Positions 1 through 64,000 of a stretch of DNA of 64,000 bases are shown here, in pieces. The DNA comes from Rebecca billardiae RCC1528 (taxonomy: Eukaryota > Protista > Haptophyta), in the NCBI GenBank assembly GCA_965240325.2, contig OZ251242.1, positions 496,001-560,000 of the forward strand. Direction: 5' to 3'. The notes beneath the pieces were generated by a model that made no database searches, was not told the DNA's origin, and saw only the letters and a program-made list of their open reading frames with translations. Numbering within the stretch: position 1 is the first letter of the stretch; the number at the start of each line of letters is the position of its first letter. Both the position numbers and the translations under genes were made by a program.

Positions 1-109
1 GCGCCCTCCCCGCGCGGCGGCGGCGGCGGCGGCGGCGCGGCGGGCGGCGCGGCGGGCGGCGCGGCGGGGGGCGGCGTCGACGAGCGAGCGTGCAGCGGCG
101 CGGCGGCGT

Positions 110-161
<52 letters not shown>

Positions 162-1209
162 GACGCCGATGGCGGGCGCGTCCACGTCCGCGTCCGCGCG
201 TGACGACGAGCCGCAGCTGTGCGTGTGCACCGTCGCGTTCGTCCTCGAGACGCGCGCGGGAGCGGACGAGCCGCTCCGTCGCGCGTGCGCGCGCGCGGCC
301 GAGCAGCTGTCACGAGCGGTCGCCTATGAGCAGAGGACGGCGGTGGCGGCGGACGGGGAGGTCGGGCCCGGGTGCTTCGCGTCGGTGCTGACGGCGCCGC
401 CGGGCGCGCACGCCGCGCTCGCCAGCGCCGCCGCGAGCGCGGGCTCCTTCGGCGCGGCGCCACCGCTGGACGGCTGGCTGCCGCTGTCGCGCCGCGTACT
501 TGTGCCGAGCGCGGACCTAGGCGGCGCGCCGGGCGGCGGCGGCGGCGGCGTGCTCGACGGCGGCGGCATGCCGCCGCTCACGCCGCTTGCGAGCATGGGC
601 AGCGGGCTCGGCGCGGCGCGCGACCCGCAGCGCAGTGGCGCGCTGGCCGCCGCGGCGGCAGCCTATGCGCACGGCGGGCTTGGCGGCGCGCTGCCTGCGC
701 GCGGCGGCGCGCACGGTGGTTGCGGCGGCGGCGGCGGCGCGAGCGGCGGCGGCGGCGGCGGCGGGCGCTACCTCGAGCTCGAGCTGAGGCGGCTGCGCGC
801 GGCGCGCGCGCGGCACGCCGCGGGCATGTCCGCGCTCGCGCACGCCGCCGGCGCCGACGGCGCGGCGGGCGGCGGTGTGGGCGGCGCGGGGAGCAGCCCG
901 GTGGGGGCGGCGGGCGCGGCGGCGGCGTTGGGCGCGGCGGCGGGCGCGGCGGCGGCGGCGGGCGCGGCGTTGGGCGCGGCGGCGGCGTTGGGCGCGGCGG
1001 CGGGCGCGGCGGCGGGCGCGGCGGCGGGCGCGGATGCGCGGCAGACGCCGCACGCGCCGCACGCCGTGGCGCGCGCCGAGGCGGCGCGCCCCGACGCCGC
1101 GCTCAGCCTGGGCGCGGAGCGCGGCGGCGCGCTCGACGGGGCGAGCGGCGGCGGCGGCGGCGCGTGCGGCGCGGCCGAGGGCGGCGGTGGTGGCGCGCGC
1201 GCCGCTCAG

Positions 1210-1241
<32 letters not shown>

Positions 1242-2599
1242 GGCGGCGGGCTCGGCCGGCGCGGGGTGCCACGCCGCGCCGAGCGCGCGCGCGGCTCTCC
1301 GGCAGCTGGCGCTCGCGGAAGCGCTCTCGCCGCCGCCGCCGCCGCCGCCGGCCGCCGCGGCGGCGGCGGCGGCGGCGCACGCGAACGGCGCCGCAGGCGG
1401 CGCGGCCGCGGGCGGCGGCGGCGGCGGCGCGCCGAGCGCGCTGCCGCCGCCCGCCACGCCGGGCGGCGGCGCGGCGGGCGCGTGCGCGGCGTGCTGCGCG
1501 TGCGCGCAGCACGCGCACGCGGCGGGCGCGCCGGACGCGCTCGCCTCCGCGCTTGCGCCGTGGGCGGGCGGCATCGACCACTGTCTTCTCGTCGCGCTGG
1601 CGGTGTTGCGCGGCGCGCCCGCAACGAGAGTCTGGCTGAACGAGCGCGTGTCGATCTGGCTGCTTCCGCCGCACGCGGGGGCGTTCCGCGCGCCGCCCAC
1701 GGACCCGCGGCTGGCGGTGCCGCAGCAGCAGCCGCGAGGGCAGCCGCCGCAGCCGTCGACGCCGGGGATGGCGCCGCGCGGGGCCGCGGGCGCGGGCGCG
1801 CGCTCGCGCGCCGGCTCCGACGCCGCCACGCCGCCGCCGCCCGCGCGCCGCGCGCCCGCCGCCGCCGCCGCCGCGCGCTGGAGTGCCGAGGCGGAGGCGG
1901 CGGCGGCGGCGGCCGAAGCGCTCGGCATGCTCGAGCGCGCGCCGCCGCGCGCCGAGGGCGGCGCCGCCGCCGCCGGCGCGCCGCCCGGCGGCGCGCGCGC
2001 GGCGGCGGCGGCGGCCGGCGCGCCGCCCGGCGGCGCGCCGCCCTCGCGCGCCGCCGCGCACGCGGCCGCCGCGCGCGCCGCGGATCTGAGCTCGCTGCCG
2101 CCGCCGCTGCGCCAGCTCGCGCGGCTGCCGCTGCGCCCGCCGCCAGTCGACGCCGTGACGGGCCAGGCCCTCCTCCTCCGCCCGTACCACGCGCTCCTCC
2201 TCCTCTCCGACACCGCTCGTGTTCTGCGCGAGCTGCCGGCTGATTCCAGCCCGGCGCTTGTGCGCGTCGTGCGCGCGTGCTCGCCGCTCAAGTCTCTGGC
2301 GGAGCTGGCGCGCGAGACGGGCGTGTCGCTCCCCGAGATCGCGCTGGTGTGTGGGCACCTCGGTGCGCGGCGCGCCGTGCTGCGCCGTGCTGCGCGCCGT
2401 GGCTCGGCTGCGCCGCGCGCCGCGCGCCGAGCGCGCGTCCGCGCACTCGCGCACGCGCCGTGACATGCGCCCGCGCCGCGCCGCCCCCATGCCGCGGCCG
2501 CAGAGCGATGGGGTCGCGCGCGCATCATCCCCGCGCTCACGCGCCACGCCATCTACGTGCCGGTGGCGGCTGTGCCATCGCGGGCCGAGCAGCAGAACC

Positions 2600-2633
<34 letters not shown>

Positions 2634-3522
2634 GCTCGACGGGGCGAGCGGCGGCGGCGGCGGCGCGTGCGGCGCGGCCGAGGGCGGCGGTGGTGGCGGC
2701 GGCGGCGGGAGCGGCGGGCCCGAGGTGCTGGCGGGCCGTGCGTGCGCCGGCGGCGCGTCCGCCGGCGCGCGCGACGCCGCCGCCTCCCTCGCCCAGGCCG
2801 ACGAGGCCCAAACCGCCGCGCCCAGCCTCTTTCAGACTGACGAAATCCTCGGTGTCGCGGTGGGCGTATTGCTGGGCTCGGCGCCGCGGCCGCTTGGGTG
2901 GCACCTGCAGCTGCTGCCACCGGGGGCGGACCGGCAGGCGCGCTTCGTCAGCCTGGTGGTGGACCTGCTGCGCGCGGGGCTGATCGTCGAGCTCGCGGCG
3001 TACCCGCAGCTGCTCGCGCTCCCGCCGCCGCCGCCGCCGGAGCCGGCCGCAGCGGCCGCCGCGGCGGCCGCCGCCGCCGCGCCGGGCGCGCCGCCGCGCG
3101 CTGCGGCGTGCGCGCTGCCCGCGCCGCAGCCCGCGCCGACGGCGGCGGCGGCGGCGTCGCCCGCCAAGCGGCCGGCGGCGGGCTCGGCGCCGCCCGGCGC
3201 GGAGGGCGGCCTCGGCGGCGGCGGCGCCGGCGGCGCGCCCGCTCCCGCCGGCTCGGGCTGGCCCGGCCTCTCCCCCGCCGACGCGCTCTGCGCCGCACAG
3301 CGCAGGTACGCGCAGCTGTGCCGGCTGGCGCCTCTCCTCGACGGCCGCCACCGGCTGGAGGAATTGCTGTGGCGCGCGCGCGGGCTGTCGCGCGCCGAGC
3401 TGGAGGCGGTGCTCACGGTGGGGCCGGCGGGGTCGGAGGCGTGCGTGTGCACGTGCGTGCGCCCGGTGCGCGCGGGGGACGTCGCGGTGGGCGACGGCGG
3501 GGCGGTCGGGCTGGAGGAGTAG
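1..3522 (+). CDS. NPRL3: Nitrogen permease regulator 3-like (GATOR1 subunit); 5' end outside window; intron 2363-2503
   Basis: LRPYHALLLL..ELPADSSPALVRVVRACSPLKSLAELARETGVSL..CGHL, spliced (GT 2363, CAG 2503) to ERWGRARIIP..IYV, plus C-terminal RLAPLLDGRHRLEELLW. These match the NPRL3/Npr3 motifs as I recall them (PYHALLLL, AHLVYWGKA, GRHHLEEI). Confidence 0.85.
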
Positions 3523-3787
3523 CGGCCGCGCGGCGCGCACTGAGCGACGGTTCGTCCGCGCGCATTTTTCAATCGTCAATCAAAGTCGCCGAGTCGTCGC
3601 GCGCGAGAAATGAATCCGGGCGACCGACGCTGATTTCTACTCGAATAAAGAAAATTCAAAAAAAAGCGCGGGCGGCCGCCGCCATCTTGCCAGCCTCCCC
3701 CGCAAGCGGAGGCCCCGCGGCCGCGAGCACAGCGCCAGCGCATCACCGCGCCCCGCCGATCGAGCGCCCACGCGCAGCGAGGCAGCG

Positions 3788-6700
3788 ATGAGCAGCGCGC
3801 TGGAGCAGGCGCTCGCGGCGCTGGAGCAGCAGGCGCAGGCGGCGGCGAGCAAGCCGCCGGGCAAGGCCGACGCGGCGGGCCCGCCCAAGGGCTCGGCGCG
3901 CCGGCTGCAGCTGCTGTCCGAGGTCGAGCGCCGGCTGCGCGTCGAGGAGCGGCCGACGGTGGAGGCGGCGCAGCCGGAGGTGGAGCGCGTGCTCGCGCTG
4001 ACGCTGCCCGTCGCGAACGGCCCCGTCCTCCGCCGCCAGCTCGCGCGCTGCTACGCCGTGCTGTACGAGCGCGGCGCGCGCACGACCATGTACGCCGTGA
4101 CGGGGAACCTTCTCAACAGCCTCGGCGCCAAGGCGGCGGGCGGCGGCGCGGGCGGGCTGGGCGCGGCGGCGGGGAGCGCGACGGGGCGCGCGGCGATGGC
4201 GCAGGTCCTCGGCGGGCTGTGCGAGGCGCACGGCGACGCCATGTCCTCCATCGTGCGCGAGGCGACGCTCGTCCTCATCCGGTTTGCCAAGACGACAAAT
4301 GGTCCGGCCGATCTGCCGGTCCGGCTGGCGGCGCTGGAGGGGCTGCGCGGCGGGCTGGCGGGGGCGGGGCGGCGCGCGCTGCCCGTGCAGGCGCAGCTCG
4401 AGGCGATCAAGCTGCTCCGCTCCATCGCCTCCGCCGCGCCGAGCGCTGCCGGCGCCGCCGGCGGCGCCGCGGCCGGCGGCAAGGGCGCCGCGGCCGTCGC
4501 GCCCTCGTCACAGGCGCAGGACGAGAGCCTCAAGTGCGCGGCGCTGCAGTGCTGCCCGCCGCTGGTGAGCTGCTCGGAGGACGTGTGGGAGGGCGCGGCC
4601 GAGCCGCTCGAGTCGACCGTCACCCTCTGCGTCAAGGTGCCGCGCCGCGCCCTAACCCTAACTCTAAACGCCCTAACCCTAACCCTCAGCCTAACTCTAA
4701 ACACCCTCACCCTAACCCTCAGCCGCCCGCTCTGCGCTGCGCCGCGCGCGCCGCCGCCGCGCCGCCGCCGCGCCGCCGCCGCGCCGCGCGCCGCCGCCCG
4801 CGCCGCTCACGCGCCGCGCTCGCGCCGCCGCGCTGCTCGCCGCCGCGCGCGCAGTGCCTCGACGACCCGCTCCCCGCAGTGCGCTCCACCGCGTCACGCT
4901 GCCTCGCCGAGCTCCTGGCGCACGCCGCCGCCGAGGGGTCCTTCCCCGCGTCGCGCGTGCCGACGCTGCCGTCGTCGCGATCGCAGTCGTTCTCCGCGGG
5001 CGGCGGCGGCGGCGGCGGCCCGGCCGGGCTGGTGCGGCAGCGCTCGGACTCGGGCGCGGTGGGCGGCGGCGGCGGCGGCGCGGGCGGCGGCGGCGGGCTC
5101 AAGCTCGGCGGCTTCCGCCTGTCGGACGCGCTCTCGATCCGCGGCGCCGCCGGCGGCGCGGCGGGCGGCTCGGGCGGCGGCGCGGCCGGCGCGCTCGGCG
5201 TCGCCGGCGACGTCGCGACCGTGCCGTTCCAGGCGTGCCTGAACCTTCTCGGAAACTTCTTCGGCGCAAAGGCGACCAGCCTGGAGGCGCGGCTCGGGCT
5301 GAGTTCCGCGTATGTGCAGTTACTCACGTCAGTAAGCCGCGCGACGCGCGAGCAGCACTGCGAGTGGGCGCTCGGGCACGTGCTCGCGCTCGCCGAGCGC
5401 GCGGCGGCGCACGCGGCCGCGCTGCCGTGCGCGGCGACCGTGCTGCGCCGCGGGCTGTGCGAGGTCCTCTCGGAGCGCGGCCAGCTCGTGCTGTGTCGCG
5501 CGCTTGCGACCGTGGTCGCGCGCGCGCCCGACGCGGACGTCTCGCCCGCCGTGCTCGTGCTCGCGCTGCGCGAGCTGTCGCACCAGCTGCTGTCGTTGCG
5601 CGACGCGGCGGCGGACGTGCGGCCGCTGCTGCTGGGCGGCGGTGCTGGTGGCGGCGGCGGCGGCGCGAAGCCGCCCGGCGGCGGCAGGCGCTCTGCGGAC
5701 GCACCGCCCAAGGCGCTGCTCGCGCTTACCGCGCACGGCAGCGCCGCCGTGCGCCTCGCCGCCGCCGGCTGCCTGCGCGCGCTCGCGATCGCGCAGCCCG
5801 CCGCGCTGGCGTCGCTGCTCGAGGCCACGCTGAACGCGCTGATGATTGCGCACGCGGACCTGGCGACCGCGGCGGCGGCGGTGGGCGGCGGCGACCGCGG
5901 CGCGGACGGCGGCGCGGACCGCGGCGGCGCGCGCCACGCCGCGCTCGACGCGCTCTGCGCGCACGCGCACGCCGTCGCCGCCCTCACCTCCGCCGTCGCC
6001 GACACGCCGCTTGGCTGCCCGCCCGAGCTGCCGACCGCCGTGCTCTCGTCCGCGGAGGCGCTGCTCAGCGCGGGAGGCGAGCGGCGCGGCGCGTCGTGCT
6101 GGCTGCTGCTGGGCGCGCTGCTCACGTTGGGCGTCGACTGGGTCGGGCACCGCGCGCGGCTCGCCACGCTGTATGGCCTCTGGAAGTCGGCGCTCGCGCA
6201 CAAAGTGTCCAAGGCCGCGCCGCGCACCGAGCTCGAGTCGCAGCTGCGCACGCGCGCGGACGCGCTGCGCGCGGTGGTGACGTTCGTCGAGCGGCTGCCC
6301 GAGCTGGTCACCGCTGGCTTTGTCAAGCCGCTGCTGGTGCAGTTGCTCCCGCCTAACCTCTCGCTGTTGTCGCTCGTGCGCGCGCACGAGGCCGCGGCCG
6401 CGCCGTCGCTGCAGGCGACGGCGCGCGCGTTCCGCGCGCAGCTCTTCGCGCTCGTGTGCCTGCTGCCGCGCCAGGCGCTGTCCGCCAAGCTGCTCAACGC
6501 GGTGCGGCGCGGCGCCGCGCCGCGCGGCGCGCCGCCGACGACCACCCACCGCGCGCGCGCGGCGCGCGCGCGCACGCCGTGGCGCGTGCGGCGCGCGAGA
6601 GCGCGTGCTGAGCGCGCGCGCTGCCCCGCGCCCGCGCCACGCGCCCGCGCCGACACCGCGCAGGTGGTGCCGCACGCGCTCGCCGACGTGATCCTAGACT

Positions 6701-9175
6701 CTGTGGGACACGCGGGCCAGTGGCTGCGCGCCCTCCTTTCGCAGGAGTGGGCGACGAGCGCGCACGAGGCCGGTGCGGCCGGCGGAGGCGTCGGCTATGC
6801 CGCCGCCACGTCCGCGCGCCGGCGGATCAGCGTGACGCTCGGCGGCGGCGGCGGCGGCGGCGGCGCGCGGCGCGGCGGGCTCGTCTGCTACGCCGCGGCG
6901 GAGAGCGAAGTGGAGGCGAGGTGCGCGCGCGCGCGATCCCTCGCGCGCGCGACGCCCCCGACCAGAGCGCGCGCGCGCTCACGCCACAGGCTCTCACGCG
7001 CGCACTCGCCCGCGGCGCGCTCGGCGCGGCGCGCGCCCGCGACGCTCGCTCGGCGGTTGGCGCTCGGCGCTCGGCGGCTGGCGCGCGCAGTCTGAACCTC
7101 GAGGAGACGGTGAGCGGCGCGGTGGACGCGCTCTCGGCCGACCGCTGCCCGTGGCTCGCGCCGCTGGGGGCGGAGCGGCCGCTTGGCGCGGCGTGCGTGA
7201 CAGACGCGCGGCCGGGCGGCGGCGGCAAGGGCGGCGGCGGCGGCGGCAAGGGCGGCGGCGGCGGGCGCGCGGCGGCGGACGGCGCGGACGACGGCGGCGC
7301 CGCGCCCGCGCCGCCGCTGATCGGCGGCGTCACCGCGCTGAGCGAGGGCTCCCCCACGGTCGAATCTGCCTGCCAGCTCCTGGCGCGCATGTTTGCCCTC
7401 CAGGGCGTGGACACGCGCCGGCAGCTGCTCGAGCACCTCGCCTCCGCCGTACGCGCCGCGCCACGACGCGACGCGCGGCCGCGACGCGACGCGACGCGAC
7501 GCGACGCGACGCGACGCGACGTGACGCGACGCGACGAGACGCGCGGCCGCGCCGCTCCGCGCCGTGGGAGCGCGCGTGTGCGCGTGCGCGCGCCCGCCGC
7601 CGAGCCGCCTTGCGCCCGCCCCCCCTCCTCGCCGCGCGCGCGCGCGCGCGCGCGCGCACGCGACGCAACGCGCCCGCGCTGCGCAGGCGCAGCCGTCGCG
7701 CATCGTCACCGTCGCCTCGCGCGCCGCGCCGTCGTCCTTCTTCGGCGCGGTGGGCGGCGGCGGCGAGTCCGGCCGCGTCGAGCGCGTGGAGACGTCGGCG
7801 GTCGCGCTCAACACGGCGGCGGTGCTGCTCGGCGCGCTGCTCGAGATCGCGTCCGCAGGCGGCGGCGCCGACGGGCTGCTGGCCGGCATCGCGCCGCCGG
7901 CGACCGAGGAGGCGGAGGCGGGCGGCGGCGGCGGCGGCGGCGCGTCGGGCGGCGCCGACGCCGTGTTTGCGCCGCTGTGGGCGCGGCTGCTCGAACTGCT
8001 CGCCGACCCGTGCCCGGTTGTGCGCGTGTCTGCCGCCGAGGCCGTCGCACTGTGGGCGCGCGCGCTCGGCGCGCACAGCGGCGGGCTCGGGCTGCTGCTG
8101 CGGCTCGGCCGCGCGGCGGAGGGCGCGCTGCAGGCCAAGTCGACGCACGCGCGCGCCGGGCTCGCGCTCGCGCTCGGCTGCACGCACGCGCAGCTCGGCG
8201 CGGTGCTGTGCACCACGCAGCTGCCAGCCTCCGTCTCGCTCCTGCACGCGCTCGCGCGCGACCCTTCCGACGCGGTGCGCGAGGCCGCGCTCCACGCGCT
8301 CTTCTTGCTCGCTGACTCGGCGGGCGGCGGCTTTGACCAGCACGTGCGCGCGACGATGACGATGATGACCTCGCTGCTGCTCGCCGAGCCCACGGACCAG
8401 GCGGAGGGCGTGCGCCGCGCGACGCTGCGGCTCGTGCGCGCGACGCTCGGCGCGCTCTCTGCCGACACGGCGCGCGCCTCCTCCGAGCGCCTCGTCTGCC
8501 TGGTACTGTGCGAGGCCGCGCGCGGCGCGGCCGCGTCGGCGCGCGGCGGCTCCGAGCGCGCGGCCGCGTCCGCCGCGCTCGCGATCGAGCACACGCGCGT
8601 GCTCGGCCAGATCGCGGTGCTCGCGCCGCACGCGCTGCCGCCCGCCATCGACTCGCTGCCGCCCCTCGAGCTGCTGCTGCGCCGCGCGTGCCACCCGCAC
8701 CCGCACCTGCGCCGCGCGGCGAGCTGCGCCATCGTGCAGCTCTCGGAGTGCGGCGCGTTGCAGCTGGGCAGCGGCGGCGGCGGCGGCGGCGGCGGCGATG
8801 CCGAGCGGCAGCTGTCGGCGGGCGCCGCCGCGTCCGCCGAGCCCGGGCTGAGTGCGCTCATCGTCGGCGCGCGGCTGCTGCAGCGCATCGACTCGGAGGA
8901 GGACGTGGCCTCGCTGCACGACGCGAAGCTCACGCTCATCCGGCTGCTGGACGCGGCGCTCGGCGAGGCGGGCGCGGCGGCGGACGGCGCGGACGCGGCG
9001 GTGGAGGGCGAGGCCGCGCAGGCGCGCGCACAGGCGCACGCGGGCGCGGCGGGCGGCGCTGCGCTCGTTGCGCTCGAGGCGCGACGCGCCGACGCGCACG
9101 CCGACGCGCACGCCGCGGTCGGCGCGTGGCTCGACCTGCTGCGCGAGGCCGTGAACGGCAAGCTCCGCGCCAACG

Positions 9176-9209
<34 letters not shown>

Positions 9210-12200
9210 GCAGGACGATCCTACCGACTTGGACGAGGACGACGAGGACGCGCGCCGCCGCGCCAAGGCGGCGCAGATTGCGCGCGACGAGGCCGCGCAG
9301 CTCGCGGACGCGGGCGCGCGCTGGCAGACGCGGCTGTTCGCGCTCGAGTGCTTCTCGCGCGCGCTCGGCGCGCTCGGCTGCGCGGCCGCGGCGCGCGCGG
9401 CGCGCCGCGCCGCAAGCGCGGCCGGGTGCGCGCTGCTTGCGCCGATGTCGCGCGCGGCGCGCACCAACCTCGATTCCGGCGTGCCGCCGCCGCCGCTGTG
9501 CGCCCTCGCGATGGCGGCCGAGTGGGTGGTCGCCGCGCGCGCCGCGGAGGCGATCGCTGTCGCCTTCACCGCCGCCACGTCGCACCTGGAGCCCATCCAG
9601 CCCGAGGGCCTGCTGCTGCTCGAGATGCTCACCAGATTGCTGCGCGGTGTGTGCGCGCGTGCGTGCGCGCGCGTGCGTGCGCGTGCGTGCGTGTGCGCGC
9701 GCGCGCGCGTGCGCGCGCGTGCGTGCGCGTGTGTGCGTGTGCGTGCGCGTGCGCGTGTGCGCGCGCGTGCGCGTGTGTGCGCGTGCGTGCGTGCGCGCGT
9801 GCGTGCGCGCGTGCGTGCGTGTGTGCGCGCGTGCGTGCGTGTGTGCGCGCGTGTGTGCGCGCGTGTGTGCGCGCGTGCGTGCGTGTGTGCGCGCGTGTGT
9901 GCGCGCGTGTGTGCGCGCGTGCGTGCGTGTGTGCGCGCGCGTGTGCGCGCGTGCATCCCCCGCCCGGCCGCCGCCGCCGCTCACTGCTGCCGCCGCCCCG
10001 CGCCGCGCGTCGCCCTCCGCGCCGCGCCGCGCGCGCGGCCCGCAGGCGTGCCCGACCCGCACGCGCCCACGCAGCCGCTGCTCGCGCTGTATGCCGCGCA
10101 GCTCGGCGCGGCGCTCCGCCCCGCCACCGCCGCGGGCGCGCCGCCCGCCACCGCCGCGGCTGGGTACTCGCTTGTGGCCACCTACCTCTGCTGCGTGCTC
10201 GACCCGTTCTGCGCGGGCGCGGCGGCGGGCGCGCCGGCCGGCGGGAGCGGCGGCGGCGGCGGCGGCGGCGGTGAGAGCGTGGAGGCGGTGTCGGTGGGCG
10301 TGGCGGCGCGCGCGGTGCCCGGCGCGTCCGACGAGCCCACGCCGATGCCGTCCAAGGGCGGCGTCGACGCCGTGCTGCTGCGCAAGCTCGTGACTCACCT
10401 CACCGCCCCTCTGAGTGCGGTCGCGGCCGGCGGCGGCGGCGGCGGCTCGGCCGGCAGCGCCAGCGGCGGCGGCGGCGCGCGCTCCGGTCTCGCCGCGCTG
10501 CGCTCGCTGCGCTTCCCCGCCTTCTCCGACGCGGCCGGCTTCCTCGTGCAGCTCGCCATCGTCGACGCGAACGCGGCGCTCTGGCGCGCGGCGCACGCCA
10601 TGTCGCGCGCGCTCGAGCTCGGCGCGGCGAGCGGCGACGGCGCGCCGCTCGAGGCGGCGCTCGCGCTGCTGCGGCCGCACGCGGCTGAGCTGCGCGCGGC
10701 GTGGCGCGGCGTCGTGGCTGACTACGCGCGGCTCTCCGCGCTCACGCCCTCCGCGCGCCGCGCGTCCGCCGGCACCTTCTTCGACGCGCTCACCGCCTCG
10801 GCGATGCGCGAGCCACTCGGCCGCGCGCACGGCGCCGCGCTCGCGGCGCTGGTCGAGGTGGGCGCGATCTCGGGGCAGATCTCGGCCGAATCTGCATGGG
10901 GCGACGCGCGCGGCGGCGGCAGCCCGCGCGGCGCGGCGGCTGACTCGCCGCGCGCGGGCGACCGCGCGGACGCCGCGCCGCTCGGCGCGGGCGCGGCGGG
11001 CGAGCTCACTCTCATCGTCGGGCTGTGTGCGCGCGCGCTCATCGCCGCGGCGGGCGGCGGGAGCGGCGGCGGGGCCGCGGCCGCCGCCGGCGGCGGCGGC
11101 GGCGGCGGCGGCGGTTCGGTGCTGCTGGCGCCGCCGCAGCTGTACGCGGCCGTGCTCGAGGCCGCGCTCAAGGGCGGCTTCCTGCGCCGCGCGGCGGAGG
11201 CGGGGGCGCTCCCGCCCACCCACGTTCTCGAGTTGGCGCAGCTGGTCGCGCAGCTGCCGGCCGCTCTGCTCTCGGCGTCGGGGCCGCCGGCGGGCGCGCA
11301 CGGCCGCGGCGCGCTGTCGGTGGACACGGTGGCGGCGCTGGCGGCGGCGCTCGTCGGCGCCGCGTGCGAGTGCGCGCCGCTCGCGCGCGCGCTGCGCTGC
11401 ACGCCCGCGCCCGCGCCCGTGCTCGCCACGCCCGCCGCGCCGCACGCCGCCGCCGCGCCGCTCGTCCCTCCCAGTCCCGCCGAGCCCGCCGCCGCCGCCA
11501 GCTGCGGCGAGGCGGTGGCCAGTGCGGTGCTGTCGTGCCTCGCCGGGCCCATGCGCGCGCACATGCGCGCACCCGCGCCGCTCGGCGGCGGCGGCGAGCT
11601 GTGCGTGTGGGCGGCGGGCAAGCCGGTGCGTGCCGGCGCGGTGGCGCGCGCCGAGCCGCGCCGCGCGCGCCACCGCCCGCGCCACCGCCCGCGCCGCGCC
11701 TCACGCGCGCCACCGCGCCGCCGCGCGCGCGCGCACGCGCACAGGCTGGCGAGGCGGCGCGCCCGCTGCGCGCGCTCGACTCGCGCGCCGCCGCCGCGGA
11801 CGACGGCGCGCCCGTCGACTCGGGCCGCGCGCACGTGCGCGTGCTGTGCGAGTGCGCGGCCGCGCTCACGCGCCTGCCCGCGCTGCTGCCGCGCGCGCGC
11901 CGCGGGGGCCACCTGGCGCTGCTGCTCGCCGCACCGCTGGAGCTCGCGGCGGGCGGCGCGGTGGCGGAGCCGGCGGAGCTGGCCACGCTCGTGATCGCGC
12001 CGCTGCGCCAGCTGCTCGCCAGCGCCGCCGCCGGCGCGGACGGCGCCGACGCCGACGCAGACGCCGACGCCGACGCCGACGCCGACGGCGGCGGCGGCGG
12101 CGGCGGCGGCGGTTTGGATTTTGGCGGCGACGGCGCGCGCGCGCGCTCGACGCTGCTCGCCGCCTTTGGCACGGCCGTGGCTCTGTGCGAGGCCGCGGCG

Positions 12201-12326
12201 GAGGAGGCGGCGCGCTCGCCCCCGCCGCCGGGCGCGCCCGAGCCGCCCGACGCCGCGCCGAGCCCCGCCGCCGCCGCGTGCGCGCTCGCGCTCGCGCTCG
12301 CGGCCGCTGCGCCCTTCGTTCCGCTG

Positions 12327-12358
<32 letters not shown>

Positions 12359-13375
12359 CGGGGACGCGCGGTCGGAGGAGGCGGCGCTGCACGGCCGCAG
12401 CGTGCGCGTGCTGCGCACGCTGCTCGCGGGCGGCGGCGGCGCGGCACCCGTCCCCGCGCTGCGCGTCGCCGGCCTCAAAGCCGTCGCGGCCGCCGTGCAG
12501 GAGGCGACGACCGCGGCCGCGGCGCCGGGCGGCGGCGGCGGCGGCGCGCCGGCCGCGGCGGCGGAGGTGGGCGCTGCGTACGCGCACGCGCTGAGCGCGG
12601 ACGTGCTGCTCGCGCTCGTGCCCGCGGCGGACGGCGAGGACGGCGCGGGCGCCGCCGCCGTGCTGCGCCAGGCCGTCGCCACCGTGCTGCAGTTCGTGGC
12701 CGCGTGGCCCGCGCTGTGCGCGCGCACCGCGGCCGGCGCGCGCGCAGAGGGCGAGGGCGGCGTGAGCTTTCTGCCGCTGTTCAGCCTGCTGCTGCCGCCG
12801 CTGATCGAGGCGCACAGCGCCGCGCTCGCCGCGGGCGGGCTGGGCGAGAGCGGCGCGCTCATTCTGCCGGTGCGCGCGCCGCCGGCCGCACGCCCACCGC
12901 GCGCCAGCCCCCGCCGCGCGGCCGCCCGAGCGCGCGCGTGCGCGCGCGCGCGCGCTGAGCGCGGACAGTGCGTGCGCGCGCGCGCCTGGCCCGCCGCCCG
13001 CCGCCGCCGCCCCCGTCTCCCGCTCTCCCGCGTGCGCAGGTGCTGCTCCACCTGGGCAAGAAGGCGCCCGCGGACTTCCGCGCGGCGGTGGGCGCGCTCG
13101 ACGCCGACACGCGGCAGAAGCTCACCGCCGCCCTCGCCTCGGGCCAGGGCGCGCGCGGCGGCGCGCCGCCGGCCGCGCCGGGCGGCGGCGGCGGCGGCGC
13201 GGGCGCAGAGGCCACGCCGGCAAAGCCGAGCATCGCGCTCAAGATGGACTTCTCGGCGTTCGGCGGGGGCGGCGGCGCGCAGGCGGCACCGAGCGCGCCG
13301 CCGCCGCCGCCGCCGCCCGCCGCCACCGCCGGCGGGGCGGGCGACGACGACTTCGACGCCGACTGGCAGTCGTAG
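3788..13375 (+). CDS. HEATR5: HEAT-repeat protein, HEATR5/Laa1/SWEETIE-like; introns approx. 4637-4854, 6502-6663, 6921-7090, 7449-7686, 9647-10045, 11626-11744, 12870-13039
   Basis: Seven GT..AG introns join the ORF-track fragments into one helical-repeat protein. N-terminal RRQLARCYAVLYERG, internal RWQTRLFALECF and C-terminal KPSIALKMDFSAF resemble the HEATR5/SWEETIE family. Confidence 0.75.
4650..4722 (+). repeat. Degenerate telomere-like (CCCTAA)n tract inside intron 1 of the HEATR5-like gene
   Basis: ccctaaccctaactctaaacgccctaaccctaaccctcagcctaactctaaacaccctcaccctaaccctc. Confidence 0.85.
7463..7542 (+). repeat. (CGACG)n microsatellite in intron
   Basis: Tandem gcgac pentamers within intron 7449-7686. 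Confidence 0.85.
9647..9954 (+). repeat. (GCGT/GT/GC)n alternating purine-pyrimidine microsatellite in intron
   Basis: About 300 bp of gtgcgcgcgtgcgt repeats starting at the GT donor. Confidence 0.9.
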
Positions 13376-13668
13376 CTAATGCCCAGTGACAGCTTGGTAA
13401 CACGTAACTACGTGTCAGTGTGCGCCTCACACGACACGCGCGCGCACGCGCCTCAGATTCGTCGTGAGCAGAGTACGTATCTGATGATGATGCTGATATG
13501 ATGATGAGTAGCTAGTACGTGACACGTTAGTGTGCGCGGGCGTCCGTCCGACGCGGCGGCGCGCGCGGAAACTACTTATATTAAATAATTAATAAAATAA
13601 TTTCGTCTCGCCAGGCACTAGGCAGGAGCCGATGATACGTATATTGACATCGGCGGTCATCGCCGTAG

Positions 13669-13689
13669 TATATATATATAATATCGATC

Positions 13690-13751
<62 letters not shown>
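13669..13751. repeat. (TA)n plus (TG)n microsatellite
   Basis: Seen directly. Confidence 0.95.
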
Positions 13752-14001
13752 CGTGGCGTTATAGCGCAGCAGCTACAAACCGAGTGTGTCCGGAGGCTAG
13801 AAGTGAAGGAGGCGATGCAGGCGTGCCGCTTGCCGACCAAGGGCTTAATCCATCACGTCATCTGCTGCGCGAGTGCGTGATCCTGCAGGTGGTGACTGCT
13901 CGGGTACCCACTGATGGTGCCGGCGGCTCACGTTTCCGAGTACTATTGCTGCGGCCACCCATCTCGGCCGACCCTTCAACAGACAACACCAGGGAGTAGT
14001 A

Positions 14002-14753
14002 TGTTGAGCTGACGCGGCCTGGGGCGCGCATCTCAGCAGATGGCGTCGCCGCCGGTGCGTCAGGGCCGGTGCTGCAGCAGGCAGACCGGCGGCGCAGCTG
14101 CTGCAGAGCAGCAGTGCGGACGAGCTGGCACGACCTGGGACACGCATCTCAGCAGATGGCGTCGTCGCCGGGGTGCCAGGGCCGGTGCCGCAGCAGGCGG
14201 ACCGGCGGCGCGGCTGCTACGAGATAGCAGTGCGCGGACGCGCGGCTGCTGCGAGGCAGCAGTGCGCGGACGGAGAGCGCGCGCGTGCACGCGGCGCGCG
14301 CAGCGGCTGAAGCGATTCGGAGGCGCCCACGCGTGCTGACGCGGGGCGGCGCACCGATACCAAGCGCACACATCTTTGCAGGTCGGCGCGCACGCGGGCT
14401 GCACGCCCGGCGCGACGCGCTGCGGCGAGCAGATGGCGAGCCAGACGAGCATCTTGGCCAGGCCGCCATGCTGCCGCCGTTGGACTTTGATCCTCACATC
14501 AATCACCAACGACGCGATACGGCTGGCGCGAGCGCAGCCGCCGATTGGCCCGAAGCAAATTCAGTTCGGGGCGAAACGAATACGAAGAACGATCGCGGCT
14601 TTGGCCGGGCGAGAGGCTTGGTCACTCCGAGCTTGACACACAGCCGAGTTGCAAGAGGCAATGTGAGCCCGTGGAGGCGATGTCCGTCCTGTCGCGCGCG
14701 GTGAGCTTTTAGCAGGGCTCGGTAGCGCTCGGAGCTTCGCGGTTATCCCATCA
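14002..14753 (+). mobile_element. Solo LTR of a family related to the copia element at 16168-23567
   Basis: Starts TGTTGAGCTGACGCGGCCTGGGGCGCGCATCTCAGCAGATGG and ends GTGAGCTTTTAGCAGGGCTCG..GGAGCTTCGCGGTTATCCCATCA. Both ends are clearly similar to the copia LTR ends; the interior is diverged, with an internal duplication. TSD unclear. Confidence 0.8.
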
Positions 14754-15255
14754 AGAGTATATGTTTGACAAGATCTTTATTTACTATCATCATGCGATGT
14801 GCTATTATTACGTTCTTCATCACCACTCATGGCAGCACCTCCTTTATGGCCGCCTCCTGTCCAACTCTTCTATATACGGCTCGCTCGTGTCTATTTATCA
14901 GTTGGCGGCTCTCGAGATAGCATGCATGTGCTGAAATTGATCTCTTGGGAGCTTCTCCATCAGCATCCAGGCAGCTTCTCATTCGTCAAGCAAGCGGCCA
15001 GCCCCAAGCTCATTATCGTTGTGGCCGCTTCTAGTAACTATACGACCTGCGTTGCTATCGAGCCGAGCAACTTGGGCATCCGCTCCGCCGGGGCCCCCTG
15101 CTTATCCGCGCAGCAAAGCACAAAGAGGATCCATCATCGCCTCCAGTCGTGCTTCTATCTATATCTATATATGACGGAAGGCGCGGACGCATTCTATGTG
15201 CGTCCGTGTTGCACTCTGAGCCTGACGCTTGTCCGATGCTGCCACGTCGTTAAAT

Positions 15256-16085
15256 AGGGTGTGGGGGCAACACGGCAAAGTCCGCGCTAACGTTAGGTAG
15301 TTAGAGAAATTTTAGATAGGCGGGATCCGGCCCTATTTGAGCTCTAACGTGGGCCTCGCTCCGGAGACCGGAGGGCCCAGGTCGCGCTTACGAGGGGGGA
15401 ATCTGGCTCTGTAAGGGCTCGCCGCAACGTTAGCTCCCCTAAGTGGGAGATCGCGTCGCCGCGACCTTTGATTCGCGCCGCGGCGCCGCAAAGGGCGCAC
15501 GAGGACAGCTCGGCTCGCTGGCGCAGCGCCGCACGGAGGCGCGCGCGCGCAGCTCGCGAGTGCGCGCGCGCGCGTTCTCGCGCGTTCGTCGCGCGAGAAG
15601 AAGTATTCGCGTTCGCGGCGCCTGCGTGCGACCAGAAGCCGACGTGGCCTACGTCGTGCGCTCTTGTGTGCGTGCCGGTGTGCCCGGCAAGCGTAGCGTG
15701 CGCGCCGTGCGCTCGCCGCGCTGGTGCACTCCTTGGAGAGCGCGCGGTTGGCGGGTCACGTCGCGCGAGCAGGGTGCCGTGCGTAGCGCTGCGAACGACT
15801 GGAGCTACCGCGGTCCGCACCCCTGCACGTCAATGAAAGCGCCAAGGTGGCTGAGCGAGCGCTGGCCCTCACACGCGGTGGCGATGGTTCTTCTGGGCAC
15901 CCTCGCCGCGTTTTGAATGCCGAGATTCAAATCTCTAATAACGTATAACAATAAAAGCGACCGTGCCCCCACCCTCATCCACGCTTTCCTTGGTAGGCTT
16001 CCGCTTACGTTTTCATATTCACCGCAGGACAAATAGAGCAGATCCTAACGTTAGCGCGGACTTGCCGTGTTGCCCCCATCACACC

Positions 16086-16087
<2 letters not shown>
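15256..16087. mobile_element. Non-autonomous TIR DNA transposon (MITE-like, about 830 bp)
   Basis: Left AGGGTGTGGGGGCAACACGGCAAAGTCCGCGCTAACGTTAGG vs right CCTAACGTTAGCGCGGACTTGCCGTGTTGCCCCCATCACACCCT. Flanked by AAT/AAT (or TA/TA if the TIR starts GGG). No coding capacity evident. Confidence 0.85.

Positions 16088-16088
<1 letters not shown>

Positions 16089-16167
<79 letters not shown>
16089..16167. repeat. (TA)n tract, left flank of copia element
   Basis: Seen directly. Confidence 0.95.
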
Positions 16168-16172
<5 letters not shown>

Positions 16173-16889
16173 AGCTGACGCAGCCTGGGGCGCGCATCTC
16201 AGCAGATGGCGTCGCCGCTGGGACGTCAGGGCCGGCGCCGCACCAGGCGGGCCGGCGGCATCAGCTACGCAGTGGCTGGCTCTGGCGGCGCGCGCGCGCG
16301 GCGCGCGCGGCGGCAGGAGCGCGAGCGCAGCAGCGCTGGCGCGGAGCGACGTGGACGCGGAGCGCGGACGCGGCAGCGCAGACGCGGAGCGACACGGACG
16401 CGGCGCGTGCGCGGGCGGTACGGCCCGGCGCAGCGCGGCACGGATGGCACGCCGGCGGCACAGACGGGCGCCATCGTGGAAGAGTCCAAGGAACAACGGA
16501 CTCGATCACTTCATTCATGGACGCCCGGATTCTCAGTTTTGAGAATCGAGAATCCGGGATCATGGGTCCGTGCGCAGCTTACCCAGGTCCGATGACATTA
16601 CCGAGTACCTGGGGGAAAGATGAGCTTACGGCGGTGCGTCGGTAACGCCTGCGATTGGCGGACGCACGGAAGCGGGGCTCAGGAAGGTTACAAGATTCCC
16701 GAGCCGGGCCGCAAAACGCCGTGTCACCCTGCGCAACCGAAAGTTGGTTGCGGCAGGAGGATTAGCTTCGCTCGTCAGAGGAGCGAGGGTCGAGATTGCC
16801 TTCGTGGGCGTCACCGACGACGCGCCCGAGGACGTGCCGGTGAGCTCTTAGCAGGGCTCGAGACGCTCGGAGCTCGCGTTTACCCAATA
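16168..16889 (+). repeat. 5' LTR (TGTTG...CAATA)
   Basis: Direct repeat of 22846-23567; ORF-track translations across both copies are identical. Confidence 0.95.
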
Positions 16890-16945
16890 TGCATGCAGCG
16901 ATCGGGAGGGATCGTACGCGCGGCGCTTTCTCATCGATCGCGCCG

Positions 16946-19507
16946 ATGAGCACGAGCGGCCGGTACTACGGCTCGGTCGACGTTGGGAGCCTCAACGACA
17001 AAGGTAATCAGCAGCGTTGGCTCGCGCAATCGGCGAGCAAGCTGGCGGCGCTACCGGCGGGGCAAGGTGCTACGATGTCCGCACTGAACGGCATCATCGT
17101 GACGCATGGCCCGAACGCGGAGCACCGCATCAACACGCTCGAGGAGTACAACTCGACGTGGGCAACTTTCAACCCATCCGCGGCGAAGATGATCAAGGTC
17201 AGTGCCGAGCGGATGGACCTGGCACGTGAGAACTACGCGCTACAGCAGCGGCTGCTCGATCATCGCCACGAGCACGAGCGCCGCGAGCACGCCGAGCGCC
17301 GGGCCGCGGCGGAACGCGCGGCGGCGGCGGCGGGGGCGAGGCAGGCGGCAAGCTACGCGCAGGCTGCCTCGGCGGGCGCGGGGAGTGGTTTAGCCACTCC
17401 GGGCGGCCCGACGGCGACCGGACCGGGTTCAGGTCCGGCGGCGGGCGGCGGATCCGGAATTTCTCCGGGTCCGGCGGCCGGCACACCCAGTCCGGGTGTG
17501 GGCACAGGCGGCGCTGCAGGTGCGCCGGCTGGGACTGACGGCGCGACGCCTGCGGGCGGCGCCGGCGTCGGCGCGGCGCCTACGGGCGGCGCCGGCGGGA
17601 TGGGTGGCGCGGCGCCCGCGGGCGGCGCTGCCGTGACGCTCGATCCGCGCGCGCGTGAGCTCTACCGCCGCGAGCGCGAGACCGAGGATCAGATGCATGA
17701 GCGGCAGGCGAGCGAGCACGCCATGCTGGACATCAAACTCCGACAGAGCGTGTTGGAGGCAGCGCCGGACGGCGACGAGGCGGACCCCGCCAAGTACGCC
17801 GGGGCGCAGTACGAGAAAGGGACGGCTTTCTTACGCACCGAGCTGCGGTCGTGGGTGACGGAGGCTGCGTGGCAGCACATCAACCGCCTCATGGAGACGC
17901 AGCCGGAGGTGCAGGAGGAGCGCGCGCGCCGGGGCGCACTTACGCCGGGGCGCGAGTTTCTGTACCTGTGGAAGACGATCCTGCGCATGCGCAAGCCCGA
18001 CGACATGCGGAAGTACATGTCGGTGCGGGCACGCTGGCATCGGACGGTCCTGCCGGACTGCGGCAAGGACGGCGTCGGCGCCCTCGAGCTCTTCCAGGTG
18101 CTACAGCACAACCACGTGCTGCTGCAGGAGCTGAGTGACGCAGCGCCAGCGGCGGAGATGCTTGCGCGGCTCATCGAGTTCATTCCGTCGGTGGGCGCGG
18201 GCATCGAGATGCGGACGCGGTACGAGTCGAAGGACTACAGGACCGTGACGAACTTTGACGTGCAGGAGCTCGTGCACGAGCTCAACGGCAAGTTCGAGGA
18301 CTGGGACTTCTCCAAGGGCAAGCGGGTTGACCGCGGCGGCCCTGGGCGCCCAGGGGCGGGTGGCCGCACGCCAGGAGGCGGCGGCGCTACCCGCGCGCAC
18401 CCAATCGACGGGCTCCGCCTGGCGCAGGCGGCGGCGGCGTCGGCGGGTGGCGGCGGCGGCGACACGACGTCGCCGGCTGGCCGTGGTGGCGGCGGCGGAG
18501 GTCGTGGCGGTGGCGGCGGCGGCACTGGCCGCGGCGCCGGCCGCGGAGGCCAGGACGACTCCGACGACGCGCACGGGCCGCGCTGCTACAAGTGCGGCGC
18601 CGTGGGGCATATCAAGCGTTACTGCCCGCAGGTGACGCAGGCTGATCGCGACTCGAACGCTGGCGATGACGCGGCGTCGACGCGGTCGGATCGCAGCCGT
18701 GGCTCACATCGGAGCGGCGGTGGCGGTGGCGGCGGCGGTGGCGGGGGCAGCACCCGCGCCGTGGTCGGGAATGGCAACGGCGGCGGCACGGTCCGCACGC
18801 AGGTCGCGTTCGCTCCCGAGCAGGGAGACGAGCCCGACGGCGCCGTTGGTGGCGACGGTGACGCTGACGCCGGAGACGGCGGCGGCGCCGGCGCCGGACT
18901 CGGCTTGGCGCCTATTGGCGCGGCTATCGGCGGCAGGGCGCAGCGCGACGAGGACATTGAGATCGTCGCGGCGCGGGCGGCCGAGGCACGCGTGGCGCCG
19001 CCGGAGGACAACACGCGGGCGTTGGTGTTTGACACTGGCGCACGGAAGAACATCGCCATGGCCGAGGATTTGACGAATCTTACCCCGGTGGACGGCGCAT
19101 GTCAGATCGAGTGGGGGAACGGTGCGCGGGAGCGGGTCACTCACCGCGGGACCCTGGTGGTCAAGCTTGCGGCGGACGACGACAGCGACAAGGTCCTCAC
19201 GCTCGAGATCGAGGCGTGGGCGTCGCGGCGCGTCACGGCGCCGCTGCTGTCGGTCGAGCACTGCGCGGACGCAGGCATCGAGTTCCACTACTCGCAGCGC
19301 GGCAACACTGCGGACTTTACGGCGCTGGGAGGCGGCGTCGTGCAGCTGCCGCGCGATTCCACGCTGCGCGCCGAGATTGTACGGCGCCAGGTGGGGCCGG
19401 ACGTCGGCGATGCGCCGGCGGAGCAGCGCGCACGGCGCAGGGCGCCAGTGCGGCGCGTGGGCGCGGGGCGGGGGCGCGTTGGCGCTGCGCCGCCCCCAAA
19501 CGCCTAA
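16946..19507 (+). CDS. gag: Copia ORF1: Gag with CCHC zinc knuckle plus aspartic protease
   Basis: CYKCGAVGHIKRYC knuckle; LVFDTGARKNI protease active site followed by IEWGNG..V..RG..LLSV. Confidence 0.9.
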   Translation: MSTSGRYYGSVDVGSLNDKGNQQRWLAQSASKLAALPAGQGATMSALNGIIVTHGPNAEHRINTLEEYNSTWATFNPSAAKMIKVSAERMDLARENYALQQRLLDHRHEHERREHAERRAAAERAAAAAGARQAASYAQAASAGAGSGLATPGGPTATGPGSGPAAGGGSGISPGPAAGTPSPGVGTGGAAGAPAGTDGATPAGGAGVGAAPTGGAGGMGGAAPAGGAAVTLDPRARELYRRERETEDQMHERQASEHAMLDIKLRQSVLEAAPDGDEADPAKYAGAQYEKGTAFLRTELRSWVTEAAWQHINRLMETQPEVQEERARRGALTPGREFLYLWKTILRMRKPDDMRKYMSVRARWHRTVLPDCGKDGVGALELFQVLQHNHVLLQELSDAAPAAEMLARLIEFIPSVGAGIEMRTRYESKDYRTVTNFDVQELVHELNGKFEDWDFSKGKRVDRGGPGRPGAGGRTPGGGGATRAHPIDGLRLAQAAAASAGGGGGDTTSPAGRGGGGGGRGGGGGGTGRGAGRGGQDDSDDAHGPRCYKCGAVGHIKRYCPQVTQADRDSNAGDDAASTRSDRSRGSHRSGGGGGGGGGGGSTRAVVGNGNGGGTVRTQVAFAPEQGDEPDGAVGGDGDADAGDGGGAGAGLGLAPIGAAIGGRAQRDEDIEIVAARAAEARVAPPEDNTRALVFDTGARKNIAMAEDLTNLTPVDGACQIEWGNGARERVTHRGTLVVKLAADDDSDKVLTLEIEAWASRRVTAPLLSVEHCADAGIEFHYSQRGNTADFTALGGGVVQLPRDSTLRAEIVRRQVGPDVGDAPAEQRARRRAPVRRVGAGRGRVGAAPPPNA

Positions 19508-22500
19508 GCCCGGAACCCGCGCAGGTGCGAGCCACAAACACAACCACTACGGTATCTGATACCACTACTACTACGGAGGCGGCGCGAGACGCTGATCCGG
19601 CGTGGTTACGCACTTGGTCGGTTCGAACGGGCACCAATGACCAACGTCTACTCGAGCGCACGCGACGCGTGGCCGAGGGGATGGAGGGGGCGAACGCGCG
19701 GCGTGAGCCGCTTGACGAGCAGTCGGCGGCGGGCATGACGCGGCGGTCGTTCGCGGACGCGATGCCGACGGCGCACTACCCTGGGCAGGTGACGCACGTC
19801 GACATCTTCTCTATGGCGCGGATCGACTTACCAGTTGGGGCCGATGGCGCACGTGGAGGGTATCCTCATGGGATCATATTCATCGATGGGCATTCACGTC
19901 GATGGCAAGTGTACGCGCTACGCAGCTTGGATGACGCCGAGGTTGGTCGGGCATTCCGCTGGTACGCGCAGTTGCTTGGAACAGGGGCCATGCACATGTC
20001 GCATTGGGTCCTGGCGTCGGGGTGTACTATGGCGCGACGCCATGTTCACACCGACGGTGGCTCGACGTTGCTGAGTACGTACGTCGAGGGTGAGCTGGCG
20101 AAGCTTGGGTTCTCGTCGACGGTCACGTCGGCGCCCGACTCGCCGAGCTCGAATGGCGTGGCGGAACGCGCTATCCGCACGCTGAAGTCGAGGCTGCGCG
20201 CCACGGTCGTTGCGCGTGGAGTCTCGAGGGTCGATTGGCACTACGCGGCGTGGCACGCATGCGCGTCGCGCAATCGACTGGCGTCACGTGGTATCATTCG
20301 TGACGATGGAGACATCGAGTGGCTCACGCCGGATGAGCTGTTCTTTGGGAAACGCCCGACGTGGAAGCATCACGTGGCGTTTGGCGCGCGCTGCCGCGTG
20401 CTGATGCTGGGCGCACGGCGCAATGCATTGGGGCAGCTGAAGCAGCGCGCACTACCCGGACGTGTCTATCTCTGGGGTGGGCACGGCGTGCAGTGGCGCG
20501 GTACATGGCGCTACGTGCTCGGGTACGTATGTCGTTTAGACGACGGACGTCTCGTTCACTCACGTGACGTACGCATCGACGAGACCGACCTGGTCGAGGG
20601 GGGGCACTCGTCGCTGGGCGCACCTGACGGTGGCGCGTACGTGGGTGATGGTGACGACGCCGCGGTAAGCGGCGGATATCGTCCAGTCGGCGGTGACGCC
20701 GACGGTGAGGACGAGGACGGCGATGGCGGCGAGACGCCAGCCGACGCCGGGAATGACGACGCGACAGAGTTCGACGTCGGGTACGACGACGACGCAGATG
20801 CGTCAACGTCGGGGCGCGGGCGCAGCAGCGTGGACGCGGGACAACGCGGGTGCAGCAGCGCGGGCGCACAGCCGTCGACGCCGACGCCGCAGGGCGGGCG
20901 TGGCGGGGCAGGCGCGTCGATGACGCAGCCGGGTCGGCAGGATCAGATACCGCCGACGGAATCACGGCGCGGGGCCGCAGCAGATGCTGGCGGGCCGCCG
21001 CGCGGCGCAGACGGTGACGACGGCGTGATCGAGGACGCGCCGCCGCCCGGCCTGGATATGGGACACGATCCGCTTCGCAGGGATCGGACGTCGCGCCGAC
21101 GGCCGCAGCTGCTTACTGCCGTCGTCAGCGCCGCGTCGGTGTTCCAGAAGATCAACGTGAAGGTGCCGACGAACTATCGCGAGGCGATGCGGTCGGCGGA
21201 GGCGCCCCAGTGGCAGGGCGCCATGCTCGAGCACTTGGAAGGTCACAAGTTGCTCGGCACCTCGGAGGAGGTGGTGGTTCCGGAGGGCACGCGGGTGTTG
21301 CCGAGCCAGTGGGTCTTTGACGTGAAGTCGAACCCGGAGGGCGAGGTGACGCGCTTCAAGGCGCGGTCGGTGCTACTGGGGAACCTACAGCGGCCGGGGA
21401 TCGACTTTCAGGAGGTCTTTGCTCCGACGATCCGGCCGGAACAAGTGCGACTACTCGTGGCGATCGCCGCTCAGCAGGCGGGCGCGAGAGTCGACTTGGG
21501 TGCAGCGTCGGTTGTGGCGCTGGGCATACTGTCGAAGGGCGACGTCAAGGACGCGTACCTCAACTCGGAGTTGAAGCCGGATGAGCGGCCTCTCTTCTCA
21601 TTCCCGCCGGGCTACGTGCCGAGCACGCAGGCGCCGCCGGGGTACAAAGTCGTGGGCCGGAGCCTGAAGGCGTATCCGGGCCTACGCCAGTCTGGGCGCG
21701 CGTGGCATCGCACGCACCGCACCCAGCTGCTCGCGCGCGGCTTCTCGGAGTGTCCGAGTGCGCCGTGCATCTACGTCAAGGAGTCGGCGCCGGGCGAGTT
21801 CATCATCGCGGGCGGCTTTGTCGACGACTTGCTGTTTCTCAACCTGACGCGCGACGCGCGCGCGGTGGAGAAGCTGGCGGCTGACCTGAAGGAGCACTAC
21901 GAGATCAAGCTGAGTGAGCGGCTCGATAAGTTCCTGGGCGCCGTGTTTGAAGTTCATGACGACGGCATCCTGATGCATCTGGGGCCGTACGTCGAGAGCG
22001 TGCTTCAGCGGTTCGGTTTGAACGCAAGCACGCCGGCGCGCACGCCGGAGCCGGCGGCGCGGGCGCAGCTGAGCGACGACGACGAGGCGTTGCTGCAGCG
22101 CGCAGAGATTGAGAACTACCAGGCGATGGTGGGATGTCTCATGTTTGCGATGGTCACGGCGCGGCCGGACATCGCGCACGCGGTGAACATGCTGACGCGA
22201 CGCATGTCATGTCCGCGGGCGGTGGATCTGGTAAGTGCGAAGCGCGTGCTGCGCTACTTACGTGGATGCCCGCGATTGGGAATCTTGTTCAAGTTTGCGA
22301 CAGATTCCGAGCACCCCGACCTACTTGCTTTCGCTGACTCCGATTGGGCAAGCAATCCGGTGGAGACCAAGGGCAGGTCGACGGGTGGATACATTGTGTT
22401 CTACAATGGGGCGCCGGTGTCGTGGCACAGCGGGCTGCAAGGTACAGTCTCGCTGAGCTCGACAGAGGCGGAGTACGTCGCGCTGAGCGATTGCTGCCGC

Positions 22501-22809
22501 GAGGTGAGCTACTTGCGGAGCATACTCGAGTCCATGCGGCAGCCGCCGCGGGACGCGACGGAGGTGCGAGAGGACAACAAGGGGGCTATCGACCTCGTGG
22601 AGAATCCTGTGCACCACAAGCGCTCGAAGCACATCGAGATCAAGCATCACTATGTGCGTGACGCGCAGGAGGGTGGCAAGGTAAAGGTGGTCAAGGTACA
22701 CACCTCACTCAACCACTCTGACATCATGACGAAGGCGACGGACGGTGCGACGTTCAAGCGGCACGTCGACGCCATCATGGTGGACCGACACCCGACGCGC
22801 GCGCGGTAA
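19495..22809 (+). CDS. pol: Copia ORF2 (-1 frame): integrase, reverse transcriptase, RNase H
   Basis: IN: HVD..FIDGHSR..HTDGG..SNGVAERAIRTL. RT: WVFDVK..RFKARSV..QRPGIDFQEVFAP, DVKDAYLN, FVDDLLF. RNase H: AFADSDWA, RSTGGY, SSTEAEY, EDNKGAI, KHIEIKHH. Confidence 0.95.
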   Translation, partial: PKRLSPEPAQVRATNTTTTVSDTTTTTEAARDADPAWLRTWSVRTGTNDQRLLERTRRVAEGMEGANARREPLDEQSAAGMTRRSFADAMPTAHYPGQVTHVDIFSMARIDLPVGADGARGGYPHGIIFIDGHSRRWQVYALRSLDDAEVGRAFRWYAQLLGTGAMHMSHWVLASGCTMARRHVHTDGGSTLLSTYVEGELAKLGFSSTVTSAPDSPSSNGVAERAIRTLKSRLRATVVARGVSRVDWHYAAWHACASRNRLASRGIIRDDGDIEWLTPDELFFGKRPTWKHHVAFGARCRVLMLGARRNALGQLKQRALPGRVYLWGGHGVQWRGTWRYVLGYVCRLDDGRLVHSRDVRIDETDLVEGGHSSLGAPDGGAYVGDGDDAAVSGGYRPVGGDADGEDEDGDGGETPADAGNDDATEFDVGYDDDADASTSGRGRSSVDAGQRGCSSAGAQPSTPTPQGGRGGAGASMTQPGRQDQIPPTESRRGAAADAGGPPRGADGDDGVIEDAPPPGLDMGHDPLRRDRTSRRRPQLLTAVVSAASVFQKINVKVPTNYREAMRSAEAPQWQGAMLEHLEGHKLLGTSEEVVVPEGTRVLPSQWVFDVKSNPEGEVTRFKARSVLLGNLQRPGIDFQEVFAPTIRPEQVRLLVAIAAQQAGARVDLGAASVVALGILSKGDVKDAYLNSELKPDERPLFSFPPGYVPSTQAPPGYKVVGRSLKAYPGLRQSGRAWHRTHRTQLLARGFSECPSAPCIYVKESAPGEFIIAGGFVDDLLFLNLTRDARAVEKLAADLKEHYEIKLSERLDKFLGAVFEVHDDGILMHLGPYVESVLQRFGLNASTPARTPEPAARAQLSDDDEALLQRAEIENYQAMVGCLMFAMVTARPDIAHAVNMLTRRMSCPRAVDLVSAKRVLRYLRGCPRLGILFKFATDSEHPDLLAFADSDWASNPVETKGRSTGGYIVFYNGAPVSWHSGLQGTVSLSSTEAEYVALSDCCREVSYLRSILESMRQPPRDATEVREDNKGAIDLVENPVHHKRSKHIEIKHHYVRDAQEGGKVKVVKVHTSLNHSDIMTKATDGATFKRHVDAIMVDRHPTRAR

Positions 22810-22845
22810 GCGGCGCAGCTCGCGGCTATGGCTGTCGAGGGGGGG

Positions 22846-23567
22846 TGTTGAGCTGACGCAGCCTGGGGCGCGCATCTCAGCAGATGGCGTCGCCGCTGGG
22901 ACGTCAGGGCCGGCGCCGCACCAGGCGGGCCGGCGGCATCAGCTACGCAGTGGCTGGCTCTGGCGGCGCGCGCGCGCGGCGCGCGCGGCGGCAGGAGCGC
23001 GAGCGCAGCAGCGCTGGCGCGGAGCGACGTGGACGCGGAGCGCGGACGCGGCAGCGCAGACGCGGAGCGACACGGACGCGGCGCGTGCGCGGGCGGTACG
23101 GCCCGGCGCAGCGCGGCACGGATGGCACGCCGGCGGCACAGACGGGCGCCATCGTGGAAGAGTCCAAGGAACAACGGACTCGATCACTTCATTCATGGAC
23201 GCCCGGATTCTCAGTTTTGAGAATCGAGAATCCGGGATCATGGGTCCGTGCGCAGCTTACCCAGGTCCGATGACATTACCGAGTACCTGGGGGAAAGATG
23301 AGCTTACGGCGGTGCGTCGGTAACGCCTGCGATTGGCGGACGCACGGAAGCGGGGCTCAGGAAGGTTACAAGATTCCCGAGCCGGGCCGCAAAACGCCGT
23401 GTCACCCTGCGCAACCGAAAGTTGGTTGCGGCAGGAGGATTAGCTTCGCTCGTCAGAGGAGCGAGGGTCGAGATTGCCTTCGTGGGCGTCACCGACGACG
23501 CGCCCGAGGACGTGCCGGTGAGCTCTTAGCAGGGCTCGAGACGCTCGGAGCTCGCGTTTACCCAATA
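22846..23567 (+). repeat. 3' LTR
   Basis: Preceded by the PPT and followed by a (TA)n tract. Confidence 0.95.

Positions 23568-25315
<1,748 letters not shown>

Positions 25316-25408
<93 letters not shown>
25316..25408. repeat. (TA)n tract
   Basis: Seen directly. Confidence 0.95.
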
Positions 25409-25409
<1 letters not shown>

Positions 25410-25755
25410 GTCGTCGATCATTTATATATATCATCGATCATCATCGTCCGCGGAGGAGGACGCGGCGGCCCGGTGTCTCGGATGCCGCGCCGCTGCGACG
25501 GTGAATCGTATGTGCGACGCCAACAAGCAGAGCGCTGTCGTCGCGGGGGCGGCGCTCGGGTCCATCGCTGCGCCGTGCGCTCGGTCACGTGCCCGGCCAC
25601 GAGTGCTGGGCGTCCCGGTCCATCGTCCGCTTGGCGTGCTCGATAGTCCTGTGCCCGAGCGCCAGCCCGCAGATGATCATAGCAAAGCACGTCCACCAGC
25701 ATCTTGGGGACCCATCTTGTATTCGGGCAATCTGAGTGTCAGTGAGCTGTGACAC

Positions 25756-28700
25756 TCACAGCAGGGGATTGCCCTTATTCTTGTCCACCATCACACGCTG
25801 ACGCACGCGCGGAAGCATGAAGATTGCAGCAGCGATTGTGCTCACAATGCAGCAGCATGCACCAGCAGCCAGGGCAACTATCTGCATGAGCAGGAGTTGA
25901 TGATGGCCACCAGAATCCGGCAGCCGTTGGGGCAGCGGTGAGGGCGGCTCACTCAGCTGTGACGGCGGCGGTGCTTCAGGAAGATACAGTGGAAGCACGT
26001 TTTGGAAGCCATGAACACCGCCCCATATCTTGGTATCGGCCACGTTCATTTCGTGCAGCACATACATCGAGCCGACCTCGGTCGGGATGGTGCCGCTTAC
26101 ACTGTTGAAATTCAGCTCCCTGTGCGTCGCGCGGCAAGCAGCACACACGCGTGAGCATTCCCCCTCAGCAGTGACGCCGGATCGAGGAGGCGCGCCACCA
26201 CCGGTGAGACTGGCGTGCACAAGGGGAACTGGGGATGGCGCTCATGGCATGGTGCCAGCAGCTAGAGGCGGCTGGCGGGCGCACGCGCGCGTACATTTTG
26301 ATGAGGCTGCCCATCGAGCCGACCTCGGTCGGGATGGTGCCGCCTAGGTCGTTATTGCGCAAGTTCCTGTGCATCGTGCAGGCATCCGCGCACGCGCGCG
26401 AGCACAGCGCCCTCAGCAGTGACGTCGGATCGAGGAGGCGCGCCGCCGCTGGCATGCACACGGGGGGCATGGTGCCCGCAGCGATGGGCGGCTGGCGGGC
26501 GCACGCGCGCATACATCTCTGTGAGGCTGCCCATCGAGCCAACCTCTGTCGGGATGGTGCTGCCTAGACGATTGCCGGGCAAGTACCTGTCGTACATCGG
26601 GCATGCAGCCGCGCACGCGCACGAGCATCGCGCGCCCAGCAGTGACGTCGGATCGAGGAGGCGCGCCGCCGCTGGCGTGCAAAGGGGGAGGGGGGGGGGG
26701 GGCATGGCATGGTGCCCGCAGCGATGGGCGGCTGGCGGGCGCGCACGCGCGCGTACATCTCGATAAGGCTGCCCATCGAGCCGACCTCGGTCGGGATGGT
26801 GCCGCGTACACTAGTGGCCCACTCAAGGTTCCTGTGCGTCGCGCGGGCAGCAGCGCACGCACGCGAGCATGGCGCCCTCAGCGCATGGCATGGTGCCCGC
26901 AGCGATGGGCGACTGGCGGGCGCACGCGCGCATACATCTCTGTGAGGCTGCCCATCGAGCCGACCTCGGTCGGGATGGTGCCGCTTACGCTGTTGTAACC
27001 CAGGGACCTGTCGTCGCACAGGCAGCAGTGCACACACGCGAGCATGGCGCCCTCAGCAGTGACGTCTGATCGAGGCGCGCCGCCGCTGGCGCGCAAATGA
27101 GGGCGGCGTGCATGGCATGATGCCCGCAGCGAGAGGTGGCTGGCAAGCACGCGCGAGCGTACATCTGGACGAGGCTGCCCATCGAGCCGACCTCGGTCGG
27201 GATGGTGCCGCGTACACTGTTGTCACTCAGGTCCCTGTTCGTCGCGCGGGCAGCAGCGCACGCACACGAGCATGGCGCCCTCAGCAGTGACGTCGGGGCG
27301 CGCCGCCGCTGGCGCGCACATGAGGGCGGCGCGCATGGCATGATGCCAGCAGCGAGAGGCGGCTGGCGACCACGCGCGCGCTTACATCTGGACGAGGCTG
27401 CCCATCGAGCCGACCTCGGTCGGGATGGTGCTGGTTAAACTGTTATAATCAAGGCTCCTGTACGTCGCGCGGGCAGCAGTGCACGCACGCGAGCATGGCG
27501 CCCTCAGCAGTGACGTCGGGGCGCGCCGCCGCTGGCGCGCACATGAGGGCGGCGCGCATGGCATGATGCCAGCAGCGAGAGGCGGCTGGCAACCACGCAC
27601 GCATACATCTGGACGAGGCTGCCCATCGAGCCGACCTCGGTCGGGATGGTGCCGCCAAAACTCTCGCCCCAAGCGCCCGAGAGACTTCTGTGCGTCGCGC
27701 GGGCAGCAGTGCACGCGCACGAGCACCGCGCCCTCAGCAGTGACTTCGGGTCGAGGCGCGCCGCAGCCGGCGCGCACACGCGGGCGGCGCGCATCGCATG
27801 GTGCCCGCAGCGAGAGGCAACCGTTAGGCATGCACGTGCTTACATGTAAGTGAGGCTGCCCATCGAGCCGACCTCTGTCGGGATGGTGCCGCTTTTGTTG
27901 GATGTCAGCTTCCTGTGCGCGGCGCGGGCAGCAGCGCACGCGCGCGAGCACCGCGCCCTCAGCAGCGACTTCGGGTCGAGGCGCGTCGCTGCCGGCGCGC
28001 ACACGCGGGCGGCGCGCATCCCATGGTGCCCGCTCGAGAGGCGGCCGGCAGGCATGCACGTGCTTACATGTAGGTGAGGCTGCCCATCGAGCCGATCTCG
28101 GTCGGGATGGTGCCGCTTACACTGCCCGCGTGCAGGTCCCTGTGCGTCGCGCGGGCAGCAGCGCACACGAGTGAGCACTGCGCCCTCAGCAGTGACGTCC
28201 GATCGAGGAGGCGTGCCGCCGCCGGCGTGCAAAAGGGGGCGGCGCGCATGGCATGGTGCCCGCAGCGAGAGGCGGCCGGCAGGCATGCACGTGCTTACAT
28301 GTAGGCGAGGCTGCCCATCGAGCCGATCTCGGTCGGGATGGTGCCGCTGAAAGCGCCGTAATCCAGCTTCCTGTGCGTCGCGCGGGCAGCAGCACACGCG
28401 TGCAAGACGCGCCCTCAGCAGTGACGTCGGATCGAGGAGGCGCGCCGCCGCCGGCGCGCACAAGGGGGCGGCGCGCATGGCATGGTGCCCGCAGCGAGAG
28501 GCGGTCGGCGGATGCATGCGCGGGCGCACATTGAGGTGAGGCTGCCCACCGAGCTGAACTCGGTCGGGATGGTGCCGCCCATTTGCCCGCCTTGCCCATA
28601 ATACAGGTTCCTGTGCGTCGCGCGGGCAGCAGCGCACGCGCGCGAGCACCGCGCCCTCAGCAGTGACGTCGGATTGAGGCGCGCCGCCGCTGGAGCGCAC

Positions 28701-29169
28701 GTGGGGAGGAGGGGGGCGCACACACGACATGGTGCCCGCCACGATGAAAGCAGCGCGCACGCGGGGGGCTTTCAGCAATGGCAGACGATCGCGCGTACAA
28801 TTGAGTGCATGTTGCCGTGTTGGAGATACATTCTGCGAAAATCGAATTGCTTCCGTCCGTATGGGCGGCGGCGAGGCGCGCCATCGTGAGCATAGTGGCA
28901 GCCGTCAGCGCTGGTGCACAGCCGGTGCCTGCCGCGCTGGCGCAACGAATCGGCCGCGGCGCTCGGGTGCAGCAGCCCGTGGCGGGCGAGGCGGCCACAA
29001 CTAGGAGACCGAGCGCGACGGCAGCAGATACAAGGATGCCGCCGCCCGCCGCCGTCGTGTTGATCTGCTGGGGTGCGCTGCTCGCCGTGGCGATGAGGAG
29101 CGTGCCGATGGTGAAGGCTGCCACCGCCCACGGAGAGCGTGTCGCCTGGCGCGAGTCATCGAGCTTCAT
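25756..29169 (-). CDS. LRR receptor-like membrane protein, about 514 aa, 13 exons: 29169-28799, 28610-28530, 28370-28299, 28139-28068, 27912-27844, 27687-27607, 27457-27386, 27234-27163, 27007-26936, 26831-26757, 26586-26515, 26366-26295, 26119-25756
   Basis: All 12 introns are GT..AG and phase 2, and the spliced length of 1545 nt is in frame. Each internal exon encodes one plant-type LRR, xLxxNxxxGTIPTEVGSMGSLxxM. Hydrophobic N-terminus with a CxxxxxxC cap; the last exon has a Pro-rich stalk, TM (IVALAAGACCCIVSTIAAAIFML) and a short basic tail. Confidence 0.85.
26062..28740. repeat. Tandem array of about 225-bp exon+intron units (12 copies)
   Basis: Recurrent GAGGCTGCCCATCGAGCCGACCTCGGTCGGGATGGTGCC (exon) and GCCCTCAGCAGTGACGTC / CATGGTGCCCGCAGCGA (intron). 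Confidence 0.95.
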
Positions 29170-29584
29170 GGCGGGTGGTCCCCGAACCTCCAGGGGTCGT
29201 CGCTCGCACTTTCCGTGGCTCCGAGGAGGTGGTCTGGGACGCACTCAAATCATTCATGCATCATCAATCGACAATCAGGCGAAGGTTTGTATGTATGAAA
29301 GTAAACGATACATAGGAAAAAGTATTATATTGGTCACTATTGGACGCCTCGCGCGCGAACAATGTCGTATTTGCCAATACATACTGTGTGTGCACGTTAA
29401 ATCATAGTAAGCTGTTCGCGGTGAAGTTATCAGCGGCTGATGAGGCAGAATAATAATATCGTATTTTTAAATTGCGCGCCAGGCTGTCGGCAGGAAGGAT
29501 GGCTGTGATGCGATGCCGCCGCCAGCAGCGCGCATCGGCGCCGTCCCGCTGCTAGCTCGAGGGTGACGAGAGCTCTCGCGCGCG

Positions 29585-31306
29585 ATGTACGCGAGCCGCA
29601 TCGCCGCGCTCGAGCAGCAGCGCATGCACGAGGGCCCCGCCGGCCTGCGCGGGCTCAACGACGAGCCATGCGCGCTCTGCGCCGCGCCCGTCTTCCAGCG
29701 CGAGCGCGTGCGCGTGCCGGTGCGCGGGCTCGACGTCGACCTGCTCATTCACCGCGCGTGCTTCAAGTGCGCGGCGTGCCGCCGCCCGCTCTCCCTCGCA
29801 AAGTACGCCTGCACGCCCGCGTCGGAGGGCGCGCCGCACGTCATGTACTGCCTCGACCACGACCCCGACCGCGCGCCGGCGGCTCGGCCGGATGCGCCCG
29901 ACGACGTCGCGGAGACGGCCGGCGGGAGTGGCGCGGAGCGGGACGTGGAGGGCGGCGCGCAGCGCGTGGGCACGGCGCGCGCGCGCCAGCCAGCGCGGCG
30001 GTGCCCTCGGCTGGCCGACGCGTGGCGCTGTGCCGCGCTCGCCGCGCTGTGCGCCGCGCACACGCTGCTCGTGCGCACGGCCGCAGGAGCCGACGGTGGC
30101 GGCCCCGACGCCGCCGACACGCACGGCGGCCCTGACGGCGTCGGCGCGCACGCCGGCGGCTACCCGTTCCACCCGGCGAGCATGTGCCTCGCGATTGAGG
30201 CGCTCAAGCTCGGCGGCTCCCTCTGCGCGCTGGCGCTGCCTGCGAAGGGCGGCGCGCGCCGGCCCGCGCCGCGCGCCGCCGCGCCGCGCACGCGCGCGGC
30301 GGCGTGCGCGGCGCTCGGCGCGTGCGCGGTGGCGGGCGCCGCGCAGTGCGTGTGCGCCCTGCTCCGCTTCGCGTGCCTCGCGCGCGTCTCGGCGCCGACG
30401 TTCCGCACGCTCCTCAACGCGGACCTTCTCTTTACGACGCTGCTCGCGCGCGGCTGCGGCCGCGAGCAGCTGCGTGCGCTCTCTGCCCGCGAGCGGGGCG
30501 TGGCTGTGCTCACGGTGGTCGGCTGCGCCCTCGCGCAGCTTGACGCGCGGCAGCGGGCGCTGCCGCCCGCCTGGCTCGGTCTGCTCGTGCTCCAGGCAGC
30601 GCTGGGCAGCCTCGGCCGCGCGGCCTCGCACGCCGTGCTCCGGGCGAGCGGGCAGCGAGCACAACCGCTCGGCGCGTGGCAGCAGCGCGCGGCGCAGAGC
30701 GGCTTCGCCACGCTCGCGCTCGCGGCGTTCATCGCCGCGCGCGCGCCGGAGCTCCTCGCGAGCAGCGGCGCGTTCCTCGCCGGGCACGGCACGCGCGCGG
30801 CGCTGGCCGTGCTCGTGAGCGGCGCGCTCGCCGGCCTCGCCGCCGCGGACCCGCCGCGCACACTGCCGCCGCCCGCCGCGGAGCTCTCGATCGGCGCGGA
30901 GACGGCGCTGACAGCGCTCGCGGCGTGCGCGCTGCTCGGCGCGCGCCCCTCCGCGGGGCTCAAGCTGGGCACGGCGATGGTGGTCGGCGCTCGGGTGCTC
31001 CACGCCATGGGCGCCGCCGGCCCGTCCTCGCGCGAGACCTCCCGGCGCGTGGCGCGCGGCCGTGCGCACGGGGTGCACGTGCCGGGCGCCGCTGACGGCT
31101 CGGATGACGACGAGTCATGCGACGAGGAGTCGCCCCTCGCGCCCTCGGCCCGCGACGACGACCACGCGGCCTTCCGCGCGGGCCCCACGACGACGCCGAT
31201 GGATGCCGTGGTGATCGCCTCGCCTGGCTGCCCTGTGGCGGGCGACGACCACGCCGGCAGGCGCGGCCGAACGAAACGTCGCTCGGGCACCTGCAGGTAC
31301 CAGTAG
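29585..31306 (+). CDS. LIM-domain protein fused to a divergent SLC35A/nucleotide-sugar-transporter-like membrane domain
   Basis: CALC..HRACFKCAAC..YCLDH is a LIM pattern. YPFHPASMCLAIEALKL and ACLARVSAPTFRTLLNADLLFTTLL resemble SLC35A segments. Multiple hydrophobic helices. Confidence 0.6.
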   Translation: MYASRIAALEQQRMHEGPAGLRGLNDEPCALCAAPVFQRERVRVPVRGLDVDLLIHRACFKCAACRRPLSLAKYACTPASEGAPHVMYCLDHDPDRAPAARPDAPDDVAETAGGSGAERDVEGGAQRVGTARARQPARRCPRLADAWRCAALAALCAAHTLLVRTAAGADGGGPDAADTHGGPDGVGAHAGGYPFHPASMCLAIEALKLGGSLCALALPAKGGARRPAPRAAAPRTRAAACAALGACAVAGAAQCVCALLRFACLARVSAPTFRTLLNADLLFTTLLARGCGREQLRALSARERGVAVLTVVGCALAQLDARQRALPPAWLGLLVLQAALGSLGRAASHAVLRASGQRAQPLGAWQQRAAQSGFATLALAAFIAARAPELLASSGAFLAGHGTRAALAVLVSGALAGLAAADPPRTLPPPAAELSIGAETALTALAACALLGARPSAGLKLGTAMVVGARVLHAMGAAGPSSRETSRRVARGRAHGVHVPGAADGSDDDESCDEESPLAPSARDDDHAAFRAGPTTTPMDAVVIASPGCPVAGDDHAGRRGRTKRRSGTCRYQ

Positions 31307-31609
31307 GGCTATAGCTGCTGTGCGCGCCGCGGACCGACGGCAGGCCGCGAGCCCGACGTAACTACTACTCGATCACGCGCACTATAATAACTACTCGCCG
31401 ACGTAGTGCCAGCCTGCGCCTGATGATGCGCTGATTACGTTAGCGCAACGACTGAGACTGGATACATATATATCGATATGACGACATATATCTGTGCGCG
31501 GTCGTGCGGCGGAAGCAGCAGCGCAGTCTCATCGTCTGTCGGGCTACCCCATCGGCATCACCATTAGCGCATGCAATAAGCCCGATCAGCAAGACTGCTA
31601 GGATCACTG

Positions 31610-34201
31610 CTACAACGGCAGGACCACGTCACACCCTGCCGGCTTGGCCACGCCGTGGTACACGCCGATCGGCACGTGCCCCACCTCGAGCCCGGCGGGC
31701 GGCGTCACGATCGTCGCCGGGTCGAGCCGCGCGAGCCCGCCCTCGCGCGGCGCGGCGGCTCCGCGCGGCTTGATCCACGCCCGGTTCGCCCGATCCGCGT
31801 CGAGGTAGCGATGCAGTGCGGCGATGCGCGCCTGCATGTGCGCCTTCTCCCCCGAGCTCAGCCCGGCCGACTGCAGCGCCGGCTGGTCGGCGAAGCGGTA
31901 CCAGCGGAACGCGAGCCACGCCGGCCACGCGTTGCGCACGCAGAACAGCCGCGCGTCCGCGGGCCCGGGCTCGGTGTAGCAGCGCGAGGGCCCTTCCGAC
32001 GCGCGGCCGATCGGCCCCGCGGCCGTGTCGACGGGCTCGTCGGTCCAGTCGGGGCGCACGGGCGGGACGGGGGAGGCGCGCAGCTCGGCGGGCGCGGCCG
32101 ACTCGTCGATGGGCCACTCGTTCGCGTCGAAGTACTCGGGCACCCGGCCGTCGGGCAGGTCGGTGCGCACCGACCAGACGCAGTCGCCCTCCGCGCCCTC
32201 GCGCGCCGTGGTGAGCGTGCCCACGCGGAAGCCGACGCCGTGCGCCACGGTGACGACAGCGGGGTACTCGGAGTGGCGGGGGCACTGCGCGGGCGTGCCG
32301 TTGCGCATGAGGCCTGCCGCGTCGAGCCGCACCTCGCCGGAGCCCCCCGGCGCGACGGCCGCCGCGAGCGCGTCCGCGAGCGGCCCGTACACGTCCGCCG
32401 CGCCGTACCCTCTGAAGCCCATCGTCAGCACCGTGCGGCCGCCATGCTGCCGGAAGCGCATCTTCGGGATGCGGTACGCGCCCGTCCGGGCGGAGTGCAT
32501 CCCGCGCTGCGGCCAGAACTCGGCCGAGCCGACGCCGCCGCCCGATTCGATGCCGATGCCGCGCGTCGAGAAGTCGGGCACGTGCGCCGACTGCGCCTCC
32601 CACCCGGCCACCCGCCACTGCCACAAGTCCGGCCGCACGTACGACACCGGACCTTTCCAGTTGGCCGCGTCGAGCACGTACGTCCAGCAGTTGCGCGCGT
32701 CGTCCGGACTCGTCTCGCACAGCGGCGTGAGCACGACGGCGTTGCCCAGCAGGCCGGGCCCGCCGAGCGCGCTGAAGCCGCCCGGCGGGAGCACGAGCCG
32801 GTTCGTCACGATCACGTCGCGGTTGAGCTGCAGGCTGCACGCGCCCTGAAACATGGGCAGAGCAGCGCGCGCGGCGGTCGCGAGCTCGGCGTGCGGCCCG
32901 TAGGCGCCCCAGTAGCCGGCGGCGCTGGCGCCCGAGGGGATCCACCACGGGTGCCGCGTGTCCTTCGGGCCGTAGCCCACGCCGCCCTCCATCACCTGCC
33001 ACAGCCCCTGGCAGTACCCACACGCCCACGGCGTGGGCGAGGGGCCGCCCGCGCCGCACCCGCACACGTCCGCTGCGGCCCACGGCACGCGCAGCGGGCG
33101 CATCCACGAGCCGCCGATGGCGACGAACGTGCCGTAGCTCTCCGGGTAGAGGTCGAGCACGCGCATGTACCAGCTGAAGCCCGCGTCCGCCTCCGGGTTC
33201 GAAGCCTCCGCCCGCCAGTACAGGCTCCGGCCCCGCACCTCGCGCACCGCGCCCGTGAAGACGTGGCCGCTGGGCGCGGCGGCGCACGCGCACAGCCGGA
33301 GCGCGCCCGCGGGTGGCTGCGCGGCGCACGTGACCGCGGAGGCGTGCGCGGGGCTCGCGGCCACCATGCACGTGCCGCCCATTGCGGACTGGTTCGCCCA
33401 CACGCGCGGCAGCGCCGCGTCGGCGACCTCTCCCGCCGCCTGCGTCACCTCCGCGCAGCGGCTGCCGCGCGCCGAGAGCGACGCCAGCCGCACGCGCGCC
33501 GCCGCGTGCTGCGGCGACGCGCCGCCACGGATGGCGTCGAGGTCGCAGACGAGGCTGCGGGCCTCGCAGGCGAGCTCGCACGACTCCCCCGGCCCCGCAG
33601 CGAGCCACTCTGCATCGCCCGCAGGCGGCAACGGCGGCACGGGCGGAGGCGTCGGAGGCGGCGACGGCGGCGGCGGCGCATACGGAGCGTCTGCCACTGC
33701 CGAGTCGGCCGTGCAGAGGCACGCGCGGCTGTTGTGCGGCTGAGGGCGCGCGCGGCACCAGCGCGAGGGCGCCTCCTCTGGGGGGCGGTCCGGCATCATG
33801 CACTTGCCACGCCAGTCCCCGCAGAAGGCCGTCGTGCACACGATCGGAAGCGCTGCCCAGAGCGCGTCGCTCGGCCACACGCGCACCTCGCCGGCGGTGC
33901 ACGCCCAGCTGCTGCCGCTGCGGCGCAGGGCGGAGGCGAGCGCGCTCGCGGACGAGGAGAGGGTTGCATACTCGCGCGCGTCGCAGCGGAGCCCGAGACT
34001 CGCGCACGCATCCGCGCACGAGGACCCCTCATGAGCGAGGAGAAATAAGCTCGCCTCGGGCGTGCGCGCGGCGACGCCGTCACTGTGGCGCTGGCGCTCG
34101 GCGGCAGGGGACCAGATCGCAGCAGCACAGAAGAGAACCGCCCCTGCAAGAGCAATGGCGAGAGCTGCTGCAGCACGCGCGCGTGGGCTCGGCACTACCA
34201 T
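31610..34201 (-). CDS. Secreted or membrane-anchored protein with two Cys-rich modules and a large uncharacterised C-terminal domain
   Basis: Long intronless ORF with complex composition. Signal/TM AAAALAIALAGAVLFCAAAIW; repeated GxSCxxACxxxxLxC...RxCxC modules; Trp/Tyr-rich C-terminal domain. Confidence 0.7.
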   Translation of the reverse strand: MVVPSPRARAAAALAIALAGAVLFCAAAIWSPAAERQRHSDGVAARTPEASLFLLAHEGSSCADACASLGLRCDAREYATLSSSASALASALRRSGSSWACTAGEVRVWPSDALWAALPIVCTTAFCGDWRGKCMMPDRPPEEAPSRWCRARPQPHNSRACLCTADSAVADAPYAPPPPSPPPTPPPVPPLPPAGDAEWLAAGPGESCELACEARSLVCDLDAIRGGASPQHAAARVRLASLSARGSRCAEVTQAAGEVADAALPRVWANQSAMGGTCMVAASPAHASAVTCAAQPPAGALRLCACAAAPSGHVFTGAVREVRGRSLYWRAEASNPEADAGFSWYMRVLDLYPESYGTFVAIGGSWMRPLRVPWAAADVCGCGAGGPSPTPWACGYCQGLWQVMEGGVGYGPKDTRHPWWIPSGASAAGYWGAYGPHAELATAARAALPMFQGACSLQLNRDVIVTNRLVLPPGGFSALGGPGLLGNAVVLTPLCETSPDDARNCWTYVLDAANWKGPVSYVRPDLWQWRVAGWEAQSAHVPDFSTRGIGIESGGGVGSAEFWPQRGMHSARTGAYRIPKMRFRQHGGRTVLTMGFRGYGAADVYGPLADALAAAVAPGGSGEVRLDAAGLMRNGTPAQCPRHSEYPAVVTVAHGVGFRVGTLTTAREGAEGDCVWSVRTDLPDGRVPEYFDANEWPIDESAAPAELRASPVPPVRPDWTDEPVDTAAGPIGRASEGPSRCYTEPGPADARLFCVRNAWPAWLAFRWYRFADQPALQSAGLSSGEKAHMQARIAALHRYLDADRANRAWIKPRGAAAPREGGLARLDPATIVTPPAGLEVGHVPIGVYHGVAKPAGCDVVLPL

Positions 34202-35013
34202 CGTCAGTGCCGCGCAGCGGCGTCGTGTGATGAGCTTCCGCGGCGCCCCCAACCGGTCGGTTCAGTGTTCGGAGACCCGCGCCCGCCGTCGGGCTCGGAA
34301 GGGGGCATGGCTGCCACTGACTGTGGTGGCGCGCGGTGGGCGACAAATATCTTGGTCGCGAGCTCGGCGCCCAGTGCCCGCCAGCATCGTCGGAGATGGG
34401 CTACTACTGTAGCATCCTTCGATCGCAGGCCCTCCTACTGGTGCGCTTGAGCCGACATCTCGCGCGCTCTTGAGGCCCGCGTACGTTCTTGCAGGCTCGT
34501 TGGCCGACCGGGCCATTCGGCCGGTGTCGACTCAAAGTACTCAAACGTGTGGGCGCGGCCAGGTGTAACAGCCGTTGAACGTGTTGGCGCGGTCCTGGCT
34601 GGCAGTCTTCTCATCGCTTGGCCGTGGCATGCGTTGCCTTGGTCTGAAAAAAAGCCACAAGCTATATAGAGAACGCGCGGCCAGTCGCCCGGAACCCGGC
34701 GCAGGCGGGGCCGGCGCGGCTGACCGGGACGCGGGTCGGACTCGCCAACGGTACCGGCGCGGCGGCGAGGGCGGAGCCGCGACATCACGTCGTACTCTAG
34801 ACCTGAGTGTCATCAGCAGCGGCAGGCGTATGAGAATACTGTCGTACGAATACGCGTCGCGTCGTTTACCACCGTAGTACTGACGACCGCTGTCTGTCGA
34901 CCGCAGTCGACCGCTGCAATTTGACATACGCGCGATGACGATCTGTGACGGCGACGAGAACGATGACGATGACGATGCCGCGATGATCAGCTTGCTGCTG
35001 CCTACTGGGCGGA

Positions 35014-36516
35014 CTACACGGCAGCGGGCGCAGCGGCGGCGGAGGCTCCAGCACCCGCTGCCTGTGCGCACCACTCGATGCAATGGGGCTTGTGCACCTT
35101 CCACGAGCTGCGCAGGTGCTCACGCGAGCAGAAGACCGCCACGTGGCACCGCTCGCACTTCTTCAGACCACGGCCTGTCCGTCCGCAGGCGATGCAGCAC
35201 TGCGAGGCCACCTCGCGCTCTCCAGCTGTCGCAGCCAGCGCATCACTCGTTCGATCTCTGAGGTCGGGATCGAGCTCTTGGGCACGGCGCAGCAGCCGCG
35301 CGCCGTCCTCCACGTCACGCTCCACTCCCACGCCGTGTAGCATACACACTCCCAGCGTAGTGTGTGCAAGTGCGCTCCCGCCATCAGTAGCCAGGCGGTA
35401 CAAGCGCACCGCCTCGCCCAAATCCTGCTGCACACCGTGGCCGCGCATGTAGCAATGCCCCAGCTCGTGCTGCGCTTCAGCAACGCCCTGCTCGGCCGCC
35501 AGCCGGTACCAGCGCGCTGCCTCGCCCCAATCCTGCTGCACAGCCTCGCCTTGCGCGTAGCATCGGCCCAGCAGGCACTGCGCTTCAGCAACGCCCTGCT
35601 CGGCCGCCAGCCGGAACAAGCGCACCGCCTCGCCCCAATCCTGCTGCGCACCCTCGCCACGCGCGTAGCATCGGCCCAGAGCGCACTGCGCTTCAGCAAC
35701 GCCCTGCTCGGCCGCCAGCCGGAACAAGCGTGCCGCCTCGCCCCAATCCTGCTGCACACCCGCGCCTTCCGCGTAGAATGCACCGAGAAGGCACTGCGCT
35801 GCAGATTCGCCCTGATCGGCCGCCAGCCGGGACCAGCGCGCCGCCTCGCCATTATCCTGCTGCACACCATCGCCACGCGCGTAGCACCCGCCCAGAGCGC
35901 ACTGCGCTTCAGCAACGCCCTGCTCGGCCGCCAGCCGGAACAAGCGTGCCGCCTCGCCCCAATCCGGCTGCACACTCGTGCCTTCTGAGTAGCACGCGCC
36001 CAGGTTGTACTGCGCTCCAGCATAGCCCTGCTCGGCCGCCAGCCGGTACCAGCGCATTGCCTCGCCCCAATCCTGCTGCACACCCTCGCCCTCTGCGTAG
36101 CACGCGCCCAGAGCGCACTGCGCTTCGGCATCTCCCTGCTCGGCAGCCAGCCGGTACCAGCGCACGGCCTCGCCCCAATCCTGCTGCACACCCCTGCCTT
36201 GCGCGTAGCATCGGCCCAGCAGGCACTGCGCGGCAGCATAGCCCTGCTCGGCCGCCAGCCGGTACCAGTGCGCGGCTGCCTCGACGTCCACAGGCTGACC
36301 AAGCTCGCCGGCCAAGCAAATGCTGCCCATCCTCGCCTGCGCTTCGGCAAAGCCGCGCTCGGCGGCGAGGGCGTACAGGCGAAAGGCTTCGCGCTCGTCC
36401 TGCGCGATGCCGTCGCCATCCTCAGCCCGCCGCGCCAGGAGGAACGTCGCACGCGCGTCGCCGCGCCCCGACTTGCGCCAGAGGAGCCCGACCGCCGCGG
36501 AGGCGTTCGCCGCCAT
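35014..36516 (-). CDS. Sel1-like repeat protein with C-terminal MYND zinc finger
   Basis: About 10 x 36-aa AxRWYRLAAEQGxAxAQxxLGxCYxxGxGVxQD repeats; CIAC..CERC..FCSREH..WKVHKPHC. Confidence 0.9.
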   Translation of the reverse strand: MAANASAAVGLLWRKSGRGDARATFLLARRAEDGDGIAQDEREAFRLYALAAERGFAEAQARMGSICLAGELGQPVDVEAAAHWYRLAAEQGYAAAQCLLGRCYAQGRGVQQDWGEAVRWYRLAAEQGDAEAQCALGACYAEGEGVQQDWGEAMRWYRLAAEQGYAGAQYNLGACYSEGTSVQPDWGEAARLFRLAAEQGVAEAQCALGGCYARGDGVQQDNGEAARWSRLAADQGESAAQCLLGAFYAEGAGVQQDWGEAARLFRLAAEQGVAEAQCALGRCYARGEGAQQDWGEAVRLFRLAAEQGVAEAQCLLGRCYAQGEAVQQDWGEAARWYRLAAEQGVAEAQHELGHCYMRGHGVQQDLGEAVRLYRLATDGGSALAHTTLGVCMLHGVGVERDVEDGARLLRRAQELDPDLRDRTSDALAATAGEREVASQCCIACGRTGRGLKKCERCHVAVFCSREHLRSSWKVHKPHCIEWCAQAAGAGASAAAAPAAV

Positions 36517-37524
36517 CTGTTCCGGGTTCGTCGCTTTGCGGAGTCGGGCCAGACCACGCGGCTTGCTGGAAAAATGAAAATGCTCGGGCTAGGCCGCTAG
36601 GGCGCAATAAAGGATGGCCGCTTCTGAACCCGTGATGGAGGCCTGCCCGCACGCGCCCGTGCGCGGCGAGGGGTGGAGCGCGAGGATGACGGGCGCCGGG
36701 TTCGCCTCGAGAGGGTCGATAAGCCCCCCGCCCAAGCGAGGACCACCCCCTCAGTCGGCCTCTCCGCGTCGCGCGCGTCGTCGGCGCGCGGGTGCTTTCC
36801 CGAGGTAAGAGTGGTCGGCCACAGCGGCGGCGGCCACTGGCGAGCAGGCGAGCACCCGCCAAGCCCTCGCATTTTTCTCAGTTCTTCAAGAACTGATTTG
36901 TTCTGCACAAGTTTGTGGTACACTACCACTCTTACCTCGGCGTGCCTTCACCTTCGGTACCAGACGTGGCGCGAAGCGGTCATCCTTTATGGCGCATGGC
37001 TGCCGTGTGGGCACGCGGTCGGCGATGAATGTCTCGAGCACGGCGCCGAGAGTACGCGCGCATCGCCGGAGATGGGCGTTTAGCCTCGTGCGATCGCAGT
37101 ATACTCTGCTGGTGCGCTTGAGCTTGCGCGCACTTGAGGCTGTACATTCATACGGGCTCGTCGGCCGATGCGCGTTCACGCCCGAAGTGCCGCATCGACT
37201 ACTCAAACGTGTGGGCGGGGGGAGGTGTAGAAGCCGGTGGCAAGGCTGCCTGTGGCGAGGGACGTGTTGGTGGGGTCCTACAGGGAGCCTACTGCGCGCG
37301 TGCAATATTGCTGCTGAAAGGAGTCACCGAGTAGAGCTACCAACTGGTGCGGCTGTGCCTGTGTGCGGGCAGCGGAGCCTGCGTCGCGCGGGAGCCGCGA
37401 CACGGAGGCGGCGAGCGGGCCCGCAGCCGGGCCCGCGGAGTCGCACTGGCCAGCGGCTGCAGTGGCAAGTGTCTCCTGTCTCCGTGACGGATGCCGCAGC
37501 CAGTATATACCGCCGGCCTGCCGC

Positions 37525-39856
<2,332 letters not shown>

Positions 39857-40020
39857 TATATATATATCATATATATATCATATATATATATATATATTGA
39901 TATATAGCATCAGCATATTCGCGTGCGCGATGCAGCGCGGTAACGCCCCCGCAATCCATTATACTGTATATATATATATCATATATATATATGATATATA
40001 TATATATATATATATATATA
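39857..40020. repeat. Interrupted (TA)n tracts around a ~70-bp island
   Basis: Seen directly. Confidence 0.9.
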
Positions 40021-41418
40021 TTACTACGGGGCGCTCTGAGTGGTCCAACGAGCAAACATCGTTCGCAATAAGTTTCGCGGAACTTCCAAGGAAGTGGAAC
40101 TTCGCTTTCGCCCCCCGTCCGCCGCCTGAACGCGCCGCGCGCGAGCGCGTGCGTCACGATGCTGCCGGCGCGAGCCGCCAGGTGGGGGCGCGTCATCCCT
40201 GGCATGGACTGGCTCGCCTCCTGAGCGCGGTCGAGCTCTCCAATCGAGACTCACCACCCTGCACACTCGACCCGACCGACGCCGGCGTTGATCCGAAGTC
40301 GGCGGCACGGGCCTGGTATGCGCACGCGCGTACCGCCGAGTGCGGGGATGATTTGCGAAAAGCAGCGAGGTGGGATTGCGCCACGACTCACATTCTGTCT
40401 GCTCCTCCGCCCGCTCCCTCTTCCCGCGCGCGGATCGCGCGTGCACAGCAGGATTGTGTTGGCAAGGCTCTCGGGCAGCTGCCTGGACCGCAACCGGGTG
40501 CCTCGCGGGCGTGGTCGGCGACAGTCGAAGCCGTCTGGCGGCGCGCGCGGCGTGCGCGGTGAGTGGCCAGTACCTGGTCTTCGCACCCACCGCGCGCGTC
40601 GGTCTCCAACGCCTTCCTTCAGTCCCAACACGGGGGCCGTTTGTTGAGCACGTGTCGTCGTCTCTTGGCGCCGCTACGTGCTGCTCTTTGAGCACGCGCT
40701 CTGGCCGAACGCGAGGGTGCGCATCCTCGCGCGCGCGCCACGCGATTCAATACCGCATATGCCACCTCCGCACGTGCGCGTATCACCCTCACCGTCCCGC
40801 ACGCTCCGCTCGGCAACGCGTCGCGTGCGCAGGCTCGCATCCAGCTGTCGGCTCAGCTCATTCTCTGCGCGCATGCGACGAGAAGGCCCTCAGCCGCGCA
40901 CGTTGTTGCCTTCTCGATGTCGCCCAGCCATGGCGAGTGCGCGCAGCAGCACACCGACCATCTCGAACCTGTTCACACCAGCACGCGCGCGCGCACTCGG
41001 GCCGTCGCTGCACTGTTTCGGCTGTCTCGAAAGGGCTGCCTGGGCTGCGCAGAGCGGCGCGGCTGGCGCGCAGACCCTGGTGGCGTTGTCCGCCCTGGTC
41101 GTCGGCACGCGTGCTGCCGAACGAACCCAACAAACGCGGCGCCTGCAGCACGTCTGGATCGGCGTCACGGAGCCATTTGCGGATGGCCGGTTTGGCAGTC
41201 GTGCCCGGCGCTGCGCACCGACCCCGAACGGAGGCCCGCGGGCCCCAAAATCAGGGTCCGACGCACGGTTGGGGGGCAGGGACCTGGCTCAGACCACGAG
41301 TCCGAGCCCGCCCGAGGTAGCCAGTGACGTCCGACGCGTCAGGCTGCGCCTGACGCGCGATTACAGCGTTTTAGCTAAGTTTGCTCGGTCCGTCAGTGGG
41401 GCCGCCCCGGCGTAGTAA
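40021..41418. mobile_element. Non-autonomous element with imperfect TIRs, in (TA)n
   Basis: Left TTACTACGGGGCG..CGAGCAAAC vs reverse complement of the right end TTACTACGCCGGGGCG..CGAGCAAAC. TA tracts on both sides. Confidence 0.6.
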
Positions 41419-42754
41419 TATATATATATATCCCCTCTTAGACCACAGTGTCTAACGAGAACTTTAGTCGGGCCAACCGTCGGCGGCCCTTGGCAACATG
41501 GCCATTGACGGCCGGTAGAGGCCGACAGTAAGGCAGGATCCAGGCGGAGGCTCTCACCAGAGTTGGCGGCGCCGCGCGCGTCGCGCGCGCGCGCAAGGAG
41601 AGACACCATTCGGATCGTAGCTGGCAGCCAAGGGCCCAGTAGGCAGCCGAACGCGTGAGGCCTCGGAGAGAGGTAGCTGGCAAATGGAACATCCAGGACG
41701 TACAAACGTACTTGGATGCAGCCGTACGGGCAATACGTATGATGCAGAGGTACACTGTCGCGCGACAGGAAGAGTGTGAAGTACGATCAGTCATCGCCGC
41801 CGCGCGCGCGCGCGCGCGCCAGTGCAGAAGGGAGAGGACAGGCGGAGCCGGGACCAAACGCGGAGCCCACGAAGGCAGAGGCTCGTGCGACACACGAGGA
41901 TCACACGCCGCACGAGGACCGTGGCCGGGTGCGGCCCCCGAGCAGCGGGCAGAGGCAACCTATCGACGGTCGCCGCACCGAGTGGCAGCCATTTCGTCCT
42001 GCGGCGAAGTCTTGCGGCCGGGCGCGCCTCCTGCGCCGCGCCCCCGGCGCGGAGAGTGGACGGGCGCGGGGTTGCGCCTTGCGCCGGCGCATCTGTGCGC
42101 GTGCCCACCCAAGCGCACGTGTTTGCGTCGCGCTTCGAAGGAGGGGGCTGGCACCTATCTTGGGGAGGGAGGCTTGAAGGCGGCATGCCGGCTGAAGAGC
42201 AGGGTCGCTCCCCCCCGCACAGTAGGAATCAAAGCTCTTTTCCCTCCCACCCGCCCGCATTCATTTTCGTTGTTACAGAATTCCATCTATTTTCCGGCGA
42301 GCAAGTTAATCAATGGACCGACAATTTTGGTTGCCAGCGCTTTTTCTTTCGCCGTAGGAAAGGAATCGTGGGGGAATCGTTGTCTGTTGCCCAAGGTATC
42401 CACAGTCAGTGGGTCCCTGGCAAAAGACAATGACGAACAAGCATATACTATCGCTTACTTCAGCGGTGACCATGGAGTCCGACTCTGCCCCAAAGAAAGC
42501 GGACTACGAATCATCGGATGGAACATTGCTCAGGTCGTGGCGGCATCAACATCAATATCGCTAAGACTTAGACTAGACCGCCCACAAGTTCAGAGACACT
42601 GTAACTTGCTTGAACAAACGTTGGGCTCACCAATCGACCACTCCCGCGAAGCCGAGGTCAAATGTACAAACGTTGATGAACCTCGTCTCGCGGTGAGCCT
42701 CTGCTTTCTGCTTGCTCGCGTAAGGAGATGGCGGAGGCAAAGCCCATATATATA

Positions 42755-44723
42755 TGATTAAACTTTTCTGAGGATAGCGCACCAGCAATTTCCCTTGACC
42801 GCCATCCGGGCCGAAGTGGCGCAAAATGGCGGTTGCCCCGTTTGGGCGCCCTTCCGCGCCTTCGAGCGGCTCGTGCGCGTCGGGAAGTGCGCCGAAGCGT
42901 ATCCGGAGCATGCTCCATCGACGCGTCGCACTGCCGGGCCCTCGCATGCGAGCCCATGCCGACGTCTGAGTGCGCCTCGCTGCGCACGGTACAGCTTGAC
43001 GGTACACGGCACGATTCGGCCGCGAGCAGCCTCGTGCGCGCGACCGAGCCAGAGGTGGTCGTCGAGAGTAGCACGAGCGGCGGCACACAAGCGGGCCTGG
43101 TCGTTGCCGAATATCTGACGCACCAATCGACCTCGCCCAGCGCCATCTGCTCGTTTGCGCACGTGTCGGAAAGAATGCGCAGCTGCCTGCAAACGCCGAG
43201 CGCGCAGATGAGGCGTGGGCGAGCGAAGGGGCGGCGAGGGCCGGCGCGTGCGCGCGCGTAAATTCGAGCCTCCCCATACGCATCGAAACACACCGCGCTC
43301 GCTCGTCGAGCTGCGCACGGGTATCGGTGCGCGCGCGCCAACGCGGCGCGCCGTGAACGCGCCCGGCGAATGCACACCTGCTCGCGCGCGCACGCGCACG
43401 TGATGGACCGAGGAGGCCGCGCGAGCATGCGCGATGTGTCTGGATGGAGCGTGTAGGAGGTGTAGGCTGCGCTCCGCACGCGCTCCGCCACCGTGCACCG
43501 CGCTGCCCCTCGTCCACGCGATCGCCGCCGAGCCCAGATTCAAACGCGCGCGAGCGCTCGAGCGCACCTCCGGGCAGCAGTCGCAGCTATCGTGACGAAG
43601 GCGTGGCGAGAGGCAGATGTGCATGGCAAGTATCGTCATGGTGGTGCCCATCACGCGCACACTCTCGCGCATGCTCGCTGCACCACCTCGTCGCGCCCAC
43701 GTGCAGCGCGCGGGGCGCGCTTCGTGCCCGGAGCAGCTGCGGAGCGGCTGCCGCGCGCAGTGCGCGCGGCGAGTAGGGCTCAGCCAATGGTCCGAGGGCG
43801 AGCCGGCCGAGCGTCGTGCGTGACGCACACGGACCTGGTGCAACGCCGCGTACCACTCGCAGCCACCATCGCGCCCGTACCAGCGAGCTGTGGCCGCCGC
43901 CGACACCCCAAAGCAGCCCAGCCGTCAGCGCGCGACAGCCGACGAGCGCGTGACGCGCGCGTGCACCACCGTGATGAGCACGGATGAGCGCGCGCGCCCG
44001 TGTCGTAGCTCAGGTGGGGTCCCCCGATCGCACGCACCACCGCGCTGCCACGCCTTCGACCATCTTGTGTCACCACGCGGGCACACGCCGGGCAGGCGGC
44101 GGGGCAGCCCGCTCGGCAAACGGTCAGCGCGCAGCGAGGATGGAGTCCGGCGAGGGGCGACCGGAGTGTCCGGCGCGACGGAGGTGGTCCACGCCGTGGT
44201 CGCCGACGCGTTCCTCACCACCTCCGAGGCCGTGGTGGCCGCCCGGGAGAAGGAATGCTCCCAGTCGCACCCTTTGCAGTGCTCCTTTGCGCGTGCACGC
44301 AACGGCGAGGAGCGGAAGCGTTAGAGGGCACTTTTTGTGCAGTTCAGGCGTTCTTTCCCCAAAATGTAGAATGCGCGGAGAAGTGCCCTCTAACGATTTT
44401 CGTGTGCAGCCGTGCCGCGCGCGCGAGGAAGGCCACATGCGGCTCCTTGCACATCTGCTGCAGATCGGCTCGTGCTCGGCGAGCGCGGCGAGGAGGAAGG
44501 TGCGCGCTCGCGAGCTGGCGCACCTGGGAGTCCTCGCGGCCTCCGAGCAGAAAGAGCGCGTCGAGCGCAACGCCGCAGGTCGCACGGTCGCGATCTCGCG
44601 AGAGCGGTGGTGCGAGGGCGGGCCTCGCCATCGCGCGTTTCTGCGTCCAAACGCGGCCTCCGTAAAATCCGGATGGCGGTCAAGGGATTTTGCTGGTGCG
44701 CTATCCTCAGAAAAGTTTACACA
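42755..44723. mobile_element. Non-autonomous TIR DNA transposon (about 1.97 kb, ~55-bp TIRs, TG..CA ends) in (TA)n
   Basis: Left TAAACTTTTCTGAGGATAGCGCACCAGCAATTTCCCTTGACCGCCATCCGG vs right CCGGATGGCGGTCAAGGGATTTTGCTGGTGCGCTATCCTCAGAAAAGTTTA. TA tracts on both sides. Confidence 0.88.
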
Positions 44724-44763
44724 TATATATATATATATACATACAGACTTGTACTGCTCGTCG

Positions 44764-47700
44764 TCAGCCCACGGACATGCGCCGTGCAGACAGGCGCGCC
44801 ACCGCGCGCTGCTCCGCCGCGGCGGGCCGCTGCACGGGGGGCGTGCTGCGCGCGCTGCCGCCGGGGGGCGTGCTGCGCGCGCTGCCGCCCACGCTGCCAC
44901 CGCTCAGCGCGAGCAGCGCGCCGCGCGGCGCCACGTTGGCGGCGGCGCGCGGCGATGCGCTGCCGCTCGTCGTGCCGAGCGACTCGGCGCACCGCCGCGC
45001 CGGCGCCGCGCGCGCGCCGCGCCCCGAGCCCGTGTCGCTCAGCTCGCTCTGGCTCCGCCCGGCGGCGGACGCGCCGGCCGAGGCGGCGCCGGCCGAGTCG
45101 TTGCGGCGGAGCGCGACGGGGCTCGAGCCGAGCGAGGCGGCGCCCGCCGCGCGCGTGCTCAGCCGGCTGCGCGAGAGCGCCGCGGACGCGCGCGCGCTCG
45201 ACGCGAGCGTGTGGGCGCAGTAGCCGCCGCCCGCCGAGTGCTGCCTGCCGCCCGCGCCCAGGCTGCGCGCGGCGGCGGCGGCGGCTGTGGTCCCGGTGCC
45301 AGCCGTCGCGCCGCGCGCGCGCGCGGGGCCGGGCTTGTGGTTGTTGGCCGAGGGCGCCGAGCGCGGCGTCGAGCCGCCCTTTGCACTGCCGCCCGCGCCC
45401 CTCTCGTCCTCGCCCTCCGCCGCGGCCTCGGCCGCGCCCGCCGCCGCCTCGGCCTCCCTCAGCCTCGCGTGCAGCGCGAGGATCTCCCGCCGGTACCGCG
45501 CCACCTCGAGCGCCTCCGACGTGCGGCGCGCAGGGCCGAGCGCGACCGCGCGGCAGCGCTGCGCGAACGCGAGCGCGGTGTAAGTCTCGTGCGCGTTGTA
45601 CTCGGCGGGCGAGGCGGTGACGACCATCAGCACCTTGGAGCCCGCGCTCAGCGCGCAGCTCGAGAGCAGAAACGTGAGCTTGCTGTTGCGGTACGGCACG
45701 TGTGCGCTTGCGGAGGTGCCGCTGCCGCCGCCGCCGCCGCCGGTGGCCGCGCCGCCCCCGGCGGCGCCGCCGGCGCCGCCGGCTGGCGCCGCGCCGCCGC
45801 CGCCGCCGCCGAGCGCGGCAATCACGTCGCCGAGTGCGGAGAGCGACTTGTTGATGTGCTGCGCCTCGCGCAGCCGCTCCCCCGTCGACTCCGACTTGCG
45901 CACGCGCTCCGAGCCCGCCAGGTCGATCAGGTGGAGGCGCGAGCAGAAGGTTTCGGCCGCCGTGGCGAGGCCGGCGCGCGCGGCGGCGGGCGGCGGCGGC
46001 GCGGGCGCCGAGGCGGGCGCGCCGCTCGCGCCGGCGCCACCGCCGCCGCCGCTGCGAGGGCTCGCGGCACCGCTCGCCGGCTGCGCCGCGGCCGCGCCGC
46101 CTGCGGCCGCCAGCGCGCTCGTCGCGTGCAGCTCAAGACTCACGACGAGGTGGCTCCTGCTTGAGTGCTCGTTCAGGTCATGCGCGCCGACCGCGCGGTT
46201 GCGCGCGCCCACGCCCTGCGGCGGCGCGCCGGGGGCGTCGGGGCGGGCGTGGGCGGGCGGGCGCGAGAGAGCGTGTGTGGCGGGCGCGCGCGCGCGCGCG
46301 CCGTGCCGCGCTGTGCTGCGCGCTGCCGTCTGGCTGCGCGCAGAGGCTGCGGCGCGCGCTGCCCGCCGCGCCGTGCCGCGCGCGGCCGCGCGCCGCCGCC
46401 GCGCGCGGTGCGCGCCGCACCAAGAGGTGAAGCGCCGCCTCCGCACTGCGCACCGTGTGCCTGCCCAGCCCCTCCGCGTACACGCCCCACGGGCCCTGGC
46501 GCAGCTCGAGGCCCCTGCACCCCGCGCCGCGCGCGGCGGCGGAGGCACCGCCGCCGCCACAAACTCCGCCGCCGCCGCCGCCGCCGCCGCCGCCCCTACC
46601 CGTGGCCGCGCCACCGCCGCCGTCCGCGCCGCCGCCCTCCGCTTCGGCCGGCGTTGGGAGCAAGTCGAGGACCGCCTCGTTGTAGATCTCGAGCATCGAG
46701 ATGCTGACGCTCTGCTCGTACCGGTCGGAGCGCTCCGCCACGAGCGCGAACACGTCCTGTGCGGCGCGGGCGGCGCGGCGCGCGCGTGGGCGGTGCTCGG
46801 CACGCGCGTCGGCGCGGCGCGCGCACAGCGCGGCGCGCGCACGGCGCGCGCAGCACGCACCCGCAGCGCGAGCGCGTTGATCCCCGGCTCCGCGCCGCCC
46901 TCCTCCCCGCCCACCATCGTGTGCGTCTTCCCCGAGCCCGTCTGCCCGTACGCAAAGATGGCGGCGTTGTGCCCGTCCACGAACGCGCGCACCAGCCCCG
47001 CCACGTCTGCGGTGTAGAGCGCGGCGGTGGAGTGCTCTGGGGGGTGGACTCGGTCGAACTCGAAGGAGGCGGAGAGGGCGCGCGTCTTGGCGCGGGAGAG
47101 GGCGGCGGCGGCACACCCGCCCGCGGCCTCCGCGCCGCCGCACCCGCCGCCGCTCCCACCCGCGCCGCCGTCCGCGCCGCCGCCGCCGCCCGCGCCGCCG
47201 CCCCCGCCCGCGCCGCCGCCGCCGCCCGCACACACGCCAATCACACGGCCGTCCGCGCCCGGCGGCAGCGTGACCGCGCCGGTGCTGCCGCGCGCAGCCT
47301 CGTACGACAGGATGGGGCGGACGCGGCACACGACGCGGATGTTGCCGCGCGCGCTCGCCAGCTCGTCGCGCAGCCCGCGCACCACGCCCTCGTGCGCCAG
47401 CGCGCGCCCCAGCAGGCTGCGCACCTTGCTCCGAGCGTCGTCGCGCTCGGCACTGAGCTGGTCGGCGCGCGCTTCGAATGATCGGCGCGCGGCGCTGAGC
47501 AGGAGCTCGTGGTCGCGCAGTGCGGCGGCGAGGGCGGACTCGGCGTCGGAGAGCGCGGCGCACAGCGCGCGGAGCTCGGCGGCCGAGCGCGCGCGCGCCG
47601 CGTCCAACGCCGCGCGCCCCTCGCGCAGCGCGCCGGCCGCGCGCGCCTCTGCGCCCGCGAGCGCGGCGCGCGCGGCGACGCTCTCGGCTTGGTGGCGCGC

Positions 47701-49782
47701 GGCGGCCGAGGCGGCGGCAGCCTCGGCGCTTGCGTGCGCCGCCGCCGCCGCCGCCTCCAGCTCGGCGGGCGGCGTGCCGGCCGTCCCGGTGCTCGCGTCG
47801 CGCACGGGCGGCGCGCCGGCCGCCTCCGTGCTCGCGTCGCGCACGGGCGGCGCGCCGGCCGCCTCCGTGCTCGCGTCGCGCACGGCGCTCTGCGGCGGCG
47901 GCGGCGGCGGCGCTGCGGCTGCCGCCGCGGGCGGCGCCGCCGCCGGCCGCGGCGTGTGCGGCGCGGCGGCGGCGTCGCCCGCCTGCGTGCACGCGTCGCG
48001 CGTGGCGCGCTCCGGCGCGGGCGCGGCCGGAGCGCCCGCCACCGCCGCCGCCTGCCCGGCGTCGGGCGCCGCCGGGCCGTGCGCAGCCGCGGCGCTCAAC
48101 GAGCGCAGCGCGCGCGCGCGCACGCCCGCCGCGGCCGAACCGGCGGCGGCGGCGGCGGCGGCGGCCGGGCGCGCGGCCGCTGGCGGCGGCTCGGCCGCCG
48201 GGGCGGCGGGTGGCGCGGGCGGCTGCGCGGCGAGGCGCGCCTCCGCCGTTGCGCGCGCCGCCTCCGCCGCCGCCGCTCTGCGCTGCGCGTCCTCCGCCGC
48301 GTCCTCCGCCGCTGCCGCCCTGCGCCGCGCGGCCGCCGCTTGCGCGCGCGCGGCCGCCGCGCCGGCCGCCGCGTCGGCCGCGCGCGCGTCCGCCGCGGCG
48401 CGCGCCTCGGCCGCCGCGGCCTGCGCGGCCTCGGCCTCCTCCGCGCGGCGCTGCGCGCCCGCCGCCGCCTCCGCCGCGCGCGCCTGCGCGCGCGCCTCCG
48501 CCTCCGCCGCCTCGCGCGCCTCCGCCGCCGCCTCCGCCGCCGCCTCGGCCGCGGCCGCGCGGCTGCGCGCCTCCGCGCACGCGACGCGCGCGCCGGCGAG
48601 CTCGGCGTTCGCCGCGCCGAGCGCCTGCGTGAGCGCGGCGGCGTCGCGCCGCGCGCCGTCGGCGTCGGCGGCGCCGATCGCCGCGCCGCGCCGCGCCGCC
48701 GCCGCGCCGGCCTCCGCGCTCGCCGCGCGCGCCTGCGCCTCGCGCGCCGCGCGGCGCGCCTCGGCCAGCGAGCGCGCCGCCGCCTCCGCCTCGGCGGCGA
48801 GCTCGGCAGCCAGGCTATCGGCGCGCGCGCGCTGCGCGTCGGCCTCGGCCTGGAGCGCGGAGGCGTGCGCGCGCGCGCGCGCGTCGGGCGTGCCGCCGGG
48901 CACCGCCGCGCCGCCGCCCAGCCCGCCGAGCCCCTGCCCCACGCGCGTCAGCTCGCACGCCAGAGACGACGCGACCGCCTCGGCGCGCGCAACCTCGGCA
49001 CTGCCGGCGTCGGTGGCGCCCGCGACGCGCGCCTCGGCGGAGGCGCGCGAGGCCTCGAGGTCGGAGCGGAGGGCGTGCGCGCGCGCGCGCTCCGCCGCCT
49101 TCCCGTCGCGCACCGCCGCGAGCGCCGCGCGCGCCGCCGCCGCGTCCGCGCGCGCGCTGTCGGCCTCAGTCAGCTGCGCGCGCGCGAGCGCGCGCGCCGC
49201 CGCCTCGCCGTCGCGCGCGGCGACGAGCTCGGCGCGCGCGGCGGCGAGCTCGGCGTCGCGCGCGCCGAGCTGGCGCTGCGCCTCGCCCACCCGCGCCGCC
49301 GACGCCTCCTCCGCCGCCTCCGCCGCCTGCCGCGCGCGCGTGAGCTCGGCGCGCACGAACGCGAGCTCGCGCCGCCACGCGTTGGCGCGCGTGCCGTGCT
49401 CGCGCTCGAGGGTGGCCCTGAGCTCGGCGCGCGCGGCGGCGAGCTGCTCGTCGACCTCGGCGCGGGAGATCCACTCGCCGCCCTCGACCGCCCCGGCCGA
49501 CGCCCCGGCCGGCGCCGACTCGTCGCGCGCCGCGCCGCCGCCCGCGTCGGAGAGCGCGCTCGAGAGCGGCTCGTCCGACTCCGCGTCGCCGCCGCCGACC
49601 GCGCGGCCGGGAGGGCCGCCGCCGCCGCCGTGGCGCGCGGTGGCCGCGGAGGAGAGGGGCGAGGAGGCCGACGGCGTGCGCGCCTCGAGGGGCGGCTTGG
49701 GCGCGGCGCCTCCCGCCGAGTCCGCCGCGACGGCGGCCGCCCCGCGAGGAGCGAGCATGCCGCCGCTGCTCCGGCCTTCCAT
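44764..49782 (-). CDS. Kinesin-14 family (coiled-coil stalk, C-terminal motor); introns 46757-46860 and 46216-46420
   Basis: Neck RGNIRVVCRVRP, IFAYGQTGSGKTHT, MLEIYNE, NEHSSRSH, LIDLAGSER, HINKSLSALGDVI, HVPYRNSKLT. The introns restore the frame. Start codon inferred. Confidence 0.92.
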   Translation of the reverse strand: MEGRSSGGMLAPRGAAAVAADSAGGAAPKPPLEARTPSASSPLSSAATARHGGGGGPPGRAVGGGDAESDEPLSSALSDAGGGAARDESAPAGASAGAVEGGEWISRAEVDEQLAAARAELRATLEREHGTRANAWRRELAFVRAELTRARQAAEAAEEASAARVGEAQRQLGARDAELAAARAELVAARDGEAAARALARAQLTEADSARADAAAARAALAAVRDGKAAERARAHALRSDLEASRASAEARVAGATDAGSAEVARAEAVASSLACELTRVGQGLGGLGGGAAVPGGTPDARARAHASALQAEADAQRARADSLAAELAAEAEAAARSLAEARRAAREAQARAASAEAGAAAARRGAAIGAADADGARRDAAALTQALGAANAELAGARVACAEARSRAAAAEAAAEAAAEAREAAEAEARAQARAAEAAAGAQRRAEEAEAAQAAAAEARAAADARAADAAAGAAAARAQAAAARRRAAAAEDAAEDAQRRAAAAEAARATAEARLAAQPPAPPAAPAAEPPPAAARPAAAAAAAAGSAAAGVRARALRSLSAAAAHGPAAPDAGQAAAVAGAPAAPAPERATRDACTQAGDAAAAPHTPRPAAAPPAAAAAAPPPPPPQSAVRDASTEAAGAPPVRDASTEAAGAPPVRDASTGTAGTPPAELEAAAAAAHASAEAAAASAAARHQAESVAARAALAGAEARAAGALREGRAALDAARARSAAELRALCAALSDAESALAAALRDHELLLSAARRSFEARADQLSAERDDARSKVRSLLGRALAHEGVVRGLRDELASARGNIRVVCRVRPILSYEAARGSTGAVTLPPGADGRVIGVCAGGGGGAGGGGGAGGGGGADGGAGGSGGGCGGAEAAGGCAAAALSRAKTRALSASFEFDRVHPPEHSTAALYTADVAGLVRAFVDGHNAAIFAYGQTGSGKTHTMVGGEEGGAEPGINALALRVRAARAVRAPRCARAAPTRVPSTAHARAAPPAPHRTCSRSWRSAPTGTSRASASRCSRSTTRRSSTCSQRRPKRRAAARTAAVARPRVGAAAAAAAAAEFVAAAVPPPPRAARGAGASSCARARGACTRRGWAGTRCAVRRRRFTSWCGAHRARRRRAAARGTARRAARAAASARSQTAARSTARHGARARAPATHALSRPPAHARPDAPGAPPQGVGARNRAVGAHDLNEHSSRSHLVVSLELHATSALAAAGGAAAAQPASGAASPRSGGGGGAGASGAPASAPAPPPPAAARAGLATAAETFCSRLHLIDLAGSERVRKSESTGERLREAQHINKSLSALGDVIAALGGGGGGAAPAGGAGGAAGGGAATGGGGGGSGTSASAHVPYRNSKLTFLLSSCALSAGSKVLMVVTASPAEYNAHETYTALAFAQRCRAVALGPARRTSEALEVARYRREILALHARLREAEAAAGAAEAAAEGEDERGAGGSAKGGSTPRSAPSANNHKPGPARARGATAGTGTTAAAAAARSLGAGGRQHSAGGGYCAHTLASSARASAALSRSRLSTRAAGAASLGSSPVALRRNDSAGAASAGASAAGRSQSELSDTGSGRGARAAPARRCAESLGTTSGSASPRAAANVAPRGALLALSGGSVGGSARSTPPGGSARSTPPVQRPAAAEQRAVARLSARRMSVG

Positions 49783-50257
49783 CGAAATCAAGGGCTGCTG
49801 CTTGCTGCAGTGGGCAGGACGGATGCACAGAATGCAGGCGCAGAAGGCTGACGAACCCCTGCTGCCCTGGCAGTGGAGAGCTCCGCTGTCTTCTTGATCA
49901 GCCGGCGGCCGGCGGCGGATGAGTGATGACGCGGCGAAAGTCACATCACATGCAGAATTCGCGCGGGACTCATGTGAAGAACTGAGTGACTGACGATTCT
50001 TTCGCGATCCGCAGGCCGCAGAGGCAAAGGCTTTCTCATCAGACAGATCAGTGTCTACTACGACTCTCAACTCGGAGTCGACAGAGTCTGATGACAGGCT
50101 GCCAAGCAGGCGAGCTGCCCGAGTAGTCAGCAGGCCGTAATCACCGCCATCGGCCCGTGGCCGCCGTGCCAGGCGTGCATACCCGTTACCCGGCCTTTCG
50201 TAGCGTGCAGCCTATGTTCGTGAGCCATCCGGTCCGTGTAACTCACTGTAAGCGGAC

Positions 50258-50833
50258 TCAGTAATTGCCCACCTCGATCCCGTTCCCGTCGGGGTCGTGG
50301 AAGAAGACCTGCACGATCTTCGTGCCCGGCACGGGCGACGCGTACCTGTGGTAGGGCACGCCGCGCCGCTCGAGGTGCGTGCAAAACTCCTCGGGCGTGC
50401 ATCGCAGGTCGAGCGCGAGGTGGTGCCCGCGCCGGATGCTGACCGGCGCCCGCTCGACCGACACGGGCGACTGCACGAGCTTGCCCGTGCGCGGGTCGCG
50501 CAGCGGGCCCTCGACGAGCACGCCCGAGTCGTCGGGGTGGATGAGATGCAGCGTGAGCTCATGCGCGCCCGGGAAGCGCAGCCACGCGCCCGGGAAGTCG
50601 AAGCGCGGCCGCTTGACCACCTGGAACTCGAGGACGTTCACGTAAAAGTCGATCATCTCGTTCAGCTGGCCCGTCTCGCGCGCGACGTGGTTGAGGACGC
50701 GCAGGCGCGAGAGGCTGGCGGATGACGCCGAGCGCCGCCGCGCGGCGCGACGCGAAGCCCACCGCCATGCTGCGCTCAGCGCGCACGTGGCGATTGACCC
50801 CGCGAGTGCAGCCGCCAGAGTTCGCGCCGCCAT
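50258..50833 (-). CDS. VOC/glyoxalase-family protein with N-terminal hydrophobic segment
   Basis: LNHVARET..FYVNVLEF..RPRFDFPGAWL..GHHLAL..QVFFHDPDGNGIEV. Confidence 0.88.
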   Translation of the reverse strand: MAARTLAAALAGSIATCALSAAWRWASRRAARRRSASSASLSRLRVLNHVARETGQLNEMIDFYVNVLEFQVVKRPRFDFPGAWLRFPGAHELTLHLIHPDDSGVLVEGPLRDPRTGKLVQSPVSVERAPVSIRRGHHLALDLRCTPEEFCTHLERRGVPYHRYASPVPGTKIVQVFFHDPDGNGIEVGNY

Positions 50834-51070
50834 TGTCAGCCTTTCCTTGCCCGGCCGGAATCCGGACGCCGGAGTGGTCAGGACAAGGTCAGGAGCTTTG
50901 AGCCGTTGTCGTCCGAAGGTTCTGATCACCATGCACGACGAGCACTCTTTGTTTTCCTCCCGACCGGCCGCGCCCGCGACGGTGATGAGCGGCCCCTCAC
51001 GTCGCCGCCCGAGTTGCCAACGCCAGCCCGTGCGGCTCGGTGGCGCCTGTGCCCGGCGTCGGCGTGCGTT

Positions 51071-52331
51071 CTACGGCACGCCGCTGAGCTGCTGCGCGCT
51101 CGCGTTCCTGCCGAAATTTCGGCTCGCTTCGAGCACCCGCGGGAGCAGCTGCTCGGGCAGAGGGATGGGCGTGCGCACGCGCATGATGGCAATGCCCATC
51201 ATCCGCTGGTCCGAGAGGCGCGGCTGGTACAAGCACTCGCGCGTCTCGTAGTCGTACACCCCGGGCACGCGGAACGCGCCCGCCTTGATCTCCCCCCAGA
51301 ACCGAGGCACGTTCCTCATCCCCACGCGCTTGTTCACCACTGCACGGTCACACGCGCACGCACGCGCACACACACAGCGCACACACGCGCGCACACACGC
51401 GCGTCAGAGGGAGCGGCGCGTGTGACGCGCCGTGCGGGGCGCTCGGGGCGCGCGCGTCGGCGCGTCGCGCACCGTCGTGGAACATCACGGCCCGACACCG
51501 CGCCAGCAGCGTCACAAAGTCGCGCCTGACCGCGCGGTACGTGTGGTCGCCGTCGATGAAGCACAGGTCGTACACGGGCAGTGCGCCGAGGGCGGGCGCG
51601 CCGTCGGCCGTGGTGGCGCGGAGGTACTCGCCGAGCGAGCAGCCCGTGCGGTTGGGCGTGGCCGGCGTGCACGCGCGGAGCAGCCGCACCGTGCCGTCCT
51701 TCTCCCGCCGCTTGCTCTTCACCTTCTTCGCGCTGTTGATGACGACAGGGTCTCCGAGCAGCACGCGCGTCACGCGCAGCGCGTTCAGCTGCGTGGAGAC
51801 GCACGGCGTGAGGTGGCCCTCGATGTCGAAGGTGACGTGCGTGAAGGCCTCCGGGCTCGGCGCGAAGCGGCGCATGTACGCGTTCGTGAACGCGTCCGTC
51901 CACCCGCTCCACGTGCCCACCGTCAGCCAGTGCTGGATGTGCAGCGTGCGCAAAAACGAGAACGCGCACTCGAGCTGCTGCGGGATCTGCCAGATACCCT
52001 CCGACATGGCGTAGCCGGGGACGGGCAGGCGCCACACGCTCTCCTCGCCATAGATCGAGCCGCGCGTCCCGTTCTCGTCCAGCTTGATCTCCAGGGCCGT
52101 CGGCGTGAGACCGACGCGCCGAACGGCGTCGGCGACGGCGTCGGGCGCCGAGAGCGCGTCGCGCGGCTGCGTGACGAAGAGGCGCAGCTGCTCGGTGAAG
52201 TTGGCGTAGTGCGCGCGGTCGAGCCTCGGGGAGCACCACTTCACGCCGGCGGCGGCCGCCAGCCTCTCCTGCACGAGGGCCCCACCCGACGCGATGAGCG
52301 CGAACGCAAGCGCACGCGCGAGCGCCGCCAT
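51071..52331 (-). CDS. Secreted or type-II class I SAM-dependent methyltransferase-like protein; intron 51340-51472
   Basis: Signal peptide, LTVGTWSGWT, YDLCFIDGDHTYRAVRRDF and VMFHD spliced to VVN..VPRFWGEIK. Confidence 0.75.
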
Positions 52332-52492
52332 CGCGTCGATATCGGAGTGTCATTGTACGACGGTTGGGCTTCGATGGCGGGCGGCCTGGCCGCTGGCGGG
52401 CACTACGACGTCTACTTGTACGAGTACTGGCGCCCGGCCGTCAGCGGCGTTGCAGCACTTACGGGATCATCATGACGAGTAGTAAGACTCTG

Positions 52493-53990
52493 CTACTCAC
52501 ACAGCGACACTGCTGTCAGCGCTCGGGGCCGTCGGCATAGTACCAGGTGCGTGCGACTCCGACGGTCACAAGGCCCGCGCGCGCCACGCCGTCCCGCAAC
52601 GCGCGTGGGCGTGTCCAGCCGCCGGTAGTAGTCATCATCCGAGTCAGAGTGCTCAACATCGGCCGCCGCGCTCACGCCCAAGCCGAGCGCAGCCGACCGC
52701 CCGCCGCACGCGTACACGCTGCCGTCCGCACACACAAACAGCGAGTGGAAGCTGCTAGTGCTCATGGCGCAGCGCACCACGCGCGCATGGGCCAGGGCAG
52801 CCACGCGTGTGGGAGTCTCGGCGGCCCTGGGTCCATGCAGCAGGCCGTGCAAGCTGTGCCCGAGCGTGTGCACGCTGCCGTCCGCGCCCAGCACAGCGCT
52901 GTCACACACGCCAGCGCACGCGCGCACGGCGTGCACCCCCGCGAGCGCCTCGACGCGCCTCGGCATGTGCATCTCGAACAGGCCCGCGTGCCCAAGCTGG
53001 TCACACAGCCCATGCCAGAACGAGTGCACGCCGCCCTCCGCGTCAACCACCAGGCTGCGCGCGTCGCCAGCGCTCACGTGCACGGCACGCACCGCTGCCA
53101 GCGACTCGACGCGCCTCGGCGTGAGCTGCTCCACCTCGTCGTCGCCGGACCGGCCGTAGATGGCATCGCCGCACGCGTGCCCGGCCCCGTCGGTCGAGAG
53201 CAGCAGCGTACGGTCCTCCCCCGCGGCCACGCCGCCCACGCGCACGCCGTCCAGCGCCTCGATGCGCGTCGGCTCCCGCCGGTCGCCGTCGCCGTGGCCG
53301 AGCTGTCCGCTGCCAAGTGCCATTGCCGCCCCAGCTGTACGCACAGCCAGCTGCGGTGAGCGCGAGGCTAAAATAGCTGCCAGCCGAGATGCCCAAGGTG
53401 GGCTCGCCTCGCAATGCGTCGACCAGAACGAACGAACGCCGGTCATCCGTGTCTCCCAGCTCGAGCTGGCCTGAGGTGTTGTCGCCACAGCCGTACACGG
53501 CGCCGGCCTCGCTCAGCGCGAGCAGGTGGTCTCGCCCAGCGGCCACCGCGACCACGCGCACGGCGCTGAGGGAGGCGACGTGCGTTGGCACGCGCGCCTC
53601 CAGGGCGCATGGGTGACCGAGAGGCTCGTGCGCTGGATACTCGCCCGTCTGCCGGTCGCCATCGTCTGCCGGTCGCTCCTCGCCGCACGTGTGCAGCCCG
53701 CCCTCCGCGTCCACAAACGCGCTCACGTCCATCCCGGCCGTCACCGAGGACGAATGCGCGCATGCGAGCTCGAGCACGCGCTCGCGCACGAACAGCTCCT
53801 CCGTCCACGTGCTCACGTCGGAGGGCAGTGACGGCGGCAGAGTGCGGTCATTCCCCCCCCGCGCGCGCGCTCGCGCAGCGCGCGCTCAACCGGCGAGCGC
53901 TCGCCGGGCGGGCGCGGCGTGGAAGATTAGACAGCGCGGTGGCGTTCAGGCTGACTTCAGGCTCGCGAGGTCGCGCGGTGGCAGGATGAG
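52493..53990 (-). pseudogene. RCC1-repeat gene with a frameshift near 53315 and a degenerate 5' region
   Basis: VAAGRDHLLAL..GDNTSGQL and ISAGSYFSLAL..YSWGGNG, then a frame change to SGQLGHG via an extra 7 bp (ACTTGGC on -). Repeats are decayed and there are stops upstream. Confidence 0.65.
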
Positions 53991-54422
53991 TGTAAGAGGG
54001 TGCGCGGTCGAGCACCTCTCGCCGTCGCGGCACGTCGTCGAGCGCAAGGCGACGCGCGTGCGCCTGTGCCGTGCTGGCCGCCACTAGTCCCTCATACCGC
54101 CGGGACACGGTCGTTGGCCGGTCCGGTTGGCGGTCGTTTGGCAGTGCCGTCCGGTGGCATTCTGGCGCCCTGGCGGATGCGAGAGCATCGGCGCGGCACT
54201 CGCGGGCGCCGGGGCCGCCCGGGCCGTCGGGGCCGGAGAGCCGGAGAGGCGGAGACACGATGCCTTCTCCGAAGGGCCGAAGGCGACAGGCCAGTTACTG
54301 TACAGCGCAGTAGTACTCAGTAGATCGACTACTACTAGCTATCTAACTATCGCAGCTACGTGATGCCACGACGTCCGCCACTACCTTGCAGTCGTAGTCC
54401 TTGCGACGACGACGACTCGTCG

Positions 54423-55757
54423 TCACGTGTCGACTCCGCGCGGTGTCTCCCCTTCGCGCGCCCGTGGCCGTGTGCGCTTGCGCCCGCCCCGAATGCCCAT
54501 CACCGTCACAGCGCTTCGACTGGCGGCGCCAGTAGTGGGCGTGCCGCTGCTCTGCGGCGTCGTCGAGACGCCTTGCCGCCCTTGCCGCCCGTCGTCGCCG
54601 CGAGTCTGCCGCCACAGTGACCCACGCGGCCGCGCGCCGCGATCCGACCCCTGCTGCGCCGCGAGCGAGCGCTCGACGCCCTCCGCGATCCGCTCGATCG
54701 CCCGCGCGCTCAGCGCGCCATCGGCCACGAGCGCCGGCAGGCTGAGGAAGCCGTGCACCGCCCCGGGCGCCTGCCAGTGGTCGACCGCGCCCGCGCGGTG
54801 CGACGCGCGCAGCTCTCGCACCAGCGCCTCGTTCGAGTCGCGGAGCGGGTCGAGCGCGGCGGAGATGACGGTGGTCGGCGGGCAGCCGTCGAAGGGCGCC
54901 GCCCGCAGCGGCGAGACGCGCCAGTCGCGCAGCAGCGCCTCGCGACCCTCGCCCGGCGGCGCGGCCGCGAGATACGCATCTCGGAAGAAGCGCCGCAGCG
55001 CGGCCGGCAGCAGGAAGTCCGGCTGGCCCGGACTCTCGCTCGGCCAGCCCGGCTCGATGAGCCACGGGTAGATGAGCGCGAGGTGCGCGACGCGCCGCGC
55101 CAGCGCCTCCGACCCCCGCCGCTCCGCGCGCGCGCCGTCCGGCCGCACGGCGCGCCGCGCCAGCAGCCACAGCACGAGCGCGAGGTTGGCGCCCGCAGAG
55201 TCGCCGCCGAGCACGACGCGGCAGCGCGCGTGCGCGTCGGAGGCGTGGAGCCAGCGGAGCGCGGTGTACGCGTCCTCGAGGCCCATCGGGAACGGCTGCT
55301 CCGGCGCGAGCCGGTAGTCGACGCTGTACGCCTCGCAGCCCAGCCGGCGGACGAGCGCGCCGACGAGGTCGTGCCACGGCCGCGCGCGCCCCGACTCGAT
55401 CGCCATGCCGCCGCCGTGGAAGTAGAGCAGGACGAGCGGCGCGGCGGCGCGGGCGGCGGGCGGCGGTGCCGTCGGCCAGAAGTGGCGCGCCCGCACGCTC
55501 GGCGGCGCCTCGCGCACGCCCGGCTCGGGCGGCGCGCTCACGACGAGGTCGGCCGAGCCGACGCCGCGCTCGTCGGCCGACGGCGGCGCCTGCGGCAGGA
55601 GCGAGCGGATCAGCTCCCAGCGCGCGCGGTTGAAGCGGGCGGGGTCGCCCGCGTACATGCCGCACAGCCACTGCGCATAGCCCGCCCCCGTGTGCAGCGC
55701 GCGCACGAGCAGACCCGGATGGGCGTCGTCGTCACCATCTCTACGCACCGCCGCCAT
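54423..55757 (-). CDS. Alpha/beta hydrolase, hormone-sensitive lipase (GDXG) family
   Basis: YFHGGG, VDYRLAPEQPFP, GDSAGANL, DPLRD, VHGF. Confidence 0.92.
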   Translation of the reverse strand: MAAVRRDGDDDAHPGLLVRALHTGAGYAQWLCGMYAGDPARFNRARWELIRSLLPQAPPSADERGVGSADLVVSAPPEPGVREAPPSVRARHFWPTAPPPAARAAAPLVLLYFHGGGMAIESGRARPWHDLVGALVRRLGCEAYSVDYRLAPEQPFPMGLEDAYTALRWLHASDAHARCRVVLGGDSAGANLALVLWLLARRAVRPDGARAERRGSEALARRVAHLALIYPWLIEPGWPSESPGQPDFLLPAALRRFFRDAYLAAAPPGEGREALLRDWRVSPLRAAPFDGCPPTTVISAALDPLRDSNEALVRELRASHRAGAVDHWQAPGAVHGFLSLPALVADGALSARAIERIAEGVERSLAAQQGSDRGARPRGSLWRQTRGDDGRQGRQGVSTTPQSSGTPTTGAASRSAVTVMGIRGGRKRTRPRAREGETPRGVDT

Positions 55758-55971
55758 CGCTGGGCGGGAAAAACATCAACGACAGAATCCCCACGTCCGG
55801 CGCGGACGTGCGTCCCGGACAGACAGAAAAACTACGTACGCGTGGAGATCAGTGAGATACGCACGCATGGCCGCCGCCGTCCCAGATGGATGACCACAAA
55901 TTATCGTCACTCCGACGACGCTTGCCGACGGCGACGGCGAGCGCGCCCCGGCGCCGCGCCGCCGCGCCCCG

Positions 55972-58540
55972 TCAGTACCGAGGGTCGCCCAGCTCGCCGT
56001 CGGCGACGAGGTCCCACACGCGGATCAGGCCGTCGAGCGCGCCGCCCGCGCTCACGAGCACGCGCCCGTCCGCGCTCGCGCCCACCGACGTGAGCGCCGC
56101 GGCGTGCGCGTCGAGCACGCGCAGCGCGGGCGCGCCGACGGGCTGCGCGAGGTCCCACAGCCGCATCGTCCGGTCCGCCGAGCCGCTGAGCACCAGCCGG
56201 TCGAGCGCGCACAGCGCGACGCAGGTGACGGGCGCGCCATGCCCGAGCAGCTGCCGCTCGCACTTGCCGCTGCCGCACGCCCACACGCGCACCGCGCAGT
56301 CCGCGCCGGCGGAGAGCGCGCGCGCGGCGCTGCCGTCGAGCGCGACGCACAGCACGCGCGCCGTGTGCCCGCGCAGCGTGCGCACCACCTCGCCCGTCGG
56401 CACCGACCACAGCCGCACCGCGTGCTTGTCCGCCGCGCCGCACGCGCCCAGCACGCGCTCGCCGTCCGCCGAGACGCAGCAGCTCTCCGGCTCGGCGGGC
56501 GTGAGGATGCGCCGCGTGGGCTTGGCCGAGGCGGCGTCGAAGACGACGAGCGCGCCCGGCGCGGGCTTCGCCGGCGCGGACGCCGCCCCCGCCCCCGGCC
56601 CCACCGCCACCACCAGCGTCCGGCCGTCGGCGGAGACGTGCACCAGAGGCCGGGTGCCGGGCGGCGCGACGCTTGGCACCGCGTGTTCGCACGCGCCGCT
56701 GCGGCCGTCCCACACGCGGAGCGAGCCGTCGGAGGCGGTGGTGGCGACGCGGCGCATGTCGAAGGAGGCGGCGAGGCAGGTGATCTCCGCGCCGTGCCCG
56801 CGCAGCGCGCGCGTCCGCGCCGGCGGCGGGTCCCCCGCCACCCTCAGCCCCCACAGCAGCGCGTGCTCGCCGTGCGTCGACGCAAACGTCAGGCCGTCGG
56901 CCGAGACGCGCGCGAGGTGGGGCGCGCGCGGCCGCTGCGCCGCGCCGGCGAGGCCGAAGGCGGGGGGCCGCTCGCCGGGCACGATGTCGGCGCGCGCGAC
57001 GCCGCCCGCCTCGGCGCGCGCCGCCGGGCTCCCTTCGAAGCGCACCGCCGCACCGCCCGCGTGCGCGCCGCCCCCCGGCCCCGCGCCGCCGCGCGCGCGC
57101 GCGGCGAGCACGCGGAGGATGCCATCGGCACCTGCGCACAGCAGCCGCCTGCCGTCCGCGGAGAGGGCGAGCGCGCGGATCGCGCCGGCGTGGGCGGCGC
57201 CGCCGCCCACGCCGAGCACGCCCACCGCGTGCGTGCGCTCGCCGCTGCCGCCATCCACCATCGCCACCGCCAGGCCGCCGCCGCCGCCGCCGCCGCCGCC
57301 GTCGGCGCCGCCGGCCGGCGGCGGTTGGGCGGCTTCGGCCGGCGGCGGCGGCGTCGCGGCGCTCGGCGTGTCGGCGGCGGCGGCGGCGTGCTGCTGGTTG
57401 CTCGGCCGGAGTGGGGTCACGCCGCCGCCGCCGCGCGGCTGCGCCTCCGCCGCGCCGAGCGCGCCCTCGGCTTCGGCCGCGAGCAGCACCGCCACGACCG
57501 AGCCGTCACCGTTCGCGCCCACGAGCGTGGGCGGCGCGGGCGCGCACCGCACGCGCGCGCGGCTGAGGAGCTTGGCGGCGGCGACGGGCGGCGCGGCTGC
57601 GGCGGCGGCGGCGGTGGCGGCGGCTCCGCGCGGGAGCCACGAGGCGCTGTGCGCGCGGCGCATCAGCTTGATGCCGCGCGGCCGCCCGCCGCCGCCGCCG
57701 CCGCCGCCGCCGGGCGCGTCGGCGTCGGCGGCGCGCACAGCGTTCCGACGCCGCGCGTCTCGCGCGCTCAGGCCGCGTGCCGGCGGCGGCGCGGCCGGCA
57801 CCGCCCACGCGCACAGCTGCCACTCGGCGGCGGGCGCCGTGCGGCCGCCGGGCGCGCCGAGCGTGCTCACCCTCGACAGGTCGTCGCTCGCCCACGCCAC
57901 CACCTCCGCGCGCGCCCCCGCCGCGCCCAGCTCGGCGAGCAGCAGTCCTGTGCGCGCATCCCACACGCGCGCCACGCCGTCCGCGCCCGCCGTGAGCGCA
58001 CGCCCGCCGTCCGCGGCGAGGCGCACGCTGGTGACGGGCGCGGCGTGGGCGGCGAGCTCGGCGGCGCAGGCGCGCTCGTTCACGACCCACACGCGCGCGC
58101 ACTTGTCCGCGCCGCCGCTCAGCAGCACCTCGGGCGCCGCGCCCCCGAACGCCAGCGCGAGCACGGGCGCGCGGTGTCCCTCCAGCACAGCGGCGCACAC
58201 GCCCGCGGTGCCGTCTGCGAGCAGCCACACGCGCACGACGCAGTCGTGGCCGCCGCTGGCGGCGCGGCGGCCGCCGTGGCTGAGCGCGACCGCGCTGACC
58301 GGCGCGGTGTGCCCCACCAGCGTGCGCTCGCACGCGCCGTCCGAGAGCCGCCAGCAGCGCACAGTCCGGTCGGCGCCGCCGCTGAGCGCGCGCGCCCCGC
58401 TTGCGGCAACGCACACGCACAGCACCGCGCCCGCGTGCCCGGCGAGGACGAGCTCGAGCGCGCCGGGCTCCTCGCGCGGCGGCAGCGTGCGCGCGCGCAC
58501 GCGCCCGGCGCGCCACGCCGGCACGACCCACGCCGCGCGC

Positions 58541-58575
<35 letters not shown>

Positions 58576-59593
58576 GGGCGAGCGCGCGAGCCCGCCGCGC
58601 GCGCCGCCGTCCGCGCCGCCGTCCGCCGCGCGCTTGGACGAGCCGGCCGCCGAGCGCGCGCGCGCGAGCTTGCCGCCCGCGCCGAGCTCGGCGCGCGAGG
58701 GCGTGTGGATCGCGGCGAGGCCGTCGCGCGCGCCGCTCCCCGGCCCGCCGCCTTCGCCTCCGCCTCCGCCTCCGCCGCCGCCGGCCGCGGCGGTCCGCTG
58801 CCGCCTCGCGAGCAGCACGGGCGGTGAGTAAAGTTTCGTCAGCTGCTCCGGCTCGGGCGCGGGGATGAGCGGCGGCAGCGTGACGGCGTCCTGGTACGGC
58901 GCGGAGGCCTCGGGCTGCGCCAGCGCCACCTGCAGCACCCGCCCCGGGTGGTGCGCCAGGTACCCCGCGGCCTCCACCATCATCCGCCAGTACTCATAGC
59001 TCGCGTCTCGAAGCAGTCTGAGCGCTCGCACCGCGCGCTCGGGCGCCTGCGCGGCCGCGGCCGCGGCGGCGATGGCGACGGCGTCGGCGCCCTTGGTGCG
59101 CGGGTTGGCCTTGCGCGCGGGCAGCGGCAGCGGCGGCGCGGCCGCGCCCCCGCCGCCGAGCCCCGCCCAGCCCAGCACGCCGCCGCGCGCGCCCGCCCGC
59201 GCCTCTGCCGCGCGCGCCAGCTGGTCCAGAGTCGCGTCGAGGGCGGCGGTGGCGGCGTGCAGCTCGCGGACGTACGCGCGGCCCTGGCCCGCGCGCCAGC
59301 GCGCCTCGGCGTAGTCGAGCGAGAGCGTGAGCTCCGCCGCCGCGCCCAGCGCGTCGCCCAGCCGCAGCCGCAGCCGCGCGCCCTCCTCCAGCCGCCGAGT
59401 GTTGAGCCGAAGCGGCCTCGCCGCCGCGCTGCCGGCGAGCGCCGCCGGCCACGGGCCGCTGCCGCCGTCGTCGGCGAAGTCGGGCGGGGCGCCGCCGCCG
59501 GGCAGGCTGCCGATGCTCCCGTCCGAGCTGCCGCCGCCGCCGTCGCTGCCGCCCACCGCGGGCGCCGCCTTGGGCGGCGGCGCGCCCCAGCGC

Positions 59594-59633
<40 letters not shown>

Positions 59634-61735
59634 GTCGGCCGGCGGCGCGCAGCAGCAGCGCGCCGCCGGTCGCGCGCTCGGCCGAGGCGAGGAGGCGCTG
59701 CAGCGGCGAGGGGGGCGGCGTGTTGCCCAGCAGCGGCGTGCCCGCCGCCGACAGCGCCGACCAGCCGCCGCTCCCGCCGCCGCCGCCGAGCCACAGCCTG
59801 GCGAAGCCGCCGCTCGAGCCCGCGGCGGCGGCGCGCGCGGCCGCAGCGCGCACCGCCGCGCCCGAAGATGCGTCGGGCTCGGCCGCGTGCGCGGCGGCGC
59901 GCTCGGGCTCGACGCCCGCGGCGGCGAGCGTGCCGGCGAGCAGCAGCGGCTGCCCCAGCACGTGCCGCCGCGTGTCCACCGCGCGCGGCTCGCGCAGCAC
60001 GAACCGCAGCCGCGACGCGGGCAGCGGCGCGGGCGGCGCGCCGCGCGCGCCCGCGCCCCTGAGCACCGGACCGAACTGCCCGGACCAGAGCGCGAGGAGG
60101 GCGGAGCAGTCGACGTCGGCGAGCACGGCGGCGACGACGTCGCGCACCGCGCCGTGCGCGAAGCGCAGCTCGCCCCCCGGCCGCGCGCCCGTCCGGTCGA
60201 GCAGCCCGGACAGCGCGCCCTCGAGCGCCGCCCACTCGGCGGTCGGGAAGCGGACGGTTCCGGGAAAGTACCGGCGCGCGTTGAAGAGCGTCGCGAGCGT
60301 GGCGTCGTCGAGCGAGAGGGCGTCGAGCAGCTCGGAGGGCGCGAGCGGCCGCGCGCTCGCCACGCAGAAGCCGAGCACGCGCGCCAGCACCATCCGCCCG
60401 TGCGCCTTCTCGAGCGCGCCGAGCGCGTACCGCGTGCCCTCGGCCGCGGACGCGGGCGCGCGCAGCACCGTGTTGCCCGACGTCCAGCGGGCCGCGTGCC
60501 GCGCGGCGAGGGAGGCGTGGAGGGCGGTGGGCTGCGGGCCGAGCGCGGCGTACAGCGCGGCGGACTGCTCCGCCGTGAGCCGCCGCCCCGCCGCGCCCAT
60601 CCGCGCCTCCACCACGCCGCGGATCTCGCCCTCCGAGCCGAGCGCACCGACGCTCAGCAGCGCCGCGCCGCGCGCGCGCAGAGAGCTCTCCACGCCCGGA
60701 CCGCCGCCCGGCGCGCTGTCGGCGAGGCAGGAGACGATGACGCGCACGCCGCGGCCGAGCGTGGCGGGGAGCCACGCCGCGAGGCCCGACGCCTCCTCCG
60801 CGCCGCCGTCGTCCGCCGCGCTGAACCCGTCCAGCAGCAGCGCGACGCGCGCGCCGCCGAGCGGCGCGCGCGGCGCGCCGCCGCGCGCCGCGCGCTCGCG
60901 CCGCTCCGCAGGCGGCGGCCCGCCGAGCAGCTGGCGCAGCGCGCGCACGTACTCGTCGTGCCGCGCGGCGGGGAGCGCGGCGGCGGCGGCGCCCCCGCCG
61001 CCGCGCCCGCCGCCGTCCGAGAGCGCGGCGAGCGCGGGCGGCAGCGCCTCGCCCGCGCGCAGCAGCAGCGCGCGCCACTCGGCCAGCACGGACGTCAGCA
61101 CGCCGGAGGCGCGGTCGGAGAGGCGCGAGCTGCGCACGTGGCGCGAGATGACAATCTGGCCGTCGGCGGCGAGCTGGCGCGCGGCGGCGGCCATCAGCGT
61201 CGACTTGCCCGTCCCCTCCTCCCCCGAGACGCACAGCACCGCCGCGTCCGAGCGCACCACCCGCTCGAGCAGCGCGGCGCGCGCGGCGCTGTGCGCGGCC
61301 GCGAGCGCGCGGCCGCGCGCCATCTGGTGCGCCAGCTCGGCGCAGTGCTCGGCGGGGAGCAGGTAGCGCGCCGCGGCGGTCTCCTCCCACACGGAGGCGC
61401 GGAGGGCGACGGTGTCGACCTGCGCCTCGAGCAGCGCGCTCGCGTCCCGCGCCAGCAGCCGCAGGTGCGCCGCCTCGCGCCCAAACCCCAGCCGCGCACT
61501 GTACTCCTTCAGAGCCGCGCATCGAGGCCCGAGCGCGCGCGCGGCACGTTCAAATTCGCCGCCGCGCCCGAGGTAGGTTTGCTTGGCGCTCAGCGCCTCG
61601 GCGTCGGGCTCGGCGTCGGCGCCCTCGTCGAGGAAGTGGCGACGCGTGCCCGCGTGCTGCGTCCCCGACGGCTGGCGCATCGCGCGCACCGGCGGCGGCG
61701 CGCTGCACACAAACCAAGCCGCGCCGCCGGGCAGC

Positions 61736-61790
<55 letters not shown>

Positions 61791-62140
61791 GCTCGCGCGG
61801 CTCGGCGACGGCGCGCGGCGTGACGGCGTCGGCCGCGCCGCCGGCGGCGCCGAGCACCTCCTCGTCCTCCCCGTCCGCCGCGCCGTCTGTCGACTCGTCG
61901 TCGTCCCCGCCCGCCGCGCCCTCCTCCTCCTCCTCCGCGCCGCCCTCGCCCAGCCCCGCGTCCGCGCCGCCCGCCTCGCCCCCAAAGAGCGATGCGGCGG
62001 CCGCCGCGTCGGCAGCGGACACCTTGTGCCCGACGGGGAGGGCGGGCTTGACGTGCACGCCGTCCGTGCCGAGCTCGAAGCGCCGGCGGAACCACGCGAG
62101 CCGCGCGAGCCCCGGCGTGGGCAGCGAGCCGTCCACCGCA

Positions 62141-62177
<37 letters not shown>

Positions 62178-63132
62178 GCTGCGCCGCGTTGGCGCGCGCG
62201 AGCTCGTCGGCGGCGAGGGCGAGGGCGAGCTCGGTCTCGGCCTCGACGGGCGAGGCGAAGAGGCGCTCCCGCCGCACGTGCTCCGGCCACACGCCGTGCG
62301 CCGTGAGCGCCTGCAGCGCCAGCCGCAGCCGCTCCGCCCGCCGCGTGCGCGCGCGCGCGCCTCGCTCGCCCGGCAGCCGCAGCCGGCGCACGTACACGGG
62401 CCCGGGGCGCGCGCAGTTCATGTCGCGCTCGTACGCCTCGTGGAAGAGGCGCGCGGTCTCGGTGTCCATCCGCGGGAGCAGCGGCGCCACGTCCGGCTCG
62501 GGCAGCACGCGCGGCAGCGCGCGCGGCCCGTACCGCTCCGCCCAGAGCGAGAGGAAGAAAAGTCCGGATGAGTCGTGGAAGCAGCGCCGCAGCGCGTCGA
62601 GCGCGGCGGCCTCGGCGCGGCCGTCGGCGGAGGGCGCGTCGCGCGCGCCCCAGCGCGACTCGTACAGCTCGAACGCCACGCGCGCCTGCCGCGCGCGCTC
62701 GCGCACGCGCGGCACCACGCTGCCGCTCAGCACGTCGCGCTCGAGCGCTGTGTCCTCGAGCGTGCCGCTCACAAACACGCGCAGCGCGCGCCGCGCGCCC
62801 GGCGGCGGGGGCGGGGCGGCGGGGGCGAGCGCGCCGCCGCCGAGCGCGGCGACGAACGCGTCCACGCTGCCCACCGCGTCGAGCAGCGCGGCGCGCGCGC
62901 GCATGAACTCGGGCCTCGAGAGCGCGCCGTCGCGGTCCGTGTCCGCCTCGGCAAACCACACGCGCACGTCGGCGCGCGCGAGCCCGCGGTGCGCGAGGAG
63001 GCGCGCGAAGCCGTCGAGGCCGACGACGCCGGCGGGCGTCGAGAAGCGCGCAAAGTCGGCCTCCGCCTCCGCCGCCAGCCGGCGCTGCTGCTGCGCCTCG
63101 TCCTCGGGCGTGCAGCCGGCCGCGCCCAGCAT
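55972..63132 (-). CDS. EF-hand + DUF4062-like + NACHT-type NTPase + WD40 repeats (NWD/TEP1-like STAND protein)
   Basis: DTDRDGALSRPE EF loop; RVFVSGTLEDTALERDVL; Walker A GEEGTGKST; Walker B LLLDG; many GH..WD repeats. Confidence 0.85.
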
Positions 63133-63764
63133 GATGCCCGGCCGCGACGGCGGCTGCTGCTCAAAGCTGCTGCCCAATCGGTGCGCACCAAACCCGCTGG
63201 GCCGATAGGCGAGTGAAACGGCCGCCGAGCGAACCTGTCCAGCTAGCGCGCCGGTTTTCTGCCTGTCGTTCTGACGATGCCCGAAATAAGGCGACTACAC
63301 TGACAAACAGTCCGTGGTCCGGCCCGACGGGTGACGCCAACCTCTCAGCTCTGCCTGCGCCGCCGCGCGACCCCACCTGCAGTCTCTATCCATCTATATC
63401 ATATGATAGATCATCTGTCACACTACAGTCTGCCAAGCGCCGCCGCCGCGCCGCGGATCGCCCTCGGCGCCGACAACACGTCGGCGTCATCGTCGGTCGA
63501 CCGCGCCTCCCGGACTGTCCGGCGCCACCGTGCCCCTGTCGTCCGGTCTCCCGCTGGCTCGCGGTGCGGCGCCTTCGAGTGCGCGCGCGCAGTGCACGGC
63601 GCCCCCGCCCGCAGCCAGCGCCCAGCACGCAGCAGCCGGCAGGCAGGCGTCCTTGCCGCCGCGGCCGCGGCCGCGTCGCGCGGGCGGACGTGCGGCCGTG
63701 CGTGTTGGTGTGTTCTCACTGTTCTGCCTCTGCTGGGGAGCGGCGCTGCTCGGGCGGCGGCGCA

Positions 63765-64000
63765 CTACTGCACGGCCACGGCGCTGCCGCCGCCGCCCGC
63801 CGCCGCGCGCGCCTCGCGCGCCTCGCGCGCCTCGGCGGCGGCGAGCGCGGCCGCGAGCGGCTGGCACTCGACCTTGTGCCCTGCGCGCCAGTGCGCCTTC
63901 TGACACTCGCGGCCGCAGTAGAGCGCGGCGTGGCAGCCGACGCACCGCAGCAGCGCGAGCCCGAGCCCCGCGTGCGGCGTGGGGCAGAGGGCGTTCCAGC
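63765..64000 (-). CDS. 3' end of a MYND zinc-finger protein (continues beyond the window)
   Basis: ..CVGCHAALYCGRECQKAHWRAGHKVEC.., stop at 63765-63767. Confidence 0.8.
   Translation of the reverse strand, partial: WNALCPTPHAGLGLALLRCVGCHAALYCGRECQKAHWRAGHKVECQPLAAALAAAEAREAREARAAAGGGGSAVAVQ

Follow-up and report, generated by a model that had tools for sequence, protein, structure and literature searches.

The question raised by this locus is whether a gene that encodes one LRR per symmetric exon, each with its own variable patch, is a device for generating receptor diversity or a germline gene whose repeats have multiplied by duplication. The earlier note saw in it a surface receptor whose specificity is diversified by exon shuffling and/or combinatorial splicing. 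From our analysis of the window, by which we mean the whole 64-kb stretch of DNA that was analysed, we consider it probable that the gene, fixed in the germline, specifies an LRR membrane protein that lacks a kinase and is organised like a plant receptor-like protein, that its repeat domain was built as an array and that its splicing is constitutive.

Positions 25756–29169 on the minus strand splice into an intact 13-exon gene with a coding sequence of 1545 nt (514 amino acids) and no internal stop codons. The 11 internal exons of the spliced model measure 81, 72, 72, 69, 81, 72, 72, 72, 75, 72 and 72 nt, and the 12 introns are without exception GT-AG and phase 2, all 24 splice sites being canonical. 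The earlier description of the exons was correct in size, order, phase and splice sites; the 12 variable peptides and the near-invariant TIPTE-GSMGSL block were likewise recovered, and the spliced model supports the description of one LRR per symmetric phase-2 exon. The features of the gene are the following:

28799–29169, minus strand: exon 1, 371 nt, beginning with the first ATG past an in-frame stop
26066–28700, minus strand: tandem array, period near 223 bp, in which some 12 units of exon plus intron reach from mid-intron 1 to the last repeat's scaffold
28530–28610, minus strand: LRR exon 2, 81 nt, patch three codons longer than standard
28299–28370, minus strand: LRR exon 3, 72 nt
28068–28139, minus strand: LRR exon 4, 72 nt
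27844–27912, minus strand: LRR exon 5, 69 nt, patch one codon shorter than standard
27607–27687, minus strand: LRR exon 6, 81 nt, whose first base is A, so that the junction codon is Ile and not Met
27386–27457, minus strand: LRR exon 7, 72 nt
27163–27234, minus strand: LRR exon 8, 72 nt
26936–27007, minus strand: LRR exon 9, 72 nt
26832–26935, minus strand: intron 9, a chimera, 104 nt
26757–26831, minus strand: LRR exon 10, 75 nt, patch one codon longer than standard
26515–26586, minus strand: LRR exon 11, 72 nt
26295–26366, minus strand: LRR exon 12, 72 nt
25756–26119, minus strand: last exon, 364 nt including the stop, with the 12th repeat, a degenerate intronless 13th repeat, a Pro-rich stalk, a membrane helix and a short basic tail
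25801–25902, minus strand: predicted membrane helix, amino acids 467–500, Kyte-Doolittle 2.34 over 19 residues, with the basic tail next to it

All four exon-length variants are multiples of 3, which keeps every exon indel in frame, while the introns range from 104 to 188 nt free of any length constraint. This pattern argues that the reading frame of the gene is under selection.

The alignment of the 12 units yields the consensus xLxxNSxxGTIPTEVGSMGSLxx with the scaffold GTIPTEVGSMGSL, and eight units comprise exactly 24 residues when the split junction codon is counted. Both the period and the motif agree with the plant-specific-type (PS) LRR consensus LxxLxLxxNxL(S/T)GxIPxxLGxLxx, which repeats every 24 residues. 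Our domain calls rest on local alignments and on a repeat profile built from the 12 exon translations; against the PDB, all 15 matches of this profile were ectodomains of plant LRR receptors, the best being RGI3 (4e-10) and others HAESA, BIR3, FLS2, TDR and SERK1. Pfam searches with single 23-residue units returned LRR_1 for one unit only, at an E-value of 0.13 that is too weak for a call. The full protein aligns with database LRR proteins, two of which carry LRR_8 and LRR_14, at 33–41% identity over about 300 amino acids. Even the best look-alikes over the full length do not exceed 41% identity; two of them were traced to contigs of prokaryotic or phage-like character, and one cluster of look-alikes is a diatom LRR kinase. 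Public protein sets contained no close homologue, the LRR part reaching 41% identity at most. Among the 150 matches listed in the exhaustive protein search with the last exon, which align mainly via the LRR part, none was close and none was a relative of the stalk, helix and tail. Metagenome contigs scanned with the near-exact exon core and with a codon-degenerate TIPTExGSMGSL pattern gave no match in either scan. The neighbouring Sel1/MYND gene matched generic Sel1 proteins only.

The earlier picture of a receptor composed of signal, LRRs, stalk, transmembrane segment and tail holds for the C-terminal part, which has a proline-rich stalk and, as predicted from hydropathy, a single strong helix (amino acids 467–500) followed by an 18-residue basic tail, with no kinase detected by Pfam. 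The signal peptide is uncertain, because exon 1 contains two hydrophobic stretches, a weak one at amino acids 14–31 and a strong one at 38–68. Reading of the sequence gave no in-frame intron whose splicing could take out the second stretch, only the ATG frame being open. Neither Pfam nor Atlas recognised exon 1, Pfam found no domain in the last exon either, and LRRNT_2 had no match in this protein. Two such stretches in an N-terminal exon recognised by nothing would be compatible with either topology. A basic tail that would conform to the positive-inside rule, together with a Cys-x6-Cys cap (amino acids 114–121) immediately ahead of the first repeat, favours a location of the LRR domain outside the cell; the LRRs would be cytosolic if the first stretch were a cleaved signal and the second spanned the membrane.

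Plant RLP and RLK ectodomains share with this protein the plant-specific repeat class, as judged from the profile matches, a Cys pair before the first repeat, and the order of LRRs, juxtamembrane stretch and single helix. The short tail resembles that of RLPs, and the nearest Atlas feature look-alikes of the last exon, to be taken as a lead only, are plant RLP51, RLP12 and EIX2. The protein differs from its plant counterparts in its low identity to any database LRR protein (33–41% at most), in the unmatched LRRNT_2, and in an unusually uniform scaffold with Met where plants carry Leu. A further difference from plant RLP/RLK genes is that the array described here is a young tandem repeat, introns included.

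How the array has grown can be read from its units. TRF detects a period of 223 bp across the exon-plus-intron array, and adjacent units cluster together. A 38-nt exon core occurs 11 times on the two strands of the window, where none is expected, always in exons of this gene; a 20-nt intron motif also occurs 11 times in the window (0.05 expected), always inside the gene. With these two probes no orphan or inverted LRR cassette was found on either strand of the 64 kb, so that the orphan cassettes for which a search had been recommended are absent from this window. An origin of the introns from introners or transposons was rejected, the intron motif being absent elsewhere in the window. Intron 9 is chimeric and carries a deletion of some 50 nt: over the 5′ half it almost matches intron 11 (p 0.02), over the 3′ half introns 6 and 7 (p 0.04). 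It represents a trace of recombination between units. Exon shuffling, in the sense of unit-by-unit growth and recombination, is thus borne out by the clustering of neighbours and the chimeric intron 9. We propose that the repeat domain would have arisen from a unit of about 223 bp, made up of one 72-nt exon and its intron, which was duplicated in tandem and recombined unequally. Because the intron interrupts the position-4 codon of the LRR, every copy is symmetric and in phase 2. The 11 symmetric exons are not 11 independent coincidences, since all were copied from a single duplicated unit.

The variable patch occupies the first 24–33 nt of each exon, which correspond to LRR positions 5–12. 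Its divergence exceeds that of the intron in 28 of 28 unit pairs, by a ratio of 1.2–6.9; for 24 pairs the one-sided test gives P<0.05, although pairs of this kind are not independent. In the column profile, identity falls to 0.48 in the patch only, introns and scaffold being about 83–85% alike between units. The p-distance of the introns (0.174) is similar to the pS of the scaffold (0.154), for which pN is 0.067. In the patch, pN reaches 0.49–0.58, but pS is raised as well (0.50–0.66) and a classical dN/dS>1 is therefore not shown. Four different codons are used for Leu6 in the patch, close units differ at every type of base without an adenine-specific pattern, and GC3 is 0.65 as compared with 0.97 in the scaffold. 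Because the excess reaches silent sites and the GC3 of the patch is so far below that of the scaffold, adaptive change and old patches are indistinguishable; the excess would fit fast adaptive change and old patches lying in flanks homogenised by gene conversion alike. The host alga is very GC-rich, its genome being of a type that is among the most GC-rich of eukaryotes. This composition is consistent with the 73% GC that is reported for Diacronema lutheri (PMC8379373). A saturated patch of low GC3 set against homogenised flanks (GC3 0.97) could serve the study of GC-biased gene conversion.

The variable positions had been assigned to the concave, ligand-binding face of the LRRs. This is correct for positions 5, 7 and 8, which are among the most variable, but much of the variation, indels among it, falls at positions 9–12 in the loop that follows the strand, while positions 2–3 track the duplication history and are not hypervariable.

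In the explanation that we favour, the protein would begin its mature architecture with about 12 repeats of the plant type, 24 residues each, continue with the proline-rich stalk and the one membrane helix near the C-terminus, and end in the basic tail of 18 residues. Selection would hold the convex scaffold near-identical, and would keep or make positions 5–12 different in each repeat, so that every solenoid turn would present a surface of its own. The LRR domain would bind an external ligand and signal via a partner. Splicing would be constitutive and the diversity evolutionary rather than made within an individual.

It could instead be supposed that the LRR exons are skipped variously, so that a single gene would yield a large number of receptor isoforms. 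Whichever of the 11 exons were kept, both the frame and the LRR register would be retained, the junction codon always being AT|G or AT|A, and near-identical introns and splice sites could loosen exon choice. There are also precedents, since brown-algal ROCO genes are reported to produce splice variants with different LRR content (PMC11378527), and one variant of MtSERK3 to lack an LRR exon (PMC3061892). However, duplication of a single unit yields exon symmetry automatically, and this symmetry is for that reason not evidence of its use. No convincing conserved docking/selector complementarity was found in the introns, their inverted repeats being short, GC-rich and weak. Conserved intron RNA structure or Dscam-like docking was considered and found unconvincing: the GC-rich stems do fold, yet covariation is negligible (a term of −0.43 in −40.6 kcal/mol for the intron alignment). 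We judge such a splicing repertoire unlikely, and quite improbable its extended form, in which regulated combinatorial exon skipping together with frequent unequal recombination would create a repertoire of surface receptors at the level of the population and the cell. If true, the latter would be the haptophyte counterpart, on the cell surface, of what has been proposed for the brown-algal ROCO proteins.

The LRR-ROCO genes of Ectocarpus and Saccharina have 72-bp phase-2 LRR exons, positive selection and splice variants (PMC3341825, PMC11378527), and an isoform repertoire via LRR exon skipping has been proposed for the Ectocarpus genes. They have in common with the present gene one 24-residue LRR per 72-nt exon, phase 2 for all introns, tandem exon duplication and shuffling, and variable residues on the presumed binding face, and are proposed to be fast-evolving recognition receptors. 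LRR-ROCO proteins are cytosolic LRR-ROC-COR GTPases, whereas the protein described here has no ROC-COR, its LRRs being followed by the stalk, the membrane helix and the short tail; unlike in the LRR-ROCO genes, its introns are devoid of inactivated or inverted LRR exons. In addition, the brown-algal LRR exon runs from GxxP to the end of LxLxxNxLx (PMC3341825), while the intron here splits the position-4 codon (AT|G) in LxxLxL. This difference in intron position within the repeat points to an origin of the one-LRR-per-72-nt-exon layout independent of the brown-algal ROCO genes.

That the locus might be a silent or decaying duplicate with an untranscribed array would agree with the lack of a close public homologue (at most 41% identity in the LRR part), the unmatched stalk, helix and tail and the unrecognised N-terminal exon. 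It is very unlikely in view of 1545 nt that remain open over 13 exons with 24 of 24 canonical splice sites, of four in-frame exon indels while intron lengths drift freely, and of a scaffold pN well below its pS. Somatic or templated diversification, by VLR-like insertion of cassettes or by a mutator targeted to the 5′ patch of each exon, would account for a divergence sharply limited to 24–33 nt and extending to silent sites, which is not what positive selection on amino acids alone predicts, but it is extremely improbable given that the gene, in contrast to a VLR locus, stands whole in the germline and can be spliced, that orphan or inverted cassettes are absent from both strands of the 64 kb, that differences between close units span all base types, by which DGR-like adenine-directed mutagenesis is rejected, and that old patches in flanks homogenised by gene conversion (GC3 0.97 versus 0.65, with the recombinant intron 9) provide a simpler account.

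The likeness to lamprey VLR and insect Dscam is limited to the idea of modular cassettes that can be combined. VLR requires an incomplete germline gene and flanking banks of cassettes, whereas here the gene is complete and the 64 kb contain no such bank; Dscam requires clusters of mutually exclusive exons with docking/selector pairing, and the introns here offer no convincing complementarity. The LRR exons of the vertebrate receptors LHR, FSHR and TSHR encode a different LRR class, belong to a seven-helix receptor, are old and diverged, like their introns, and lack a hypervariable patch. In plants, separate exons of SERK-type genes tend to encode different protein domains, and one Medicago SERK variant omits the exon of the first LRR (PMC3061892). 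The one-repeat-per-exon design is thus confirmed for this gene, yet it has precedents in brown algae, in plants and in the hormone receptors of vertebrates. As it stands, the locus contributes an example but no mechanism, and nothing here shows programmed diversification.

As an example it is a clean one of how a domain grows, in that one gene displays the duplication of exon plus intron, the recombining of units and a variable patch with sharp limits. The means by which viruses, bacteria, mates or surfaces are recognised in haptophyte-type algae are, to our knowledge, poorly understood, and a family of membrane LRR proteins with repeat-specific variable surfaces would be a reasonable candidate set for such recognition.

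The LRR gene was modelled by scripted exon and intron building on the reverse complement of the window, whose GC content is 60-87% in 2-kb bins. All 12 introns (104-188 nt) are GT-AG and interrupt a codon after its second base; this junction codon is AT/G with the single exception of AT/A. Splicing yields a coding sequence of 1545 nt without internal stop, corresponding to 514 aa, and the exon sizes, phases and peptide lists of the earlier note were reproduced in full by the spliced model and its exon translations. The exon-length variants (69, 75, 81 and 81 nt) all stay in frame while intron lengths are unconstrained, and in the scaffold, the near-invariant exon part, pN (0.067) lies below pS (0.154). 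These features argue for a reading frame under selection.

Features of the LRR gene (scripted model, unless stated otherwise)
29169-28799, minus strand: exon 1
Internal, minus strand: 11 exons of 81, 72, 72, 69, 81, 72, 72, 72, 75, 72 and 72 nt
26119-25756, minus strand: last exon
Mid-intron 1 to scaffold of repeat 12, minus strand: array of exon-plus-intron units (intron comparison)
26832-26935, minus strand: intron 9, a chimera (half-by-half p-distances between introns)

About 350 nt downstream of the stop codon lies a perfect (AT)46 microsatellite (25316-25408), amid 60-87% GC, and some 3 kb beyond the 3′ end two long overlapping ORFs of 872 and 1236 aa (16889-22809, plus strand) coincide with a copia-type retroelement marked in the earlier note. 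On the other side, a 415-nt AT-richer spacer separates the gene from a divergent 573-aa ORF (29585-31306, plus strand), whose only match, to a LIM domain (E 0.003), is weak and below threshold. Further on, a 500-aa ORF (35014-36516, minus strand) combines ten Sel1 repeats (Pfam E 3e-75) with a MYND zinc finger at the C-terminus; most proteins resembling it in databases are Sel1 fusions of metagenomic origin.

Tandem Repeats Finder detects a 223-bp period across the LRR gene. Within the window, a 38-nt exon core and a 20-nt intron motif each occur in 11 copies (~0 expected), all inside the gene and on its strand only. The eleven symmetric LRR exons are therefore copies of a single duplicated unit, exon plus intron, and not independent coincidences. 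The same two motifs, searched on both strands, revealed no orphan, inverted or intronic LRR cassettes in the 64-kb window. At the upstream border only the 3′ half of intron 1 resembles the other introns (p 0.06-0.18), the 5′ half being unique; at the other end, the array is followed by a degenerate repeat 13 without an intron. The introns group by neighbourhood (3-5, 6-8 and 9/11). Intron 9, which has lost ~50 nt by deletion, is nearly identical to intron 11 in its 5′ half (p 0.02) and to introns 6 and 7 in its 3′ half (p 0.04); it directly records an unequal exchange between LRR units. Intron 10 alone carries a G-run on the plus strand (26680-26700; a C-run in the intron RNA), and its CTGAG-containing block, elsewhere the best-conserved intron block, is mutated.

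Divergence between units (identity: column-by-column unit profile; p-distances: eight 72-nt units)
Introns: mean pairwise identity mostly 0.73-0.94; p-distance 0.174
Scaffold: mean pairwise identity 0.91-1.00; pS 0.154
Patch (first 24-33 nt of the exon): mean pairwise identity 0.48; pN 0.49-0.58

Since the introns have diverged about as much as the silent sites of the scaffold, they are young rather than constrained. The patch has diverged more than the intron in 28/28 unit pairs (ratio 1.2-6.9), with a one-sided Fisher P<0.05 in 24 of these pairs, which are not independent; in the youngest pair the values are 42% and 6%. Relaxed constraint alone would give at most the neutral rate, so some further process must act on the patch. 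A simple reading in terms of positive selection is complicated by the patch pS, which is also high (0.50-0.66), and by GC3, which is 0.65 in the patch and 0.97 in the scaffold (0.63-0.74 in the unique exons; the introns have 73% GC). The conserved Leu at position 6 is encoded by CTG, CTT, TTG or CTC, the scaffold Leu by CTC in 10 units and CTT in one. A strong contrast in codon usage is visible within single 72-nt exons (26066-28700, minus strand), the patch holding unpreferred codons such as GTA, AGT, TAT and TTA. The GC3 contrast could be the signature of GC-biased gene conversion limited to the homogenised parts. Such conversion, or unequal crossing-over, may repeatedly homogenise intron and scaffold while selection keeps older patches apart, which agrees with both the raised patch pS and the GC3 difference. 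The same two observations also fit a patch that turned over very fast after recent duplication.

Programmed diversification, for instance by combinatorial exon choice, is improbable. That any exon can be skipped in frame is an automatic outcome of the array's origin by unit duplication. Such inverted repeats as occur are weak, short and rich in GC, and when ten introns are folded to a consensus, covariation contributes only -0.43 of -40.6 kcal/mol. The germline gene is complete with no cassette banks in the 64-kb window, and substitutions show no base specificity. Two scans of metagenome contigs, one with the exon core and one with the TIPTExGSMGSL pattern, gave no match. The earlier proposal of an LRR membrane protein with one repeat per symmetric phase-2 exon stands, but the sequence bears no sign of a dedicated mechanism for the diversification proposed with it.

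With the repeat numbered L1 x x L4 x L6 x x N9 x L11, codon 4 is the one interrupted by the intron, and variability is highest at positions 5, 7 and 8, which sit on the concave sheet of LRR structures. Positions 9-12 vary too; Asn at position 9 is absent from several units, and four units differ in length (+3, +3, +1 and -1 residues). The variation, placed on the concave face by the earlier note, therefore extends to the loop and to the second, plant-specific sheet as well. Positions 2-3, at the exon 3′ end, are not hypervariable and track the duplication blocks (VQ three times, TY, TE/IE).

In brown-algal ROCO genes, too, each LRR occupies its own 72-nt exon and the phase is always 2; exons are shuffled, sites on the concave face are under positive selection, and splice variants that differ in LRR content have been annotated (PMC3341825, PMC11378527). 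Phase 2 is likewise the only intron phase in gonadotrophin receptors (PMC11378527). In SERK genes different protein domains tend to fall on separate exons, and the exon of the first LRR is skipped in one SERK3 variant of Medicago (PMC3061892). The genome paper on Diacronema lutheri, a GC-rich haptophyte (73.25% GC), makes no mention of LRR genes (PMC8379373). In contrast to the brown-algal ROCO proteins, the product described here lacks the ROC-COR GTPase module and is predicted to be membrane-anchored. Its intron interrupts codon 4 of LxxLxL, whereas theirs precedes GxxP, and this differing position suggests that the one-LRR-per-exon layout arose independently.

The 12 aligned exon translations have the consensus xLxxNSxxGTIPTEVGSMGSLxx, with L, T, I, P, T, E, S and L invariant. 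At 23 aa, a single unit is too short for Pfam. A profile of the repeat alignment matched, among 177,635 PDB sequences, plant LRR receptor ectodomains only (RGI3 best, 4e-10, then HAESA, BIR3, FLS2, TDR, ERL2, PEPR1 and SERK1), which places the repeat in the plant-specific 24-residue LRR class. When the last exon was used for an exhaustive database search, 2,237 proteins were retrieved; the 150 listed all align mainly through the LRR part, with no close match among them. Aligned locally to these matches, the entire spliced product reached at most 41% identity over ~300 residues. Of the matches traced, one is a diatom LRR kinase and two are encoded on contigs of prokaryotic or phage-like character. 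In a language-model comparison the last exon resembles the plant receptor-like proteins RLP51, RLP12 and EIX2 (score 0.90, few shared features), a resemblance that is only a lead. The gene model is weakest at the N-terminal exon. Here the ATG frame is the sole open one, the ATG coming first after an in-frame stop; hydropathy indicates two hydrophobic stretches (aa 14-31, weak; aa 38-68, strong), and neither Pfam nor Atlas recognised the exon. Hydropathy predicts a strong helix at aa 467-500, between a Pro-rich stretch on its N-terminal side and a short basic tail. This tail, together with a Cys-x6-Cys motif immediately before the first LRR, as found in plant LRR N-caps, favours an extracellular LRR domain. 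The gene would encode a plant-type LRR receptor-like membrane protein. Its repeat domain is formed by a young exon-plus-intron array in which units recombine and the variable patch is sharply delimited.
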